A stretch of DNA of 64,000 nucleotides from an uncultured archaeon (GCA_964493715.1 CAZBPC010000001.1:44383-108382); one strand, 5' to 3'. Shown: positions 1-64,000, counted from the first letter of the stretch. The notes: generated by a model from the letters alone, not told the origin. Translations and numbers: made by a program.

Positions 1-73
1 ATATCTTTTTCAAAATCTTAATTAAGTAGATTATTATCTTTTAATTTACCTAATATATATTGAGGAAATAGAA

Positions 74-709
74 ATGAAATTACCTGAAATTAGGCTTGTT
101 GAAAATTGGTTGAAAGAGGGGGATCAACGAAATCCAGGACCTTGGGTAAAGCACAGTAAATACGTCGCTAATGCTACCAAAACAATTGCGAGTGAAATCG
201 AAAGCCTTGATGGAAATAAAGCATATATAATGGGTCTAATTCATGATATAGGTCGGGTTGCAGGTATAACTCAAGAACGCCATACAATTGATGGATATAA
301 TTATTTAAAAATAAAAGGTTATGAAAAATTAGCACGAATTTGTATTACTCATTGTTTTCCTAATAAAAATATTAATGCAAACATAGGGATATGGGAACGT
401 ACTGAAAATGAACTAAAATTTATTGAATTATTCCTCGAGAATTGTGAATATAATGATTATGATAGACTAATTCAATTATGTGACTGTATAACAATGGAAG
501 ATAAATATGTTTTAATTGAGAAGCGCTTAATTGAAGTAGTTTTACGTTATAACTTAAAAAATCAAGTCCCATTAGGAATTCCCGTATTACAAAAATGGCA
601 GAAATACTTAGAATTAAAAGAATATTTTTCAAACATGATTGGTGGATCAATCTATAATCTTCTACCAAATGTTATAGAAAATTCATTTGGAAAAATTAAA
701 TCAGATTAG
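74..709 (+). CDS. HD-domain metal-dependent phosphohydrolase
   Basis: H..(HSKYVA)...IHDIGR...H...THCF...D pattern typical of HD domain. Confidence 0.8.
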   Translation: MKLPEIRLVENWLKEGDQRNPGPWVKHSKYVANATKTIASEIESLDGNKAYIMGLIHDIGRVAGITQERHTIDGYNYLKIKGYEKLARICITHCFPNKNINANIGIWERTENELKFIELFLENCEYNDYDRLIQLCDCITMEDKYVLIEKRLIEVVLRYNLKNQVPLGIPVLQKWQKYLELKEYFSNMIGGSIYNLLPNVIENSFGKIKSD

Positions 710-773
710 TTTTCAGTGAAATTTTTTAGTAGAGTCAAATTTGTGAAATTAATTAAAAGGATGGTTTATCATA

Positions 774-2255
774 ATGGAACTCGACAATTACATGGCATAT
801 GAATTAATTGAAAAAATACATAATAGAGAAATTACCATACGAGAAGTAATTCAAGCGAGTTTCGATAAGATAGATGAGACCGATCAATCAATCCATTCTT
901 TTGTTAATTATTCAAAACAGAAAGCACTAGAAAAAGCAAAAGAATATGATTTAAACCTAAAAGAAGGTCAACAATTGGGAAAGCTATACGGTCTACCTTT
1001 TGCTAACAAGGATTTAATATGTTTGAAGAATTTTCCCACAACTTGTTGTTCACACATATTGGAGGGATTTCAACCCCCATATAATGCACATGTCATAGAA
1101 CGATTAGTGGAGCAAGAAGGAGCTATTCATATTGGAAACACGAATATGGATGAATTTGCAATGGGGAGTTCTACGGAATCGAGCTGTTATGGACCCACTT
1201 ATAATCCATGGGACTTAAAAAGAGTTCCTGGGGGATCTAGTGGTGGATCGGCTACTTCAATCGCATCAGGACAAGCAATAATCGCTTTAGGCAGTGATAC
1301 TGGTGGTAGTATTAGATGCCCAGCCTCTTTTAGTGGAGTTGTAGGATTAAAACCCACATATGGAAGAGTTTCGCGATATGGTTTGATCGCATTTGCTAAT
1401 TCTTTAGATCAAATTGGACCAATCACCAAGTGTGTTCGTGATTCTGCAATGATGCTTGAAATCATTTCCGGAAAAGATCAACTTGATTCTACTTCAATTA
1501 ATATCAAAGTGGATAATTATGTAGAGGAATTAAAAAATTCGATTAATAAGAAAGTATTAGGTGTTCCAAAAGAATTTTTTGGGGAAGGAGTTGAAAAGAC
1601 GGTAAAAAGAAGTGTAGAAAAGTCAATTCAAAAATTGGAAAGTTTAGGAGCAACTATTATTGAAGTGACTATTCCGCATTTGGAATATACCGTTGCTACA
1701 TATTATTTAATCTGCATGTGCGAAGCTAGTTCAAATTTAGCCAGATACGATGGAATCAGATACGGAAAGATCACGGATGATCTCTCGGGAGACTTATTCG
1801 ATGTATTTAGAAAAACTAGGAGTGAAAATTTCGGACCAGAAGTTAGAAGGAGAATTTTCTTGGGTACATATGCTCTTTCTGCAGGATATTATGAAATGTT
1901 CTACTTGAAAGCTTTAAAGGTAAGAGCATTAATAAAACAAGATTTTGTTAATGCTTTTAAGTTATGCAATTCAATAGTTTGTCCAACAATGCCAATAACC
2001 GCTTTTAAGATTGGAGAATTAATTGATAATCCATTGCAAATGTATGCAATTGACATACTTACATGCCCTGTAAACCTAGCTGGACTCCCAGCTCTATCAA
2101 TCCCTTGTGGGTTTGATAAAAATAATCTACCCATAGGCTTTCAAATAATCGGTAATTATTTTGATGAAAAAGGAATTTTAAATATTGGATATCAACTTGA
2201 ACAAGAGCTAAATATATATCGAAAAAAACCACCAATTTTTAAAGGAGGTATTTAA
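774..2255 (+). CDS. gatA: Asp-tRNA(Asn)/Glu-tRNA(Gln) amidotransferase subunit A
   Basis: Amidase signature GGSSGGS, GSDTGGSIRCPA, NMDEFAMGSS, SNLARYDG; adjacent to gatB. Confidence 0.97.
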   Translation: MELDNYMAYELIEKIHNREITIREVIQASFDKIDETDQSIHSFVNYSKQKALEKAKEYDLNLKEGQQLGKLYGLPFANKDLICLKNFPTTCCSHILEGFQPPYNAHVIERLVEQEGAIHIGNTNMDEFAMGSSTESSCYGPTYNPWDLKRVPGGSSGGSATSIASGQAIIALGSDTGGSIRCPASFSGVVGLKPTYGRVSRYGLIAFANSLDQIGPITKCVRDSAMMLEIISGKDQLDSTSINIKVDNYVEELKNSINKKVLGVPKEFFGEGVEKTVKRSVEKSIQKLESLGATIIEVTIPHLEYTVATYYLICMCEASSNLARYDGIRYGKITDDLSGDLFDVFRKTRSENFGPEVRRRIFLGTYALSAGYYEMFYLKALKVRALIKQDFVNAFKLCNSIVCPTMPITAFKIGELIDNPLQMYAIDILTCPVNLAGLPALSIPCGFDKNNLPIGFQIIGNYFDEKGILNIGYQLEQELNIYRKKPPIFKGGI

Positions 2256-2256
2256 T

Positions 2257-3726
2257 TTGAGTAGTCAAAATTATGAAATAATGATTGGATTAGAAGTGCA
2301 TATTCAATTAACTAATCTCAAATCAAAATTATTTTGTAGTTGTAGCAATGATTATCGTGGAGCTGATCCAAACACTTACGTGTGTCCTATCTGTCTAGGT
2401 TTGCCTGGTTCTCTACCTGTTTTAAATAAAAAAGCGATAGAATTTGCAACAAGATTAGCAATTGCATTAGAATGTAAAATAAATCATCGTTTTTGGTTCT
2501 ATAGGAAAAATTATCATTATGTTGATCTTCCAAAGGGGTTTCAAATATCACAATACAATAAAGCAGGTGGTAAAGCTTTTGCTGACGGTGGAAAGATCAC
2601 GATAAAAGTAAATAATCACAAAAAAGATATTCTTCTAAATAGAATTCATCTTGAAGAAGATCCCGCTCGATTAGTACATAAAGGAAGTATAACTACTTCA
2701 CCATATACCTTAGTTGATTATAATCGATCGGGAGTTTGCTTGATTGAAATCGTGACCGAACCAGTTATAAATTCTCCAGAAGAGGCAAGAGAATTTCTAA
2801 AACAATTAAAGTCAATTGTCCAGTATTCTGAAATTGCAAATTTAGATCTTCAAGGTTCCGTGAGAGTTGATGCAAATATTTCTATAAAAGGTCATGAACG
2901 TAGTGAAGCTAAAAATATTAATAGCTTTAAAGAAGTGGAAAGAGCGTTATTGCATGAGATTGTACGCCAAAAAAACTTATTAAAAAGAGGAAAAACATTG
3001 CTACTAGAAACGCGCCATTGGGATGATAAAAGAAGGATCACGATTTCACTTCGTAAAAAAGAATTTGAAGCAGATTATCGTTATTTTCCTGAACAAGATT
3101 TAACTCCCATAGAAATAGATGATGATTTTATTGAGAGAGTTAAGAATGAGTTACCTGAAATGCCAAGTGAAAGAGCTCATCGCCTTAGAAGGGAGTATGA
3201 TTTATCAGAATTTGATTCAGATAATTTAGTTTTAGATAAAGACATTGCAAATTTTTTTGAGGATGGAGTAAATTCTGATCCCTCATTCGGACCAAATGAA
3301 TACAAACAATTTTGTAATTGGTTAATGAACAATATTGTAGGATGGTTAAATGAACATAGCATGACAATAAAAAATACAAAATTGCATACCAAACAAGTCA
3401 CTGATTTAGTAAATTATGTAAAAGAAGGATTAATCACTACTAAAATAGCTAAATCACTAATAGGTGATCTTATGGAAGGTGTCTCGGTTTCCAAATTATT
3501 AGAAAAGAAAGGGAAAGCAAGAATATCAGACCAAATTTTTATTGAAAAGTTAAGTAAGGAAGCCATAGATGAAAATCCTAAGATAGTGGAGGATTGTATC
3601 AATAATCCAAAAGCTGTAGAAGCGCTCATTGGACGGGTAATGAAAAAAACTCGTGGACAAGCAGATCCTGGGATAACAAGAGAAATTATTATTGAATTAT
3701 TAACAAAAATGGGAATAATTGATTAA
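2257..3726 (+). CDS. gatB: Asp-tRNA(Asn)/Glu-tRNA(Gln) amidotransferase subunit B
   Basis: IGLEVHIQL, CPICLGLPGSLP, HLEED, DYNRSG, DYRYFPE motifs; TTG start 1 nt after gatA stop. Confidence 0.97.
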   Translation: MSSQNYEIMIGLEVHIQLTNLKSKLFCSCSNDYRGADPNTYVCPICLGLPGSLPVLNKKAIEFATRLAIALECKINHRFWFYRKNYHYVDLPKGFQISQYNKAGGKAFADGGKITIKVNNHKKDILLNRIHLEEDPARLVHKGSITTSPYTLVDYNRSGVCLIEIVTEPVINSPEEAREFLKQLKSIVQYSEIANLDLQGSVRVDANISIKGHERSEAKNINSFKEVERALLHEIVRQKNLLKRGKTLLLETRHWDDKRRITISLRKKEFEADYRYFPEQDLTPIEIDDDFIERVKNELPEMPSERAHRLRREYDLSEFDSDNLVLDKDIANFFEDGVNSDPSFGPNEYKQFCNWLMNNIVGWLNEHSMTIKNTKLHTKQVTDLVNYVKEGLITTKIAKSLIGDLMEGVSVSKLLEKKGKARISDQIFIEKLSKEAIDENPKIVEDCINNPKAVEALIGRVMKKTRGQADPGITREIIIELLTKMGIID

Positions 3727-3749
3727 AAAAGAGAAAAAAGATTGATATG

Positions 3750-4109
3750 CTAGAGAAGCGATTCTAAAGCTTGTGTTGCGGCTGCTAGTTTCAAGTTAAT
3801 TATGCCTAATTTAGCTTCAACTGTAGAAATTACAACTAATACATTTTCTTTTACGGTATTAAATAAGATCTTTCCTTTACCACTTTCAATTATAGCATTA
3901 TTAAATTGCCCTTGTTCTAATTCTTTGGTTGCTCTCTGTGAAGCTTTTAATATAAGAGTCACCATTGCGGCCACCGCTTCAGGATCCACCCACCCGGGAA
4001 GAGCTGAACCTTTAATTAGCCCAAATTTCTCGATTAGAGCAGCACCGTGAACTCCTTTTATAGATTTCAAGCTATCTAAAATATTGGTAATTTCACTCAT
4101 TTCACTCAA
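3750..4109 (-). CDS. Roadblock/LC7 (MglB-like) domain protein
   Basis: 119 aa; GVHGAALIEKFGL...AVAAM...ELEQG...AKLGII pattern of the roadblock fold. Confidence 0.85.
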   Translation of the reverse strand: MSEMSEITNILDSLKSIKGVHGAALIEKFGLIKGSALPGWVDPEAVAAMVTLILKASQRATKELEQGQFNNAIIESGKGKILFNTVKENVLVVISTVEAKLGIINLKLAAATQALESLL

Positions 4110-4251
4110 GTTTAAATTGTCATATCTTATGATAATAAATATAGCGTTAAGATTTAAAAATGTTGAAGTATGATTATATGTTCATAATCTTATATAGACT
4201 ATTTTTTGAAGTTTGAGCTATAAAAAAAGAAAATAGGGGGTATATTTTATA

Positions 4252-5397
4252 GTGGGATTGATAGTATTTCGTCATTATCAAGAAGGTGATGATAAACAAC
4301 TCGCGGATTTGTATAATAGATCCTTTCAAACCAATGGGGCTGGATTAATTCGAACTACAAAGAATTGGAATTGGAGGTATGTTCAATCTCCAGATTTTGA
4401 ACCAGAAATGATCCAAATTGCTGAAGATATTGAGGAAAAAAAAATCATAGGATCAGTACATGTAAGTTTAGTCGAACGGGTCATTATTGATAAAAAATTA
4501 TTACTCAATGGTGAGATAAATGATGTGGTATGTCACCCAGAATACATGCGTCAAGGAATTGCAAGGAGATTGTTAAAAAACGCGATTAGGTACATGAATA
4601 AGAAAAAGTGCGATATATCAATGCTGACAGCTGATTATTCCGGTTTCCCACGAAAGAAATTATACTTAAAAGAAGGATATAGAGATTATGATAGGGAAAA
4701 GATGTTTGTTCAATTTCCTAATGTTCTTAATTTGTTCCACGATTTTTATGGATTCGCAATTTTAGTTCCTGTATTTTTAATATTATCTTATATCCCAAGA
4801 TTGTTATACAGGTTAGTATTAAGATCAAAACCTTTTTTCAATGACGTTACCTATGAAATTGTTCGTAACGAGAGTCATTTCAAATACATGAATGCGCTAA
4901 ACAGAATAATCAAGACTCAATATGCAGGATTTCACCCTTATACTAAAAATAAATATACATGGGCCCGAATAAATGTTCCATCAAAACGATATGAACCAAC
5001 CTATATAATCATGAAAAAAAAAAATGAGATTATTGGAGGCGCAGCGTTTAATACCGCAAATATTTATGGGTTTAATTATGGTTTGAAATTTAAGATTGGG
5101 ATTGTCCATGAGATATTTTTAGAAAAAACGAAATTTCTTAATGAGTGGAATTTGTATTATGGATATATTTATTTGTTGGATAGGTTGTTAAAAGCCGCTA
5201 CAAGAAGATTTACAAGTGCAATAATATTATTTACCAGCTCTTTTGATCATTCCTTGCATCAAGCACTAAGAGCCATGAAATTTTTTAGTTTTAATGGGGC
5301 AAGCGTAATGATGAAAATTCTCAAAAAGGATTTGAAAATTAAAAAACTCACAAAACCGCTTTATATCCCAACTCACGTTTCACTCTCGATTCCTTAA
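4252..5397 (+). CDS. GNAT family N-acetyltransferase
   Basis: Motif A VVCHPEYMRQGIARRLL; LYLKEGY. Confidence 0.85.
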   Translation: MGLIVFRHYQEGDDKQLADLYNRSFQTNGAGLIRTTKNWNWRYVQSPDFEPEMIQIAEDIEEKKIIGSVHVSLVERVIIDKKLLLNGEINDVVCHPEYMRQGIARRLLKNAIRYMNKKKCDISMLTADYSGFPRKKLYLKEGYRDYDREKMFVQFPNVLNLFHDFYGFAILVPVFLILSYIPRLLYRLVLRSKPFFNDVTYEIVRNESHFKYMNALNRIIKTQYAGFHPYTKNKYTWARINVPSKRYEPTYIIMKKKNEIIGGAAFNTANIYGFNYGLKFKIGIVHEIFLEKTKFLNEWNLYYGYIYLLDRLLKAATRRFTSAIILFTSSFDHSLHQALRAMKFFSFNGASVMMKILKKDLKIKKLTKPLYIPTHVSLSIP

Positions 5398-5503
5398 ATA
5401 TAGAATTTTTGAATCCTTCTCGAGTACTAATTAATTACGTTCTTATGTGAAGTTAAATATCCATTATTATATAGATCTCAAGAATAATGAGGTTTTAAAG
5501 AAT

Positions 5504-6934
5504 ATGCCAAGAAGATGGTTAAATTGGATAAAAGAAAATAGCAGCATGCTTTCTTCGATAAGTGATCAAATATGGAATTTTGCTGAAATGAGTTTAGAAG
5601 AAGTGAATTCTTCAAAACTATTATCAAATACTTTAGAGGAAGCGGGATTTTCTGTTAAAAGAGGTGTAGCGGATATGCCCACGGCTTTTTATGCAAGTTA
5701 TGGAACTGGAAAGCCAGTTATCGGAATATTAGGTGAATTTGATGCCCTTCCTGGACTAAGTCAAACTGCAGAACCAAAAAGAAAGCCTTTAGTAGAAGGT
5801 GCTCCTGGACACGGATGCGGTCATAATTTATTGTGTGTAGGTTCTCTTGGGGCTGTATTAGCCGTTAAAGAGGAAATTGATGCGGGTGAAGTATCAGGGA
5901 CGATTCGATATTATGGCTGTCCAGCTGAAGAAACTTACAATGCAAAAGGCTATATGGTCAAAGAAGGATTATTTGATGACGTAGATATCGCCCTAACGTG
6001 GCATCCTGGATCTTTAAACATGCTAACAGTAATGAGTGCTTTGGCAATGAACTCTGTGATTTTTAAATTCTATGGAAGAACAGCTCACGCAGCAGGTGAC
6101 CCTCAAAATGGGAGAAGCGCTTTAGATGGAGTTGAATTAATGAATGTTGGCGCCAATTATATGCGAGAACACATGATACAAGAAGCTCGTCTTCATTATG
6201 TTATAACAAATGGAGGGGATGCTCCGAATGTCGTACCTGCATTTGCAGAAGTTCACTATTTTGTAAGAGCACCAGAACGACATCAAGTTGAAGAATTATA
6301 TCAAAGGCTCATAAATATTGCTAAAGGCGCAGAACTCATGACAGAAACTAAGATGGAAATTGATTTTATAAGTGGTACATACAACACTTGGTATAATGAG
6401 ATTGTTGATGATGTTCTATTAAAAACAATGAAAGAAGTAGGAGCTCCAAGATTTGATAAGCAAGATATGGTATTTGCAGAAGAATTAAAGAAATCTCTCC
6501 CTCCAAACTCGATAGAGGGATACTTGAGTTTAGCACCTCCAGATATGAAAGAAATGGCAGAGGCAATTCTAAGCAAACCACTTAATAAAATCGTGATTCC
6601 GCCGATAGGCAAAGGTAGATCAAGCCCTGGCTCAACAGATGTTGCTGACGTATCTTGGAAAGTTCCATTGGGAGAATTCATGACCGCTTGTGAAATCATT
6701 GGATCTCCTGGACATTCATGGCAAACTGCTTCCTGTGCGGGAATGAGCATAGGTCATAAGGGAATGTTAACAGCTGCAAAAATTCTGGCATCGACATCTT
6801 TAAAGTTTATGAGAGATAAAGAACTGGTAGAAAAAGCAAAAGAGGAACATGAAAAAAAACATAAAGATAAACCATACATTTCTCCTTTTCCAGAAGGTCA
6901 CAAACCACCTTTCCGCAGGTTAGAAAAACGCTAA
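5504..6934 (+). CDS. M20 amidohydrolase, p-aminobenzoyl-glutamate hydrolase subunit B (AbgB)-like
   Basis: GEFDALPGL, GHGCGHN, GCPAEE, WHP, AHAAG, GSTDV motifs; ATG at 5504 preferred over GTG at 5447. Confidence 0.9.
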   Translation: MPRRWLNWIKENSSMLSSISDQIWNFAEMSLEEVNSSKLLSNTLEEAGFSVKRGVADMPTAFYASYGTGKPVIGILGEFDALPGLSQTAEPKRKPLVEGAPGHGCGHNLLCVGSLGAVLAVKEEIDAGEVSGTIRYYGCPAEETYNAKGYMVKEGLFDDVDIALTWHPGSLNMLTVMSALAMNSVIFKFYGRTAHAAGDPQNGRSALDGVELMNVGANYMREHMIQEARLHYVITNGGDAPNVVPAFAEVHYFVRAPERHQVEELYQRLINIAKGAELMTETKMEIDFISGTYNTWYNEIVDDVLLKTMKEVGAPRFDKQDMVFAEELKKSLPPNSIEGYLSLAPPDMKEMAEAILSKPLNKIVIPPIGKGRSSPGSTDVADVSWKVPLGEFMTACEIIGSPGHSWQTASCAGMSIGHKGMLTAAKILASTSLKFMRDKELVEKAKEEHEKKHKDKPYISPFPEGHKPPFRRLEKR

Positions 6935-7051
6935 ATTTCACCTATTTTTATTATATTTTTATGTAATGGGATAAAAATCCTCTCAAAAATTGGTCCCTCC
7001 AAGAGATTAATATCTTTTTTTCTTATTTTATATTAAAGAAAAGAAAATAAA

Positions 7052-7354
7052 ATGATTGAAATGAATAAAATAGGAATATGGCAATTGTCTGATTTTTATC
7101 AGTCGCGAAGAGAAAAGATTATTAATTTGCTATTAAGTGAAATCATATTTTTAAAGAATTATGTTAAGCAAATTCATTCTGAATCTCAACAAAGTCAATT
7201 TGAATCGGGATTAGAAAAATTAGATTACATCTTAGGACTACTAAAGAAGACTGAGGGTGAATTGCCAGAAGAATCTTTTGATAGTATTATAAGTTTGGTT
7301 TATAATATATTGAAAGAAATTGTAATAAAATTAGAAAAAGAGTTAGAAATTTAG
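7052..7354 (+). CDS. Hypothetical alpha-helical protein
   Basis: 100-aa ORF filling the intergenic gap; amphipathic helical pattern. Confidence 0.6.
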   Translation: MIEMNKIGIWQLSDFYQSRREKIINLLLSEIIFLKNYVKQIHSESQQSQFESGLEKLDYILGLLKKTEGELPEESFDSIISLVYNILKEIVIKLEKELEI

Positions 7355-7387
7355 TTTTTTTTATTAATAAAAAAATGAAGGTTAGAA

Positions 7388-8332
7388 TTACAAGTCTAAA
7401 ACTTCGCTTGCTACACCTTCAATCGCTTGTTTTGAAGGAAGACCTTTTAATAGTTCGGATTTAATTCGATCAACTAATAATTGAGCTGTAAATGGTTTTC
7501 CATTATTGTCAATGCGATTAACCGTGTGCCAGCCTCGATAAACCCAAACTTTATCTCCAGCAGCTCTAAAAACTTCACCATTCACTCTTCTAGCCTCATC
7601 TGATGCTAAATATACAATTAATGGAGCAAAATGTGCCGGATCAAATACATCCAATCCTCCTTTTGCTTTTTGACTCATAAAATCAACCATTTTTGGTGTT
7701 GCGTCCGTTGTAAGCCGAGTTCGAGCCATTGGTACAACGCAATTAACGGTAGCATATTTTTTTAATTCCATGGAAGTGATTAACGTGAATGCTGCAATAC
7801 CGGCTTTAGCAGCACCATAATTTGCTTGACCGAGATTGCCTAACAATCCAGCATCTGAAGCAGTGTTAATAATCCTTCCAAAATTTTTCTTCCCGAGATC
7901 TTCTTTACCAACCTTTCTGAAATATTCAGCTGCATGTCTCGTTAAATTAAAAGTTCCTTTCAAATGTACTGCAATAACCGCATCAAATTCTGCTTCTGCC
8001 ATGTTGAAAATCATTCGATCTCGCAAGATTCCTGCATTGTTTACAACAATGTCTAAATGTCCGAATTCTGCGATTGCTTGATCAATCATTCCCTTCGCTT
8101 TATTAAAGTCTGCTACGGAGTCGTAATTACCTATGGCTTTTACTCCAAGAGCTTTACACTCATTGGCAACTTCGTCGGCAAATTTTGATTCTCCTCCTTC
8201 TCCATCAAAACTCCCACCAAGATCATTGATAACTAAATTACAACCTTCCCTTGCCATTGCAAGTGCTTCTTCTCTGCCCAAACCTCGTCCAGCACCCGTT
8301 ATAATGGCAACTTTACCATCTAATAATCCCAT
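7388..8332 (-). CDS. SDR family oxidoreductase (hydroxyacyl-CoA dehydrogenase / HSD17B4-like)
   Basis: TGAGRGLG, NNAGILRD, YGAAK. Confidence 0.92.
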   Translation of the reverse strand: MGLLDGKVAIITGAGRGLGREEALAMAREGCNLVINDLGGSFDGEGGESKFADEVANECKALGVKAIGNYDSVADFNKAKGMIDQAIAEFGHLDIVVNNAGILRDRMIFNMAEAEFDAVIAVHLKGTFNLTRHAAEYFRKVGKEDLGKKNFGRIINTASDAGLLGNLGQANYGAAKAGIAAFTLITSMELKKYATVNCVVPMARTRLTTDATPKMVDFMSQKAKGGLDVFDPAHFAPLIVYLASDEARRVNGEVFRAAGDKVWVYRGWHTVNRIDNNGKPFTAQLLVDRIKSELLKGLPSKQAIEGVASEVLDL

Positions 8333-8462
8333 TTTTTTTACCTTTTTTGTTATTTTATATTATTTAATAAATAATTATAATTTAAAATACAATTTTAACC
8401 TTAAAGAATTTAAAAAATATAACGTTTCTTACTTCAATTCAGATTATTAAAAATAATAAACC

Positions 8463-8963
8463 ATGGAAGCCATAACTCATAATCTAGTTGCTGTTATCAT
8501 CCAAATTGCATGTTTTAGATATTTTTTATTCCCTCTAAATATATTCTCTACAATTTTCTTCGCATATCTTTCACATTTAATAGTTGATGCATTATCTAAA
8601 CTTACTTATCATACCCCTGATGCGAAGAAGGATGATAAATTTTGGGTTATTTGGCATGTTATAATTTATTCTGCTTCTATATTATCAATATTCATTTTAA
8701 TAATACCCTATTGGTTAGGAATTTTATTTGCGAACATAATCGATATATGGGATTGGTTCATACTAAGGCCCCTTCAAAAAAGAAAAGTGAAATCAGGAGA
8801 AAATCCAAATTGGGGTCAGGGATGGTATTTGCATAAACATTCTGATTGGCTTCGTGATAATTTATTCGGATGGCTCCCAAATTGGAGGTACAAATATTTT
8901 GGAATCATTACTGAAATAATACTCATTATCTTTTTATCAGTCATGATAATCATAATAAGATGA
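8463..8963 (+). CDS. Membrane protein, possible metal-dependent hydrolase (YdjM-like)
   Basis: Several TM helices; N-terminal MEAITH, SHLIVD and further His/Asp residues. Confidence 0.55.
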   Translation: MEAITHNLVAVIIQIACFRYFLFPLNIFSTIFFAYLSHLIVDALSKLTYHTPDAKKDDKFWVIWHVIIYSASILSIFILIIPYWLGILFANIIDIWDWFILRPLQKRKVKSGENPNWGQGWYLHKHSDWLRDNLFGWLPNWRYKYFGIITEIILIIFLSVMIIIIR

Positions 8964-9350
8964 TAAATTTTGGAGTTTTGAGAAATAAAATAAATGACTA
9001 TCACAATTACAGTCAGAAGACCCAAAATTTCTGATGTAATTATCACAAGAATCCTTAAGTTCTTTAGAAAGAACGCATTCTAAACGTTCAGTAGAGGGAA
9101 ATAAGAAAATTTTAGATATATAGCTATATTTACAATCAAGTAGATAATCAATATGCCAATACATTTTCTTGTTATTAGAAGAATCAACGTGTCTTTTAAC
9201 GCGATTTATTAAAGTACTCGAACCTTTATTTCCCATGGCTGAACCTACATAAATATAATATCCTTCCTGAAATTCTATTAATCCGAGTGCTCCAATATTG
9301 ATGAAAGAATTTTTTTGGATATGAATCACTAAGAAATAAGTACCTTTCAT
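8937..9350 (-). CDS. GIY-YIG (DUF123/Uri-type) endonuclease-like protein
   Basis: MKGTY, GYYIYVGSA, RVKRH, WHIDYL, FGSSDCNCDSHL. Confidence 0.9.
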   Translation of the reverse strand: MKGTYFLVIHIQKNSFINIGALGLIEFQEGYYIYVGSAMGNKGSSTLINRVKRHVDSSNNKKMYWHIDYLLDCKYSYISKIFLFPSTERLECVLSKELKDSCDNYIRNFGSSDCNCDSHLFYFSKLQNLSSYYDYHD

Positions 9351-9524
9351 TTAATTACAATTCTTTTTATGATAACGATAACAACCATCACAGAGAGCAC
9401 CATTACAATGTGGACAGATATTTACACAATTATCACATAGTTGGTTTGCACATTCTATACATTCATAAAAAATCTCGTTCGGATTTTCTCCGCAATTTCG
9501 ACATATTAATTTTTGGTTTGTCAT
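9351..9524 (-). CDS. Small Cys-rich Zn-finger protein (57 aa, not in the ORF track)
   Basis: Hand translation MTNQKLICRNCGENPNEIFYECIECANQLCDNCVNICPHCNGALCDGCYRYHKKNCN; five CxxC pairs; stop abuts the ATG of the nuclease gene. Confidence 0.8.
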   Translation of the reverse strand: MTNQKLICRNCGENPNEIFYECIECANQLCDNCVNICPHCNGALCDGCYRYHKKNCN

Positions 9525-9636
9525 TCATTTCACTCTGGTTTTTAAAATATAAGGTCATCCAAGTTAAAAAAAAATCTTTATTATTCATTTAATAAATTTA
9601 TAAATAGAACTCAAAATTCAGATAATTTTATGGAAT

Positions 9637-9659
9637 AAGAGACTTTTATAAAGTCTCTT
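9637..9659. terminator. Inverted repeat / putative terminator downstream of treT
   Basis: AAGAGACTTT-tat-AAAGTCTCTT perfect 10-bp stem about 20 nt beyond the treT stop. Confidence 0.45.
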
Positions 9660-9678
9660 TTTTTATCTCATAGTTATT

Positions 9679-10899
9679 TTATTTCGATATGCTTTTAAAT
9701 AAATCTAAATACTTTTCAAAATGACGGATTAGAAGAAATTCATTCTTCACTTTTTCTCGTCCTTTTTTTCCCATATTCTCAGCTATTTTTGGATTCTTTA
9801 GTAAATATAATATTCTTTCCGCTGTTTCATCAATACTATTAACTAAATACCCGCTTTCGCCATCCTTAATCTGAAGTCTAATCCCTCCTACATCTCCCCC
9901 AATTACGGGAGTTCCTTTCCATAAAGCTTCCGTTACGGTTAGTCCAAATCCTTCTCGAAGTGATTTTTGTACAATTATTTTAGAAACTCGTTGAAAAGCA
10001 TTTACTTCAATGTCACCAACCCCATCTAAATTTGTTAAAATATGTATGTTTTCATCACCATTCGCATAGTCCTTTACTTTTTCAAGCCATTCTACACCCT
10101 CAGGATCATCGTGTGCTAAACTCCCAATTAAAGCCAAGCGAATGGGAATTTTCTCTTTGACTTTATTATACGCATCTACTACTCCTAAAGGATCCTTCCA
10201 AGGATCGAACCGAGATACTTGAGTAATTATTGGTATATCAAGGGGAACATATTTCTGAACAATATTTTTGGCTTTCTCAAGATCCAACTCTTTATTTTTT
10301 TCTGAAAAAGGATTGATCGAGGGTGTAATGTAAAATATCGGGTCATTTAATTCTGATTTTGCAAAATCTTTCATTGTAAAAATACGAGCATCATATTTCT
10401 GAAGAAAAGGAAAAATCAAATCCCACGCTTTAGGATTTGGATTCGAAGTATCAATGTGACAGCGCCAAATCCATTTTCCTTTTCTTTTTTCTGCATGTTT
10501 TATGATGGGGCATGGTTGAGGATCATGGATGATTACAAAATCTTCTTCAGGATGTACTTGATCGTAAATATCTTTTGCTTGCTCTAGGAATTGATTTACT
10601 TCTTCCGTTGAAAATTTTATTTTATAATCTCCTTGTAATGCATTATGCATCTTTTTTGATATCTGGAAGAAACTATCAGGTGCGGAAAACGCTTTCCATT
10701 TAACATCAAGATCGAGTTCTTCCATTAAAACAATCATGTTTTGTAATATTTCAGCAACGCCTCCGCCAAATTTAGTAGCATTTACGTGAAGGATAGATTT
10801 ATTTTCAAACTCTTTTGCTTTTTTTTTAATGATTTCTACTGGTTCTTTTCCTAAGAGAGTCTCATAGGAATTCAGGACTGAATTCATATCTTTTACCAT
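9679..10899 (-). CDS. treT: Trehalose glycosyl-transferring synthase (GT4)
   Basis: HVNATKFGGGVAE, IHDPQP, WRCHID, QVSRFDPWKD, QKSLREGFGLTVTEA. Confidence 0.92.
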   Translation of the reverse strand: MVKDMNSVLNSYETLLGKEPVEIIKKKAKEFENKSILHVNATKFGGGVAEILQNMIVLMEELDLDVKWKAFSAPDSFFQISKKMHNALQGDYKIKFSTEEVNQFLEQAKDIYDQVHPEEDFVIIHDPQPCPIIKHAEKRKGKWIWRCHIDTSNPNPKAWDLIFPFLQKYDARIFTMKDFAKSELNDPIFYITPSINPFSEKNKELDLEKAKNIVQKYVPLDIPIITQVSRFDPWKDPLGVVDAYNKVKEKIPIRLALIGSLAHDDPEGVEWLEKVKDYANGDENIHILTNLDGVGDIEVNAFQRVSKIIVQKSLREGFGLTVTEALWKGTPVIGGDVGGIRLQIKDGESGYLVNSIDETAERILYLLKNPKIAENMGKKGREKVKNEFLLIRHFEKYLDLFKSISK

Positions 10900-11147
10900 T
10901 CTTTTTTCAATCTCTTTATTCTTTTATTGGTATAGAATTGGTGATTTTAAATTAATTTATAATGAATTTATGTATATAAAATTTTTTACTATAGTCTTTA
11001 GGTCTCTCCTAAATTGATAATTCTTTAACTATAACTTTATAAATGAAAACATCATATTTCTTACTTGTTTTTTTAATTGATGACTTAAATCTAACAAAAA
11101 AAAATTTTTTAATTTGAATGTAAAAAAACAAAGAAGGAAAAACAAAC

Positions 11148-12623
11148 ATGAGAAAATTAAACAATATTTTTTTACTTTCTATCATGGTTTTTTCAATGAT
11201 TACAGCGACATTTCTCATTGGAGCCGTTACAAAAATTGACTTAAAAACAGCTGTACCCAAATCTTCTGCAGGAGTTGATTTAAAAATAATTGTTACCGAT
11301 CAGCAAGTACCCGCAGTACAACTTGTTGTAGCTGATTTTCTAGCTGATCCATTAGGATCTGGAGTAAATAGTGTTACTGTGGCTTCATCTGGATCTGATG
11401 CTACTGTTCAACTAACAACTTTATCAGCTGCGTTGGCATCATCAAGTACTGAATATGATGTCGTTGGTATGGATGTCGTTTGGACAGGTTTTTTTGCTGA
11501 TAATGGATGGATTATTCCTCTTGATAGCTATGTAAGTGCTAGTGAAATGGCCAATTTCGTTGGTGGTATGGTAGATGCGTGTACCTATAATGGGCATTAT
11601 TATGCTTATCCTTATTTTATGAATTTAGGTATATTATTCTATCGAAAGGATTTAATGGATCTAAATGGTTTAACTACCGCTAATTTTACAACATGGGAAG
11701 GTTTAAAAGCAACAGCAAATTACATACTCAATAATGAATCTGGTACCCTAGATAATCCCAATTTAGTGGGTTGGGTAGGACAATTAGATAACTATGAAGG
11801 TGGGGTATGTAATTTCTTTGAAGTTGCCGGAAGTAATGGTGCCACAGATCTAATTGTAGGTAATACAGTGAACATTGCCGGAAATTCAAAATTAGCAGAT
11901 GCAATGACCTTTTTCCAGAACTTGATACCACCTCAATACACTGGGGTTCAAGGAACACCAAGTTCTCCAAATCCATATATAATTCCAAGAGTTGGATTAG
12001 TAATGGATGAGGGTTCCTCTGTAACAACCTGGAATCAAAATAATTCAATATTCATGAGACAATGGACTTTTGGCTATGGAGCTTCGATTGATAATGGAAT
12101 AGACTTTGGAGTTGCTCCCTTACCTCATTTTGCAGGAGCCACGAATTATAAGACAAGTTGCGTTGGCGGAGCTATATTAGCAATCCCTTCAGCTATAAAT
12201 AGTGCTCAAAGAGCAGGAGCAGTTAATCTTACTAAATATTTAGGTAAACTAAACGCTCAAGAAGTAGAATTGGTAAATACTTCAAACTTTCCAGCATTGA
12301 AATCAGTGTATGCTAGTCCTCCAACAGGATTCGAATGGATTTCAAATTGGACCACCCAGTTAGATCAAACACTTTCTAGACCTGTAGAATCTCAATATCC
12401 ATTAATCTCAGTTGCAATTTCAAATGATTTTAGCAACATTCTTAGTGGTGGGAAAACAGTTACTCAAGGTTTATCTGATATGCAAACAAATATCGAAGAT
12501 ATCTTAGCTGGTTCTCCTACTGTACCCGCTATTCCGGGATATGATGTTGCCCTGATTGTTGTTGCGGCTATGTCAGCATTGGGACTTATAATCATGATAA
12601 GAAAGCGTCATAATAAAATCTAA
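11148..12623 (+). CDS. Sugar (trehalose/maltose-type) ABC transporter substrate-binding protein with C-terminal IPGY sorting/anchor signal
   Basis: Signal peptide; DVVGMDVVW, LFYRKDL, YEGGVCNF, FMRQW; C-terminus AIPGYDV + TM + RKRHNK. Confidence 0.9.
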   Translation: MRKLNNIFLLSIMVFSMITATFLIGAVTKIDLKTAVPKSSAGVDLKIIVTDQQVPAVQLVVADFLADPLGSGVNSVTVASSGSDATVQLTTLSAALASSSTEYDVVGMDVVWTGFFADNGWIIPLDSYVSASEMANFVGGMVDACTYNGHYYAYPYFMNLGILFYRKDLMDLNGLTTANFTTWEGLKATANYILNNESGTLDNPNLVGWVGQLDNYEGGVCNFFEVAGSNGATDLIVGNTVNIAGNSKLADAMTFFQNLIPPQYTGVQGTPSSPNPYIIPRVGLVMDEGSSVTTWNQNNSIFMRQWTFGYGASIDNGIDFGVAPLPHFAGATNYKTSCVGGAILAIPSAINSAQRAGAVNLTKYLGKLNAQEVELVNTSNFPALKSVYASPPTGFEWISNWTTQLDQTLSRPVESQYPLISVAISNDFSNILSGGKTVTQGLSDMQTNIEDILAGSPTVPAIPGYDVALIVVAAMSALGLIIMIRKRHNKI

Positions 12624-12671
12624 ATTTTTTTTTTTTTTTATAAATTATTAATAAATAGGTTGACACTATAA

Positions 12672-14852
12672 ATGAGTACGACAACGTTATTAGAAAAAGT
12701 AGAATTTAAGATTCCTGGAAAAGAGCGACAAAAACCCGAAAAAGATAGGAAATTCGTGATCACACTATTAGTTCCAGCTTTATTTATTTTTGCTTTCGCC
12801 ATCTTAATTCCTATTGTGATTGGTCTATTTATCAGTTTTACAGATAGCAAAGCCGCAACCGGTTATTTTGGAAGGCATGTTACTATCGTCAATTACTATG
12901 AACTTTTGGTGTTTGGAAATTATAATAGTCGTAATTTTTGGCGTTATACCTATCAAACACTCTTTTTTTCTATAGTTTCCTTAATTTTCGAATTCATATT
13001 AGGTTTAATTTTTGCGTTAATTTTAAACAAGAAGTTTAAGGGAAGAGGGATTGCACGAACCACACTTTTAATTCCTTGGGCATTACCTACGGTAGCATCA
13101 GCTACAATTTTTAGGTTTGAAATATTTAATCCCGCTGAAAATTTTGGTCTAGTAAATAGCATACTTCAATTATTAGGTTTACAAACTGTGTCATTCTTTG
13201 GACCAGATGCACCCGTATTGTTTACATTATTAGGACCGGTCCCATTTGGTACACATCTTGAAGCAGTTCCTATTACTCTTACAATGATGGTTGCTATAAC
13301 CATCGATGTTTGGAAAACTACCCCTTTTATTACTTTACTTATATTAGCAGCACTCCAGATTGTCCCAGAAGATTTATATAAAGCAGGAGATATTGCTGGA
13401 GCAAGTGGGTGGCAAAAGTTTAGATACATTTCCTGGCCCCTTATAAAACCGGGAGTTGGAATAGCATTAATATTTCGAGCCATGGAGGCATTACGAGTTT
13501 ATGATGCTATTGTTGTCTTCAAAGATGACAGTGTTCATTCATTAACTTGGCAAGCAGTACAACTATGGTTAAACGGAGATTATGGCTTAGCTTCCTCCAT
13601 TTCGGTCATATTACTCCTTTTTGTTATCATATTCGCTTTTTTTATTCTTCTTTTTACGCGAAGAAGGGATAAAAAACAAAAAGGCGGCAAAAATTTCTTG
13701 CAAAAGGCTTGGAGTAAAATGGGTCATAGAATTAGTAAAAAAGAAACTAAAGCGATTTCAGAAATTGAGGATTTAAAGAAAAAAGAGACAGATAAAACTC
13801 AAAAAACTATTGGTGATCAATCCCAAATAGATGCAATAAAAAGTTTATCACTCGAACAAGATAACATAGTGGAAATCATATTGCCATTAGAATTGGAACA
13901 TAAATCAATAACAATTTCTCAAAGGAAAGTTCAGTGGTACATAATATCACGGTACATAAAGAGAGTAGTGTTTGCTTTCATGGTATTAGCCATGTGTTTA
14001 TTCTGTGCTGGACCTTTCATTTGGATTGCGTTAAGGTCTTTTAGAAACCCTTATAACACGGTTTTACAAACATCATTTGAACTTTTTCCAAAATACATAT
14101 CTTTGGATGCTTATAAACTTTTATTCACTAATTCACAAGTTTATGGAACAACATTTAATGTACCACTTGTAAATGGGGTGATACTTTCTGGATTAACGGT
14201 GCTCATCGTACTCTTTGCAGGGATTTTAATTGCATATGCCATTGCAAAATTTAAATTTCCTTTCAAGAGTGGACTCAGTAGTTTCGTCTTTTCAATGAAT
14301 AGTCTTCCTCCTCTAATCATCGTTATTCCCTTTTATATTCAGACGATCTTAATTTCTAGCATTATACCCCCTGTAGATTTTGGAGATTCATATGCAAATG
14401 GTATATTTAATCATTTATTTACACTCATATTGCCATATGCGGCGTTTAATTTACCCTTAGCGGTTTTTATATTAGTCGCTTTCTTTAAAGAAATTCCACC
14501 GGATTTATGGAAAGCCGCAAAAGTTGATGGTGCGTCCAATTTTCAAGTTTTACGGAAAGTAATACTTCCATTGACAATACCTGGAATATTTACTACAGCG
14601 ATTTTGGTTTTCATTGCATCATGGAATGAGTTATTATTTGCTCAGGTCTTTTTAATCGATCCTCAGATTCAAACCGTACCACGAACAATACTAAGGTATG
14701 TTCAAAATGATCTAAGTTTAACGGCAAATTGGAACACAGATATTGTCCTATTAGCGGCTACCACAATTTCAACTATTCCATTAGTACTTATAGTACTTAT
14801 ATTTCAGAAAAAAATAATAAGTGGATTAACAAGAGGAGCTGTTAAAGGTTAA
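12672..14852 (+). CDS. Fused carbohydrate ABC permease (MalF-like + MalG-like)
   Basis: Two permease domains, each with an EAA-like loop (LYKAGDIAGAS; LWKAAKVDGAS); ends SGLTRGAVKG. Confidence 0.92.
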   Translation: MSTTTLLEKVEFKIPGKERQKPEKDRKFVITLLVPALFIFAFAILIPIVIGLFISFTDSKAATGYFGRHVTIVNYYELLVFGNYNSRNFWRYTYQTLFFSIVSLIFEFILGLIFALILNKKFKGRGIARTTLLIPWALPTVASATIFRFEIFNPAENFGLVNSILQLLGLQTVSFFGPDAPVLFTLLGPVPFGTHLEAVPITLTMMVAITIDVWKTTPFITLLILAALQIVPEDLYKAGDIAGASGWQKFRYISWPLIKPGVGIALIFRAMEALRVYDAIVVFKDDSVHSLTWQAVQLWLNGDYGLASSISVILLLFVIIFAFFILLFTRRRDKKQKGGKNFLQKAWSKMGHRISKKETKAISEIEDLKKKETDKTQKTIGDQSQIDAIKSLSLEQDNIVEIILPLELEHKSITISQRKVQWYIISRYIKRVVFAFMVLAMCLFCAGPFIWIALRSFRNPYNTVLQTSFELFPKYISLDAYKLLFTNSQVYGTTFNVPLVNGVILSGLTVLIVLFAGILIAYAIAKFKFPFKSGLSSFVFSMNSLPPLIIVIPFYIQTILISSIIPPVDFGDSYANGIFNHLFTLILPYAAFNLPLAVFILVAFFKEIPPDLWKAAKVDGASNFQVLRKVILPLTIPGIFTTAILVFIASWNELLFAQVFLIDPQIQTVPRTILRYVQNDLSLTANWNTDIVLLAATTISTIPLVLIVLIFQKKIISGLTRGAVKG

Positions 14853-14869
14853 AAAAAAGGTGATAATGA

Positions 14870-16000
14870 ATGGTAAGAATACGACTTGTTGATGTAGAAA
14901 AGAATTTTGGATCTGTAAAAGTTTTAAAAAAAATCAATCTTGAGATAAAAGATCAAGAATTTATGGTATTAGTAGGACCTTCTGGTTGCGGAAAGTCTAC
15001 ATGCTTAAACATTATTGCTGGTTTAGAGTATGTTAGTAGTGGTCAAGTTTTTTTTGACGATGCTGATGTCTCATACCTCCCTCCTAAAGAAAGAAAGGTG
15101 GCAATGGTTTTCCAAAGTTATGCGTTATATCCCCATATGAATGTTCGGAAAAATATGGAGTTTTCTCTAAAACTTGCCAAAATGGATAAAGATGAAATTA
15201 CTAAAAAAGTAGAAAGTGCAGCTAAATTACTCGATATTTCTACGTTGTTAGATAGAAAACCAGGAGAGATTAGTGGAGGACAGCGCCAAAGAGTTGCTTT
15301 AGGAAGGTCTATTGTCCGAGATCCAACTGTATTTTTATTTGATGAACCTTTAAGTAATTTAGATGCTAAATTACGCATTCAGATGAGAGGGGAAATCATT
15401 AAATTACAACGAAAACTTAAAATTACTCAAATCTATGTGACACATGATCAAGTGGAAGCAATGTCAATGGCAGATCGAATTGCAATTTTAAATAATGGTA
15501 GTTTCCAGCAAATAGGTCCACCGAGTGAAGTATATAATAAACCTATAAATAAATTTGTTGCGGGATTTATAGGCTCTCCTTCGATGAATTTTTTTGATGC
15601 CGAAATGGGTCCATCAGGACAACAAGAAATAATCTTTGGAGAACATAAGTATCCTGTATCAAATGAAATCATATCCAAAATTAAGAAAAATCCTTCAGAT
15701 AAAGTTATACTAGGTATCCGGCCAGAACATATTACAATTACTCCTAATAAGCATGATAATTCATTTGAGGTAACTCTTACTGTTGTAGAATTTCTTGGTC
15801 CGGATACAATGGTCACATTCGAGTTTCCTGATAAGATTCAGGGTATGGTTGCTGTACCAGGATTTTATGATGCCAAGATGGATGATAAAGGATATATTTC
15901 TTTTCCAATGGAGAAAATACACGTGTTTGACAGTGAAACGGAATTGAATCTAATTCATGCTTCTGATCAAAAAGAACCTAATATTAATTACAAAAAATAA
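14870..16000 (+). CDS. Sugar ABC transporter ATP-binding protein (MalK-like)
   Basis: GPSGCGKS, ISGGQRQR, FDEPLSNLD, YVTHDQ, GFIGSP. Confidence 0.95.
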   Translation: MVRIRLVDVEKNFGSVKVLKKINLEIKDQEFMVLVGPSGCGKSTCLNIIAGLEYVSSGQVFFDDADVSYLPPKERKVAMVFQSYALYPHMNVRKNMEFSLKLAKMDKDEITKKVESAAKLLDISTLLDRKPGEISGGQRQRVALGRSIVRDPTVFLFDEPLSNLDAKLRIQMRGEIIKLQRKLKITQIYVTHDQVEAMSMADRIAILNNGSFQQIGPPSEVYNKPINKFVAGFIGSPSMNFFDAEMGPSGQQEIIFGEHKYPVSNEIISKIKKNPSDKVILGIRPEHITITPNKHDNSFEVTLTVVEFLGPDTMVTFEFPDKIQGMVAVPGFYDAKMDDKGYISFPMEKIHVFDSETELNLIHASDQKEPNINYKK

Positions 16001-16024
16001 GGGATCGATAATGGTGGCTTAGAC

Positions 16025-16489
16025 GTGTCTTTTATAGCGGATTTATATCAAACAGCAAAAAAGTGGAATGTCTTAGCAGGCATCATTATTTCCGATCTTA
16101 TAACATTCATTGCATATATGATTTATTCCGGCGGAATATTTCGTTTAGGAGATATTCAAATGGTTTTAGGTGTTGCTATTGGTGCTTATTTTGCTTTGAA
16201 AAATATGAAGGAATATCAAACCGCGCTAAAAACTGGTTTAATCACGGCTTTGGGAGGTTCAATTTTAGCTGCAATTTCTTTAAGTGTTTTTGATTGGGCT
16301 ATTTTTTCATTTGTATTCCCTATTAGCTTTTTAGATATCTTTATTTATTATTTTCTTGAAGCTGTGATAATAGGACTGTCTATTGGTTTGATAGAGGGAT
16401 TATATTTTAGGATGAAAAAACCAAAAAGACTCATAAGTGATGATGATCTCGATGATGATATATTCTATGAAAGTTTGAAAGCAAAATAA
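16025..16489 (+). CDS. Hypothetical 4-TM membrane protein (paralog A)
   Basis: Four hydrophobic segments, acidic C-tail; similar to the next ORF. Confidence 0.7.
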   Translation: MSFIADLYQTAKKWNVLAGIIISDLITFIAYMIYSGGIFRLGDIQMVLGVAIGAYFALKNMKEYQTALKTGLITALGGSILAAISLSVFDWAIFSFVFPISFLDIFIYYFLEAVIIGLSIGLIEGLYFRMKKPKRLISDDDLDDDIFYESLKAK

Positions 16490-16580
16490 CTTTTTTTTTA
16501 ATTAAATTTATACAAAATTAATAACTTAAATCATTAATAATAGTATTATTCACATCAAAATTAATTTATAATTCTAAAAG

Positions 16581-17057
16581 GTGACGTATATTCCTATTTT
16601 AAATTATTTTCTTTATATCGCGAAAAAGCACACTCTCCTTGTAGGGATAATCATTTTTGACATTATAAGTGCTGTTTTACTGTTTATCTTACCATTTTAT
16701 CTATTTTTGTATTATGGAGACATCGGGGTAATTCTCGGAGCTGTTATTGGTATGATTTTTACTCTTAGATATTGCAAACCCGAAAAAGAAATACGTAAGG
16801 TCAGTTTTTATTTTATCCTTTTAGGTGCTCTTTTAACTTCTCTTACTCTTTCTATAATTGAATGGATGATAACCATACCTTATTATGGATTAAATTTCGT
16901 TATCTTTTTGAGTCTTTTTGTCTCTAACTTAATTATGGTTTTTGTCCTTACGATAATAATTGGAATCTTTTTGGGTTATTATTATTCAACAAAAAGAGCT
17001 AATGTTAAAAAAAGTGATGAATTTGATGATTTTTTCGCAGAATTAGAAAAAAAGTGA
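16581..17057 (+). CDS. Hypothetical 4-TM membrane protein (paralog B)
   Basis: Shares AKK...GIIIxD, GDIxxxLG and acidic DDxF tail with the preceding ORF. Confidence 0.7.
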   Translation: MTYIPILNYFLYIAKKHTLLVGIIIFDIISAVLLFILPFYLFLYYGDIGVILGAVIGMIFTLRYCKPEKEIRKVSFYFILLGALLTSLTLSIIEWMITIPYYGLNFVIFLSLFVSNLIMVFVLTIIIGIFLGYYYSTKRANVKKSDEFDDFFAELEKK

Positions 17058-17324
17058 GAATTACTTTTTCTAATCCTATAGCAATGTATTTATGAAATCA
17101 TTTATGCTATAAAATTGATTTTTCTATATTTATCTAAAACACTTACAAAAATTATGAAAACTATCATAATGATCTTCTCAACAAATTCTGTGAATTCTTA
17201 ATTTTTAAGTGATTATTTATCTTATCTTAATAAGTTTAGAAATACATATTATACAAGGATAAAATAAATCTTCATTGCCCTTTTAATAAATTTATAAATT
17301 AGAAATCAAAAATCAGATGTTATT

Positions 17325-18470
17325 ATGGAAAATTTATTTTTTACAGATAAAATTCACATGATTAAAAAACGTGTTATAAGTTTTTTAAAAGAAGAATTAG
17401 AACCAATTAAAAATGATCTCAATAATATTGATAAAATTTCTATTACTTTATTAAAGAAATTAGGAAAACAAGGTTTGATTGGACCTTTAATTCCTCAGAA
17501 ATATGGAGGAACAGAATTAGGAATTATTGCTCATTGCATGATTACAGAAGAAATTTCAAAAATCAACGTGGCAGTTTCAGTTTCCCGAACACCTTGTATA
17601 TTAATGGGATATCTCCTCAATAAGTTTAGCAATGAACAGCAAAAAGAGAAATATCTTAAACAAGTTGCGACAGGAGATAAAATATGCAGTATCTGTGTTA
17701 CCGAGGAAATGGCAGGATCTAACGTAGCGGATATTAAAACTATAGCAGAAAAGAAGGGAAATTCATATTTATTAAATGGTTCCAAGAGATTTATTACCAA
17801 CGCAGGAATATCCGATTACTATTTTATTTGGGCCATTTCAAACCAGAATGTGAATTCTCGAGAAGGTATTAGTGTATTCTTGGTTGAAAAAGATACACCA
17901 GGATTAAGCATTGAGAACCCATATAACTTGATGGGAATAAATGGCATATATAACGGAAATCTTGAACTTAAAGATGTTGAAGTTCCCCAAGATAATTTGA
18001 TTGGAACGGAAGGAAATGGTTTTAATAATTTGATGGATGTATTTAACATCGAAAGAATAACATTGAGTTCTGAGTGTAATGGTATAGCGATGGCAGCTTT
18101 GGAAGAATCAAAAAAGTATGCCAAAACACGAATTCAATTCAATAAACCAATAGCATCCTTTCAAATAATTAAATTTAAAATTGCGGAAATGGCAATTAAA
18201 CTACAAGCTGCTAGATTGTTAACTTATAGTGCCGCAAAACTTTCAGAAATGAAAATAAATTTTACTAAAGAAGCATCAATGGCAAAATCATATTCAAGTA
18301 AGACAGCTTTAGAAATTACTTCTGAAGCGGTTCAAATTCATGGAGGAAATGGTTATACGGATAATTATCCCGTTGAAAGATACATGCGAGATGCTAAATT
18401 TTTTATGATTGGAGGGGGAACCACAGAAATACAGAATTTAATTATTGCCAGAGAAGAATTAAAAAACTAA
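17325..18470 (+). CDS. Acyl-CoA dehydrogenase
   Basis: VTEEMAGS, LNGSKRFITNA, RIQFNKPI, QIHGGNGY, IGGGTTEIQ. Confidence 0.95.
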   Translation: MENLFFTDKIHMIKKRVISFLKEELEPIKNDLNNIDKISITLLKKLGKQGLIGPLIPQKYGGTELGIIAHCMITEEISKINVAVSVSRTPCILMGYLLNKFSNEQQKEKYLKQVATGDKICSICVTEEMAGSNVADIKTIAEKKGNSYLLNGSKRFITNAGISDYYFIWAISNQNVNSREGISVFLVEKDTPGLSIENPYNLMGINGIYNGNLELKDVEVPQDNLIGTEGNGFNNLMDVFNIERITLSSECNGIAMAALEESKKYAKTRIQFNKPIASFQIIKFKIAEMAIKLQAARLLTYSAAKLSEMKINFTKEASMAKSYSSKTALEITSEAVQIHGGNGYTDNYPVERYMRDAKFFMIGGGTTEIQNLIIAREELKN

Positions 18471-18503
18471 TTAAAAAAATTATTTAGGAATCAAAATGTC
18501 AGT

Positions 18504-19355
18504 TCAATAATCATAGAAACCTTTCCGTGATTTTCTACCTAATTGGTTATTATTTACCATTTTTTTTAAGAGGAAACTTGGTTTATATTTATCTCCAAAT
18601 TCATTATTCAAATATTCTCCGATATTATTATAAATGTCCAATCCAACTAAATCACTTAATTCTAAGGGACCCATGGGAAAATTGAATGCGAGTTTACAAG
18701 CGGTATCAATATCTTCGGTACTGGCAATTCCTTCCATTTTCATGTTAATAGCTTCGTTACATAATACATAGATTAATCTAGAAGTTACAAAACCAGGGGA
18801 ATCATTGATTGTAACTACAGTTTTATTTAATCGTTTTGAAAACTCTTTAGCGATTTCTAATGTCTCATTTGTCGTGTTATCTCCTTTAACTAGCTCTATC
18901 AATTTCATTACTGTAGCTGGATTAAAAAAGTGGATTCCTACAATTCTATCTTGATGCTTACATTTAGAAGCTATGTCTGTTATACTTAAAGATGAAGTAT
19001 TTGAGGCTAGAACGACGTGATTTTCGCAAATTGAATCTAGTTTTTCAAAAAGAACTTGTTTAAGATTCATATCTTCATAAATAGCTTCAATTACTAATTG
19101 TACTTTATCTATTGCTTCTTCAATGTTTGTAAAGTAATGAATATTACTAAGAATCTTGCTTGCTTCTTCCTTTGAGATTTTATTTGTGGTTACATAATGG
19201 CGATCTATATTCTGTTCAATTTTCTCTTTTATCTTATTTAATAAATCTTCACTTAAATCCACTAAATTTACTGAATAACCGTTAATCGCAATTAGTTGTG
19301 CGATTCCGGAACCCATTGTACCCGCACCAATGATGCACACATTTTGAATTTCCAT
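18504..19355 (-). CDS. 3-hydroxyacyl-CoA (3-hydroxybutyryl-CoA) dehydrogenase
   Basis: GAGTMGSG, EAIYE, SNTSS, HFFNP, PMGPLELSDLVGLD. Confidence 0.95.
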   Translation of the reverse strand: MEIQNVCIIGAGTMGSGIAQLIAINGYSVNLVDLSEDLLNKIKEKIEQNIDRHYVTTNKISKEEASKILSNIHYFTNIEEAIDKVQLVIEAIYEDMNLKQVLFEKLDSICENHVVLASNTSSLSITDIASKCKHQDRIVGIHFFNPATVMKLIELVKGDNTTNETLEIAKEFSKRLNKTVVTINDSPGFVTSRLIYVLCNEAINMKMEGIASTEDIDTACKLAFNFPMGPLELSDLVGLDIYNNIGEYLNNEFGDKYKPSFLLKKMVNNNQLGRKSRKGFYDY

Positions 19356-19361
19356 AGATTG

Positions 19362-20150
19362 TCACTCTCTAAATTTGTTAAAATCTGGTTTTCTTTTTTC
19401 AATAAAAGAATTTTTCCCTTCTACTGCTTCATCGGTGTTATAGTAAAGAGAAAGACCTCCAACGCCTAACTGGGTGATTCCCGAAGTACCATCACTTTCA
19501 GCCAAAAAAGCAAACTTTAACATTTTTAACGCTGTGGGACTCTTCTCTAATAATTCTTGACACCAGATATTTACTTCTTCATCTAATTTGTCATAAGGGA
19601 CTACTGCATTAACAAGTCCCATTTCTAATGCTTGTTGGGCAGTATATCGCCGACATAAAAACCATATTTCTTTTGCACGTTTTACACCTACTGCGCGCAT
19701 TAAATCACCTGTACCATAACCTGGATCAAAAGAACCTACCCGAGGTCCTGCTTGACCGAGTTGGGCATGTTCTGCAGCTATAGTCAAATCGCAAGCAACA
19801 TGCCATACATGTCCTCCCCCAATAGCATATCCGTTTACTCGAGCAATAACAGGTTTGGGTAGGGTGCGAATCAAATGGGTGACATGTTGCCATCCAACCT
19901 CTAATGGTAACATGTACTCTCCCTTGTAGCCTCCCTTCTCGCGAGTGGTTTGGTCACCACCCGTACAAAAGGCTTTTTCTCCAGTCCCAGTAAACACAAC
20001 AACTCCTATTTCATTATCCATGCACCGATTAAGTGCGTCAATCAGTTCATGAACAGTTTGTTGCGTGCACGAATTATATCGTTGAGGGCGATTAATGGTT
20101 ATACGGGCTATACCATCATACTTTTCAAAAATAATATCTTCATAATCCAA
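19362..20150 (-). CDS. Crotonase-family enzyme, MenB/BadI type (naphthoate synthase or 2-ketocyclohexanecarboxyl-CoA hydrolase)
   Basis: AFCTGGDQ, GYAIGGGH, GPRVGSFDPGYG, LYYNTDEAVEG. Confidence 0.85.
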   Translation of the reverse strand: MDYEDIIFEKYDGIARITINRPQRYNSCTQQTVHELIDALNRCMDNEIGVVVFTGTGEKAFCTGGDQTTREKGGYKGEYMLPLEVGWQHVTHLIRTLPKPVIARVNGYAIGGGHVWHVACDLTIAAEHAQLGQAGPRVGSFDPGYGTGDLMRAVGVKRAKEIWFLCRRYTAQQALEMGLVNAVVPYDKLDEEVNIWCQELLEKSPTALKMLKFAFLAESDGTSGITQLGVGGLSLYYNTDEAVEGKNSFIEKRKPDFNKFRE

Positions 20151-20226
20151 TATATATCATCTATACGTGGTTTGATTTTCGATTTTATAACTAATCAATA
20201 AGAATGATCTTGAAATATTTAATAAT

Positions 20227-20238
20227 TCCTAATTAGGA
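20227..20238. promoter_or_regulatory. 12-bp palindrome, possible operator in a divergent promoter region
   Basis: TCCTAATTAGGA between the divergent crotonase and GTPase genes. Confidence 0.3.
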
Positions 20239-20398
20239 TTAATTGATTATTTAATAAAAAAGGCAATTTGCTTAAGTAATGATGCAAGGAAGGTGTTTGC
20301 TAAGATTAGTAAATAAAAAAACACCATTATTTATATTTTTATAATATATTTATATTAAGAAAGGGTTAATTTTTTGTTTAGATTAATATCACTTAACT

Positions 20399-21436
20399 AT
20401 GGAAACAAAACTAATAAAAGGAATTTTATACACTGAATTGGATGATGAAGTGGGACCAAATCCATTTGTATGGTTGGGAGATATACCCACATCAAAAAGA
20501 CTTCATATTGGTGTTAAAACTATTACAGTCCTATCAGGAGAAAGCGGTCTTATTCCAAAATCTTTAGTTATTCTTCCATTTCCTTCATTGAATTTGAAGG
20601 GATTAATAAAATATGTAGATTGGAACGATGAGTCAAGGAGAGGAGGAATTGGACAAGGTGCCATTACTTTATTGTTTGATGAATCTGATGATGTTATTTA
20701 TTACAAATATTTGAACTTTCTTGATATTCCATTTGAAGAAGTGGCTGGAGAAATCGCAGAATTGCAAAAAGCAAAAGCTCCGAGAGCGAATTACATAGAT
20801 ATTTTAAATAAACTCACTATCACTATTAACCAATCCTTAGACGAATTTAGAAATAACGAAATTGCAGAAGAAAGCGCTAAGGCATTTCCAGATCAAAAAA
20901 TAAAAGAAGCTAATTTAATCAATTATAAATTTAAAATTGTAATTTGTGGGGATCCATCTGTTGGGAAAACATCATTAATATTAAGATTTACTAACAACGC
21001 ATTTCGAAGGCATTATATCCCTACTCTTGGTGTTCATGTTTCGGATAAAATTTTTAAAATTAAAGACTCCTATATTCAATTGGTGCTTTGGGATATCGCT
21101 GGACAACAAAAATTTGCAAATATGCGACAACAATTTTATTTGGGCTCCGATGGTTTATTCCTAATATTTGATCTATCAAAGCCAAGCTCGTTAGATAGCG
21201 TTACTAATTGGTATTATGACATTCAAAGCCAACTAACAGATAGACCTGCTTTAGCAGGTTATATTATTGGAAATAAAAAAGATATTGGTCAATTGATCGA
21301 GAGCACTTCTGAAAAGGGGGCTGATCTTGCGAGGTACCTTAATTTAGGTTACATTGAAACCAGTGCTAAAACTGGTGAAAATGTTGAATTAGCCTTTTAT
21401 ACTATAGCGGTGATGCTTTATGATATATTGAAATAA
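20399..21436 (+). CDS. Rab-like small GTPase with N-terminal longin/uDENN-like domain
   Basis: G1 GDPSVGKT, G2 YIPTLG, G3 WDIAGQ, G4 GNKKD, G5 ETSAK; ~170-aa N-terminal domain starting ILYTELDDEVGPNP. Confidence 0.9.
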   Translation: METKLIKGILYTELDDEVGPNPFVWLGDIPTSKRLHIGVKTITVLSGESGLIPKSLVILPFPSLNLKGLIKYVDWNDESRRGGIGQGAITLLFDESDDVIYYKYLNFLDIPFEEVAGEIAELQKAKAPRANYIDILNKLTITINQSLDEFRNNEIAEESAKAFPDQKIKEANLINYKFKIVICGDPSVGKTSLILRFTNNAFRRHYIPTLGVHVSDKIFKIKDSYIQLVLWDIAGQQKFANMRQQFYLGSDGLFLIFDLSKPSSLDSVTNWYYDIQSQLTDRPALAGYIIGNKKDIGQLIESTSEKGADLARYLNLGYIETSAKTGENVELAFYTIAVMLYDILK

Positions 21437-21600
21437 TTAATGATCGTGAAGCACAACACCATCAATTAATATGATCCGATTATACTTAAAGGAAACTCTC
21501 TATTTTTAATGATGAGATTATTAGAAAATCCGTATTCAGTAAATAAGGCAGCCCTTTATAGATAAAATGATAAAAAATTTATTTCATTATAAAAATAATT

Positions 21601-22656
21601 CTACAGCCATTTTCTTCTTCTAAAGAAGTATATCATAATGAAAAAGATTGAAAACATCACAATAATCAGAATTGGATATGATAAAACAAATGATAATTCT
21701 GGCATGTAAATGAAATTCATTCCATAAAAACCCGCAAGAAAGGATAAAGGTATGAATGTTGTCGAAATAATTGTTAAAACTTTCATTATTTCATTCATTT
21801 TATTACTTACACTTGATAAATACATGTCAAGCATTCCAAATATGATTTCTCGAAAACTATCTAAAGTTTCAGTAATCCTAAATATATGGTCATAGATATC
21901 CCTGATATATATCTGTAATTCATCGGATATCAACTCTAATTTTTGTCTTTGTAATTTATTCACTAATTCCCTTAAAGGCCATACTAACTTACGGAGTTCA
22001 ATTATCGTTTTTTTTAATTCATATATTTCTTGTAAAGTACTTGGTTCAGGATTGCTAACCAAAGTATCTTCGATATTTTCGATTTTTTCATTTAAAAATT
22101 CCATTATAATAAAATAATTATCTACAATTAAATCTATTAAACAATAAAGGAGGTAGTCCGCACCCATAATGCGAATTCTCCCTTTTGGAATTTGAATTCT
22201 GTCGATTATAGTTTTGAATAGATCAGATTCTTCCTCTGAGAATGATAACACAAAATTAGGTCCTAATACTAAGCTTATTTGCTCTTGGTTAAATTCTGCT
22301 GTTTTTTCTTCCCATAATAATTTCTTTATAATTATGAAGATATACTTATCAAATTCTTCTATTTTTGGTCTTTGTGAGGGATTTAAAATATCTTCAAGAA
22401 CTAAAGGATGTAAATCAAAGGAAAGCCCAATTTTTTCAATGAGTTTAATATTTGCTAATCCAGTTATATTTATCCAATTTACTTTATTTTTCTCTAAGTT
22501 GAATGTCTCAACCTCATTATCCTCTAACTCTGATTCAGAGATTACAAATTCATCTTTATTGTATCTAATAAATACAGTTTGAGATTTGATTTTTTTTCTT
22601 TCTCCGGCATATATTAAAGAGCCAGGGGGCTCCCCAATTTTTTTTCTTTCTTTCAT
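21601..22656 (-). CDS. corA: CorA Mg2+/Co2+ transporter
   Basis: GEPPGSL, LHPLVLEDI, QRPKIE, YGMNF, MPEL; start placed at MKERKK. Confidence 0.95.
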   Translation of the reverse strand: MKERKKIGEPPGSLIYAGERKKIKSQTVFIRYNKDEFVISESELEDNEVETFNLEKNKVNWINITGLANIKLIEKIGLSFDLHPLVLEDILNPSQRPKIEEFDKYIFIIIKKLLWEEKTAEFNQEQISLVLGPNFVLSFSEEESDLFKTIIDRIQIPKGRIRIMGADYLLYCLIDLIVDNYFIIMEFLNEKIENIEDTLVSNPEPSTLQEIYELKKTIIELRKLVWPLRELVNKLQRQKLELISDELQIYIRDIYDHIFRITETLDSFREIIFGMLDMYLSSVSNKMNEIMKVLTIISTTFIPLSFLAGFYGMNFIYMPELSFVLSYPILIIVMFSIFFIMIYFFRRRKWL

Positions 22657-22904
22657 TTTAAATTTCTTTTTTAGAATGCATATAACTTTTTTATCATATA
22701 GTTTCTTTTTTAGATAATGTGGAAACATTTAAAAGCTTAACAATCTTGAAAAGAGTTTGAGATATAGACTAAATTTAAAGGACTGGTTTTATGGAAAATC
22801 TAAGCGAATTAGAAAGAATTAAACTCATTTTATATGAGAAACATGATTCCTTAATAAATGATTGTTCATTAATTCTTTAATTAAATAAGCGGTATCGACT
22901 ATCA

Positions 22905-24350
22905 ATGATAATAACAGTAATCATAATACTAGCATGTTTCATTGGGCTAATAATTCTGATAATAACAGATAAGCTAAACAGAGCGATAGCTTCTTTAGCT
23001 GGAGCAGTAATTAGTTATCTAGCACTTGTATTTTTAGAAGGATACAATTATACTCTCATAGTTGATTTGTTATTTGGTACCCAAGTTGAGGGGTATGTGA
23101 ATCTTCATTCGTTAGTGCTAATCATTTCCATGATGCTCATAGTTGAAATTTCCCATCAGGCAGGTACATTTCAATTTATCGCGGGCTATCTAATTAAATT
23201 ATCAAAAGGAAAACCAATTCTTCTCATGATCATATTATGTTGTGTTACTGTGTTAATTTCTGCCATTTTAAACAATATTCTCACTGTTATCATCATAATT
23301 CCGTTAATTATTACTGTTTCTAGAATGTTAAATATTAATCCAAGCCCATATATTCTAACTCAAGCCATTTTGGTGAACGTGGGTGGAACAATATTTATGA
23401 TTTCATCAATACCAAACATATTAATTACTAATTACGCTAACATTGAATTTGTAGAATTTTTTCTTAATGTTGGATTAGTTTCTTTAGTAATTTTTGTTTT
23501 TACGTTAATACTTTTCATACTTCTTTATAAAGACGAGTTAAAAGTTCCCGAAGAAAGTTCAAATGTCTTGAAGGAGTATAATGTTTGGAATGTAATTCAA
23601 AATAAACGACTATTAGTCCAATCTTTAACAAGTTTGATTGTATTATTTATTTTATTTGTATTTATCCCTTCAAGTATTATCTCGTCTGATATATTAGCAT
23701 TAAGCGTTGCTTTGATATTAATAATTATTAGCAAATTAGACCCAAAAGAAATATTATCGAAAGTTGATTTAGAGTTAATATTTTATCTCATTGGTGTGTT
23801 TATCATAACGGGTGGTCTTGAGATTATGGGAGCAACAAATATAGTAGGAGATATGTTATTATTTTTAGGCGCAGGAATTCCCATTCTTCAGTTGATTATG
23901 GTTTTATGGATATCAGCTTACTTCAGCAGTGCGATAGATAATATCCCTATAACCAAGGTTCTGATCCCAGTAGTTGGCGACATTTCAGGGAGCGTATCAT
24001 CCTCCTTAAGAAAAAGTTTATTCTATAGCTTGGCATTCGGTGCAAATTGGGGAGATAATCTAACACCACTTGGAGATAATATCCTTGTTGTGAATATTGC
24101 ACAACAAAACAAAAGACCGATAAGTATCAAGCAATTTTTTAAATTAGGATTTGTCGTTACTAATTATCAGTTAGCCCTTATTACAGTTTATTATTTATTG
24201 TTATTTAACCTTGGAATCGGTCTTATAACAGTAATATTTATAGCCTTTTTAGTAGCATTCATGTATTTTATGAATTTCATTTCTCAAAAAAGGAAGAAAA
24301 TAAAAATAAATCAATTTTTTATAAAAATAAGAAACGCTATAATCCGGTGA
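22905..24350 (+). CDS. ArsB/NhaD (ion transporter superfamily, P-protein-like) permease
   Basis: ~12 TM; SAILNN, NVGG...SIPN, SSAIDNIP, GANWGDNLTPLG. Confidence 0.85.
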   Translation: MIITVIIILACFIGLIILIITDKLNRAIASLAGAVISYLALVFLEGYNYTLIVDLLFGTQVEGYVNLHSLVLIISMMLIVEISHQAGTFQFIAGYLIKLSKGKPILLMIILCCVTVLISAILNNILTVIIIIPLIITVSRMLNINPSPYILTQAILVNVGGTIFMISSIPNILITNYANIEFVEFFLNVGLVSLVIFVFTLILFILLYKDELKVPEESSNVLKEYNVWNVIQNKRLLVQSLTSLIVLFILFVFIPSSIISSDILALSVALILIIISKLDPKEILSKVDLELIFYLIGVFIITGGLEIMGATNIVGDMLLFLGAGIPILQLIMVLWISAYFSSAIDNIPITKVLIPVVGDISGSVSSSLRKSLFYSLAFGANWGDNLTPLGDNILVVNIAQQNKRPISIKQFFKLGFVVTNYQLALITVYYLLLFNLGIGLITVIFIAFLVAFMYFMNFISQKRKKIKINQFFIKIRNAIIR

Positions 24351-24985
24351 TAAAAATGGTCTTTAAAAATATCCAAAGAATCAAAAGAGCAATGCCAGAA
24401 GTGCTTCATATCGTCATGTATTATAATAATGGTACGGTATATCAAACTACTTTTGAATCGAGCATGAATGTACCTAAAATTGGCGAAAATTTAGCAGAAA
24501 GTATAGCTCACATCAAAATTCTTTATGAATTATGCAATTTCACATATAAAGAATATAATAAATTAATATTTGAAACTGATGAGATTTCAATGATAATATT
24601 AAAACTGGGAGAGGATAGTAACATTGCTCTTTTTTTTAAAAAAGAAGATGATACTGATTTAAAATTGACTGCAATTAAACGCTATTTATCAAGAATCGAA
24701 AGCTTAATTGATATGAACGAAAAAGAAATCTTACTCCAAGAAATTTTAGTTAATGAGGAAGAACTAAAGAATATGAAAATGAATTTACAGTCAAAACAAG
24801 ATCTACTCTCAGAAAATCTTATTTTAATAGATAAAGTTAATAAAGGAGATGAAATAGGCGATCTGGAAACACTTACAAAAACTACTCAATCTCTTCAAGA
24901 TGAAATTAATAAAATCAATGTTGAAATTGAAAATGTGACGGTTAATATTACCAACTCCAGAGGATTAATAGAAGGAGAACGTTAA
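24347..24985 (+). CDS. Roadblock/longin-like domain protein with C-terminal coiled coil
   Basis: N-terminal helix-strand pattern (VLHIVMYYNNGTVY...LIFETDEISMIILKLG..IALFF) followed by heptad repeats; 4-nt overlap with the transporter. Confidence 0.55.
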   Translation: MIKMVFKNIQRIKRAMPEVLHIVMYYNNGTVYQTTFESSMNVPKIGENLAESIAHIKILYELCNFTYKEYNKLIFETDEISMIILKLGEDSNIALFFKKEDDTDLKLTAIKRYLSRIESLIDMNEKEILLQEILVNEEELKNMKMNLQSKQDLLSENLILIDKVNKGDEIGDLETLTKTTQSLQDEINKINVEIENVTVNITNSRGLIEGER

Positions 24986-25024
24986 GTAATTTTATTATTT
25001 ATTTATAATCTAAAGATCAATTTT

Positions 25025-25071
25025 TTCGTGAAACATAAATTTCACGAAGTTCTTCTGAAAAAGTTTTTCAG
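25025..25071. terminator. Two adjacent inverted repeats between convergent genes
   Basis: TTCGTGAAA-cataaa-TTTCACGAA (25025-25048) and CTGAAAAA-g-TTTTTCAG (25055-25071). Confidence 0.4.
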
Positions 25072-25100
25072 GACAATAATATAGCTAAGAAAAAATTAAT

Positions 25101-25631
25101 TTAATATGGTCCTAATGCCATTTTTCTCTTTACTTCTTGGATCATTTCATTTCCGTTATCATTTATTTGAGTAAGAAGGTCTCTTAGAATTTCATTAATT
25201 TCTAAACCTTTTAATTCACAAGATACATATAATAGTGAAATTATTTCACGAGCAAGAGTTTCTATATTTTTTATATCATCAATAGGAATCCTTATACCTA
25301 ATGCTTTTAAATCTTTCTGCGTTTCTTTATCTTGCTGCCTTATGACTAGGAGATAATCATTTTTTCTGCCCTTCCAATTTTCTACTATACTTCGGATAGA
25401 AAAGATATATCTCTTAGAAGGACTACTGATCCCATTTACTTCTCGAGTAAAATTCAAGGGTTGTGATTGCTTTATTGCGTCTAAACCAAAAGATCTGTTA
25501 ATTTTATTGGATTTATCTATTTTATTTTTCATTATTGATATTTCTTCTGTCAACTTTTCGACTTTCAGCGACAATTTTTCAAATTTTTCGAGAAAGAGTT
25601 CTTTATCTATAAGATTATCACAATTACTCAA
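25101..25631 (-). CDS. Coiled-coil + PC4/Sub1-like putative nucleic-acid-binding protein
   Basis: N-terminal heptads; KRYIFSIR..ENWKG...LVIRQ...GIRIPIDDI resembles the PC4 fold. Confidence 0.5.
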   Translation of the reverse strand: MSNCDNLIDKELFLEKFEKLSLKVEKLTEEISIMKNKIDKSNKINRSFGLDAIKQSQPLNFTREVNGISSPSKRYIFSIRSIVENWKGRKNDYLLVIRQQDKETQKDLKALGIRIPIDDIKNIETLAREIISLLYVSCELKGLEINEILRDLLTQINDNGNEMIQEVKRKMALGPY

Positions 25632-25755
25632 TTATATCACTTATAAACGGACATGTACATTTTCATCTGATATCTTGGTTAATAAAACTAATTATTAAAC
25701 CATTAATCCCTCTAAAATCAATAAATTATAAAAAGAAAAAAAGTGGGGAATTTGG

Positions 25756-27081
25756 TTAAATCGAATCCTTATCATCCATTTCATCAGAATGTGATTCTGT
25801 TTCATCTTTTTTATTTAAATCTTCTTTTGCATTCTCTAATATTGTTGGCTTTTCTTCAATGGTTTTTGTGGAATCGAATGGAATGAAATTAAACCCTTCC
25901 TTTGGTAAAGCTTCCTTTTCATATTCGTGATAAGTTTTTTCTTCAGTTTCTGATAAATCTTGAATAGATTGCTTGGAACTTAATTGATCGTCTACTTTTT
26001 CACTTTGTTTTTTTTGATCCCGATAATATTTCGAAAATTGATAAAAACCTACCAACAATAACATCAACAAGAAAAAAGCCAAAACAGCAATATTTTTAAA
26101 TAAATTAACCCAATCTGCATTTAAATCAATATTGGAAATATACGGAAACCACGTTCTTATTACATTGAATTCACTAAAAGGGAAATAATGGGTAAATTCA
26201 TAGGCAACTTTGGAAAAAACTAACCATAAAACAATGGTATCTATTCCTATTCTCTTCCATTTTAATCTCGACATGAGCATCTCTGCTTGAGACCCCATTA
26301 AAGTAGCGATAGAATACAAGATAATTCCAAAATCAGCTAAAAGTAATATAATCTGCGTGAATACGGAAGAAGTTTCCACTCCACCAACACTCCTGAATGC
26401 TAAGAAAATCTTGATAAGCAAGTAAAACGTATAAATTAGTAAAAGTATGAACCATGGTCCTAGCCAAGCAACAAATACTTTCTTTAAAAGAAAAATAATA
26501 GTGAACACCGTAAAAACTCCAATAACGATTAAGACAAACATTACAATGTAATTTGAAAGATACATAACGCTAGCGATTCTCTCACCTAAAAAGGCTCCTA
26601 TTTCCTGGGAGTTGAATATATAACCTACCGCAAGAAAAACCGCTAATGCTAATCCTCCAAAAAATTCTAAAGATCTCAGAGTTTTAGAATGTCTCTTTTC
26701 TATGAGATTTCGATCTAATCTCCTACTTGATAAAAACGCGCCATAAAGTATGAACCATGAAGTAAAGAAGAAATAAGATAAAATAGAAAATGCAAATAAT
26801 ATGAATAAGAAGAAAGCTATTAATAGCATGATTGGGAGCGAAAATATGAATATTAATAATACTTTCCACGTCGCAACTTTTTGTACATCCTTTTTAATAA
26901 ATAATGTATATAAAAACAAGAACATTAAGAAAGTTAGAAAGGGTAGGAACGAGATTAACCCAATGAGACGGGTACTTTCAAATTGTACAAGCCCAACACC
27001 AACAATCAACCAGATAACAAGAACTAGATATCTCCAATTTTCCTTCAAGAATAATTTTTTCAAATTATCTATAGAATCCAT
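25756..27081 (-). CDS. Hypothetical polytopic membrane protein with acidic C-terminal tail
   Basis: About 9-10 hydrophobic segments; ~90-aa charged tail. Confidence 0.75.
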   Translation of the reverse strand: MDSIDNLKKLFLKENWRYLVLVIWLIVGVGLVQFESTRLIGLISFLPFLTFLMFLFLYTLFIKKDVQKVATWKVLLIFIFSLPIMLLIAFFLFILFAFSILSYFFFTSWFILYGAFLSSRRLDRNLIEKRHSKTLRSLEFFGGLALAVFLAVGYIFNSQEIGAFLGERIASVMYLSNYIVMFVLIVIGVFTVFTIIFLLKKVFVAWLGPWFILLLIYTFYLLIKIFLAFRSVGGVETSSVFTQIILLLADFGIILYSIATLMGSQAEMLMSRLKWKRIGIDTIVLWLVFSKVAYEFTHYFPFSEFNVIRTWFPYISNIDLNADWVNLFKNIAVLAFFLLMLLLVGFYQFSKYYRDQKKQSEKVDDQLSSKQSIQDLSETEEKTYHEYEKEALPKEGFNFIPFDSTKTIEEKPTILENAKEDLNKKDETESHSDEMDDKDSI

Positions 27082-27279
27082 ATTTTTTTAAACCAAATTT
27101 GAAATGATTCTTTGTAAATATTGCAATAATAATCGAGTACATGTATTTAAAAATTGTGTTTGGAATTTTGGACTTAAACACTAATAGAGTTCTTGATAAG
27201 GCAATTAGATCAATAACTATTTAAAATCATGCTCGATCTAATATGTAATTAAATTTTTGAAAATACAAAGTGATATGGT

Positions 27280-27954
27280 ATGATATTTCAAATAGAATTT
27301 TTTAATTGGGTAGCAGAATCAGCTGGCGTCATGGTATTTATCAGTGCGTTCATAGCGCTAACATGGCTTGGTTATGAACGAAAACGGCGTGGTTCTTTCA
27401 CCCGAAGAAAAGCTTCCGAAGGAGAAGAAGTAAAGAAATTTAATCTTCCAAGATTTCTAAAAATATTATCATATTTAGGAATTGCCGTTGGAATTCTTGA
27501 TATATGGGCAGGAGCAATGGGTCTAATATTAGATATTCCACCTAGCTTTCGGTTTGCTGCGATCACTGAATATGGGGCAGATCATTTTACCTGCATATTT
27601 TTAATCGTCATAGGTATTGCAATGTTGTTCAAACCTGTTAATGACATGCCATTAGCAAGTATAATTGGTATTTTGGCGGGCAGTGCTGCGGCATTAGCAT
27701 TAGTCCTTTTCGTTCCAGACTCTGCAGTCGAAATAATCGCTTATTGGATTAATCCTAAATTAGGTTTGATAATCGTGTTCATCGTTGTGACTGCTTTAGT
27801 TGCTTTAACAGCCAAATTTTATATAGGTATCCTGCAAGCGATTTCAAAATTTCTCTCTTGGCCCCCAATTGCATTCCTCATAATGGTCTTTTGCTTCGTG
27901 CAAGGGATTTTATTATGGGGTTTTGGAATGAGCATATTTGTAAATTTCTTTTAA
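27280..27954 (+). CDS. Hypothetical membrane protein
   Basis: About 6 TM segments. Confidence 0.75.
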   Translation: MIFQIEFFNWVAESAGVMVFISAFIALTWLGYERKRRGSFTRRKASEGEEVKKFNLPRFLKILSYLGIAVGILDIWAGAMGLILDIPPSFRFAAITEYGADHFTCIFLIVIGIAMLFKPVNDMPLASIIGILAGSAAALALVLFVPDSAVEIIAYWINPKLGLIIVFIVVTALVALTAKFYIGILQAISKFLSWPPIAFLIMVFCFVQGILLWGFGMSIFVNFF

Positions 27955-28048
27955 TTTTCTTTTTTATTTTTATATTATAGTGAAGATCAATTTGCTACTG
28001 GCATTATTCATGAAGAGCTAAAAGATTTCAATATAAAAAAATAAAAAT

Positions 28049-29146
28049 TTAATTTGATCGAATTTCTCTTTTTTTGGCAAGAATTTTTCCAAAAAGTTCA
28101 TCTTCAGTTTCAGGAGGAATTTCAACTTTATCTTTTTTAATTAATTGGATAGCTTGTTCGGGGCAACCAGCAACACAGTTCCCACATCCAATGCACCGTC
28201 TTTTATTGACCTTAGAGATGTCATTTTTCATCTTAATGGCTTCGATTTGACAAATATCTATGCATGTTCCACATCCTACACATATATCTTCATCAATTTG
28301 AGCATAGTAATTGGTTGAAAAAAAGTCAACAGTTTTCGGGAATTCCTTTAGATTAGTCAAAACACCACAGCAACATCCACAGCAACTGCAAATGAAATTG
28401 GGATCTTTGATATTTTCTGCTTGAAAAACCAACCCCTCATCCTGATTCTTTCTTAAATTTTCAAGAGCTTCTTGACGAGAGACCTCTCTACCCCATCCTT
28501 CATTAATATACATTCCAGCCATCTTTCCCATCCCAAAACAGGTTTCCAATCGTGATGTAACTTTACATGTTTCTCCTCCCATTTTGTGGGCTTTCCGACA
28601 AATACATTCTATTTGCACAAAAGGACCTGAAGATTTATTTACGATCTTTTCAAGCTCTTCATAAGATGGTAAACTATGTTCTGATATCACGCTTTTTTCT
28701 ACTGGAACGGTTCTAAATTGAGAAATTTTTGTTCCGAATAGCTCAATTCCAAATTCTTTTCCAGCATATTCGCTCATATCCTCTAAAAATTCTGGAGTGA
28801 GTCTATTGACTTGATACTCATACATTCCAATAACCAAATATGCATTAGCATAATACTGTTCACCTTCCACTACTTTATAATGAATAGCTCCCTTGCTTGC
28901 CATAATATCAAGCTTCTTTTTCAATTCAGACATTTCCATATCTAATTTAGATCTCATATAAATCTTATCTAAAGGTTCAAATTTATCTGTTAATTTTGTA
29001 GCAATCACAGCTTCTTCAGGTTCAAATAAATGTTTCAAAATTCTAAGATCTGCTCCAGTTTTGGATACTGGAAATCCAATAGGATATTTATCGAGATGCT
29101 CACGTAAATTTTCATACGCACTTTCTAAATTTAATTTAGATTGCAT
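28049..29146 (-). CDS. 4Fe-4S dicluster ferredoxin-domain protein
   Basis: HLDKYPIGFP, CICR, CSCCGCCC, two CxxCxxCxxxC motifs. Confidence 0.88.
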   Translation of the reverse strand: MQSKLNLESAYENLREHLDKYPIGFPVSKTGADLRILKHLFEPEEAVIATKLTDKFEPLDKIYMRSKLDMEMSELKKKLDIMASKGAIHYKVVEGEQYYANAYLVIGMYEYQVNRLTPEFLEDMSEYAGKEFGIELFGTKISQFRTVPVEKSVISEHSLPSYEELEKIVNKSSGPFVQIECICRKAHKMGGETCKVTSRLETCFGMGKMAGMYINEGWGREVSRQEALENLRKNQDEGLVFQAENIKDPNFICSCCGCCCGVLTNLKEFPKTVDFFSTNYYAQIDEDICVGCGTCIDICQIEAIKMKNDISKVNKRRCIGCGNCVAGCPEQAIQLIKKDKVEIPPETEDELFGKILAKKREIRSN

Positions 29147-29310
29147 GGTGATTCACTTTATTCAAACTAGATTAAAAAATAAGAAAGAGACGTTTTTAGC
29201 ATTTGTGTAATAAAAATTGAATTTCATTAATTCGATTAATAAGTCGAATAGTCCTGAAACTGACGAAGGAATCGCATTTAGACGTAAAAACGTAAGATTG
29301 AGTGATAACC

Positions 29311-30111
29311 TTAAAAAAAATCAGTAAGTTTTTTCTGCTTTGCAAAATCTTTGAAAGGTAAATTTATTTCTCTTTTTATTTGGTTAACGGTTTCAGGAGC
29401 AAATCCGGAGAAATGGTTATTTACAATTATGAAGATTTCACGGATGTTAGGAGTTTCCTGCAATTTTATAATATTTGAATAAAGGTGACTCAAGGCATTA
29501 TCTTGAGACTTTTGAACCTGATTGAATTTAGTAATTTCTCTATCTCCAATTAGCCTAATGTAGTATATTTCTTGATTAGGAAAATAGTTCGGTTTAATAT
29601 TTTCAAGATAAGATGTTGCTAATATGGTTTTTTCACCATCAATTAGTTTTGTGAGATCTGGTTCCTCAAACCATGAATTACTTCTTAATTCTATAAACGT
29701 GCGGTATTTTTTTGCGAATTTTCGGACGATATAAGATAAATGTTGAAAATGCTTATCCGAATATTTAAACCATGGAGGAAATTGTAATAAAAGCCCTTTT
29801 AGCATTTTTCCAAAGGGTAAAATTTGTTTTTGAAACGCGAAAACATCATCCTCTAAACTTGGATTATCAAATTCATGTGTAATTTTTTGCCATACCTTTA
29901 ATATAAACTGAAAAGGAGAAGGCACTCTGCTAATCCAATTTTCAAGGGTATTGATAGTATGAAGGTTATAAAATGTTGAATTCACTTCAATTACATCAAA
30001 ATAGTTAGAATAATGTGTTAAAAATCTAGATTTATCAAGGTTTTTGGGATAAAAAGGTCCGATCCAATCCTTATAATCCCATCCAGCCGTTCCAATATGT
30101 ATTTCTACCAT
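29311..30111 (-). CDS. DUF72 family protein
   Basis: IGTAGWDY, IEVNSTFY, LLQFPP, ELR, YIRLIG, NNH. Confidence 0.92.
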   Translation of the reverse strand: MVEIHIGTAGWDYKDWIGPFYPKNLDKSRFLTHYSNYFDVIEVNSTFYNLHTINTLENWISRVPSPFQFILKVWQKITHEFDNPSLEDDVFAFQKQILPFGKMLKGLLLQFPPWFKYSDKHFQHLSYIVRKFAKKYRTFIELRSNSWFEEPDLTKLIDGEKTILATSYLENIKPNYFPNQEIYYIRLIGDREITKFNQVQKSQDNALSHLYSNIIKLQETPNIREIFIIVNNHFSGFAPETVNQIKREINLPFKDFAKQKKLTDFF

Positions 30112-30289
30112 TTTAATTCTGATGTTTTGATCTGCTAATCTCTATATATTTGATTTAAATCATTACATATAAAATAATAAATTTGTAATAATTTTTATAT
30201 AGATAAAAGCAATTAATAAATAGAAATTATCAATATATATTAATCACGACAAGAACTATATTTTAACATTGAAAATTAGGTGAATTTTA

Positions 30290-30982
30290 GTGATTCCGTA
30301 TGATAAGATTGAAGAGAAACCCGAAAAAAAATTTCCTATTGAAGGAAGATTACTATTAGATTTGCACGCTAAAACCATTGAACTAGAAAATGAATTAGCT
30401 AAAACAAAGCAAAAACTGCAAAATACAATTGAAGAACTAAAAGGAACATCCACTAAACTTCAAGGTCGGGAAAAAAGCTTAGTAAAAATGAATGAAAAAT
30501 TTACGGCATCAAAAAAGAACTTGGATTTGGTTTCGGAACAAAAGCTTACCGTAGATATTGAATTAACTAAATTAAAACCGCAATTTGAAGAGTTACAAAC
30601 CGAAAATAGCAAATTAAAAGCAGATTTTAATAATCAGTTATCTTTATTAAATGCTAAAATCGCAGAATTACAAGGAGAATTAAAATTTAAAGATGAAAAA
30701 AATGCGGAATTAGAACAACAATTAATTTTCAAGGATAAATCTACTCTAACTCATAAAATGGAAGTAGACGAAAAAATTGAAAAAATTTCTTCCTTAAAAG
30801 AACAATTAAGCATTTCACAACAAGAAACACAGCAATTAGTTGATAAAGTTAAATCACTTGAAAAAGAGTTATCTGAGATTGAATATTCTCCTCAAATATT
30901 AAATAAAATTAATGAAATGATGGTACATAAAGGATTTATTTCGGACCGAGAACTATCCGACATAAAAAAAGAATTTGAATAA
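30290..30982 (+). CDS. Coiled-coil protein with conserved head and tail motifs (paralog 1)
   Basis: AGGTGA SD-like motif 6 nt before GTG; EGRLLLDL head, long heptad rod, MVHKGFISDREL tail. Confidence 0.8.
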   Translation: MIPYDKIEEKPEKKFPIEGRLLLDLHAKTIELENELAKTKQKLQNTIEELKGTSTKLQGREKSLVKMNEKFTASKKNLDLVSEQKLTVDIELTKLKPQFEELQTENSKLKADFNNQLSLLNAKIAELQGELKFKDEKNAELEQQLIFKDKSTLTHKMEVDEKIEKISSLKEQLSISQQETQQLVDKVKSLEKELSEIEYSPQILNKINEMMVHKGFISDRELSDIKKEFE

Positions 30983-31100
30983 TCTGTAGGTAATGATAGA
31001 TAAATTATAGTTCACATGAAAAAATACAAACTTAGAAAATAAGTTAATAAACATCAATAACTTTACAAAATAATAAGAACTGAAAAAAAGGTGATAAAAA

Positions 31101-31844
31101 ATTAGCATTGATTGGTCACTTGCGGAAACCCGCCCTGACAAGGCTATTAAGGTTGAAGGAAGATTTCTATTAGATTTACGATCTAAGATAAATGATTTAG
31201 AACAGAAATTAAAAAATCAAATGGATAAATTAGACAAAACAGCTAAAGAATTAGCAGAGACTAGTAAAAAATTAGCAACTTCCGAAAAAATGCTTTCTGA
31301 AAAGAGTGAGAACTTCTCTGACCTTGAAAAACAACAAAAGAACTTAACAGAAGCGAATAACAAATTAGAGGAGGAAATTTCCTCACTTAAATCAAGTAAA
31401 GAGGATTTAGAGGGAAAATTGGTTACTGCAAACGAAAAGATTAGTACCATTGAAAAGGATCTAGAAAAATCCAAGGATTCACTAGAGAAATTAGCTAAAA
31501 TTGAGGAAGATCTTGAACAAAAAGAAAGAGAAATGGAAGGCATTAAGAAAGATTTGCAACAAACAATCTCGGATAAATATATTGAAATTGAAAGTTTGAA
31601 GAATGACAAGAATCAAGCCGTGTTTGAGAGGGAAAGTGAAATTTTAGATTTAAAAACTCAAATTGAAGGTCATTCGAAAGAAACAGATGTGTTGAACCTA
31701 AAAATTAAATCCCTTGAAGATTTCATAGAAGAGGCAAAAACTTACCCTAAAGTGGTTGAGGAAATTAAAGATATTATGGCACATAAGGGATTCCTGAGTG
31801 ATAAAGAATTAGATGAGATTATAGATCGAAGTTTGACCAAGTAA
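31101..31844 (+). CDS. Coiled-coil protein with conserved head and tail motifs (paralog 2; probable ATT start)
   Basis: Frame open from 31098 encodes EGRFLLDL homologous to paralog 1; AGGTGA 6 nt before ATT at 31101; tail MAHKGFLSDKEL. Confidence 0.75.
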   Translation: MSIDWSLAETRPDKAIKVEGRFLLDLRSKINDLEQKLKNQMDKLDKTAKELAETSKKLATSEKMLSEKSENFSDLEKQQKNLTEANNKLEEEISSLKSSKEDLEGKLVTANEKISTIEKDLEKSKDSLEKLAKIEEDLEQKEREMEGIKKDLQQTISDKYIEIESLKNDKNQAVFERESEILDLKTQIEGHSKETDVLNLKIKSLEDFIEEAKTYPKVVEEIKDIMAHKGFLSDKELDEIIDRSLTK

Positions 31845-31906
31845 TCTTAGAGAATATCAATTAGAAACCTTTTTAATTAATATTTATTTTTTCAATTTTA
31901 CAGATC

Positions 31907-33175
31907 ATGATCCTACAAATCCTTACATTAGAAGATTTTTATCTCTTATTCACAAAAATCATAATCTCCTTTTTCTGTGGCTTCGTAATAGGAATAGAGC
32001 GTACTAGAGTGAGTGCACAATATGGAGCACGGGATCATATTTTCTTTTCGATGATCTCAACCACGCTAATCTTATTATATGAGAGATTTTTACTCACCTC
32101 TGAAGGCTTTATACTTATCATCATTTTTTTTGCTGGCATGCTACTATTTTTGCTAATTGGCATGATTTATAGATTATTTCATGAAAATAACGCGGGATAT
32201 ACATCAACTTTGTCCATGCTTCTAGCGATAATTGTTGGGATTTTAACATATTACACTGAATCCTTAGCAATTTCCATCTCTGTTATTTTCTTAATTATTC
32301 TTTCGACGAAAAAACAGTTTTATAAAATCAGAAGCTTAAAAGATATAGAATGGACGGGAACCATAGAATTTATCGCAATTGTGGCGTTACTTTACATTTT
32401 AATCCCAAATGATTTTTTATTATATGGTATTCAACTAAAGCCAATAATCATCATTTTCATAACAATTTTAATTGTCAAATACTTCAGTTACTTCATACTT
32501 AGGAGCTCGATCGATAAAAATTTATATTACATCTCCTTATTAGGGGGTTTTGCTCACAGTGAAGCAACAACAGTGGAATTAGCTGAAGCGGGAGCATCAT
32601 CTTCATCTGTGTGGCTGGTAATCCAGACAATGTTAATAAGAATGCTAATTGTTTTACTAATTACACCCACCTTAATGATATATGCAATATATCCAATTTT
32701 AATTACATCAATTATTGGTTTATTTGGATCTTTCCTAATTTTAAGAAAAAAGGAGACCAAACTTGATCTATTAAAAGTTAAAAATCCGTTATCATTAAAA
32801 GGAGCAATAGCTTTTGCTGGTACTTACATGCTCGCTCTCGCTGTATCAATTTTTTTAAGTTTTGTCGATCTAAACATAATTGTATATTATGTTGTTGTCT
32901 TTATGATTGGTTTATTATCCGGTGGCGCTTCCTCCTTATTTGTTGTAACATCTTTCCAATCTCATTTAATAAGTTATGGTAATGCATTAATAATGTTGAC
33001 AATTGGCTTATCAGCGGCAATTCTCAATAAGATTTTTTACTCTACAAGGTCATTAAGGCAGGATAAGAATAAGAGGGTTTATTTAATCCACCTAATCTTC
33101 TATATAATCATCACAATAACCTTATTATCCCTAATGACCTACTTCACAATTATTATATTCAATCTCCCCCTTTAA
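31907..33175 (+). CDS. MgtC/SapB family membrane protein (DUF4010-type)
   Basis: GFVIGIER...GARD, AGYTS, LLGGFAHSEATT, NPLSL. Confidence 0.8.
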   Translation: MILQILTLEDFYLLFTKIIISFFCGFVIGIERTRVSAQYGARDHIFFSMISTTLILLYERFLLTSEGFILIIIFFAGMLLFLLIGMIYRLFHENNAGYTSTLSMLLAIIVGILTYYTESLAISISVIFLIILSTKKQFYKIRSLKDIEWTGTIEFIAIVALLYILIPNDFLLYGIQLKPIIIIFITILIVKYFSYFILRSSIDKNLYYISLLGGFAHSEATTVELAEAGASSSSVWLVIQTMLIRMLIVLLITPTLMIYAIYPILITSIIGLFGSFLILRKKETKLDLLKVKNPLSLKGAIAFAGTYMLALAVSIFLSFVDLNIIVYYVVVFMIGLLSGGASSLFVVTSFQSHLISYGNALIMLTIGLSAAILNKIFYSTRSLRQDKNKRVYLIHLIFYIIITITLLSLMTYFTIIIFNLPL

Positions 33176-33190
33176 AGTCTTGAGTATATC

Positions 33191-34273
33191 ATGGTAAAGT
33201 TAATTTGGGATAATAAAAAAACAAGTGAGGAATTCAAACCACTACAAAACTTCGATGATTATTTTAGTGAGATTCTCCTCCAAAAAAATCAAATTTCATC
33301 TGAAATAGACATAAATACTTCTAAATTGCTTTTTTGGGATGACAACCTACAAGTTCTTAATTATCTCATTTTTAAATTTAAGAAGAAGATAGATTTGATT
33401 TACATAGATCCACCATTCTTTTCGGGTACGAATTATATTGTAAAGATTGAACATAATGGAGAAAATTATGATTCAATCGCGTATCACGATCATTGGAATA
33501 AAGATCTTGATTCTTATTTGCAGATGCTTTATGAAAGAATAGTGCTTTTTAAAGAATTATTATCTGATAAGGGTTTATTATTCATACACCTTGATTGGCA
33601 TGCTAGCCACTATATTCGTGTATTGCTGGATGAAATTTTTGGAGAAAATCAATTTGTCAATAGTATTGTATGGTATTATTATAACAAATATTCTGCAGGT
33701 AAGCAAAATATACCAAGAGCTCATGATGATATCTTGTTATACTCTAAAACACAAAATTATTCTCTAAATGAGATAAGAATAGCTCGTGATAAAACAATAA
33801 AGCAGTTAAAAAGAGTCATGGTTAATGGAGTATTGAAAAACGCAAAGGATGAGAATGGTCATGTAATATATAGAAACGTATCAGATAAGAAAATGGATGA
33901 TGTATGGAAAATTCCTTGTATGCAACCCGCCTCAAAAGAATGGACGGGGTTTCCTACTCAAAAACATCATGAATTATTAAAAAGAATTCTTCTCTTAGGT
34001 AGTAATGAAGGAGATCTAATAGCAGATTTTTTTTGTGGTTCTGGAACAACACTTTTAACAGCAGAAAAGTTAAATCGGAGATGGATTGGATGTGATGTTT
34101 CAAGATTCGCAATATATCTTACCATTAAAAGAATAATTACCTATCAACAAAAATTTAGTAATGGGAAAGAACATAGAAATAAACTTCGAATTTTTGGACA
34201 TTTAACTGACGAGAAGTTACAAACCATTAATTCAGGGTTTTTTGAAAAAAATATAAAATTTAAAAGACATTAA
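33191..34273 (+). CDS. Site-specific DNA methyltransferase (N6-adenine/N4-cytosine, beta class)
   Basis: IYIDPPF, FPTQK, DFFCGSGTT. Confidence 0.92.
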   Translation: MVKLIWDNKKTSEEFKPLQNFDDYFSEILLQKNQISSEIDINTSKLLFWDDNLQVLNYLIFKFKKKIDLIYIDPPFFSGTNYIVKIEHNGENYDSIAYHDHWNKDLDSYLQMLYERIVLFKELLSDKGLLFIHLDWHASHYIRVLLDEIFGENQFVNSIVWYYYNKYSAGKQNIPRAHDDILLYSKTQNYSLNEIRIARDKTIKQLKRVMVNGVLKNAKDENGHVIYRNVSDKKMDDVWKIPCMQPASKEWTGFPTQKHHELLKRILLLGSNEGDLIADFFCGSGTTLLTAEKLNRRWIGCDVSRFAIYLTIKRIITYQQKFSNGKEHRNKLRIFGHLTDEKLQTINSGFFEKNIKFKRH

Positions 34274-34281
34274 ATAGCTCT

Positions 34282-35736
34282 TTACCCATACTTGTTATGG
34301 TAAATCACATTCCAATTCAAGTAATGAAAGAGTGCTTCATAAACAATATCTCCCACTTCATTTAAAGTAGCAGCTACGTGATGGGCAAAGCCTTCCTTAC
34401 ATAATGTTTTTAGTAAGGATTGTAAACGAGGTATTTCGACAACGCCGAAACCACCAAAAGTCTCTAAAGGATCATCAGTGTATTTCCCATCAACTAATAA
34501 CGCTTTCATTTCTCCGTAATTATCATCAGTTTCTATTCTCAATAGCGTGCAAGGTTTTGACTTTATTCTCCCTTGAATTGCGCCAAAAGTTACCTCTGCT
34601 CCTTTTTGATCTGCTATAATGGGATGTATTGTCATGCGCGTATCTTTAAAGAATGATTTAGGGAGGTTACTGCAATGGAATAAAACCATTTTATCTGGAT
34701 CCTCTCCATAATTATTATTCCAATCTAATATTGCTGAAGGATTCTCGGATGCTACTTGTAAAATGTACATTCCAATCAAACCAGAGATGTCAACTTCGCA
34801 AGCAGCAGGAACTAATCCTTCGCTAAACATCGACATGACTGCACATGGTACAATGCCAAAATTATCCTGTATGGAAGGCCAACATTGGAAAGCAAATCCG
34901 TCTAAATCATTTTCTATAACCCAATTTTCGACAACAACAGCAAGTTTTGCTAGTTTTAGTAACCCATCTTCAGGAAAATTCACTGTTGGAGTGTAATCTT
35001 TGATAAATTGTATTTTCTGTTGAATTTTTGGATCAACATCTTTTAAGCGATTAATCATGCCAAAGATTTCAGACAAGTCAATGGGTTCTATGGTAATGCC
35101 ATTAAATTGTAAGATTTTTTCACTATAACGAACTGTTTCAAATGCATTCGGTCTTGTCCCGATTTGACCAAACCTAGCGTATTTTAACTTTTTTACAATC
35201 TTACATATGCCTTCAAATCGTTTGATATCTAATTTGAAATCTTTAGATGTTATTGGAGTTGTGTGCGTCTTCGTTAGTGTAAATGGAATACCATGCTGAT
35301 ACAGTACGCTACATACAGATATTTTTCCGCAAAATGCGTCTCTTCTGTATTTTCGATTCATTTTTTCAATTTCGTCCGAAGATGCTTGAATAAGGATTGG
35401 TACATTCAATTCTGATAGTTTTAAAGTATTTGATACGGCTTTCTCGTCACCAAAATTGCAAAGGCACAAAATTATTCCCAAAATTTTATCAGAATTTTTT
35501 TTAAAAAGTTTAGCACACTTTTTTGAATCTGAGTATGTCTCAACTGCTCCTAATGGTGTATCTTCTTCATTTAAAATGACATAGCTATATCCTAATTCAT
35601 TCATTACATCTATTATATCATTTCTACCCTCTTGTACTAAATGATCTGGAAATACATCTCGATTCCCAACTATTATTCCAAACGTAGGTCGTTCCAATTT
35701 ATCTCTTTTATCAATGAAAGACATAAGTATTTTCAA
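34282..35736 (-). CDS. L-fucose/L-arabinose isomerase family protein
   Basis: NFGDE, RRDAFCGKIS, QCWP, ACEVD, LFHCSN, FAHH. Confidence 0.88.
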   Translation of the reverse strand: MKILMSFIDKRDKLERPTFGIIVGNRDVFPDHLVQEGRNDIIDVMNELGYSYVILNEEDTPLGAVETYSDSKKCAKLFKKNSDKILGIILCLCNFGDEKAVSNTLKLSELNVPILIQASSDEIEKMNRKYRRDAFCGKISVCSVLYQHGIPFTLTKTHTTPITSKDFKLDIKRFEGICKIVKKLKYARFGQIGTRPNAFETVRYSEKILQFNGITIEPIDLSEIFGMINRLKDVDPKIQQKIQFIKDYTPTVNFPEDGLLKLAKLAVVVENWVIENDLDGFAFQCWPSIQDNFGIVPCAVMSMFSEGLVPAACEVDISGLIGMYILQVASENPSAILDWNNNYGEDPDKMVLFHCSNLPKSFFKDTRMTIHPIIADQKGAEVTFGAIQGRIKSKPCTLLRIETDDNYGEMKALLVDGKYTDDPLETFGGFGVVEIPRLQSLLKTLCKEGFAHHVAATLNEVGDIVYEALFHYLNWNVIYHNKYG

Positions 35737-35841
35737 ATTTTTAAAATTAAAAAGTTTATTTCTTTCAGTTCCAAAGGAATAAGTTAGTTTATTTGTTCTT
35801 TTAGAGTTTATGTCCTTAAATCTCCTCGAGAATTAAAAAAA

Positions 35842-37101
35842 TTAGCTCCGATAATCTACACGAGGAAGTTTTTCGATTGCATAAGGAAGTCGAGCATCTT
35901 CAGGGATTGGATCGATATAGAATCGACGGAATTGAGGGTTTTGCATCCTACAGAATGTGCTTCTATGATCATATGCTGGATGATAGATCATTGATTTCCA
36001 AATTTTCTTTAAAGGTTGATCACGGATATTACCAAAAGAAAGTGGCGTAAAATCACAAGGTGCAATATCTCCATAAGCTGATGCATAGAATTGTATATTT
36101 CCTGCTAGACAACCTATTCCAGATAAGTTACCTTCCACAGAATTCTGCCACGATTGAGATGAAAGAGGAGGTATAACTGCTTGCTTAAATATCTTAGAAG
36201 AATAAGTATAAATTTCTTCTCGCAGTTCTTGAGTTAGAAGTTCACTCGTATCTTTTAACATATTACCTGTAGGTACTCCATCAAAAAGAATTACATTATG
36301 AACTCCAATTTCTTTCGCTAGATTATGTAACTTTTTATACATCCCTTTTTCGGTGGCCGAACGGGTTGCATAGGAAGAAAGACCTACGAATACACCTTTT
36401 GATTTTAATCTCTGGATCCCCTTCATGGCAGTGTCAAATAGTCCGGGCATTCCTCTCAAGCTATCATGCTCTTCTGGAATCGGGCTATCAATACTTACAA
36501 AAATAGAGTAAAGTCCTGCTTCGACTAATTTGTCCACATTTTCATCTGTAAGTAGCAATCCGTTAGTGAACATGATGGGCATTGCCTTTTTTTTGTTTAC
36601 ATGAGAGATTAATTCAAAAAGATCCTCTCGCAGTAAAGGTTCTCCTCCAGTAAAAGCGATAATCGTAACGCCCAGCTTTTGGCTATCGTCGATGAGCTTT
36701 TTTGCTTCTTCCGTGCTAAGTTCTTGTGCATCTTCTTTAAAATGTTTTCCAGCACTACAATGAACACATTTGCACATGCATCTATAGGTTACGGCGAAAG
36801 TCATTGCAATAGGAGAAGGATGCCCTAAAATGTGAGACTTTATTAACCCTTTGAACGCCCGAAGTTGAGGAAGACTTCCAACAGGAGGGGCAAAAGTGTT
36901 TGCTACTAATTTTCCTTTCCATCTTCCCAGATTGTTATATTTCCTGTAAAAACCTGCTTGCAAATAGAGCATTATGAATAGGCGTAATTTTTCAAGGATT
37001 GGATTTAAAATGCCCGTGCCAATAATCTTACCATCCTCAAGCTTCTTGAAACTTATTAATTTCGTATTGAAAATTTTCAAGTATATTTGTTCTTTTATCA
37101 T
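35842..37101 (-). CDS. Radical SAM / SPASM-twitch domain protein
   Basis: CMCKCVHC, FTGGEPLLR, C-terminal GCLAG...PCDF. Confidence 0.9.
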   Translation of the reverse strand: MIKEQIYLKIFNTKLISFKKLEDGKIIGTGILNPILEKLRLFIMLYLQAGFYRKYNNLGRWKGKLVANTFAPPVGSLPQLRAFKGLIKSHILGHPSPIAMTFAVTYRCMCKCVHCSAGKHFKEDAQELSTEEAKKLIDDSQKLGVTIIAFTGGEPLLREDLFELISHVNKKKAMPIMFTNGLLLTDENVDKLVEAGLYSIFVSIDSPIPEEHDSLRGMPGLFDTAMKGIQRLKSKGVFVGLSSYATRSATEKGMYKKLHNLAKEIGVHNVILFDGVPTGNMLKDTSELLTQELREEIYTYSSKIFKQAVIPPLSSQSWQNSVEGNLSGIGCLAGNIQFYASAYGDIAPCDFTPLSFGNIRDQPLKKIWKSMIYHPAYDHRSTFCRMQNPQFRRFYIDPIPEDARLPYAIEKLPRVDYRS

Positions 37102-37314
37102 TAAATATCAGTACTCCTATTCATTTTGTTTAACTACATTTTTAATTAATTAATTGATTAATAAATTAATTAGGTTCTGTAATTTATTAGGGTTTGTATT
37201 TATTATGGTTTTGATATAAAAACATACATCAAATAATCTGTTTTGTGGTATTTAGAGTTATTTTTAAGAAAATTTATAATTAGTTTTATTAACTTTTTAA
37301 ATTCTCTATCATTT

Positions 37315-38205
37315 TTAACCTATTTGTTCAATTTCTGCTTGTCGTTTTCCTAAGATAAAAGAACTTAAAATGATGAGACTAACTCCAAGGATAAAAAAAA
37401 CAAGAGAGGTAATTGAAGAAATTATCACTATAAACACAAAGAAATAGAGAATTGAAGGAGTTAATTGAACAGGAACGTTCTGAATTGGAGCGAGAAAGCT
37501 AGCTTTACCACTTCTAAAAGCTTGTGACATTTTAATAACCCCTAAAATGTTTGCTATTATTAGAATAACCGAAGATATGATAAATAAAAGAAGAGTTTCA
37601 ATAAAAAAATAACCTCCAAACATATTGCCTAGCGACCATATGAAAGGGGCTATCCAAAAATTATTCAATGATAACATTAAGCCAGATATCAACGCTAATA
37701 AAATTACTCTGAAACGTGAAATTTTTGCTTGAATTATTTGAAAAATTATTGCAATTAAAGCTAAACTTCCCGTCGATATAAACATTCTAGCTAAAAAATG
37801 AGGATCTAACAAGTTTTCCCCGCTTATTTCAATAGAGAGCCCGCTCAGTCCTATAAACGTTACAGCCATAATCATCACGATTATTGCAAAAATTTCCATA
37901 TAATTAAGTTTTTCACCGAGAAGATGAACAGATCCAATTGCTAATACGATTAACCCGGATGCCATCAAACCGGGGATAATTGCAGGTCCAATGATTATTT
38001 GTGCAAAAACAAATAAGAGTGAACCAATACCAAACCTAACGAATATTGCGAAAAGCCATAAAGGTTCTTTAATCAGAGTTTTCATTAACTTTGCTTCATC
38101 CGGCATTTTGTTAATAACATGTTTCTCAAGGATTAATCCTGAGTAATGTGAAAATCCCCCCAATATTGCCAATATTACTCCAATCCAATAGATTGCTGGT
38201 TCCAT
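37315..38205 (-). CDS. DMT superfamily (NIPA-like) membrane transporter
   Basis: ~9 TM; GLILEK, PLW, LLGEKL. Confidence 0.65.
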   Translation of the reverse strand: MEPAIYWIGVILAILGGFSHYSGLILEKHVINKMPDEAKLMKTLIKEPLWLFAIFVRFGIGSLLFVFAQIIIGPAIIPGLMASGLIVLAIGSVHLLGEKLNYMEIFAIIVMIMAVTFIGLSGLSIEISGENLLDPHFLARMFISTGSLALIAIIFQIIQAKISRFRVILLALISGLMLSLNNFWIAPFIWSLGNMFGGYFFIETLLLFIISSVILIIANILGVIKMSQAFRSGKASFLAPIQNVPVQLTPSILYFFVFIVIISSITSLVFFILGVSLIILSSFILGKRQAEIEQIG

Positions 38206-38218
38206 GAGAAATTACCAA

Positions 38219-38875
38219 TTAGATTTTTTCAAAGATACCAAAAACAAAACTGAAATTTTCAACCCAATTCCGTCGTTGTGTAAAGAATGGTAATAAAGAG
38301 CTATATAGTGCAAGTTTTTTAAATCCGCACGAAGTTATCAAAGCTTCAATTTCATCAACCGATTTTATGAAAATATGTGTTTTATCTGAAGCAAAAAATA
38401 GATTATATACAATTTTACTTATTTTACCACTAACTGTAGGAATTTCTAAACAAAATAATCCCCCATCATTTAATTGCGCATGGATGTTTTTTAACGCCTT
38501 GCTAGGGTCTATTAAATGCTCAACAACAGAAATAGCTGTTATGATATCAAACTTCATATCAAAAGGAATTCGATCCTCTAAGTTTCCTTGCTTATATTCA
38601 CAATCAACTCGTTTACTTGCTACTTTTATGGCATGATTAGAGATATCCATTCCATAATTGGTAAAATCATCTTTTAAAATATTTAAGAAGTGCCCATATC
38701 CACATCCAATATCTAACAGAGTGTTATGAAATGTCGAATGAGCTTTTATCTTATTTTTATATTTTTTTGAACGCCACAGATTTAATTTTACTAAGACATC
38801 ATACCCTAGAGATTTTGAGAAGTGAGAATCCTCTCCTTCAAAATATTCCCTTTCAAATTTGCTATTATTGCTCAC
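38219..38875 (-). CDS. Class I SAM-dependent methyltransferase
   Basis: LLDIGCGYG, FDIIT...VVEHLIDP. Confidence 0.9.
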   Translation of the reverse strand: MSNNSKFEREYFEGEDSHFSKSLGYDVLVKLNLWRSKKYKNKIKAHSTFHNTLLDIGCGYGHFLNILKDDFTNYGMDISNHAIKVASKRVDCEYKQGNLEDRIPFDMKFDIITAISVVEHLIDPSKALKNIHAQLNDGGLFCLEIPTVSGKISKIVYNLFFASDKTHIFIKSVDEIEALITSCGFKKLALYSSLLPFFTQRRNWVENFSFVFGIFEKI

Positions 38876-38981
38876 ATCTATTGTTATATTGGTTGTAATA
38901 AAAAATTTGCGTAGTATTGGTTAAAGATAATTATGAAATAATTTGTTTAGAATCAGTTAATTTTTTTTCCAATTAATTATA

Positions 38982-40079
38982 TTGAAAAATATGAACATTC
39001 TTTTTATTGAAAATTTTAATCTTTTTAAAAAATTAACGAGTGTTAAGACGATAGGTGGAATTGAAACAAATACAAATGATATAATAAAAGATCTTCGTCA
39101 AAAAGGTCATAAAATCTGGATATTAAACAGAGGTGTGAAACCTAAGTGGGTGGAGAAAGAACAAGTTAACATTATTGCAGCTTCCACATTCGATCCAATT
39201 ACTTATTTTCAAATTAGCAAGTATAAGAAAAAATATAAAACTGCTGCGGTAGTTATTCATGGTCATACAACAGTTGAAGACTTAGCTGGGAATTTTGTAC
39301 CTGATAAACCAATTTTTAACAAGATTTTCAAATACTGGCTAAAACTTTTGTACGGTCAAGCACACTTATTGATTACACCAAGTGAATTTTCTAAGGAGTG
39401 TTTAATGAATATTCAGACTTCTTTGACTTATCCTATATATGTTGTAAGTAATGGAATATGTATTGAAGAATTCAAAGAAAATAGTAATTATAGAACCAAT
39501 TTTAGAAGATTTCTCTCTCAACAATATGGTATATCTGAAGATTCAGTGGTTATTATAAATGTAGGTTTAAGTTGGAGGAAGAAAGGTGTTAAGACTTTTG
39601 GAGAGATCGCTAAGAAACTTCCAGAATATTATTTTGTCTGGGTTGGTCCAATAAACAAAAATCCTGAAATTGATGAGGTAATAAAGCTAAATAACGTGAT
39701 ATTTACAGGATTTTATGATGATATCAGAGAGGCATATTATGGTGCAGATTTATTATTAAACACATCTTGGGTAGAAAATCAAGGAATTCCTATTATAGAA
39801 GCAGCAATTTGCAAATTACCTATTGTTGCTAGAGATTTATCCGCATTTGATTGGGTTTCTCATGACCATTCTTGTTATAAAGCTCAAGATGTAGATGAAT
39901 TTGTTGAAGGTATTAACAAAATCGTCTCAAATTCAAATTTTAGAAAAAAAATCGTTGAAAATGCTTGTGGGGATGCTAAGAAGTTACATGATTTTGATAA
40001 AATTGGCGAGAAAGTCGAGAAATTATATATTAGGGCGATTAAAGTAAAAAAAATATGGGATCGTAAGCGAAATAAATAA
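38982..40079 (+). CDS. Glycosyltransferase family 4
   Basis: GGIET, HGHTT, VSNG, RKKG, ENQGIPIIEA. Confidence 0.9.
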   Translation: MKNMNILFIENFNLFKKLTSVKTIGGIETNTNDIIKDLRQKGHKIWILNRGVKPKWVEKEQVNIIAASTFDPITYFQISKYKKKYKTAAVVIHGHTTVEDLAGNFVPDKPIFNKIFKYWLKLLYGQAHLLITPSEFSKECLMNIQTSLTYPIYVVSNGICIEEFKENSNYRTNFRRFLSQQYGISEDSVVIINVGLSWRKKGVKTFGEIAKKLPEYYFVWVGPINKNPEIDEVIKLNNVIFTGFYDDIREAYYGADLLLNTSWVENQGIPIIEAAICKLPIVARDLSAFDWVSHDHSCYKAQDVDEFVEGINKIVSNSNFRKKIVENACGDAKKLHDFDKIGEKVEKLYIRAIKVKKIWDRKRNK

Positions 40080-40131
40080 ACATAATGATTAATTTTGTAA
40101 AAATTAGAAGGAATGAGAGAAAATCATATCA

Positions 40132-41418
40132 ATGAGCTGTCAAAACCTAATAAAGAATACTACAGAAAAATTGAAGAGTCTTTGGCGCATACCAATATTT
40201 AAATACGCTGTTATTATTCACCTTCTCTATTTTATTATTTCTACTATCCTAACTCTTGTTTTTTTCCGATATCAGAATGACTTTTTGGTATATTATCAAG
40301 CCGGTGGAACTGCTCTTAACAATTATATAGAATTGTATAATCCTGCTAATTACATTTGGCCTTTTAGATATTTTCCCTTGGCTGCTTTTTACTTTATTCC
40401 CTTTTATTTGATGGGATTTGATTTGGGATTCATACTCTTTAATTTCGCTAACCTAATCTTGAATATAATAATCTCTATTTATCTTTATAAGGTTATCAAG
40501 TTAATGCGCCGAGAAGATCATGAAGACAATGATGATCGAATTATTGTCTATATTTGTATATTTTTATTGAGCCTTCCTCAGCTGTTTAACTATTTTCTTG
40601 GTCAAATAAATTTGTATATCACATTTTTTATAATCTTTTCCCTATATTTATTTTTGAAGAATGACCAGATAAAAATGCAGTTTTTGGCTAGTTTAATATT
40701 AGGTGTTAGCGGAATATTCAAACCTATTACGATTTTCATGGTTCCCTTTCTCATTTTAAGTCATTATAGTTATAATGAAAAAAAATTTAAGTTTGAACTC
40801 AAAAGGAGTCTCATCAGGACTATTGGTATTTTACTTCCCCTAGCGATTAATGGCATTATATTTGTGTTATATCCTAAATTATGTCAAGATTTTATCGCAA
40901 TAAATATTACAGGAGAAACAAATACCTTGATCAATTATTCGTTTAGTATAACCAAATTGGGTACAAACTTTTTATTTTTCATAGGAGTTCCTGCAAATTT
41001 ACTCATACAATATCAATTATATTTATTCATTCCCATTTTACTTATAATTGGAGGTATAAGTTTCTTCATATTTATTTTTCGCCGAGTTTCTCGCAATGCA
41101 GTGATTTATGGATATACTTTTGGCATCCTATTAATGTTACTTACTTATTTTGATTCTTGGAATCATCATCTATTAATTTTAACTCCATTATTATCTATTA
41201 TCCTATTTGATTTACCACGAAATTCAGAAATTTCTAGAAAATACATCAAACCCAGCATATTTTTCTTTAGCTTCTTTGATATAATATTTATGGGGGTGTT
41301 TCTCCTAACTCAACCATTCTTTCCGTTCAATTTTGCGAGTACAATATTCCTAATATTATCATTTTATGGGATTATCAGAATTATGCTAAAGATACAAAAT
41401 AATAATGATCAAAGTTAA
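40132..41418 (+). CDS. GT87-like (DUF2029) integral membrane glycosyltransferase
   Basis: NDFLVYY, FRYFP, LGQIN, FKP, SWNHH; multi-TM. Confidence 0.8.
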   Translation: MSCQNLIKNTTEKLKSLWRIPIFKYAVIIHLLYFIISTILTLVFFRYQNDFLVYYQAGGTALNNYIELYNPANYIWPFRYFPLAAFYFIPFYLMGFDLGFILFNFANLILNIIISIYLYKVIKLMRREDHEDNDDRIIVYICIFLLSLPQLFNYFLGQINLYITFFIIFSLYLFLKNDQIKMQFLASLILGVSGIFKPITIFMVPFLILSHYSYNEKKFKFELKRSLIRTIGILLPLAINGIIFVLYPKLCQDFIAINITGETNTLINYSFSITKLGTNFLFFIGVPANLLIQYQLYLFIPILLIIGGISFFIFIFRRVSRNAVIYGYTFGILLMLLTYFDSWNHHLLILTPLLSIILFDLPRNSEISRKYIKPSIFFFSFFDIIFMGVFLLTQPFFPFNFASTIFLILSFYGIIRIMLKIQNNNDQS

Positions 41419-41440
41419 ATAATTAGGTTCCTAAAATTAA

Positions 41441-42181
41441 TTGAATTCAAGATTAAAAGAAAGAAATAAATCCACAATGTTTGAATATTTTATAATTTTT
41501 CTTCCAGCATTTCTACTTGGTATTCTTCATACAGTAATTCCTTGTGAGGATAAAGCAATTTTTTTTTTCTGGTCTTTTGGTATTTCTAAGACCCCGAGAA
41601 GAAGTTTAAATATCTTAGTTCTCTATGGGTTTGGATTGATTTCTGCAAATCTTATAATTGCGATGGGTACAGTTTTACTTAGCGTAATTCCGCGGCTGAT
41701 TGCTCCCGGTTTAATTTTTAATCCTTACGCTATTAATTTCTTCGGAGCACTTGTTTCCATGTTAGCTGGTATTTACTTATTATTCTTTGTTAAAACAAGA
41801 AATTACATGCCTCATTCCAAGCAATCAAAGGATATCGGTAAATTAGATTGGGAAAAAAATAAGACTCCCTTTTTATTTGGGATTCTTGCAGGTTTTGCAC
41901 CATGCATTTTTGAATTGATTATCTATTCTCAATGCTTGCAATATTCGTTATCATTCGGATTCATTGAGGGAGTATTAGTAGTATTTTATTTCTCCTTAGG
42001 AACTTTCTTGGGATTATTTCCACTTGCTTTAGCTAAGTATGGAACATCTCAAATAGTAAAGTCAAAAGAAACCAGGAAGGATACCGTTTTTATTTTAATG
42101 ATATTGATCATCATAGTCTTTAACGCGGTTGTTATGATTTTATCATTTTTCAAGATTTCTGTATTTCCTTTGAACATTTAA
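41441..42181 (+). CDS. RcnA/NiCoT/DsbD_2-like membrane protein
   Basis: FLLGILHTVIPCEDK and GILAGFAPC motifs, FSLGT; likely true start M at 41477. Confidence 0.65.
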   Translation: MNSRLKERNKSTMFEYFIIFLPAFLLGILHTVIPCEDKAIFFFWSFGISKTPRRSLNILVLYGFGLISANLIIAMGTVLLSVIPRLIAPGLIFNPYAINFFGALVSMLAGIYLLFFVKTRNYMPHSKQSKDIGKLDWEKNKTPFLFGILAGFAPCIFELIIYSQCLQYSLSFGFIEGVLVVFYFSLGTFLGLFPLALAKYGTSQIVKSKETRKDTVFILMILIIIVFNAVVMILSFFKISVFPLNI

Positions 42182-42330
42182 TTTTATCCGTGAGAAGGAA
42201 AAACTTAAAAATTTATTCACCATTCACTTTCAAGAAAAATGAAAAATGGTCTATAATAATTATTTATAACCGGATTTTTTTATATATTATAACCTAAATC
42301 ATAATTAGAAACATTTTAGGAGTCGTTCAA

Positions 42331-44706
42331 ATGCCAAAATGCAAGTTCTGTGAAAGCGAAAAGATTACATTCACTTGTGAAAAATGCAACTCAAGCTTTT
42401 GCATCAATCATATGGCGAGCACTGAAGAATGGATTTGTAAAAAACACGATCATAATTATTCAAAAGCTAGTGCAGCAGAAAAGTTCTATCGATGTACGAT
42501 TATTGAAAATAGCAAGTGTCCTGAATGCGATGCACTCCTACGATTAGAGAGATTATCATCAGGGCAGTATTATTTGGAATGTACTGATGAATCTTGTGGA
42601 TGGAATTCTTATTTAAAGACACCAGGCTTATTTTTCCCAACAAAAGAACAATTAGCGCGGGAAGCTGCAAAAAATAAATTAATAACAGGATATCGGTTAG
42701 AACTTTGTCGCAGAACCTTGAAGAAAAATATTGGAAAAGAAATATGTCCCGAATGTTTCCTTGAATTATTGAAAAGAGCTCATATTACGAATTTTTCTAC
42801 AGTTATGGAGTCATTTAATATTCCCGCAAAACAACTAATTAAATTGATTAACCAATACATTAATGAAGAAAGAATTTATGGAATTATTGAACAGAAAACT
42901 CAGATGTTTTATTATATTTCGGAAGAGATTCGAGAACAAGTTTTATCCAAAATCCAAGATGACGGAAAGATTAATATTAAAGATTTAGGACTTATGTTAG
43001 ACATGAATTCTGATATTGTAATGAAGGTTATCTATAAAATTATTAATCAATATCAGATCAGGGGCTCTTTTTCAGAAGATAAAAGCTTTTATTATACCCA
43101 GAAATATATATTGGATAATTTAATAAAAGAAATAAAAGAAAAAGGGAGAATCTCACTATCAGACCTTGCTAAGTTGTTTGGAATTCCAAAGGAATTAACC
43201 AAATCATTTTGCGTAAATATAATGAGGACTGGGGCTATCAATTCTTTTTTTGCCGCAAGAGGAAATGAAATTATCACTGCTGGACAGATTTATACTGAAA
43301 TTAAGGCTTTTTCAAAAGAAGAGGGATTATTTGAATTATCCAAATTAGCTGAGAAGCTAAAAATTGCTGTCGAATTAGCCAGAAAGAGCTTACATGAATT
43401 GATAAAATCAGGATCAATAAAAGGGATCTTTACACAAAGAAGGGAGTTCATGACCAGAAGATATCTTGAAGGAAAAATAAAAGAACTCGCAAGAGCATAT
43501 AGAACGATGCCTTTGAGAGAATTATCAAACAGATTGGGCGTAACTGAATCAAGCATTGAAGAGAATTTAGCTCAATTAATCGGTAGAGGAGATATAGATG
43601 GCTATATTGACTTACATCAACGATTATTTGTTGCTTATAGTGTTCCTAGAACTAGTGGTGGTGAAGCAACCCCTAAAAAACAAGAAGATATTGAACCAAT
43701 AGATGAAGGTAAGATTGAAGTCGTAAGAGATTATGATTTTGAGGGGGGTCAAGTTCACATGAAAGTAGCAATTCGCAATAAAAGTAACATGGCGATTAAC
43801 AATGTCAAAGTAATATTAGACGCTCCTTCTAGCTTCAAAATGAAACAACCTCTATTTAGCATACCTGTTATAGAAAGTAAGTCAAGTAGAGGTGTTGATT
43901 TTTATCTAGAACCTAAAACATGTGGATCCTCAAACGTTGGGGGTACTGTAATATATAAAGATGCGACTGGTAAAAAACATACTATTAATATTAAAAAAAA
44001 AGAAGTTCAAATCAAATGTCCATTAGTTTGCACGAATTTATCTAACATTGAAGATTGTCAGGTAGCAATACAAACACTTCCAAATGATGCTCGTGCGTTT
44101 TTAATCGCCGATCTAGATCCTCGATTAACTTTTAGAGCTGCGATAAGAACTTTAAAACATTTTGAAACTAGCACAGTAACCTCTCATGAGGGTAATGATA
44201 CTGCTGGTAAATACGAGGCTGAAGCATGGTTCTGTGCAGAGGCTAAAATAACAGGTGGCCGAATTATTACACGCGTCTACGTTTCAGAAAGTAGTCAATC
44301 TCTTGAAGTCCGTGTATGGTGTGGAAATGCTGGACAATTAACAGGATTTTTAGCGAGAATAATTGAACTCCTGTTTGAAGAGATTAACATAATCAGAAAA
44401 ATCAAAAGTGAAGAGAGAGAGAAGACAATTGATGTTATGGCAATAACTCAAAATTTAGCAGAAATAAGTGATTATTGTATGTTACGTTGGAAAGCACAGA
44501 ATATAAGAAATAAATTACACGACACTTTCGTCCGTTTACGTAAATTATTAGGAGACAACGAGGCAATTCTTGGTAGAATTGAATTTTGGCTTACTCAGTT
44601 AAATAAGTATGGAAAAGATGATAAAATCAGCGATGATGACGCAGATCGATTAGTACAAGATGTGGAGAAATTCAGAGGGGTCATCGCTCGGTCAATAAAA
44701 TTATAA
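42331..44706 (+). CDS. Multidomain protein: Zn fingers + winged-helix (PCI/UFL1/DDRGK-like) repeats + Ig-like/platform C-terminal domain
   Basis: Multiple CxxC/CxxH; about five repeats of G[KR]I.L..LA..[FL].I......L..LI..G.I.G; beta-rich VAIRNKS...VDFYLEP...GTVIYKD. Confidence 0.7.
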   Translation: MPKCKFCESEKITFTCEKCNSSFCINHMASTEEWICKKHDHNYSKASAAEKFYRCTIIENSKCPECDALLRLERLSSGQYYLECTDESCGWNSYLKTPGLFFPTKEQLAREAAKNKLITGYRLELCRRTLKKNIGKEICPECFLELLKRAHITNFSTVMESFNIPAKQLIKLINQYINEERIYGIIEQKTQMFYYISEEIREQVLSKIQDDGKINIKDLGLMLDMNSDIVMKVIYKIINQYQIRGSFSEDKSFYYTQKYILDNLIKEIKEKGRISLSDLAKLFGIPKELTKSFCVNIMRTGAINSFFAARGNEIITAGQIYTEIKAFSKEEGLFELSKLAEKLKIAVELARKSLHELIKSGSIKGIFTQRREFMTRRYLEGKIKELARAYRTMPLRELSNRLGVTESSIEENLAQLIGRGDIDGYIDLHQRLFVAYSVPRTSGGEATPKKQEDIEPIDEGKIEVVRDYDFEGGQVHMKVAIRNKSNMAINNVKVILDAPSSFKMKQPLFSIPVIESKSSRGVDFYLEPKTCGSSNVGGTVIYKDATGKKHTINIKKKEVQIKCPLVCTNLSNIEDCQVAIQTLPNDARAFLIADLDPRLTFRAAIRTLKHFETSTVTSHEGNDTAGKYEAEAWFCAEAKITGGRIITRVYVSESSQSLEVRVWCGNAGQLTGFLARIIELLFEEINIIRKIKSEEREKTIDVMAITQNLAEISDYCMLRWKAQNIRNKLHDTFVRLRKLLGDNEAILGRIEFWLTQLNKYGKDDKISDDDADRLVQDVEKFRGVIARSIKL

Positions 44707-44791
44707 AAATAACCAGTTTTTTTATAATTAATAGGTATAAATATATAGTAAGTCTAATATTATTAAACTAATAGTTAAAAAACGGTTTATC

Positions 44792-45199
44792 ATGCCAATA
44801 GTATCGTTTTCTATAAATGAAAATCTCCGAGAGTTTATTAATAAGTTGGTCTCACGAAATCAATATGAGAATAAATCAAAGTTGATAAGAGACGCCCTTT
44901 TGAGATTAATGTCAAGCATGGATGTAGCAAGCATTGAATCCTTTAGTAATTTAGCCCCATTGGGTAAATCGATTATTGGGAATCTCATTATTGTAATGCC
45001 ACATGATTCAATAAAAAAAATGAATAAGATAGAAATAGAATTTCAAGAGTATATTATAAGCAAAAATCAACATTTTCAAGGAGATAACGCGATAATTTTC
45101 ATGATAATCGAGACGAGTATAGAAATATTTCAAAGATTTGTTGTGGAAATAAATGGAATTGAGGAAATCTCTAATTTTCGATACATGATTATGAACTAA
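44792..45199 (+). CDS. Ribbon-helix-helix regulator, NikR-like
   Basis: MPIVSFSINENL...YENKSKLIRDAL; C-terminal ACT-like domain. Confidence 0.8.
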   Translation: MPIVSFSINENLREFINKLVSRNQYENKSKLIRDALLRLMSSMDVASIESFSNLAPLGKSIIGNLIIVMPHDSIKKMNKIEIEFQEYIISKNQHFQGDNAIIFMIIETSIEIFQRFVVEINGIEEISNFRYMIMN

Positions 45200-45304
45200 T
45201 TTTCATTATCTCGTTTCTTATTTAAAAACGAAGTCAACTTTAAAATAAGTGTTACTTTTTATCATATATTTAAGTGTATCAAACTTGAATATTGGAAATG
45301 AAAC

Positions 45305-46444
45305 ATGGCTGTAGATCAAACATATATTAAAGATGTCCCTCAAGATGTATATCGTAAATTGCAGCAGCATCTTGATACTTTACCTATTGGATATCCACCA
45401 ACCGAATCGGGAACCGATTTAAAAATTTTGAAATTTATATTCTCACCTGAAGAAGCACTAATTGGAATTAACTTGAGATTGATTCCTGAGCCATTAAAGA
45501 CGATTCATAGGCGAATGAAAAAATATGGTATAACTCTAGAGCAACTTGAGAATGCTTTGAAAAATATGTACAAAAATGGAGCAATTAATGTTAAGAAAGT
45601 TGAAGGCGAAAAAGGAGAAGAGATTTATTATCAAAATGCTTTCTTAGCTGTTGGTATGTATGAATATCAATTGCATCGCATGGATGCGGAGTTTTATGAG
45701 ACATTTGAGCAATATATGGATGAAGTATTTAGAGATGAGGTGGCGAGTACAAAAATCAATCAATTACGGACTATTCCCGTGGAACAAAGCATAACTCCAG
45801 AACATAATGTTGCAACTTTTGATGAATTAAAGAATCTCATTGAAAATGCAGAGAGAATAGCTGTACAAGATTGTGTATGTCGACAAGGGAAAGACCTCAT
45901 AGGAAAACCTTGTAAACAATCAGATTTGAGAGAGGTATGCTTTGTGTTAGATAGTTCTGTTCAACATATTTTAGATAACGAAAAGGGGCGGGAGATAACA
46001 AAACAAGAAGCATATGATATTTTCGAGAAAGTACAACAAGCTGGATTGATTATTCAACCTGGAAATGCCATTAAACCAAATTTTATTTGTTGTTGTTGCG
46101 GTGATTGTTGCGATATGATAACGAACATAAAAAAATTAGATAGACCCGCTGATATGATGCATAGCAATTTTTATGCGGAAGTTGATGGGGAATCTTGTAT
46201 CGGTTGTGGTACTTGTGAACAACGTTGCCAACTCGACGCTATTTCATTAGAAGATGGTGGTGCTATAGTGAGTAAAGAATTATGCATAGGTTGCGGTAAT
46301 TGTACAACTACTTGTCCTGAAGGAGCTATAACGTTAAAAAGAAAGGAGAAAGAATTTATTCCAGTAAATTCAAGTACAGAGCTCTATTTAAAAATCATGC
46401 ATAAAAAAGCCGAACTGCGCCGAAAAGAGAAAGGATTGGAATAA
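45305..46444 (+). CDS. 4Fe-4S dicluster ferredoxin-domain protein
   Basis: HLDTLPIGYP, CVCR, CCCCGDCC, two CxxCxxCxxxC; paralog of 28049-29146. Confidence 0.88.
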   Translation: MAVDQTYIKDVPQDVYRKLQQHLDTLPIGYPPTESGTDLKILKFIFSPEEALIGINLRLIPEPLKTIHRRMKKYGITLEQLENALKNMYKNGAINVKKVEGEKGEEIYYQNAFLAVGMYEYQLHRMDAEFYETFEQYMDEVFRDEVASTKINQLRTIPVEQSITPEHNVATFDELKNLIENAERIAVQDCVCRQGKDLIGKPCKQSDLREVCFVLDSSVQHILDNEKGREITKQEAYDIFEKVQQAGLIIQPGNAIKPNFICCCCGDCCDMITNIKKLDRPADMMHSNFYAEVDGESCIGCGTCEQRCQLDAISLEDGGAIVSKELCIGCGNCTTTCPEGAITLKRKEKEFIPVNSSTELYLKIMHKKAELRRKEKGLE

Positions 46445-46478
46445 TTTAAAATATAAAAACAAGAAGTTATGTGATTTT

Positions 46479-46829
46479 ATGGGGAAGAATAAGTATGGTA
46501 AAGAAATTCAAAAAAAGAGCACCAGTTCAAGTAATCAAGGAGGTTCTCCAATTAAAGGGGGAAAAATAATAGCAAGTCATATTTTAGTTGATAAATTTAC
46601 TAAAGCTCAGGATCTCTATGAAGAAATTTTAGCAGGGGATAAGCTTGAAGACTTAGCAAGAAAATTTTCAACTTGTCCTAGTAAGAAACGAGGAGGTAAT
46701 TTAGGAGAGTTTACTAAAAATGACATGGTTCCAGAATTTTGGAATGCCTGTAAAGACCTAAAAATTGGAGGAATTTCAAAACCTGTTAAAACCAAATATG
46801 GATACCATATTATTAAAAGAACTGGATAG
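46479..46829 (+). CDS. Parvulin-type peptidyl-prolyl cis-trans isomerase
   Basis: ASHILV, FSTCPS..RGGNLG, MVPEF, PVKTKYGYHII. Confidence 0.93.
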   Translation: MGKNKYGKEIQKKSTSSSNQGGSPIKGGKIIASHILVDKFTKAQDLYEEILAGDKLEDLARKFSTCPSKKRGGNLGEFTKNDMVPEFWNACKDLKIGGISKPVKTKYGYHIIKRTG

Positions 46830-46850
46830 ATCTTTTAAAGGATGGTTAAG

Positions 46851-46979
46851 TAGCCCGGCACGGAGTTTCGATTGAATAAGAAATGTCCAATTTTCGAACC
46901 GTGGTCTCAGGATCTCCCTAAACCTCAGAATATGAGGGTTTTCAGAGTCCCAAATGCTTGACCGCTACACTACCGGGCT
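46851..46979 (-). tRNA. tRNA-Gln(CUG) with two 28-nt BHB introns (37/38 at 46914-46941; 59/60 at 46865-46892)
   Basis: Removing both introns gives a 73-nt cloverleaf: AGCCCGG/CCGGGCU acceptor, CU-CUG-AA loop, CACGG-UUCGAAU-CCGUG T-arm; both introns form bulge-helix-bulge motifs. Confidence 0.93.
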
Positions 46980-47218
46980 GAAAAATATTGATTGAATTTT
47001 TTTTAGACTATCATACCAATTGAAAGAATATCTAAAAATCATCCTTCTTTAGTACATTCTATAAGAGAGATGTATGACATTAAAATTTTTTTCTATAAAT
47101 GGGAAATTTTGACGAAAAATTTAGGATAGATTTTTATGCTAAAATGATTTTATAATTTATTGGATTACACAACAATATTCTTGGAGGATATTCCTAATTT
47201 TTAAAAAATATTTTCTAC

Positions 47219-47260
47219 TAACCCTATTTTAGGGTTAAACCCCGTGACTGAAAACCCCGT
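47219..47260. promoter_or_regulatory. Inverted plus direct repeats, putative transcription-factor sites
   Basis: TAACCCTA-ttt-TAGGGTTA (47219-47237); AAACCCCGT twice (47237, 47252). Confidence 0.35.
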
Positions 47261-47497
47261 ATTAAAAATTGTATCCTCCTAGTGTAATCCTTTACAATTA
47301 ATTTATTATTTTTTTGCTAGATTTACTAAATTATAAGTCTAATTTAGAATGAGAAATTGCTCCTAGTGGTTTAGTTTAAGTTAATTTAAAAATAATAGAT
47401 AATAGTGGTGATCAATATTATGCAAACCTTTAAATAAAAAATTAGCATAAGATCAAAAATAGTTTAAATAATTTTGAAAAAAAAGAGTTAAATTAAA

Positions 47498-49099
47498 ATG
47501 CAGAAAAAAACTGTAATGATAATCACCTTGCTTTTAGCTGGTGGTCTAATCCCATCTGGTTTAGTAATGAATAATCTCATTAATAATGAAATTGCTCAAG
47601 GAGTTCCTGATGCGCTTCTTGGTATAAAAGAAGAAATGATTCCTGAAATTAATGAGACGATAAAAATAATGGCGATTCCTGATGTTTTAAGTGGAATTTA
47701 TGAAGAAGGTTTTCCATTAATTCACTTCTTAGTAAATTGTACTTTTCTTGCTGGGGCAATGAATGAATTTTATAATCTTCTTGGATTACCTGGCATCACA
47801 TTAATTTTAAATTTTGCTACACTCAGTGCACTCCTTACTTATATCGGATATCCCCCTGTAAAAGGAGTATCAGAGTATGTTTCCAATGCTACTTATTCGT
47901 TAAATTATACTGATGCGGCAAGTGAGGCATTGGCATTTGGCAATGATTCAATTGGATTACCCGGATTGATGGAAGACGTAGATGTAGGATGGGGTGTTTT
48001 AAATTACTTAGATCTCTATGATGAAGCTAGTTTAAATGACACAATAAAGGAATTCATGATCACCAATTACAATGCAACATGGGGTCAATTGACAAATTTA
48101 ACGAGCTATATATTAGATTATTTTATTGTAGAAGCAATAAACTTAATTCTTCTTAGTTCGTTGGCACCTCCAGAATATGTAGGATTAACCACGGTTGATA
48201 TCGCTGAAATCATGTATTATGACCAATGGGCAAATGCTTCAATGGGACAACTCGATCTCGGAGATTTACTTGGTATGCCTTATAGTGTTACCGGTTTTGA
48301 AGTGGGATATCCCATTGCTACAAATATTTCTTTTCAAATATGCTTAAATCTATATAATAAAACCAATTCATATTCATTTTTGAACATCACTTACAATGGA
48401 GATTTACCCTCGTTACAAGAATCTGATGGTTTAGCAATTTGGATCTTAGCAAATAATACTACGCTTGAAGCTAATTCTTCTAAAAATACTTTGAAAAATC
48501 AATTTAACCTAACTGATTTTCAACTTAATTCCATTCTTGCTTGGCTTTGGGGATATAATACTTCTGTTAAAGAAGATGTTGTTCCAGGATTATTTTTATA
48601 TGACAGAGGGATGACTCTCACAAGATTTTCAGAAATGCTTTTTTATGCCCAATGGGCAAATGGAACCCTATATCCTAATGGTTTAACTTTACCAATAGGC
48701 ATAGGAGTAAATGGATGGGAGGTAGGAGTGCCAATTCCCTCAACAATCTCATTAAAAGCATCTGAATCATTGTTTGATGAAACTAATGTTTATGCTTTAG
48801 TAAGTGAAAGTGGTCTCCAATATTGGTATGGTTTGTTAGACAATCCTGACCCTTTAACTTATAATAATTTGAAGACTTTTAATTATTTAAATAACGGTCA
48901 AATAAATGCGATTATATCATGGTTACCGACTTTCAGAGATAATATTGTTCCACTTTTAGCACAATTTCAAGAAGGTTTACCTTTTAACCCCTCTGAACTT
49001 TCTTCTTCCTTGCTTTACGGCATGACTATCTCTGGAGGTGTGATGGCGGTTATTGGAGTAGTAATGTTTATATTAATAAAAAGGAAAGTAAAGGCATAA
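47498..49099 (+). CDS. Surface/membrane glycoprotein with internal repeats, anchored at both ends
   Basis: N-terminal and C-terminal TM helices, basic C-tail, many N-x-S/T sequons, repeated QWAN...G[FW]EVG.P...Q[LI]N.I..WL. Confidence 0.75.
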   Translation: MQKKTVMIITLLLAGGLIPSGLVMNNLINNEIAQGVPDALLGIKEEMIPEINETIKIMAIPDVLSGIYEEGFPLIHFLVNCTFLAGAMNEFYNLLGLPGITLILNFATLSALLTYIGYPPVKGVSEYVSNATYSLNYTDAASEALAFGNDSIGLPGLMEDVDVGWGVLNYLDLYDEASLNDTIKEFMITNYNATWGQLTNLTSYILDYFIVEAINLILLSSLAPPEYVGLTTVDIAEIMYYDQWANASMGQLDLGDLLGMPYSVTGFEVGYPIATNISFQICLNLYNKTNSYSFLNITYNGDLPSLQESDGLAIWILANNTTLEANSSKNTLKNQFNLTDFQLNSILAWLWGYNTSVKEDVVPGLFLYDRGMTLTRFSEMLFYAQWANGTLYPNGLTLPIGIGVNGWEVGVPIPSTISLKASESLFDETNVYALVSESGLQYWYGLLDNPDPLTYNNLKTFNYLNNGQINAIISWLPTFRDNIVPLLAQFQEGLPFNPSELSSSLLYGMTISGGVMAVIGVVMFILIKRKVKA

Positions 49100-49152
49100 A
49101 CGAATTATTATTCTTTTTTTAATATTTTTTAATTTAAAACAAATTAGAACGC

Positions 49153-50355
49153 TTAAGATTGATTTTTCTGAAATCTATAGTAAACTTCTTCAAAATATTT
49201 ATCTGACATTCCAGCTATATAATCTCTGACAATTAAAGTAAGCTTATTCTGATCTCGTAAGGGGTGATAGTATGTATTATATTCAGGATCGTCAATATAT
49301 GCCACATGATCATTAAAAATTGGTGAATCATATATTTCTTCTTCTAAATCTTTTAAAGCAGTTTTGAAGATGAGTTGGAACTTCTCTTTTAACTTATCAA
49401 GAAATTTTGCTCCATTTCCAATCATCAAATCTCGTCTCGTGTATATGCGATCATAATTAAATGCTTTTAATTCACGTAATGCTTCAAATACTTCTTCAGT
49501 ATATCCGATAGTCATATTTTCTAAACTATAGTTTAATAAATCCATGATCAAGGATTTCATAATTTCTCGGTTAGTATCCCCTAACACTTTTTTACAAAAT
49601 TCTGGTATTTCTTCTCTTTTAATGAATTTTAATAAAATTGCATCTTCGATATCCCTTCCAATATATGATATCGTGTCAGCAAATCTAACAGTAATACCCT
49701 CAAACGTGGTAGGAATTTTCCTGATCTTATTTTTCGTAATAGCGTCTTGGTATTCTTTATTGTGATCATCCCAAGTTTTACTGTTTATCTTATTAGGTTT
49801 TAATTCTCTTTCATAGATTTCTCCGTCGTGACATAAAATACCATCAAGTACTTGTAATGTTAAGTTCAATCCTTTTGCAGGTTCTTTTGGAAATCTTTTT
49901 TCCAAAAAGGAAAGCCATCGTACACCTTGAGCATTATGATTAAAATTACCCATTCGATACTCATTACTAATCTCGTCAAGGATTTGTTCCCCAAGATGAC
50001 CGAAAGGAGAGTGCCCAATATCATGACCAAGGGCAATTGCTTCAATTAAATCAGAATTTAATTTTAAGATTCTCCCGATTTGACGTGATACTCTAGACAC
50101 TAATAACACGTGGAGAGAACGATGCGTTATATTTGCATTCATTACTCCAAAGAAGACTTGCGTCTTATCTATATATCTCGCATATGCTTTAGAATGAACA
50201 ATTCTATCTACATCCCTAAAGAAAGGGGGGCGAATGTCAGATTCATCCTCTTCTTCATGAGATCTAATCGCCCAAGAATCAGGGATTCCTCGTTTACCTA
50301 AATCGGTATTTTTTTGCATGAGATGTTTGAATAATTCTATTCGAGCGGGATCCAT
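49153..50355 (-). CDS. dGTP triphosphohydrolase-like HD-domain protein
   Basis: RDVDRIVHSKAY...KTQVF, GHDIGHSPFGHLGE, HNAQ, DYIAGMSD. Confidence 0.9.
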   Translation of the reverse strand: MDPARIELFKHLMQKNTDLGKRGIPDSWAIRSHEEEDESDIRPPFFRDVDRIVHSKAYARYIDKTQVFFGVMNANITHRSLHVLLVSRVSRQIGRILKLNSDLIEAIALGHDIGHSPFGHLGEQILDEISNEYRMGNFNHNAQGVRWLSFLEKRFPKEPAKGLNLTLQVLDGILCHDGEIYERELKPNKINSKTWDDHNKEYQDAITKNKIRKIPTTFEGITVRFADTISYIGRDIEDAILLKFIKREEIPEFCKKVLGDTNREIMKSLIMDLLNYSLENMTIGYTEEVFEALRELKAFNYDRIYTRRDLMIGNGAKFLDKLKEKFQLIFKTALKDLEEEIYDSPIFNDHVAYIDDPEYNTYYHPLRDQNKLTLIVRDYIAGMSDKYFEEVYYRFQKNQS

Positions 50356-50431
50356 TAGTCAACCACCATATATGAGGAATCTATTAATAAAACCTGATCT
50401 TTCTCATTATATTATAACGATGAGTTCGATA

Positions 50432-51373
50432 TTACACATTACCAAACTTTATAATAATAGCATCATGAGGACATTTTTCCTTGCAAGTCAAGCATATATT
50501 GCATTCACCATTTCCTGTGAAGAATTCAAATGGTTCATCTAAAATTCTAATTTGTTTAGGACATACTTTTTCACAAATACCACATTCGGATCTTCCAACA
50601 CATCTTACAGGATTTCTTGACAGTTTCAAGAATGAATAATCAGCAATTACAGCTGATATAGCAGCAAAAGGGCAAAAATACCTGCAATATATTCGCGGAT
50701 ACCAAATAGATAAGATAAGAATCAATAGATAGAAAAGAAAGATGAAAATCGCTGCCCAATTACCACTATTGAAAAATGTGGACCAGTTAGTTATAAATTC
50801 AATGAAATAAGAGAAGATAAACTCTGACATGGAAAAATAACCGATTGGTTTATTACCAAACTCACCCAATTGGGTTTTGAATTCTAAGTAAAATAATTGA
50901 TTCGCATTCTTCGTAAGTCCTAATGGTACTATGAAGATTATTAGAATGATTACAATAACATATTTAATATTGAGTAAAGATTTATGGCGTTTCGTTTTGG
51001 GTCTTTTCTTTTTTGTTGGTAGTGCTGCGCAAGCATCTTGAATAGTTCCTATTGGGCATACCCATCCACAAAATGATCTGTTCGTGAAAAGGATAAAAAG
51101 AATTAAAATAGAAATGAGTAATAATGGAAAGAATCCATTCCCAATCGAAAAAAAAATGTATTCAAGAATTCCCGCTCCATGCGAGAGAGGATTTCGAGGA
51201 CTATTTAGAATTGGAAGTACTTTAATAAGATCCTCAAAACCTTTTAAATTTATGCTAAAAATAGTCTCAAGAATTACATAGTTAATTAATAAGAAAGTAG
51301 TGATTTGGACTAAGCGTCTTGCTAGAATAATCTTATGATCTTTCAATTGAATTCTTAATTTCATTGGTACCAC
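50432..51373 (-). CDS. Membrane-bound 4Fe-4S protein (NapH/MauN-like)
   Basis: RSFCGWVCPIG, RIYCRYFCP, two C-terminal Fe-S Cys motifs, TM helices. Confidence 0.88.
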   Translation of the reverse strand: MVPMKLRIQLKDHKIILARRLVQITTFLLINYVILETIFSINLKGFEDLIKVLPILNSPRNPLSHGAGILEYIFFSIGNGFFPLLLISILILFILFTNRSFCGWVCPIGTIQDACAALPTKKKRPKTKRHKSLLNIKYVIVIILIIFIVPLGLTKNANQLFYLEFKTQLGEFGNKPIGYFSMSEFIFSYFIEFITNWSTFFNSGNWAAIFIFLFYLLILILSIWYPRIYCRYFCPFAAISAVIADYSFLKLSRNPVRCVGRSECGICEKVCPKQIRILDEPFEFFTGNGECNICLTCKEKCPHDAIIIKFGNV

Positions 51374-51612
51374 TTAAAATATTTTAAAATTTAATCTAAT
51401 ATCTTATTCAAATTATTGGTGTTTAAAAAAATTAATTTAAATTAGGAATCATCTATGAAGAATAGAATCAATTATGTCAATTTTGGTTAAAATTTAATGT
51501 TAGTAAATCTAATAATTCCTAAAACTTTTAATATTAACAGAATTGACAATTTTTAAATAGAGGAGTTTTATTGCCCAAAATAAAAGTTTTGATTGTGGAA
51601 TGAATTAAAAAA

Positions 51613-53523
51613 CTATTTTAATAGAATAGTCTCTAAATTTTTAGGCGCCTTTGTTGTTTTCCTCAATTTTCTGTGAATCATCGTAGCCAAGCTAATCACT
51701 TTTGTCTCTTCTCCATGATTACAAATTATCATCTTAGGTCTCGGTGCTATTCTTCGTAAGAATTGAGAAATCTGACTTCGAGATGAATGACCACTAAATC
51801 CTTCAAGAGTGAATACGTTTAGATTTAATTTCACTAATTGAGTTCTACCTCTAGGATCAATATATTGAAATTCTCGAAAGCCCCGTATGATTCGACTTCC
51901 TAATGTTCCAGAAACTTGGTATGACACGAAGACTAGACTATTATTTTTATCCTCTGCTAGTGCTCTCAAGTACTGAACTGAAGGACCTCCAATCAACATT
52001 CCACTCGTGGCTAAAATAATACATGGTCCTCCTTGTATTACATCTTGGCGTTCTTCTGGTGAAGAGACAGTTGTAAAGAAATCACTCATAAAAGGATTTT
52101 TTCCTTGATGAAGTATTTTCTCTCTTAAATCCAAGCTAAGGTAATCGGGATGGGCAGTGTGTATTGCAGTGGCTTCAGAAATAAGACCATCCAAGAAAAT
52201 TGGTACGCGGTCAATTATACCTTTTGAAATTAATTCCTCTAAGACAATAATCAGTTCTTGTGCTCTTCCAACTGCTAATACAGGTATGAGTACTTTGCCA
52301 CCCCTTCGAATTGTGGAAGTAAGAACCTGTTTCAAATCTCGTTCAGAATCTTGGCGACTAGGAATTCGATCTTGAGGACCTCCATATGTTGATTCAATCA
52401 ATAAACTCTCTACACGAGGGAATTTTACTGCTGCTTTCTCAAGTAAACGGGTTTTCTGGTATTTAAAATCACCAGTATAAACAAAGTTATATCCTCCTTT
52501 TCCAAAGTGTAAATGTATCATGGATGAGCCGAGTATGTGTCCGGAATTATGAAGGGTTAACTTTACATCAGGAGCAATATCAGTAACTTTTCCCCAAGCT
52601 AATGGAATGGTATGTAGAACTGTCATTTTTACATCTCTTTTTGAATAGGGTGGGACAGTTCCTTCTTTTTCTGCAATTTGCACAAAATCTAACTGAAGCA
52701 TAGTAGAAAGGTTTCTGGTGGGAAGAGTAGAATAGACTGGTCCTCGATATCCATATTTAAATAAAAATGGAACCATTCCACAATGATCCAAATGAGCATG
52801 AGATATAACGACAGCATCCAAATCCCGAACTGAAAATTCTGGGACATCAAAACCGGGAAATCTATCATTTTTATTTCCAACGTTTAACCCTACATCAAGA
52901 AGAATATTACTATCCCTTGTTTGCATTAGTATGCAAGATCTTCCTACTTCTCTAAATCCTCCTAAAGCTGTCATTCTGATAGCTAAATCCTTAAAAAGAG
53001 GGGGCCTGTGGATTCGTTTTCCAATGTCTAATAGTATTTCTTTTTGGTGTTGACGCTCTTTTTTCAACATCTGTCTTATTAATTGTATTGTTATAGACGA
53101 AAGAGGAGGTGTTCGAATTGTTTTAGGTTGCCAAAATGTATTTGACCGAATTTCTTTAAGATTCATCCCTTTTTTACCAATTACTATCCCGGGTTTTCCT
53201 GCTTCAATTATAACTTCTCCACGTGTATGATCAAACTCGATGCTAGTAATTTCGGCCTCTTCACCAACAAGATTGCGAATATATACTTCAGTTTCATCTG
53301 GGTCTTTCCGTTTTTCAACATTCCAACGAAATACTACCCTTTTTCTCATTGATCTTGCTAAATCTTTAAGAATTTCGGAATTTTCAATTCCTTCCACATC
53401 TGCATTTTCGGAATAAACAGCAATTTCTGGACCCTCAAATTCGATTTTTTTCACGACAATATCAGAAGGGAGGATTTGAATAATTTCCTCTCTAATTCTT
53501 TGTAATTCGCCTTCAAAACTCAT
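51613..53523 (-). CDS. Archaeal beta-CASP ribonuclease aCPSF1 (FttA), KH domains + MBL fold
   Basis: EFEGPEI, KPGIVIGKKG, SHAHLDH, GHILGS, YTGD, ESTYG, GFSGH. Confidence 0.96.
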   Translation of the reverse strand: MSFEGELQRIREEIIQILPSDIVVKKIEFEGPEIAVYSENADVEGIENSEILKDLARSMRKRVVFRWNVEKRKDPDETEVYIRNLVGEEAEITSIEFDHTRGEVIIEAGKPGIVIGKKGMNLKEIRSNTFWQPKTIRTPPLSSITIQLIRQMLKKERQHQKEILLDIGKRIHRPPLFKDLAIRMTALGGFREVGRSCILMQTRDSNILLDVGLNVGNKNDRFPGFDVPEFSVRDLDAVVISHAHLDHCGMVPFLFKYGYRGPVYSTLPTRNLSTMLQLDFVQIAEKEGTVPPYSKRDVKMTVLHTIPLAWGKVTDIAPDVKLTLHNSGHILGSSMIHLHFGKGGYNFVYTGDFKYQKTRLLEKAAVKFPRVESLLIESTYGGPQDRIPSRQDSERDLKQVLTSTIRRGGKVLIPVLAVGRAQELIIVLEELISKGIIDRVPIFLDGLISEATAIHTAHPDYLSLDLREKILHQGKNPFMSDFFTTVSSPEERQDVIQGGPCIILATSGMLIGGPSVQYLRALAEDKNNSLVFVSYQVSGTLGSRIIRGFREFQYIDPRGRTQLVKLNLNVFTLEGFSGHSSRSQISQFLRRIAPRPKMIICNHGEETKVISLATMIHRKLRKTTKAPKNLETILLK

Positions 53524-53850
53524 AATAATCCGATTTTAAAATTATTTCATTTTAAGTATATTGATTGAAAATAATTTGATTACAATTAATGAAAATTATT
53601 TTCCTTAACTCTTTTTTATATTAGTACTTTTTCCGTGGTAAATATCAAGTTAATTTTCAGTGATTTTGTATAAATAGAATAATTATCTCTTAGATATTAT
53701 CACTATTACAAGAGAGTGAATTTAAGAATGAATTCTATTAATCTCTAAATATTATATTGGATAATCACATAAAAATTTTTGCATATGTTATTTCATAAAA
53801 TATAGAATATAGAAGTAAAATTTTATAACTAATGAAAATTAGAAAATCCT

Positions 53851-54486
53851 ATGCCAGAAGTTAAGATTGGCGCAATCGCATCTGGTTCAGGTACAAATCT
53901 AGAGGCAATAATTGAATCATGTGAAAACGGAATTTTAAGGAAAAAAGCCTCAGTAGAGGTTTTAATCTGCAATAAACAAGGAGCTTACTGCATGGAAAGA
54001 GCAAAAAATCACAAGATACCTTATTATTTAATAGAATCAGATAAAAATCTTGATATTTCTCGCGAAGAATTTGATCAACTAATGATTAATGTACTCAAGG
54101 AACATGAATGTGAATTAATTGCATTAGTTGGATACATGAGATTAGTAAGCCAAAAATTCATCAATGCCTTCAATGGTAATGTCATGAACATTCATCCTGC
54201 ATTATTACCTGCATTTAAAGGTCTTCACGGTCAACGTGATGCACTTAATTATGGCGTAAAAGTTTCTGGATGCACTGTTCACTTTATAGATGCAAGTACA
54301 GATCACGGTCCAATAATAATCCAAAAATGCGTGCCAGTATATGCAACAGACACCGAAGAATCTTTGGCTTTAAGAATTTTGGAATGGGAACATAAAATCT
54401 TCCCAAAAGCCATAGAATTATATTGTGAGAAGCGCCTTCATGTAATTAATAGGATTGTGCATATAGACGGAGAGATTAAATATTAA
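53851..54486 (+). CDS. purN: Phosphoribosylglycinamide formyltransferase
   Basis: ASGSGTNL, GYMRL, NIHPALLP, GCTVHF, DHGPII, EH. Confidence 0.96.
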   Translation: MPEVKIGAIASGSGTNLEAIIESCENGILRKKASVEVLICNKQGAYCMERAKNHKIPYYLIESDKNLDISREEFDQLMINVLKEHECELIALVGYMRLVSQKFINAFNGNVMNIHPALLPAFKGLHGQRDALNYGVKVSGCTVHFIDASTDHGPIIIQKCVPVYATDTEESLALRILEWEHKIFPKAIELYCEKRLHVINRIVHIDGEIKY

Positions 54487-54496
54487 ATCCTAAAAT

Positions 54497-54597
54497 GCGG
54501 GAAATGATATCTTTGAAAGCTCTGACCCAACTGAAAGTATTGGTATCTTCCAAGAAGATGATGACGATCTTGAGTAATGAGAATATTCATTTCCCGC
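54497..54597 (+). ncRNA. Candidate box C/D guide sRNA
   Basis: 11-bp terminal inverted repeat GCGGGAAATGA/TCATTTCCCGC; CTGA at 54522 and 54531; ATGATGA at 54558; 12-nt guide complementary to a typical tRNA-Leu(CAA) anticodon arm. Confidence 0.55.
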
Positions 54598-54690
54598 TCC
54601 TATTACACTCAAATAAAACCTAAAATTTTAATCAAATCAATCATGGTTTAATTATATATTATTAATAATCAACAAGAAAATGAAGAAAGG

Positions 54691-56880
54691 ATGCCTCATC
54701 GAAAGGAAATTTCTGAGATTCTAAAAATGATGAAAAAACCTCGCAATATACGTAATATCGGGTTTGTGGGTCATATAGATCATGGAAAGACAACATTAAG
54801 CGATTCACTTTTGAGTGAAGCAGGTTTATTATCACCCGATTTAGCAGGAGAAGCACGAGCTTTAGACTATTTAGAAGAAGAACAAAGGCGCGGAATTACC
54901 ATGAAATCTACTAATATATCTCTATATTATGAAAAATCTCTTAAGGGTCACGACCCATTCTTAATAAATCTTGTTGATACTCCAGGTCACTTAGATTTTA
55001 GTGGAAAAGTAACACGTGCTTTAAGGTTAATAGATGGAGTTGTTGTAGTTGTCGATGCTGTTGAGGAAATAATTAGCCAATCTGAGACGGTTATTAAACA
55101 AGCGCTGCAGGAAGGCGTAAAACCAGTTCTTTATATAAATAAAGTAGATCGCCTTATCCGAGAATTAAAACTAACAGATGAACAAATAAGAAAAAAATAT
55201 ACAAGGATTATAAATGACTTTAATACGCTTATTGAAAGATTTGCAGATAAACCTTTCAAAAAAGAGTGGCAAGTATCTCCTGCTGATGGAAACGTCGCAT
55301 TTGGCTCTGCACTCCACAAATGGGGTTTTACTTTAAATATTTTAGAAAATAACGAGTTAAAGTTTTCGAATATTAGATCACGATATCAAAAAGAAACATA
55401 TACTAAAGAAACTTATGCTGATTTAGCTGTGCATTTTCCAATACACAACGCAATACTAGAAATGGTTGTAGATCACCTCCCTAACCCTATTGATGCTCAG
55501 AAATACAGAATCGGTAAGATTTGGAATGGAGATTTGACATCTGAAATTGGAAAATCCATGATAAATTGCGATCTAAATGGTCCTTTAATAATATGTTTGA
55601 GTAAAGTACAAGCAGATAAGCACACTTTGATCGCGACGGGGAGAATCTTTTCCGGAAATTGTATCAATAAAGAGGAAGTATTTTTATTAAGAGAAAATAA
55701 TTTTGACACAATCCGAAAAACTGCAATTTTTATGGGTCAAAGAAGAGAACAAGTTGAAGAAATACCTGTTGGAAACATCGTGGCTATAGAAGGATTAAAA
55801 CATGTCAAAAGCGGAGAAACCATAATTAATAAGAATTATATTGATAAAATGATTCCATTTGAAAATGTGAAATATGTTTCCACACCCGTTGTTACTGTCT
55901 CTATCGAACCAGATTATTTAAGAGATTTAGATAAGATGAAGGAACTCATCGAAAACATGCTAATCGAAGATCCTAATTTGTTATTTGAAGTAAACGAGGA
56001 AAATGGTGAATTTCTCCTCTCTGGTATGGGTCCCTTACACCTTGAAGTTACCGCAAATGAACTTGAAAAACGAGGCATTCAGGTTTCAACATCCGAACCA
56101 AGAGCCGTTTTTAAAGAATCAATCAGGCATAAATCCTCTATTGTTTCAGTAGAATCATCCATCAATAAAAATTCTCTTAAACTTAAAACTGAAAGATTAG
56201 ATGATAAAACTTCTAGGTTTTTTCAGACTCACGATATTAAGGCTATCAAGCCAAAAACAAAATTGAAAGAATTATTGGAAGAATTTACAGACTTAACAAC
56301 AGATGAAATCCAAAACTTTTGGATGTATTATGATAATAACAATATTTTAATTTACAATTTAGGAGAAAATTTAAATCAATCTTATAAAGAATCTATTGTA
56401 GAAATTATTGGTAAAATTCTTTTATATGGACCTTTATGTGGAGAAAAATTAACGGGTCTAAAAATTATAATTGAAGAACTCATCATCAATAAATTTGATG
56501 AAGAAAACGCGTTTAATGAATTATCCGCAATGTTTTATAATGCTATTAAAGATGCTTTAAACGAATCTGAACTTATCCTACTTGAACCAATTTACCATAC
56601 AATTATTCAATTGCACCCAGATTATATAAAAAATACGCTTTCATTGCTTTCTAAATATTCCGCAAAAATAAAAGAAGTAAACCAAGAAAAGGATTATCAA
56701 GGAATTATAGAAATTTTGCTCCCAGTAAGGAATTCTATTAAATTTGCTGAAGATATTCGGTCTTCAACATCCGGAAAAGCATTCTGGCAGAATGAGTTTT
56801 ATGCGTTTATGGAGGTTCCTAATCACGAAGCTAAGCAAATTATAAATGACCTGCGCTTCATGAAAGGTATTTCGTGGTAA
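54691..56880 (+). CDS. Translation elongation factor EF-2 paralog (aEF-2p-like)
   Basis: GHIDHGKTT, RGIT, DTPGH, NKVD, GMGPLHLEV; diverged domain IV without the HRG diphthamide motif. Confidence 0.88.
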   Translation: MPHRKEISEILKMMKKPRNIRNIGFVGHIDHGKTTLSDSLLSEAGLLSPDLAGEARALDYLEEEQRRGITMKSTNISLYYEKSLKGHDPFLINLVDTPGHLDFSGKVTRALRLIDGVVVVVDAVEEIISQSETVIKQALQEGVKPVLYINKVDRLIRELKLTDEQIRKKYTRIINDFNTLIERFADKPFKKEWQVSPADGNVAFGSALHKWGFTLNILENNELKFSNIRSRYQKETYTKETYADLAVHFPIHNAILEMVVDHLPNPIDAQKYRIGKIWNGDLTSEIGKSMINCDLNGPLIICLSKVQADKHTLIATGRIFSGNCINKEEVFLLRENNFDTIRKTAIFMGQRREQVEEIPVGNIVAIEGLKHVKSGETIINKNYIDKMIPFENVKYVSTPVVTVSIEPDYLRDLDKMKELIENMLIEDPNLLFEVNEENGEFLLSGMGPLHLEVTANELEKRGIQVSTSEPRAVFKESIRHKSSIVSVESSINKNSLKLKTERLDDKTSRFFQTHDIKAIKPKTKLKELLEEFTDLTTDEIQNFWMYYDNNNILIYNLGENLNQSYKESIVEIIGKILLYGPLCGEKLTGLKIIIEELIINKFDEENAFNELSAMFYNAIKDALNESELILLEPIYHTIIQLHPDYIKNTLSLLSKYSAKIKEVNQEKDYQGIIEILLPVRNSIKFAEDIRSSTSGKAFWQNEFYAFMEVPNHEAKQIINDLRFMKGISW

Positions 56881-56936
56881 GAATTGACGTAAGCAGAACA
56901 ATTTACTATTAATACATTTGTTTGGGATTCAGGCTA

Positions 56937-57007
56937 TGCGCCTGCCGGGGATCGAACCCGGGACGCTAACTTGGGAAGCTAGCATATTACCACTATACTA
57001 CAAGCGC
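56937..57007 (-). tRNA. tRNA-Gly(CCC)
   Basis: GCGCUUG/CAGGCGC acceptor, CUAGC-UU-CCC-AA-GUUAG anticodon arm, CCGGG-UUCGAUC-CCCGG T-arm; CCA not encoded. Confidence 0.95.
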
Positions 57008-57072
57008 AAAAATTGAAGTCTAATGTTAATAAATGAGAAATTCTAAATAAATTTTTTTTATATCAAAAACAT

Positions 57073-57528
57073 AACCTCTCCTCTGAAATTATTAAGGAAT
57101 GTGTCGAGGAAATGATGTATTTGGCTGGAGATCGGGAAGTTGAGATAATATTAAATCCTTTAGATAATGCAGAATGTTAAATTGATAGATTGAGAATTGA
57201 ACAAGTGTTAACTAATCTTTTATCTAACGCAATTAAAAATACTCCATCAATGGGCTTTGTGGAGGTAATTTTGAGCACGCAAGGAGAACATATTTATATT
57301 TCAGTAGAGGATACCGGAATAGGATTGACGAAGGAGGAAATGGATAAGTTATTTAATAAATTTGGGAAGATTGAAAGATGTGGTAAAAAATTAAATGTTG
57401 ATATTGAGGGTTCAGGATTAGGTTTATTCATAACTAAAGAAATCATTGATTTACATAAAGGTAGCATCTGCGTTGAATCAGAGGGGAAAGACAAAGGTTC
57501 AAAATTCACGATTAAACTAAATAAATGA
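57073..57528 (+). pseudogene. Truncated sensor histidine kinase (HATPase_c remnant)
   Basis: N/G1/F/G2 boxes (NLLSNAIK, DTGIG, LFNKF, GSGLGL); upstream in-frame homologous sequence interrupted by TAA at 57178-57180; no H-box. Confidence 0.75.
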
Positions 57529-57652
57529 TATCAGCTAAGTTAATTTGATTGATTCTAATTATTACTAGATTTTAGTATCCTTAGGTTTTTATGGCAATTA
57601 AACATAAGAATTTTAATTGAAATAAGATTTTTTAGAACATAAATATCAATTT

Positions 57653-58339
57653 ATGGTGAATTTGCTGAAAATTGAAGATCTTAAAATTGAAAGCAATTTA
57701 ATAATTAAATCGAATGATGCTCTACTAATCGTCGATATGCAAAATGATTTTATACCTGGGGGGTCCTTACCTGTTAAAGATGGGGATCAAATAGTGGATG
57801 GAATTAACAGCATTGCAGAATTATTTAGAAAAAATAAAGCATCTATTATATTAACTCAAGATTGGCACCCTGAGGAGCATTTATCATTTGCAAGCAATCA
57901 TCCAGGAATGCACTCAGGTGATATCTATCAAACGGAAGCAATTGGACCAGTTCTATGGCCAGATCATTGCGTTCAAAATACTCTTGGATCTGAATTTCAT
58001 AAAGATTTGAAAAAAGAGTATGCTCATGCTATAATTCGAAAAGGGTATCATCCTGATATTGATAGTTATTCCGGTTTTATCGAGAATGATAAAAAATCAG
58101 AAACAGGATTAGCAGGATATCTAAAATCCCTTAAAATCAAGAGAATATTCATCTGTGGTTTAGCGTTAGACTACTGTTGCTTTTCTACAGCAATGGATGG
58201 CGTGGATTTTGACTTTAAAGTCTACTTTATTGTAGATTTGACAAAAGGAATAGATTTGCCTGCAGGAAATATCTCAAATGCCCTTGAAAGCATGCTGAAT
58301 AAGGGAATAACGTTTGTAATGAAAGATAGCTTTAAATGA
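57653..58339 (+). CDS. pncA: Nicotinamidase/pyrazinamidase
   Basis: VDMQNDF, QDWHP, WPDHC, DSYSGF, GLALDYC. Confidence 0.93.
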   Translation: MVNLLKIEDLKIESNLIIKSNDALLIVDMQNDFIPGGSLPVKDGDQIVDGINSIAELFRKNKASIILTQDWHPEEHLSFASNHPGMHSGDIYQTEAIGPVLWPDHCVQNTLGSEFHKDLKKEYAHAIIRKGYHPDIDSYSGFIENDKKSETGLAGYLKSLKIKRIFICGLALDYCCFSTAMDGVDFDFKVYFIVDLTKGIDLPAGNISNALESMLNKGITFVMKDSFK

Positions 58340-58431
58340 AGCAAGCAACAACGTTATTCTTTTTTAATAATTACTTTAAAATTTAATAGATTATTTCATT
58401 TTACATAACCAAAAACTTCTAAAACCATTCT

Positions 58432-58917
58432 ATGAATCTAAAAATCAAGAATTTTCCATACAAATCTATTTTAATTGTGTGCAGCGTTAATACAGCACGA
58501 AGTCCTATGACTGAAGGTTTCTTGAAACACATTTTTAAGAATAGTGATATTGATGTAAATGTGTATTCTGGGGGAATATCTTCGAATGCTAGAGACGGAA
58601 TGCTTATTTCGCTCGATGCCAAATTAGCAATGCAAGAAGAGGGGATTCTTTTATCCAACGAATCGATATCCTTAGATTTAAAGAAACATTCTGAATTGAT
58701 TGGAAAGGCTGACCTGATCCTCACCTTAACCAATAAACACAAGGAAGAAATTCTCAAATATGTATCAAAAAATGGTACTGATATTTTAACATTGAAAGAA
58801 TTCGCGGATGATTGCGGTGATATAGAAGATCCCTCCATGAAAGGTATCGATGGTTTTAGAAAAGCACGGGATCAAATAAAAAAGTGTATAATTAAAGGAT
58901 TAAAGAAATATAAGTGA
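58432..58917 (+). CDS. Low-molecular-weight protein-tyrosine-phosphatase / arsenate reductase family
   Basis: P-loop CSVNTARS; DIEDP. Confidence 0.88.
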   Translation: MNLKIKNFPYKSILIVCSVNTARSPMTEGFLKHIFKNSDIDVNVYSGGISSNARDGMLISLDAKLAMQEEGILLSNESISLDLKKHSELIGKADLILTLTNKHKEEILKYVSKNGTDILTLKEFADDCGDIEDPSMKGIDGFRKARDQIKKCIIKGLKKYK

Positions 58918-59762
58918 AAATTATGATTGAATACATAATAATTGCAATTTTACAAGGATTACTTGAATGGTTACCAATCTCCTCTTCGGGCCAAGTGATG
59001 ATCGTCTCATTAAATCTGCTTGATATATCCCCAGAACAAGCATACAGTTTGAGTATTTGGTTACATCTGGGTACAATGTTTGCTGTATTATTGAGATTTC
59101 GTAAAGATTATTATGGAATTATCAAATCTTTCATTCCTAGTAAAATGAAATTAGATCAAAACGATATAAAAAAGAGAAACTGGTTAATTATAGCAACATT
59201 GGGGACGGCTATAACAGCTTTACCCTTATATCTTATGTTCCGAGTATTGATTTTGGGAACATATTCAGCAGATCAAGGAGATATTTTGACTTTATTCATA
59301 TCTAGTTTTCTTATAATAACTGGTGTTATTCTATTAGTTTTTAAAAAGAAATATGGACGAAAAACAATCGACCTTATTTCCAACAAAGAAATATATCGAG
59401 ATTCTTTCATCTCTGGTCTAATCCAAGGAATCGCGATTCTTCCGGGAATATCGAGATCTGGAATAACAGTATCTACAATGCTGGTAGAAAATTTTGAACA
59501 AGATCACTCGTTAAAGTTAAGTTTCCTCATGTCTGTTCCCGTTATTTTAGCATCTATAGGTGTGGATATAATTTTTGGAGAAGGATCAATATTAGGTAGC
59601 TTAGATCTTCCTACTATTTTGGTTATAACAATAGTGAGTTTTTTGATTGGTTATCTTACAATGGAGGTTCTATTGAGAATTGCGCGTAGAGTCAATTTTG
59701 GTTATTTCTGTATCTTATATGGCGTGATAGCTTTTATTATAATAGTTCCATTTTTAATGTAA
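58914..59762 (+). CDS. uppP: Undecaprenyl-diphosphate phosphatase (BacA/UppP family)
   Basis: QGLLEWLPISSSG, LHLGT, PGISRSG, SFLMS; 4-nt overlap with the upstream gene. Confidence 0.9.
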   Translation: MKIMIEYIIIAILQGLLEWLPISSSGQVMIVSLNLLDISPEQAYSLSIWLHLGTMFAVLLRFRKDYYGIIKSFIPSKMKLDQNDIKKRNWLIIATLGTAITALPLYLMFRVLILGTYSADQGDILTLFISSFLIITGVILLVFKKKYGRKTIDLISNKEIYRDSFISGLIQGIAILPGISRSGITVSTMLVENFEQDHSLKLSFLMSVPVILASIGVDIIFGEGSILGSLDLPTILVITIVSFLIGYLTMEVLLRIARRVNFGYFCILYGVIAFIIIVPFLM

Positions 59763-59769
59763 ATTAACC

Positions 59770-60663
59770 TTATATTTGTTTAATATAATCCAAAAGATAA
59801 TTTGAAAGAATTTTTTCAGCATTTTTTATTCCTTGAAAACCTGGAAAGTCATTTAAATCAATAAGATAATATCTATCTTTGTCTATGGGTTTAATTAGAT
59901 CAAATCCAAATATTTTTAGGTCAAGCTCTTTTGATAAAATATCTGCGAGCACCCTCATTTCTTCTGAAACTTTAAATTCTTCCCTATCAATAGCATCAAC
60001 ATCAATACTAGTGGGTTTCTCTCTCATATAAAGATATATAGGATTTTCTCGTTTAATCCCAAATACTTTATCACCAATTACATATACTTTCCTGTCTATA
60101 GCATCACATTCAATAAATTTTTGAATATAGACGTCATAATAGATTAAATGATTATATCGTTTATGAAAATCATCAAAATCCTCCGGCTTTTTTGCTAAGA
60201 AATTAAAGCGATTATATTTGTCATGTTGGGAATGACTTTTAATTACAATAGGAACTTTAGTAGAGCCCCATTTTTTAAATCGATCTAATTTTTTTGCACT
60301 TTGATTCCAAGATTGAACTAATGAAAATCCCTTTAATTTGGATTTATATTGGGAAAATATTCTCCTTAAAGCATAGTCAAGAGCTATTTTATTCTTACAT
60401 GTTGATACAGTTTGAATGTCATGCAAACATTTTATACCATTTATTCTTGCAAAATGAAGTAAATCCACTGAACAATCATTTCTGACTTTTACTATGAACA
60501 AATCGGCTTCTTTATATGCTTTAGGCATTCTCGAAAGATTAAAAAATTGTTTTGTTGGGTCGTGAAAGGTAAAATCCACTTCTTTCTTGGTTTTCAATAT
60601 GTCTATAACCTGTTTAATTACTTCATGGTTTTGCCTTGCGGAAAATACTACCTTTTTATTCAT
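59770..60663 (-). CDS. ATP-grasp kinase, ITPK1 (inositol-trisphosphate 5/6-kinase)-like
   Basis: YIQKFI....DRKVYVIG, LDLKIFGFDLI, YLIDLNDFPGF. Confidence 0.75.
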   Translation of the reverse strand: MNKKVVFSARQNHEVIKQVIDILKTKKEVDFTFHDPTKQFFNLSRMPKAYKEADLFIVKVRNDCSVDLLHFARINGIKCLHDIQTVSTCKNKIALDYALRRIFSQYKSKLKGFSLVQSWNQSAKKLDRFKKWGSTKVPIVIKSHSQHDKYNRFNFLAKKPEDFDDFHKRYNHLIYYDVYIQKFIECDAIDRKVYVIGDKVFGIKRENPIYLYMREKPTSIDVDAIDREEFKVSEEMRVLADILSKELDLKIFGFDLIKPIDKDRYYLIDLNDFPGFQGIKNAEKILSNYLLDYIKQI

Positions 60664-60777
60664 TTTAATTACTCATTTAATTCAAATGAATCAATCTTAA
60701 TGAAAATAAATTAATACTGATTAATTATTAATTTAATTTAATCATTTTTTGTTTTTAACAATAATTAGGAAATTAAA

Positions 60778-62109
60778 ATGAAAATAAGAAAAAAAAGAGA
60801 AAAAAAAGAAAAAACATTTAGCGGGTTTCTGTTAAGACAAGTGCTCTTAATTGGAATGCTTTTTATGGGAGATTATCTATTCTTCTTTTTTGAACAAAAT
60901 TATTTTAATACATACCTAGATCATGTTCTTTACCTCCAGCCACTATATATATCGATTATGGTTTCATTATCTGCCACTGTTGGTGCTATTAGTATGCCAC
61001 TATGGGGGATTATAAGTGATAATTCACGCACAAAATTCGGGCGACGTAGACCTTTTTTACTATTTGGGATAATAGCTGGTATTGGCATGATTTTATACAG
61101 CTTTGCATATCCTTTATTTGGGAAAACGGAAACAGCTTTTATGTGGTGCCTAATCATAGATGTTGTAGTTATTGGAATTTCTTCTAACGCCTATCTAGTT
61201 GCGGAGAGGGCTTTAATCCCCGACACAATTGAGGTTGAAAAAAGAGGTAGAGCAAATGGATTAATTAATTCTATAAGTTACATTGGTTTATTGATTGGAG
61301 TTGCATTTTTATTGCTGGGGAATGAATTATTTGGAATTCCAGATCCTCGAGATACTGTTCCTCCAATTGGTACAATTATTACACAAGATGGACATTTCAT
61401 TCTTCTCTCATTTGGAGGAAGTGTTTTTTTTATTGTTTCTATTGTTGGATTTTTCTTCATTAAGGAAAAACACGTTACAGATCTTCCTGTAAAAAAGAAA
61501 TTTTTCTCGGAATTGAAGGATATATTTAACATAAATGAAGTGAGAAAAGTAAAGGAATTTTACAAGATCCTCATAGCATTCGTTGTATTTCAATCCGGTA
61601 TATCCTCAGTAATGCCATATCTTTTTATCTTTATTTTTGCTCAAGGGCTTAGTACAATGGAATTGCTACTAGGAATAGCTATAGCATTTCCAATCGTTTT
61701 CATTGCAACAATATACTTAGGTAAAATTGCAGATAAACATGGAAGAAAGAAGTATGTACCTTTATCCTTAATAATTGTCAGTATTGGATTCTTTATAATG
61801 CCATTTGCGGGAATACTTGCCAGCAAGATCTTATTCATGATTTGCCTACCATTTGTTTTAGTTGGAGTATTAGCAATAGTTACACCTCTTAATGCATGGG
61901 CTCAAGATTTACTTCCCGAAGAAAAACGTGGAAAATTTACAGGTATCTTTAACATTGTTAACACACTTTCTCAAATCATCGGTTCGTTTGCAGGGGGGCT
62001 CATCTTTATGATATTTGGTCTTTCTTGGATATTCATCGCTGCACCAGTATTTTTCTTCCTTTCAATTCCGTTATTCTTAAAGGTAAAAGAAACAGTTAAA
62101 AAAGAATAA
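60778..62109 (+). CDS. MFS sugar-type transporter
   Basis: WGIISDNSRTKFGRRRPF, GKIADKHGRK; 12 TM. Confidence 0.9.
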   Translation: MKIRKKREKKEKTFSGFLLRQVLLIGMLFMGDYLFFFFEQNYFNTYLDHVLYLQPLYISIMVSLSATVGAISMPLWGIISDNSRTKFGRRRPFLLFGIIAGIGMILYSFAYPLFGKTETAFMWCLIIDVVVIGISSNAYLVAERALIPDTIEVEKRGRANGLINSISYIGLLIGVAFLLLGNELFGIPDPRDTVPPIGTIITQDGHFILLSFGGSVFFIVSIVGFFFIKEKHVTDLPVKKKFFSELKDIFNINEVRKVKEFYKILIAFVVFQSGISSVMPYLFIFIFAQGLSTMELLLGIAIAFPIVFIATIYLGKIADKHGRKKYVPLSLIIVSIGFFIMPFAGILASKILFMICLPFVLVGVLAIVTPLNAWAQDLLPEEKRGKFTGIFNIVNTLSQIIGSFAGGLIFMIFGLSWIFIAAPVFFFLSIPLFLKVKETVKKE

Positions 62110-62266
62110 AATCATTTTTTTATTTTTATTTTTGTATCTATTATCTGATGTAATCAATTGGTAAATTTAATAATATTAAAATTGTCATAATCCTAATAAG
62201 GAGGGATTTTTTCTATAGAATATTTCAATAGCATTTAAATATTATATTCTAATAGTTGAAAATAGT

Positions 62267-63358
62267 ATGGCGAATACAATCAAAACAGCTTTAATCGGTA
62301 TCGGTGATGTTGCAAGCGCTTTAGTACAAGGAATAGAAAATTACAAGAAAAATCCCGATAAAATCATAGGATTGTTACCTGAAATTAAACAGTATGTAGT
62401 GAGTGATATTGAATTTGTTTTAGGTATAGATGTAAACGCTAATAAAGTAGGGCATGATCTAAGTGAAGCAATATTTTGTGAACCAAATTGCAATCTTGAA
62501 TTTTATAAACCAAATTTTTTGAATGCACCTATAATTAAGGGCCCCGTTCTGGATGGGTTAAACAGCAATATAAAAAAAATAATTCCTTTAGATGATAATC
62601 AAGTGTTTTCAGATATCGTGCATGAATTAAAAGAAAGGAACGTAGACGTTGTAGTGATTCTCCTTCCAACAGGGTGTCACGAAGCTGTCAAATATTATGC
62701 TAACGCCGCTTTAGAAGCAAATGCTTGTATTATCAATGGCATGCCCTCTTATGTCGCTAAAGATCCACAGATAGTAGCCAAATCGGAAAAATTGAAACGT
62801 TCAATCATTGGAGATGATGTAAAATCTCAAATTGGAGCTACCATCATACACCGTTCATTAGCAAACCTTTTTCCCATGCGTGGAGCAATACTTGATAAAA
62901 CAATTCAATTAGATTGGGGTGGTTCTTCGGATTTCTGCAATTTACTTACTCCAAAACCAGATGGTCAATTAATATATGAAGAAGGAAAACGACAATCAAA
63001 AACTGAGTCAGTTATTTCTAGACTACCAAATAGAGATGAGATAGAATGTCAAATTTCAGCAGTAGATTACATTCCTTTTTTAAAGAATCAAAAGGAAGCA
63101 TATATGAGATTAGAAGGGAGAATTTTTGGAGGTGCTCCTGTCAGGATTGATATTACAATGTTTGTAGAGGATGGAAATAATTCGGCTGGAATAATTGCTG
63201 ACTGTATTAGAGTTTCAAAAATAGCGAAAGATCGACAAGTAGGTGGTGTTTTACAATCTGCTTGTTCCTTTTTTAACAAACATCCCCCAGAGCAATTAGA
63301 GGATCAGGAAGCTAAGAAAAGATTAATTGAATTTTTACAAGGTGAGAGAGAAAGATAA
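62267..63358 (+). CDS. ino1: myo-Inositol-1-phosphate synthase
   Basis: GIGDVASALVQG, GDDVKSQIGAT, SKT, VED..NSAG, FNKHPP. Confidence 0.88.
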   Translation: MANTIKTALIGIGDVASALVQGIENYKKNPDKIIGLLPEIKQYVVSDIEFVLGIDVNANKVGHDLSEAIFCEPNCNLEFYKPNFLNAPIIKGPVLDGLNSNIKKIIPLDDNQVFSDIVHELKERNVDVVVILLPTGCHEAVKYYANAALEANACIINGMPSYVAKDPQIVAKSEKLKRSIIGDDVKSQIGATIIHRSLANLFPMRGAILDKTIQLDWGGSSDFCNLLTPKPDGQLIYEEGKRQSKTESVISRLPNRDEIECQISAVDYIPFLKNQKEAYMRLEGRIFGGAPVRIDITMFVEDGNNSAGIIADCIRVSKIAKDRQVGGVLQSACSFFNKHPPEQLEDQEAKKRLIEFLQGERER

Positions 63359-63373
63359 CCTAATTCTCTTCTA

Positions 63374-64000
63374 TTATTGACTTTTAACTTTTATTGTTCC
63401 CTTAATAAACTGTTCTCTCAATGTAATTATATTGTAAATATGATCTGCTATCAAACTAACACTTTCAGGAATGCTTCGAAAACTGGGGAAATCATTAATA
63501 TCAACAATAAACGGACCATCCTTGGTATTTATAAAATCAACCCCATAAATTGTCATGCCTAATTTACGCCCAATTCTTATAAAATTCCTTTTCAAGTTTT
63601 CATCAATCGAAGTTCTTATATGCACGAGTTCTAATGGAGATAAATTATCATCCTGCTGCAATCGATTATGTGAGGTAATTGAAACTATCCATTGTCCTAT
63701 TACGTATGCTTTATTCACAATATCATAGGCTCCGAGATATTCTTGCAAAAACAATTCACTCTCATCATGATTATTTATCAAAGCTGCGAGATCTTCTTTA
63801 GTCTTAGCTATTCCTATAATTCGTTCATTTTTAGGTAAATTCGGAATATTATGAGCGTCTAATTTGATAATAATTGCGTTTCCATTTTTTAATGTATGAT
63901 TTGCTTTTTGGATTGTATTGTATGTCTTTGGAATGTTAACTTTCTTACAATTTTCTGCAATAAATTGAAATGTTGCATTCCTGCTTTCGCAAATTTTAAC
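63374..64000 (-). CDS. ATP-grasp kinase, ITPK1-like (5' end outside the window)
   Basis: Frame open to the window edge; FLQEYL....VNKAYVIG, LGMTIYGVDFI, IVDINDFPSF. Confidence 0.72.
   Translation of the reverse strand, partial: VKICESRNATFQFIAENCKKVNIPKTYNTIQKANHTLKNGNAIIIKLDAHNIPNLPKNERIIGIAKTKEDLAALINNHDESELFLQEYLGAYDIVNKAYVIGQWIVSITSHNRLQQDDNLSPLELVHIRTSIDENLKRNFIRIGRKLGMTIYGVDFINTKDGPFIVDINDFPSFRSIPESVSLIADHIYNIITLREQFIKGTIKVKSQ

Follow-up and report, generated by a model that had tools for sequence, protein, structure and literature searches.

The open reading frame at 42331..44706 (+ strand) of the window, a stretch of 64,000 nucleotides from an uncultured archaeon (GCA_964493715.1 CAZBPC010000001.1:44383-108382), encodes a 791-residue protein that is an orthologue in the published family of Asgard fusions joining Vps28, adaptin/COPI and E3 UFM1-protein ligase 1 domains. 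From its N-terminus, the protein consists of zinc modules, five winged helices of the PCI/UFL1 type that form a rigid arm, a flexible linker, an appendage made up of a beta-sandwich and an alpha/beta platform, and a four-helix bundle assigned to the Vps28 C-terminal type. One archaeal chain unites folds that eukaryotes use in UFMylation at the ER, in vesicle coats and the BBSome and in ESCRT, and is therefore a good handle on the assembly of such systems from shared parts before eukaryotes.

The gene and its published family

The reading frame starts with ATG, runs through 791 codons without an internal stop and ends with a stop codon. The dN/dS values against its two closest orthologues were 0.046 and 0.062, which are those of a real gene under purifying selection. 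The gene is apparently monocistronic, with gaps of 149 bp upstream and 85 bp downstream. A promoter and terminator scan, uninformative for an archaeon, returned 15 promoter-like sites (17.5 expected) and no terminators. Both peptides quoted in the initial annotation of the window are present in the translation, and a crude hydropathy scan revealed no hydrophobic segment in the protein. The Asgard origin proposed in that annotation was supported by the closest named homologues, which are Promethearchaeota/Lokiarchaeota MAG proteins of the Loki group. Database names for the protein and its close homologues diverge, from 'PCI domain-containing protein' at NCBI to 'DNA-binding Lrp family' and 'ArsR family transcriptional regulator' at JGI.

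The structure was evaluated on two predicted models, one of aa 1–455 (pLDDT 86.8) and one of aa 440–791 (pLDDT 94.2, pTM 0.79), which meet at a flexible acidic linker (aa 436–461; 43636..43713, +) where pLDDT is low in both models (38–63). A generic Ig fold lacking a platform, combined with repeats of the ordinary HTH kind, had been set beforehand as the outcome that would speak against a coat-appendage and UFL1-like architecture, and it is not what the models and Pfam showed.

An Asgard fusion of 'Vps28/Vps23 + C-terminal domains of adaptin/COPI subunits + E3 UFM1-protein ligase 1' was described by Liu et al. (bioRxiv 10.1101/2020.10.19.343400), and proteins with Vps28-C, adaptin appendage and HTH/PCI domains were presented by Makarova et al. 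in 2024 (10.1101/2024.02.06.579148) as possible ESCRT-0 analogues. All three domain types occur in the 791-residue protein, in one chain and in an Asgard host, and no architectural difference from the published fusions was found, the domain set and the lineage being the same. The initial annotation had called the architecture unknown from characterised proteins; this is literally correct, as no member has been characterised, but the architecture itself was already described in 2020 (Liu et al.). What is added here is a structure-level confirmation of each part, a residue mapping onto DDRGK1 and UFL1, the distribution of the protein and its synteny.

Zinc modules and the winged-helix arm

The N-terminal zinc fingers read from the sequence by the initial annotation were confirmed by ligand conservation and spacing. 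Zinc module 1 (aa 1–45; 42331..42465, +; pLDDT 84–88 in the aa 1–455 model) carries C4, C7, C16, C19, C24, H27, C36 and H39, with the ligand spacing of a two-zinc cross-brace as in AN1/B-box domains. The following zinc ribbon and basic linker (aa 50–144; 42478..42762, +) contain C63, C66, C84 and C89 in ribbon spacing, together with the further conserved cysteines C55, C126, C139 and C142, and the linker proper (aa 96–144) has a pI of 9.7. The 16 zinc ligands are each conserved at 0.97–1.0 and are kept in at least 39 of 40 full-length orthologues, a set that includes three at 42–46% identity. A Pfam scan of the protein gave no zinc-finger family at significance, so the AN1/B-box-like type is read from how the ligands are spaced, together with a single weak match in the PDB (1x4v, E 0.92). 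Around residues 66–96, the PDB profile matches were weak zinc ribbons (RPC10, E 0.26; Top3-alpha, E 0.39).

About five tandem winged-helix repeats had been anticipated, and exactly five were recovered by a custom repeat HMM (145–189, 193–250, 253–310, 313–370 and 372–429) and, as H-b-H-H-b-b units, in the AlphaFold2 model of aa 1–455 (140–195, 198–256, 257–316, 317–375 and 376–435). In Pfam, the arm matched PCI (3e-22, over five stretches), E3_UFM1_ligase (4e-17) and DDRGK (2e-13), and ordinary DNA-binding HTH families reached 1e-3 to 3e-6. The predicted likeness to UFL1, DDRGK1 and PCI repeats held in every comparison with 8b9x, an engineered DDRGK1-UFL1 fusion: the family profile matched it with E 2.8e-22, and the arm model matched it by Foldseek (E 1.3e-13) and by VIA (Z 15.3, rmsd 3.5 A, 241 of 256 residues). 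Similarly, UFL1 bound to the 60S subunit was matched by Foldseek with E 1.4e-12.

A DNA-binding transcription regulator of the Lrp/ArsR family, as implied by the JGI names of close homologues and by weak Pfam matches to FeoC, HTH_AsnC, HTH_DeoR and HTH_24, was considered highly improbable. The HTH matches are at least ten orders of magnitude weaker than those to PCI, E3_UFM1_ligase and DDRGK, and all except FeoC fall below their cut-offs; the fold matches UFL1/DDRGK1 first and PCI subunits second. Moreover, wH2 and wH5 are acidic, and an appendage and a Vps28-C domain are found in the same protein.

The arm was found to be collinear with the human proteins, in one stretch each: DDRGK1 215–297 corresponds to aa 144–227 and UFL1 27–251 to aa 230–445. 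Winged helix 1 (aa 145–195; 42763..42915, +) is the counterpart of DDRGK1/UFBP1 WH1', winged helix 2 (aa 198–256; 42922..43098, +) of the composite pWH'-pWH formed by DDRGK1 and UFL1, winged helix 3 (aa 257–316; 43099..43278, +) of UFL1 WH1 and winged helix 4 (aa 317–375; 43279..43455, +) of UFL1 WH2. The join between the DDRGK1-like and UFL1-like parts, at aa 227/230, lies inside winged helix 2, between H2 (216–223) and H3 (227–241), where only aa 228–229, in the short H2-H3 loop, separate the two parts. The aligned part of UFL1 begins with residue 27, and the UFC1-binding N-terminal helix alpha1 is absent. The search of the profile against the PDB gave no match to UFL1 beyond residue 251, and the residues after 445 belong to the linker, appendage and bundle.

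Winged helix 5 (aa 376–435; 43456..43635, +) is PCI-type and the best conserved of the five (0.90 over 40 orthologues). It superimposes on the winged helices of CSN4 and Rpn subunits with an rmsd of 0.9–1.5 A over 62–64 residues (identity 21–25%), and profile matches there include Rpn6 (E 1.5e-5) and CSN4 (E 1.2e-4). This close superposition, the Pfam PCI matches and the NCBI name would suit a subunit of a proteasome-lid, CSN or eIF3 type PCI complex, to which very little probability was given, since the best match of the protein is the UFL1/DDRGK1 array rather than any PCI subunit and the model places no helical-repeat solenoid before the winged helix.

A tentative proposal, held at somewhat less than even probability, is that the five-winged-helix arm represents the DDRGK1-UFL1 scaffold of eukaryotes in an archaeal, unsplit form that is plausibly ancestor-like, and that the human composite WH is the scar of a gene fission in wH2. 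Before UFM1, the arm would have given a coat/ESCRT-type adaptor its reach, perhaps with ribosomes as the docking site. A later split in eukaryotes would have produced two proteins, one of them tethered to the ER membrane, and the E2-binding helix would be a eukaryotic addition. No statement of this idea was found in the literature on UFL1/DDRGK1 and Asgard or other archaea, and archaea go unmentioned in the consulted passages of Peter et al. 2022 (PMC9627666). If the arm is indeed unsplit DDRGK1-UFL1, the dependence of the two human proteins on each other for folding would be accounted for, and structural work would gain a natural monomeric scaffold model.

By analogy with the UFL1 arm, the protein might also be a ribosome-docking adaptor whose arm binds the large subunit and forms a link from ribosomes, or from their products, to membranes or ESCRT. 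Makhlouf et al. 2024 (PMC10937380) report that all UFL1/UFBP1 WH domains but WH1' contact the 60S subunit, and the UFL1/UFBP1 scaffold is the closest structural match of the arm, including the 60S-bound form. Furthermore, wH3 and wH4 are basic (pI 9.7 and 9.1). This reading was nevertheless judged quite unlikely, as it is pure analogy, other domains take the place of WH4-5 and the C-terminal region, with which UFL1 extends to the tRNA sites and the exit tunnel, and no ribosomal gene context was seen at the examined loci.

The appendage module and the Vps28-type tail

The beta-sandwich (aa 462–561; 43714..44013, +) is a GAE/appendage-type Ig subdomain that contains R466, GG472-473, K478, N483, P528 and C531, and the alpha/beta platform (aa 566–664; 44026..44322, +) contains K639 and is directly preceded by C563-P564. 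The initial annotation had likened this pair to the appendages of AP, COPI and BBS proteins, and the Foldseek and Z scores agree with it. The top 17 Foldseek matches of the aa 440–791 model are all adaptin, COPI or BBSome (BBS9) chains, most of the alignments covering about 240 columns, and hence both subdomains, with E values from 3e-10 to 2e-6. The COPI chain 9qpq_H scored 3.1e-10, beta2 (1e42) 1.3e-9, gamma-COP (1pzd) 1.1e-8 and alpha (2vj0) 1.7e-8. The platform-containing AP-4 beta appendage 2mj7 was superimposed on model residues 124–252 with Z 14.0 and an rmsd of 2.7 A over 119 of 141 residues, and the appendage structures 1w80 and 1r4x scored Z 12.7 and Z 11.0. The BBS proteins were aligned by Foldseek over 333–386 columns, that is, over the whole 352-residue model (BBS9 4e-7, BBS2 3.2e-5, BBS7 4e-5), and BBS9 reached Z 12.8 with 237 residues aligned over model residues 22–351; the rmsd of the BBS superpositions, about 18–23 A, indicates that the relative domain orientations differ.

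Taken alone, the sandwich matches generic Ig folds at least as well as GAE domains (9fyo Z 13.4 and C3 Z 12.7, compared with Z 10.7 for the GGA2 GAE). Pfam gave PTHB1_GAE, GAE_BBS1 and Alpha_adaptinC2 on the sandwich below threshold, matches that recur in 16–20 of 79 homologues with a best E of 0.001; Alpha_adaptinC2 reached 13.2 bits against a cut-off of 27.6, and sequence-family scores overall were 13–15 bits against 27. Neither Adaptin_N nor a platform family was matched by Pfam on the protein. The Ig and platform family profile found no adaptin among PDB sequences, its only match being the Vps28 CTD (E 0.12–0.13), and the Atlas search placed alpha-adaptin appendage clusters at 0.76, below the counting level of 0.9. 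As the sequence searches stop short of adaptins, it is the fold search that settles the appendage link. The same pair of subdomains was also followed in 27 long relatives, picked for carrying it well inside the chain. In 26 of them a hydrophobic TM-like segment precedes it, and those scanned with Pfam have surface-type N-terminal domains. This arrangement would suit membrane receptors that carry the pair on the cytoplasmic side as a docking module.

The tail had been described as helical, which the model bears out with four helices; what was missed is its Vps28 C-terminal type and, with it, a tie to ESCRT. Residues 667–790 (44329..44700, +) are predicted to form a Vps28 C-terminal-type four-helix bundle, an assignment of borderline margin drawn from Pfam and a fold match. 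The VPS28 family was matched with 25.4 bits (cut-off 24.5) over aa 691–780, at profile positions 87–179, the C-terminal piece alone scored 26.8 bits, and 18 of 79 homologues match VPS28 as well. The Vps28 structure 2j9u_A superimposes on the tail model with Z 12.9 and an rmsd of 2.1 A over 93 of 94 residues. An unrelated bundle, CheA P1, reached Z 11.9, about one Z unit lower, and values below about 13 are common for helical bundles, so that the Vps28-C identity leans on a Pfam score 0.9 bits above its cut-off. Conservation across the protein peaks within the tail, at aa 691–720 (0.94 over 40 orthologues); that this stretch and wH5 are the most conserved is as expected for binding surfaces.

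The genome holds a separate Vps28 gene that covers VPS28 profile positions 2–140, and BLASTP of the tail against its product gave no match. The predicted complex of the genome's Vps22 (30-row alignment) with the tail (aa 684–791) scored 0.00 against a mark of 0.32, a value that weighs neither way on binding. Homology to Sel_Asgard, an NCBIfam model that matches the tail of the family, was rejected: it was not reproduced by BLASTP or hhalign (probability 0.25%), and an HMM built from 26 orthologues gave no match at E <= 10 among 271 proteins.

Genome setting, function and comparison with known systems

Within one order of Lokiarchaeia the protein is almost universal, and among the matches listed at least 120 database proteins of about 790 aa share its Pfam set at 71–94% identity. 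Eukaryotic sequences were absent from the homologues listed. Vps22 was detected in 57 of the 59 genomes of the order that were searched. Three genomes of the same genus (G237, G238 and G256), 95–99% complete and with Vps22 present, gave no match to the protein, so it is either dispensable or was missed by assembly. Neighbouring genes are kept within the family-level clade (the downstream gene in 55 of 57 loci), and none of the immediate neighbours is kept at eight loci outside the taxonomic family of the host (seven orthologues at 39–45% identity and a variant at 24%). A conserved operon partner was accordingly ruled out. Orthologues at about 43–45% identity occur in closed single-contig genomes of a sister family, where pull-downs and localisation would be feasible if the organisms are in culture.

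The genome encodes ubiquitin, E1, E2, ESCRT-I, ESCRT-II, ESCRT-III and Vps4, with Vps22, Vps25, Vps4 and Snf7 in one cluster; the gene under study lies on another contig, and not near the ubiquitin cluster either. The initial annotation had suggested a genome search for Ufm1 and Ufc1, which turned up ESCRT and ubiquitin genes and neither of these two: Ufm1 (PF03671) and UFC1 (PF08694) gave no match at E <= 0.1 in a genome of 160 contigs estimated to be 100% complete. Since UFM1, its E2 and the helix with which UFL1 binds that E2 are all missing, the protein is not a UFM1 ligase. A scaffold-type E3 for another ubiquitin-like modifier, in which wH1–wH3 would activate the E2~conjugate of the genome and the appendage and tail would bring substrate or ESCRT, was considered unlikely, though less so than the other alternatives. 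Three tandem WH domains (WH1', composite and WH1) suffice for E2 discharge according to Peter et al. 2022 (PMC9627666), wH1–wH3 are the collinear counterparts of that minimal UFL1/UFBP1 unit in one chain, and five ubiquitin-family matches occur in the genome, as do an E1, an E2 and a JAB protease. A UFM1-independent ancestral function of Asgard UFL1/DDRGK1 homologues was also suggested by Picchianti et al. 2023 (PMC10183829). On the other hand, Ufm1 and UFC1 were not found, the gene is away from the ubiquitin cluster, and the two residues between the aligned parts leave no room for the UFL1 N-terminal helix. UFC1 binding and ligase activity both require this helix according to Banerjee et al. 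2023 (PMC10702826), whose engineered fusion is inactive without it.

The favoured reading, given about an even chance, sees the protein as a soluble scaffold or adaptor in the cytoplasm of Lokiarchaeia, where it would connect cargo or a large partner with the ESCRT machinery; both Liu et al. (10.1101/2020.10.19.343400) and Makarova et al. (10.1101/2024.02.06.579148) made the same functional prediction. As an adaptor, the protein would dock through its Vps28-C bundle on ESCRT-II (Vps22/Vps25) or ESCRT-III without the ESCRT-I core, as proposed by Makarova et al. Yeast two-hybrid contacts of Lokiarchaeal ESCRT-I (Vps28/Vps23) with Vps22 were reported by Hatano et al. 2022. The appendage would act as a hub for short peptide motifs, by analogy with AP2, COPI and the BBSome, and the winged-helix arm and zinc modules may hold the cargo or large partner.

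Each part of the protein has a eukaryotic relative from which it departs in a defined way. The human UFL1-DDRGK1 (UFBP1) scaffold (8b9x, 8ohd, 8qfc and 8c0d) presents its winged helices in the same order, WH1', composite WH, WH1, WH2 and WH3, in two chains, whereas the Asgard arm is a single chain and lacks UFL1 alpha1, the DDRGK1 membrane anchor and N-terminal helix, and UFL1 WH4-5 with the C-terminal region. The PCI-domain subunits of the lid, CSN and eIF3 share the PCI-type winged helix, which in those subunits follows a helical-repeat solenoid. The ears of AP2 alpha and beta2, AP-4 beta and COPI gamma and beta have the same two-subdomain fold after a flexible linker, but the Asgard module is not carried on an adaptin solenoid trunk and displays C531, C563, N483, P528 and K639 as near-invariant residues across archaeal relatives. 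Such a signature is not known from eukaryotic ears, and these residues suggest that the Asgard module may have a specific function of its own. The C-terminal halves of BBS2, BBS7 and BBS9 follow the same order of GAE, platform and helical domain; the Asgard protein differs from them in having zinc modules and winged helices as its N-terminal half in place of a beta-propeller, and a helical part that best matches Vps28-C. Finally, Vps28 of ESCRT-I (2j9u, 2j9w and 2g3k) shares its C-terminal four-helix bundle with the Asgard tail, and only Vps28 possesses the N-terminal core/steadiness-box half that builds ESCRT-I with Vps23.

The gene, its relatives and its neighbourhood

The 791-aa protein was encoded on the forward strand at 42331..44706 (ATG start), in an AT-rich window (GC ~0.31); 149 bp separate the ORF from the upstream gene and 85 bp from the downstream one. 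The dN/dS values against the two closest orthologues were 0.046 and 0.062; the ORF is therefore a real gene on which purifying selection acts. The number of relatives that reached E ≤ 1e-3 in a word-indexed search, with 8000 candidates scored, was 314. In the listed matches (the best 120 of these), identity was 71–94% and length 735–795 aa, and the names, where given, were 'PCI domain-containing protein', 'DUF2042 domain-containing protein' and Lrp/ArsR regulators, from Promethearchaeota/Lokiarchaeota MAGs, with other Asgard labels on some at equal identity. An exhaustive search of 50% representatives gave 579 matches with E up to 1e-3, of which 184 had 1e-10 or lower and 27 had 1e-30 or lower, with three full-length orthologues at 42–46% identity. 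A match at E ≤ 1e-10 was present in 157 of the 398 genomes of the phylum. Full-length orthologues (at least 40% identity) were near-universal in the window's own order (121/132, 1/1, 13/14 and 4/4 in families f1, f2, f3 and f4, respectively), and a few near-complete genomes of the window's own genus gave no match. Other families of the class carried only a ~25%-identity variant without the N-terminal zinc part, and elsewhere in the phylum matches were few and weak. In G123, a genome of the same class, one such variant (locus L079:620-9401; 797 aa, 24% identity, likewise lacking the zinc N-terminus) immediately follows a co-directional ORF of 2128 aa.

Neighbours were compared in the window and 56 fetched loci, 57 in all and all within the close clade: the downstream 135-aa gene was kept in 55, an upstream DsbD-like membrane protein in 50, a parvulin in 48 and a GT87 glycosyltransferase in 47. 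Among 10 more distant loci, neighbours persisted solely in the two at 57% identity, where the downstream gene lay on the opposite strand; the other eight (24–45% identity) kept none of the immediate neighbours. Since neighbours were lost in these eight loci, and trafficking or ubiquitin functions were absent among the neighbours of the gene, we conclude that no functional operon surrounds it. The 135-aa gene (44792-45199, forward strand), directly downstream, had no Pfam match, and the N-terminus of its product presumably has, by eye, a ribbon-helix-helix look of the NikR/CopG type. A 533-aa ORF at 47498-49099 (forward strand), also without a Pfam match, displayed hydrophobic N- and C-terminal segments and many N-x-S/T sequons, and its product is probably a surface glycoprotein.

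An appendage-like module and a Vps28-C bundle

Every part of the architecture proposed in the initial annotation was borne out by models and alignments, namely zinc fingers (16 conserved ligands), five winged helices, a sandwich, a platform and a helical tail, the last now identified as Vps28-C, and the interpretation given there is supported. The model of aa 440-791, built on a 79-row alignment (A1), had a pLDDT of 94.2 and a pTM of 0.79, and contained a beta-sandwich (aa 462-561), an alpha/beta domain (aa 566-664) and four helices (aa 667-790), the first of 51 residues. Foldseek returned 51 matches at E ≤ 1e-3, and the top 17 PDB matches were all appendage-type chains, in line with the proposed adaptin-ear/BBSome-like module. 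COPI 9qpq_H (3.1e-10), beta2-adaptin 1e42 (1.3e-9), gamma-COP 1pzd (1.1e-8) and alpha-adaptin 2vj0 (1.7e-8) were aligned over ~240 columns each, the whole ear, and BBS9 (4e-7, 351 columns) was also among the top 17, with BBS2 (3.2e-5, 333 columns) and BBS7 (4e-5, 386 columns) lower in the list; the three BBS alignments extended through the helical part too. VIA, a search independent of Foldseek, gave the AP-4 beta appendage 2mj7 for the platform (model 124-252; Z 14.0, rmsd 2.7 Å, 119/141 residues), followed by the yeast Vps28 C-terminal domain 2j9u_A (Z 12.9, rmsd 2.1 Å, 93/94 residues), BBS9 (Z 12.8, 237 residues aligned), the alpha ear 1w80 (Z 12.7, 200 residues aligned), the beta2 ear 3h1z (Z 12.7) and gamma-COP 1r4x (Z 11.0). 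Against such a specific reading, however, the sandwich alone fitted generic Ig domains (9fyo, Z 13.4; C3, Z 12.7; transglutaminase, Z 12.4) equally well as or better than GAE domains (Z 10.1-10.7), and unrelated four-helix bundles came near the Vps28-C score (CheA P1, Z 11.9). The basis of the predicted appendage assignment is the sandwich-plus-platform pair, and that of the Vps28-C identity of the tail is fold plus Pfam: the VPS28 score was 25.4 bits for the whole protein (cut-off 24.5) and 26.8 bits when the C-terminal piece was scanned by itself, and 18 of the 79 homologues gave a match (best E 8.5e-7). Sub-threshold GAE and adaptin sandwich matches were obtained in 16-20 of the 79.

The Ig + platform module (aa 462-664, window 43714-44322) carried a near-invariant signature in A1, whose rows are mostly 20-30% identical to the query, consisting of R466, G472-G473, K478, N483, P528, C531, C563-P564, K639 and T671-G672; C531 and C563 were both present in 72 of the 79 rows. 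The module, often with the tail, was found in many Asgard architectures, in which its partners included HTH_HVO_0163_N winged helices, double zinc ribbons, TPR and TIR, as well as NHL, FG-GAP, NosD, PKD or Big_13 domains; the six named among ten module proteins looked up were all Asgard. From the 150 representatives listed, 27 long proteins with the module well inside the chain were hand-picked (P0141-P0271); in 26, a crude hydropathy scan placed a TM-like segment after the N-terminal domains and ahead of the module, and the N-terminal domains of the Pfam-scanned picks were surface-type (FG-GAP, NosD, PKD, Big_13, NHL, BNR). These relatives may therefore make up a family of type-I membrane receptors of Asgard, in which the module would form an appendage-like tail on the cytoplasmic side. 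P0191, of 359 aa, is a fusion of a TIR domain (aa 22-114) with a Vps28-C-like tail homologue (aa 236-359) that aligned to query 678-790.

The NCBIfam model NF045535 ('Sel_Asgard, putative selenocysteine system protein') had a true member outside the window (L007:7381-8055, contig C26 of the same genome; 214 bits), directly 3' of SepSecS, and its protein occurred in 39/39 searched genomes of the order, above the family cut-off in 38. The same model matched the last ~195 residues (platform plus bundle) of the 790-aa family in ~30 of these genomes, with full model coverage (E 3e-13 to 2e-6), a link not reproduced by a narrower profile of our own or by hhalign.

UFM1, ubiquitin and ESCRT genes of the genome

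The initial annotation had pointed to Ufm1 and UFC1 as partners to seek, and neither had a match in the window's own genome (3.68 Mb, 160 contigs, estimated completeness 100%), in which the only E3_UFM1_ligase match was the 791-aa gene itself. The protein is not part of a UFM1 system. A ubiquitin-system cluster (L086:7158-12436, contig C35) comprised three ubiquitin-family ORFs, two of them with long N-terminal extensions, a ThiF E1, a UQ_con E2, a JAB protease and an ArsR-like winged-helix protein. A scaffold ligase for a modifier other than UFM1, a role to which the ligase-type winged helices and this cluster could be related, is considered unlikely, the neighbourhood of the gene holding no ubiquitin function.

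Vps22, Vps25, Vps4 and Snf7 formed one cluster on a contig other than that of the 791-aa gene. A separate Vps28 gene (235 aa; locus L007:13441-15010, contig C26) corresponded to the N-terminal portion of the profile (Pfam positions 2-139). It lay outside the ESCRT cluster; the gene whose end it overlapped encodes a membrane protein with a zinc ribbon and a Yip1 domain, and the gene after Vps28 encodes ribosomal protein L34e. Just upstream of Vps22, and separated from it by an oppositely oriented NIP7-like gene, lay a 319-aa and a 434-aa ORF (L013:6407-8667, contig C24) without Pfam matches. Both are candidates for partners of the Vps23-like or steadiness-box kind, and the shorter one gave a match (E 1.9e-6) to the winged-helix part of profile A1.

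The architecture, which the initial annotation had not known from characterised proteins, is already known. Liu et al. (bioRxiv 10.1101/2020.10.19.343400) described the fusion and predicted ubiquitin-dependent membrane remodelling, and Makarova et al. (10.1101/2024.02.06.579148) propose association with ESCRT-II without an ESCRT-I core, in an ESCRT-0-like role; the main text of the latter leaves UFM1, DDRGK and the BBSome unmentioned. For the Asgard homologues of UFL1 and DDRGK1, Picchianti et al. 2023 (PMC10183829) suggested an ancestral role independent of UFM1. Adaptin appendage domains in Asgard were noted by Eme et al. 2023, and the papers retrieved on the BBSome and Asgard included, by title, none on this protein. 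Our best reading, to which we give an even chance, is that the protein would act as an ESCRT-linked cytoplasmic adaptor.

Zinc modules and the winged-helix arm

Ligand conservation was scored on 40 full-length orthologues, three of them at 42–46% identity, with 39 of the 40 sequences drawn from the word-indexed and exhaustive searches. All 16 candidate zinc ligands in aa 1-142 were conserved at 0.97-1.0, in a module with two-zinc cross-brace spacing (C4, C7, C16, C19, C24, H27, C36, H39), a set with zinc ribbon spacing (C63, C66, C84, C89) and further candidates C55, C126, C139 and C142; pLDDT was 83-90 across this part. The label 'AN1/B-box-like' given to the fingers is tentative, based on ligand spacing and a weak match (E 0.92) to 1x4v, which we take to be an AN1 finger, because the Pfam scan of the protein gave no significant zinc-finger family.

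The model of aa 1-455 (32-row alignment A3; pLDDT 86.8) contained five H-b-H-H-b-b units, wH1 to wH5 (140-195, 198-256, 257-316, 317-375 and 376-435). A repeat HMM, started from wH5 and refined by iteration over the aligned orthologues, recovered units at 193-250, 253-310, 313-370 and 372-429 and, more weakly, a first unit (145-189); the last-round significance of the HMM is partly circular, and Pfam DDRGK independently spans 140-219. The family profile, compared with PDB sequences, matched 8b9x, an engineered DDRGK1-UFL1 chimera, in one collinear stretch (E 2.8e-22, 82 bits; profile 136-351, target residues 11-232), UFL1 (8ohd_A, E 3.4e-10; 221-436 on 27-251) and DDRGK1 (8ohd_C, E 7.9e-9; 135-218 on 215-297). 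The proposed UFL1/DDRGK-type repeats were likewise recovered by fold, with 8b9x_A at E 1.3e-13 (target TM 0.71, rmsd 3.6 Å) in Foldseek and 8b9x at Z 15.3 (rmsd 3.5 Å, 241/256 residues) in VIA. Residues 144-227 are the counterpart of DDRGK1 215-297 and residues 230-445 that of UFL1 27-251, the two stretches being adjacent without overlap and joined inside wH2, between helix 2 (216-223) and helix 3 (227-241).

PCI subunits ranked after 8b9x in VIA (Z 12-13), limited to wH4-wH5, and the CSN4 and Rpn winged helices superposed on wH5 at 0.9-1.5 Å; that the protein is a PCI-complex subunit, as some relatives' names would have it, is highly improbable. A DNA-binding regulator, the sense of the Lrp/ArsR names, has equally little probability. 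UFL1 on the 60S subunit matched the arm at E 1.4e-12 in Foldseek, where SelB, the next unrelated array, reached only E 6.8e-6. A ribosome-docking adaptor, a role that the arm could serve, is judged improbable, less so than these two. The ESCRT-linked adaptor remains our preferred reading.

According to Peter et al. 2022 (PMC9627666), the human scaffold consists of WH1', a composite pWH'-pWH and WH1-5, the first three forming the minimal ligase. The correspondence between the arm and DDRGK1-UFL1 is supported by collinear matches in both profile and fold, and the direction of evolution is beyond the reach of these matches; the boldest reading compatible with the data, a tentative one and somewhat short of even, is that the arm represents this scaffold in its unsplit form. 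Banerjee et al. 2023 (PMC10702826) reported that the fusion DDRGK1:207-305-UFL1:27-200 is a folded monomer, inactive and without UFC1 binding because the UFL1 N-terminal helix is missing. The Asgard arm resembles this engineered fusion without the UFL1 N-terminal helix.
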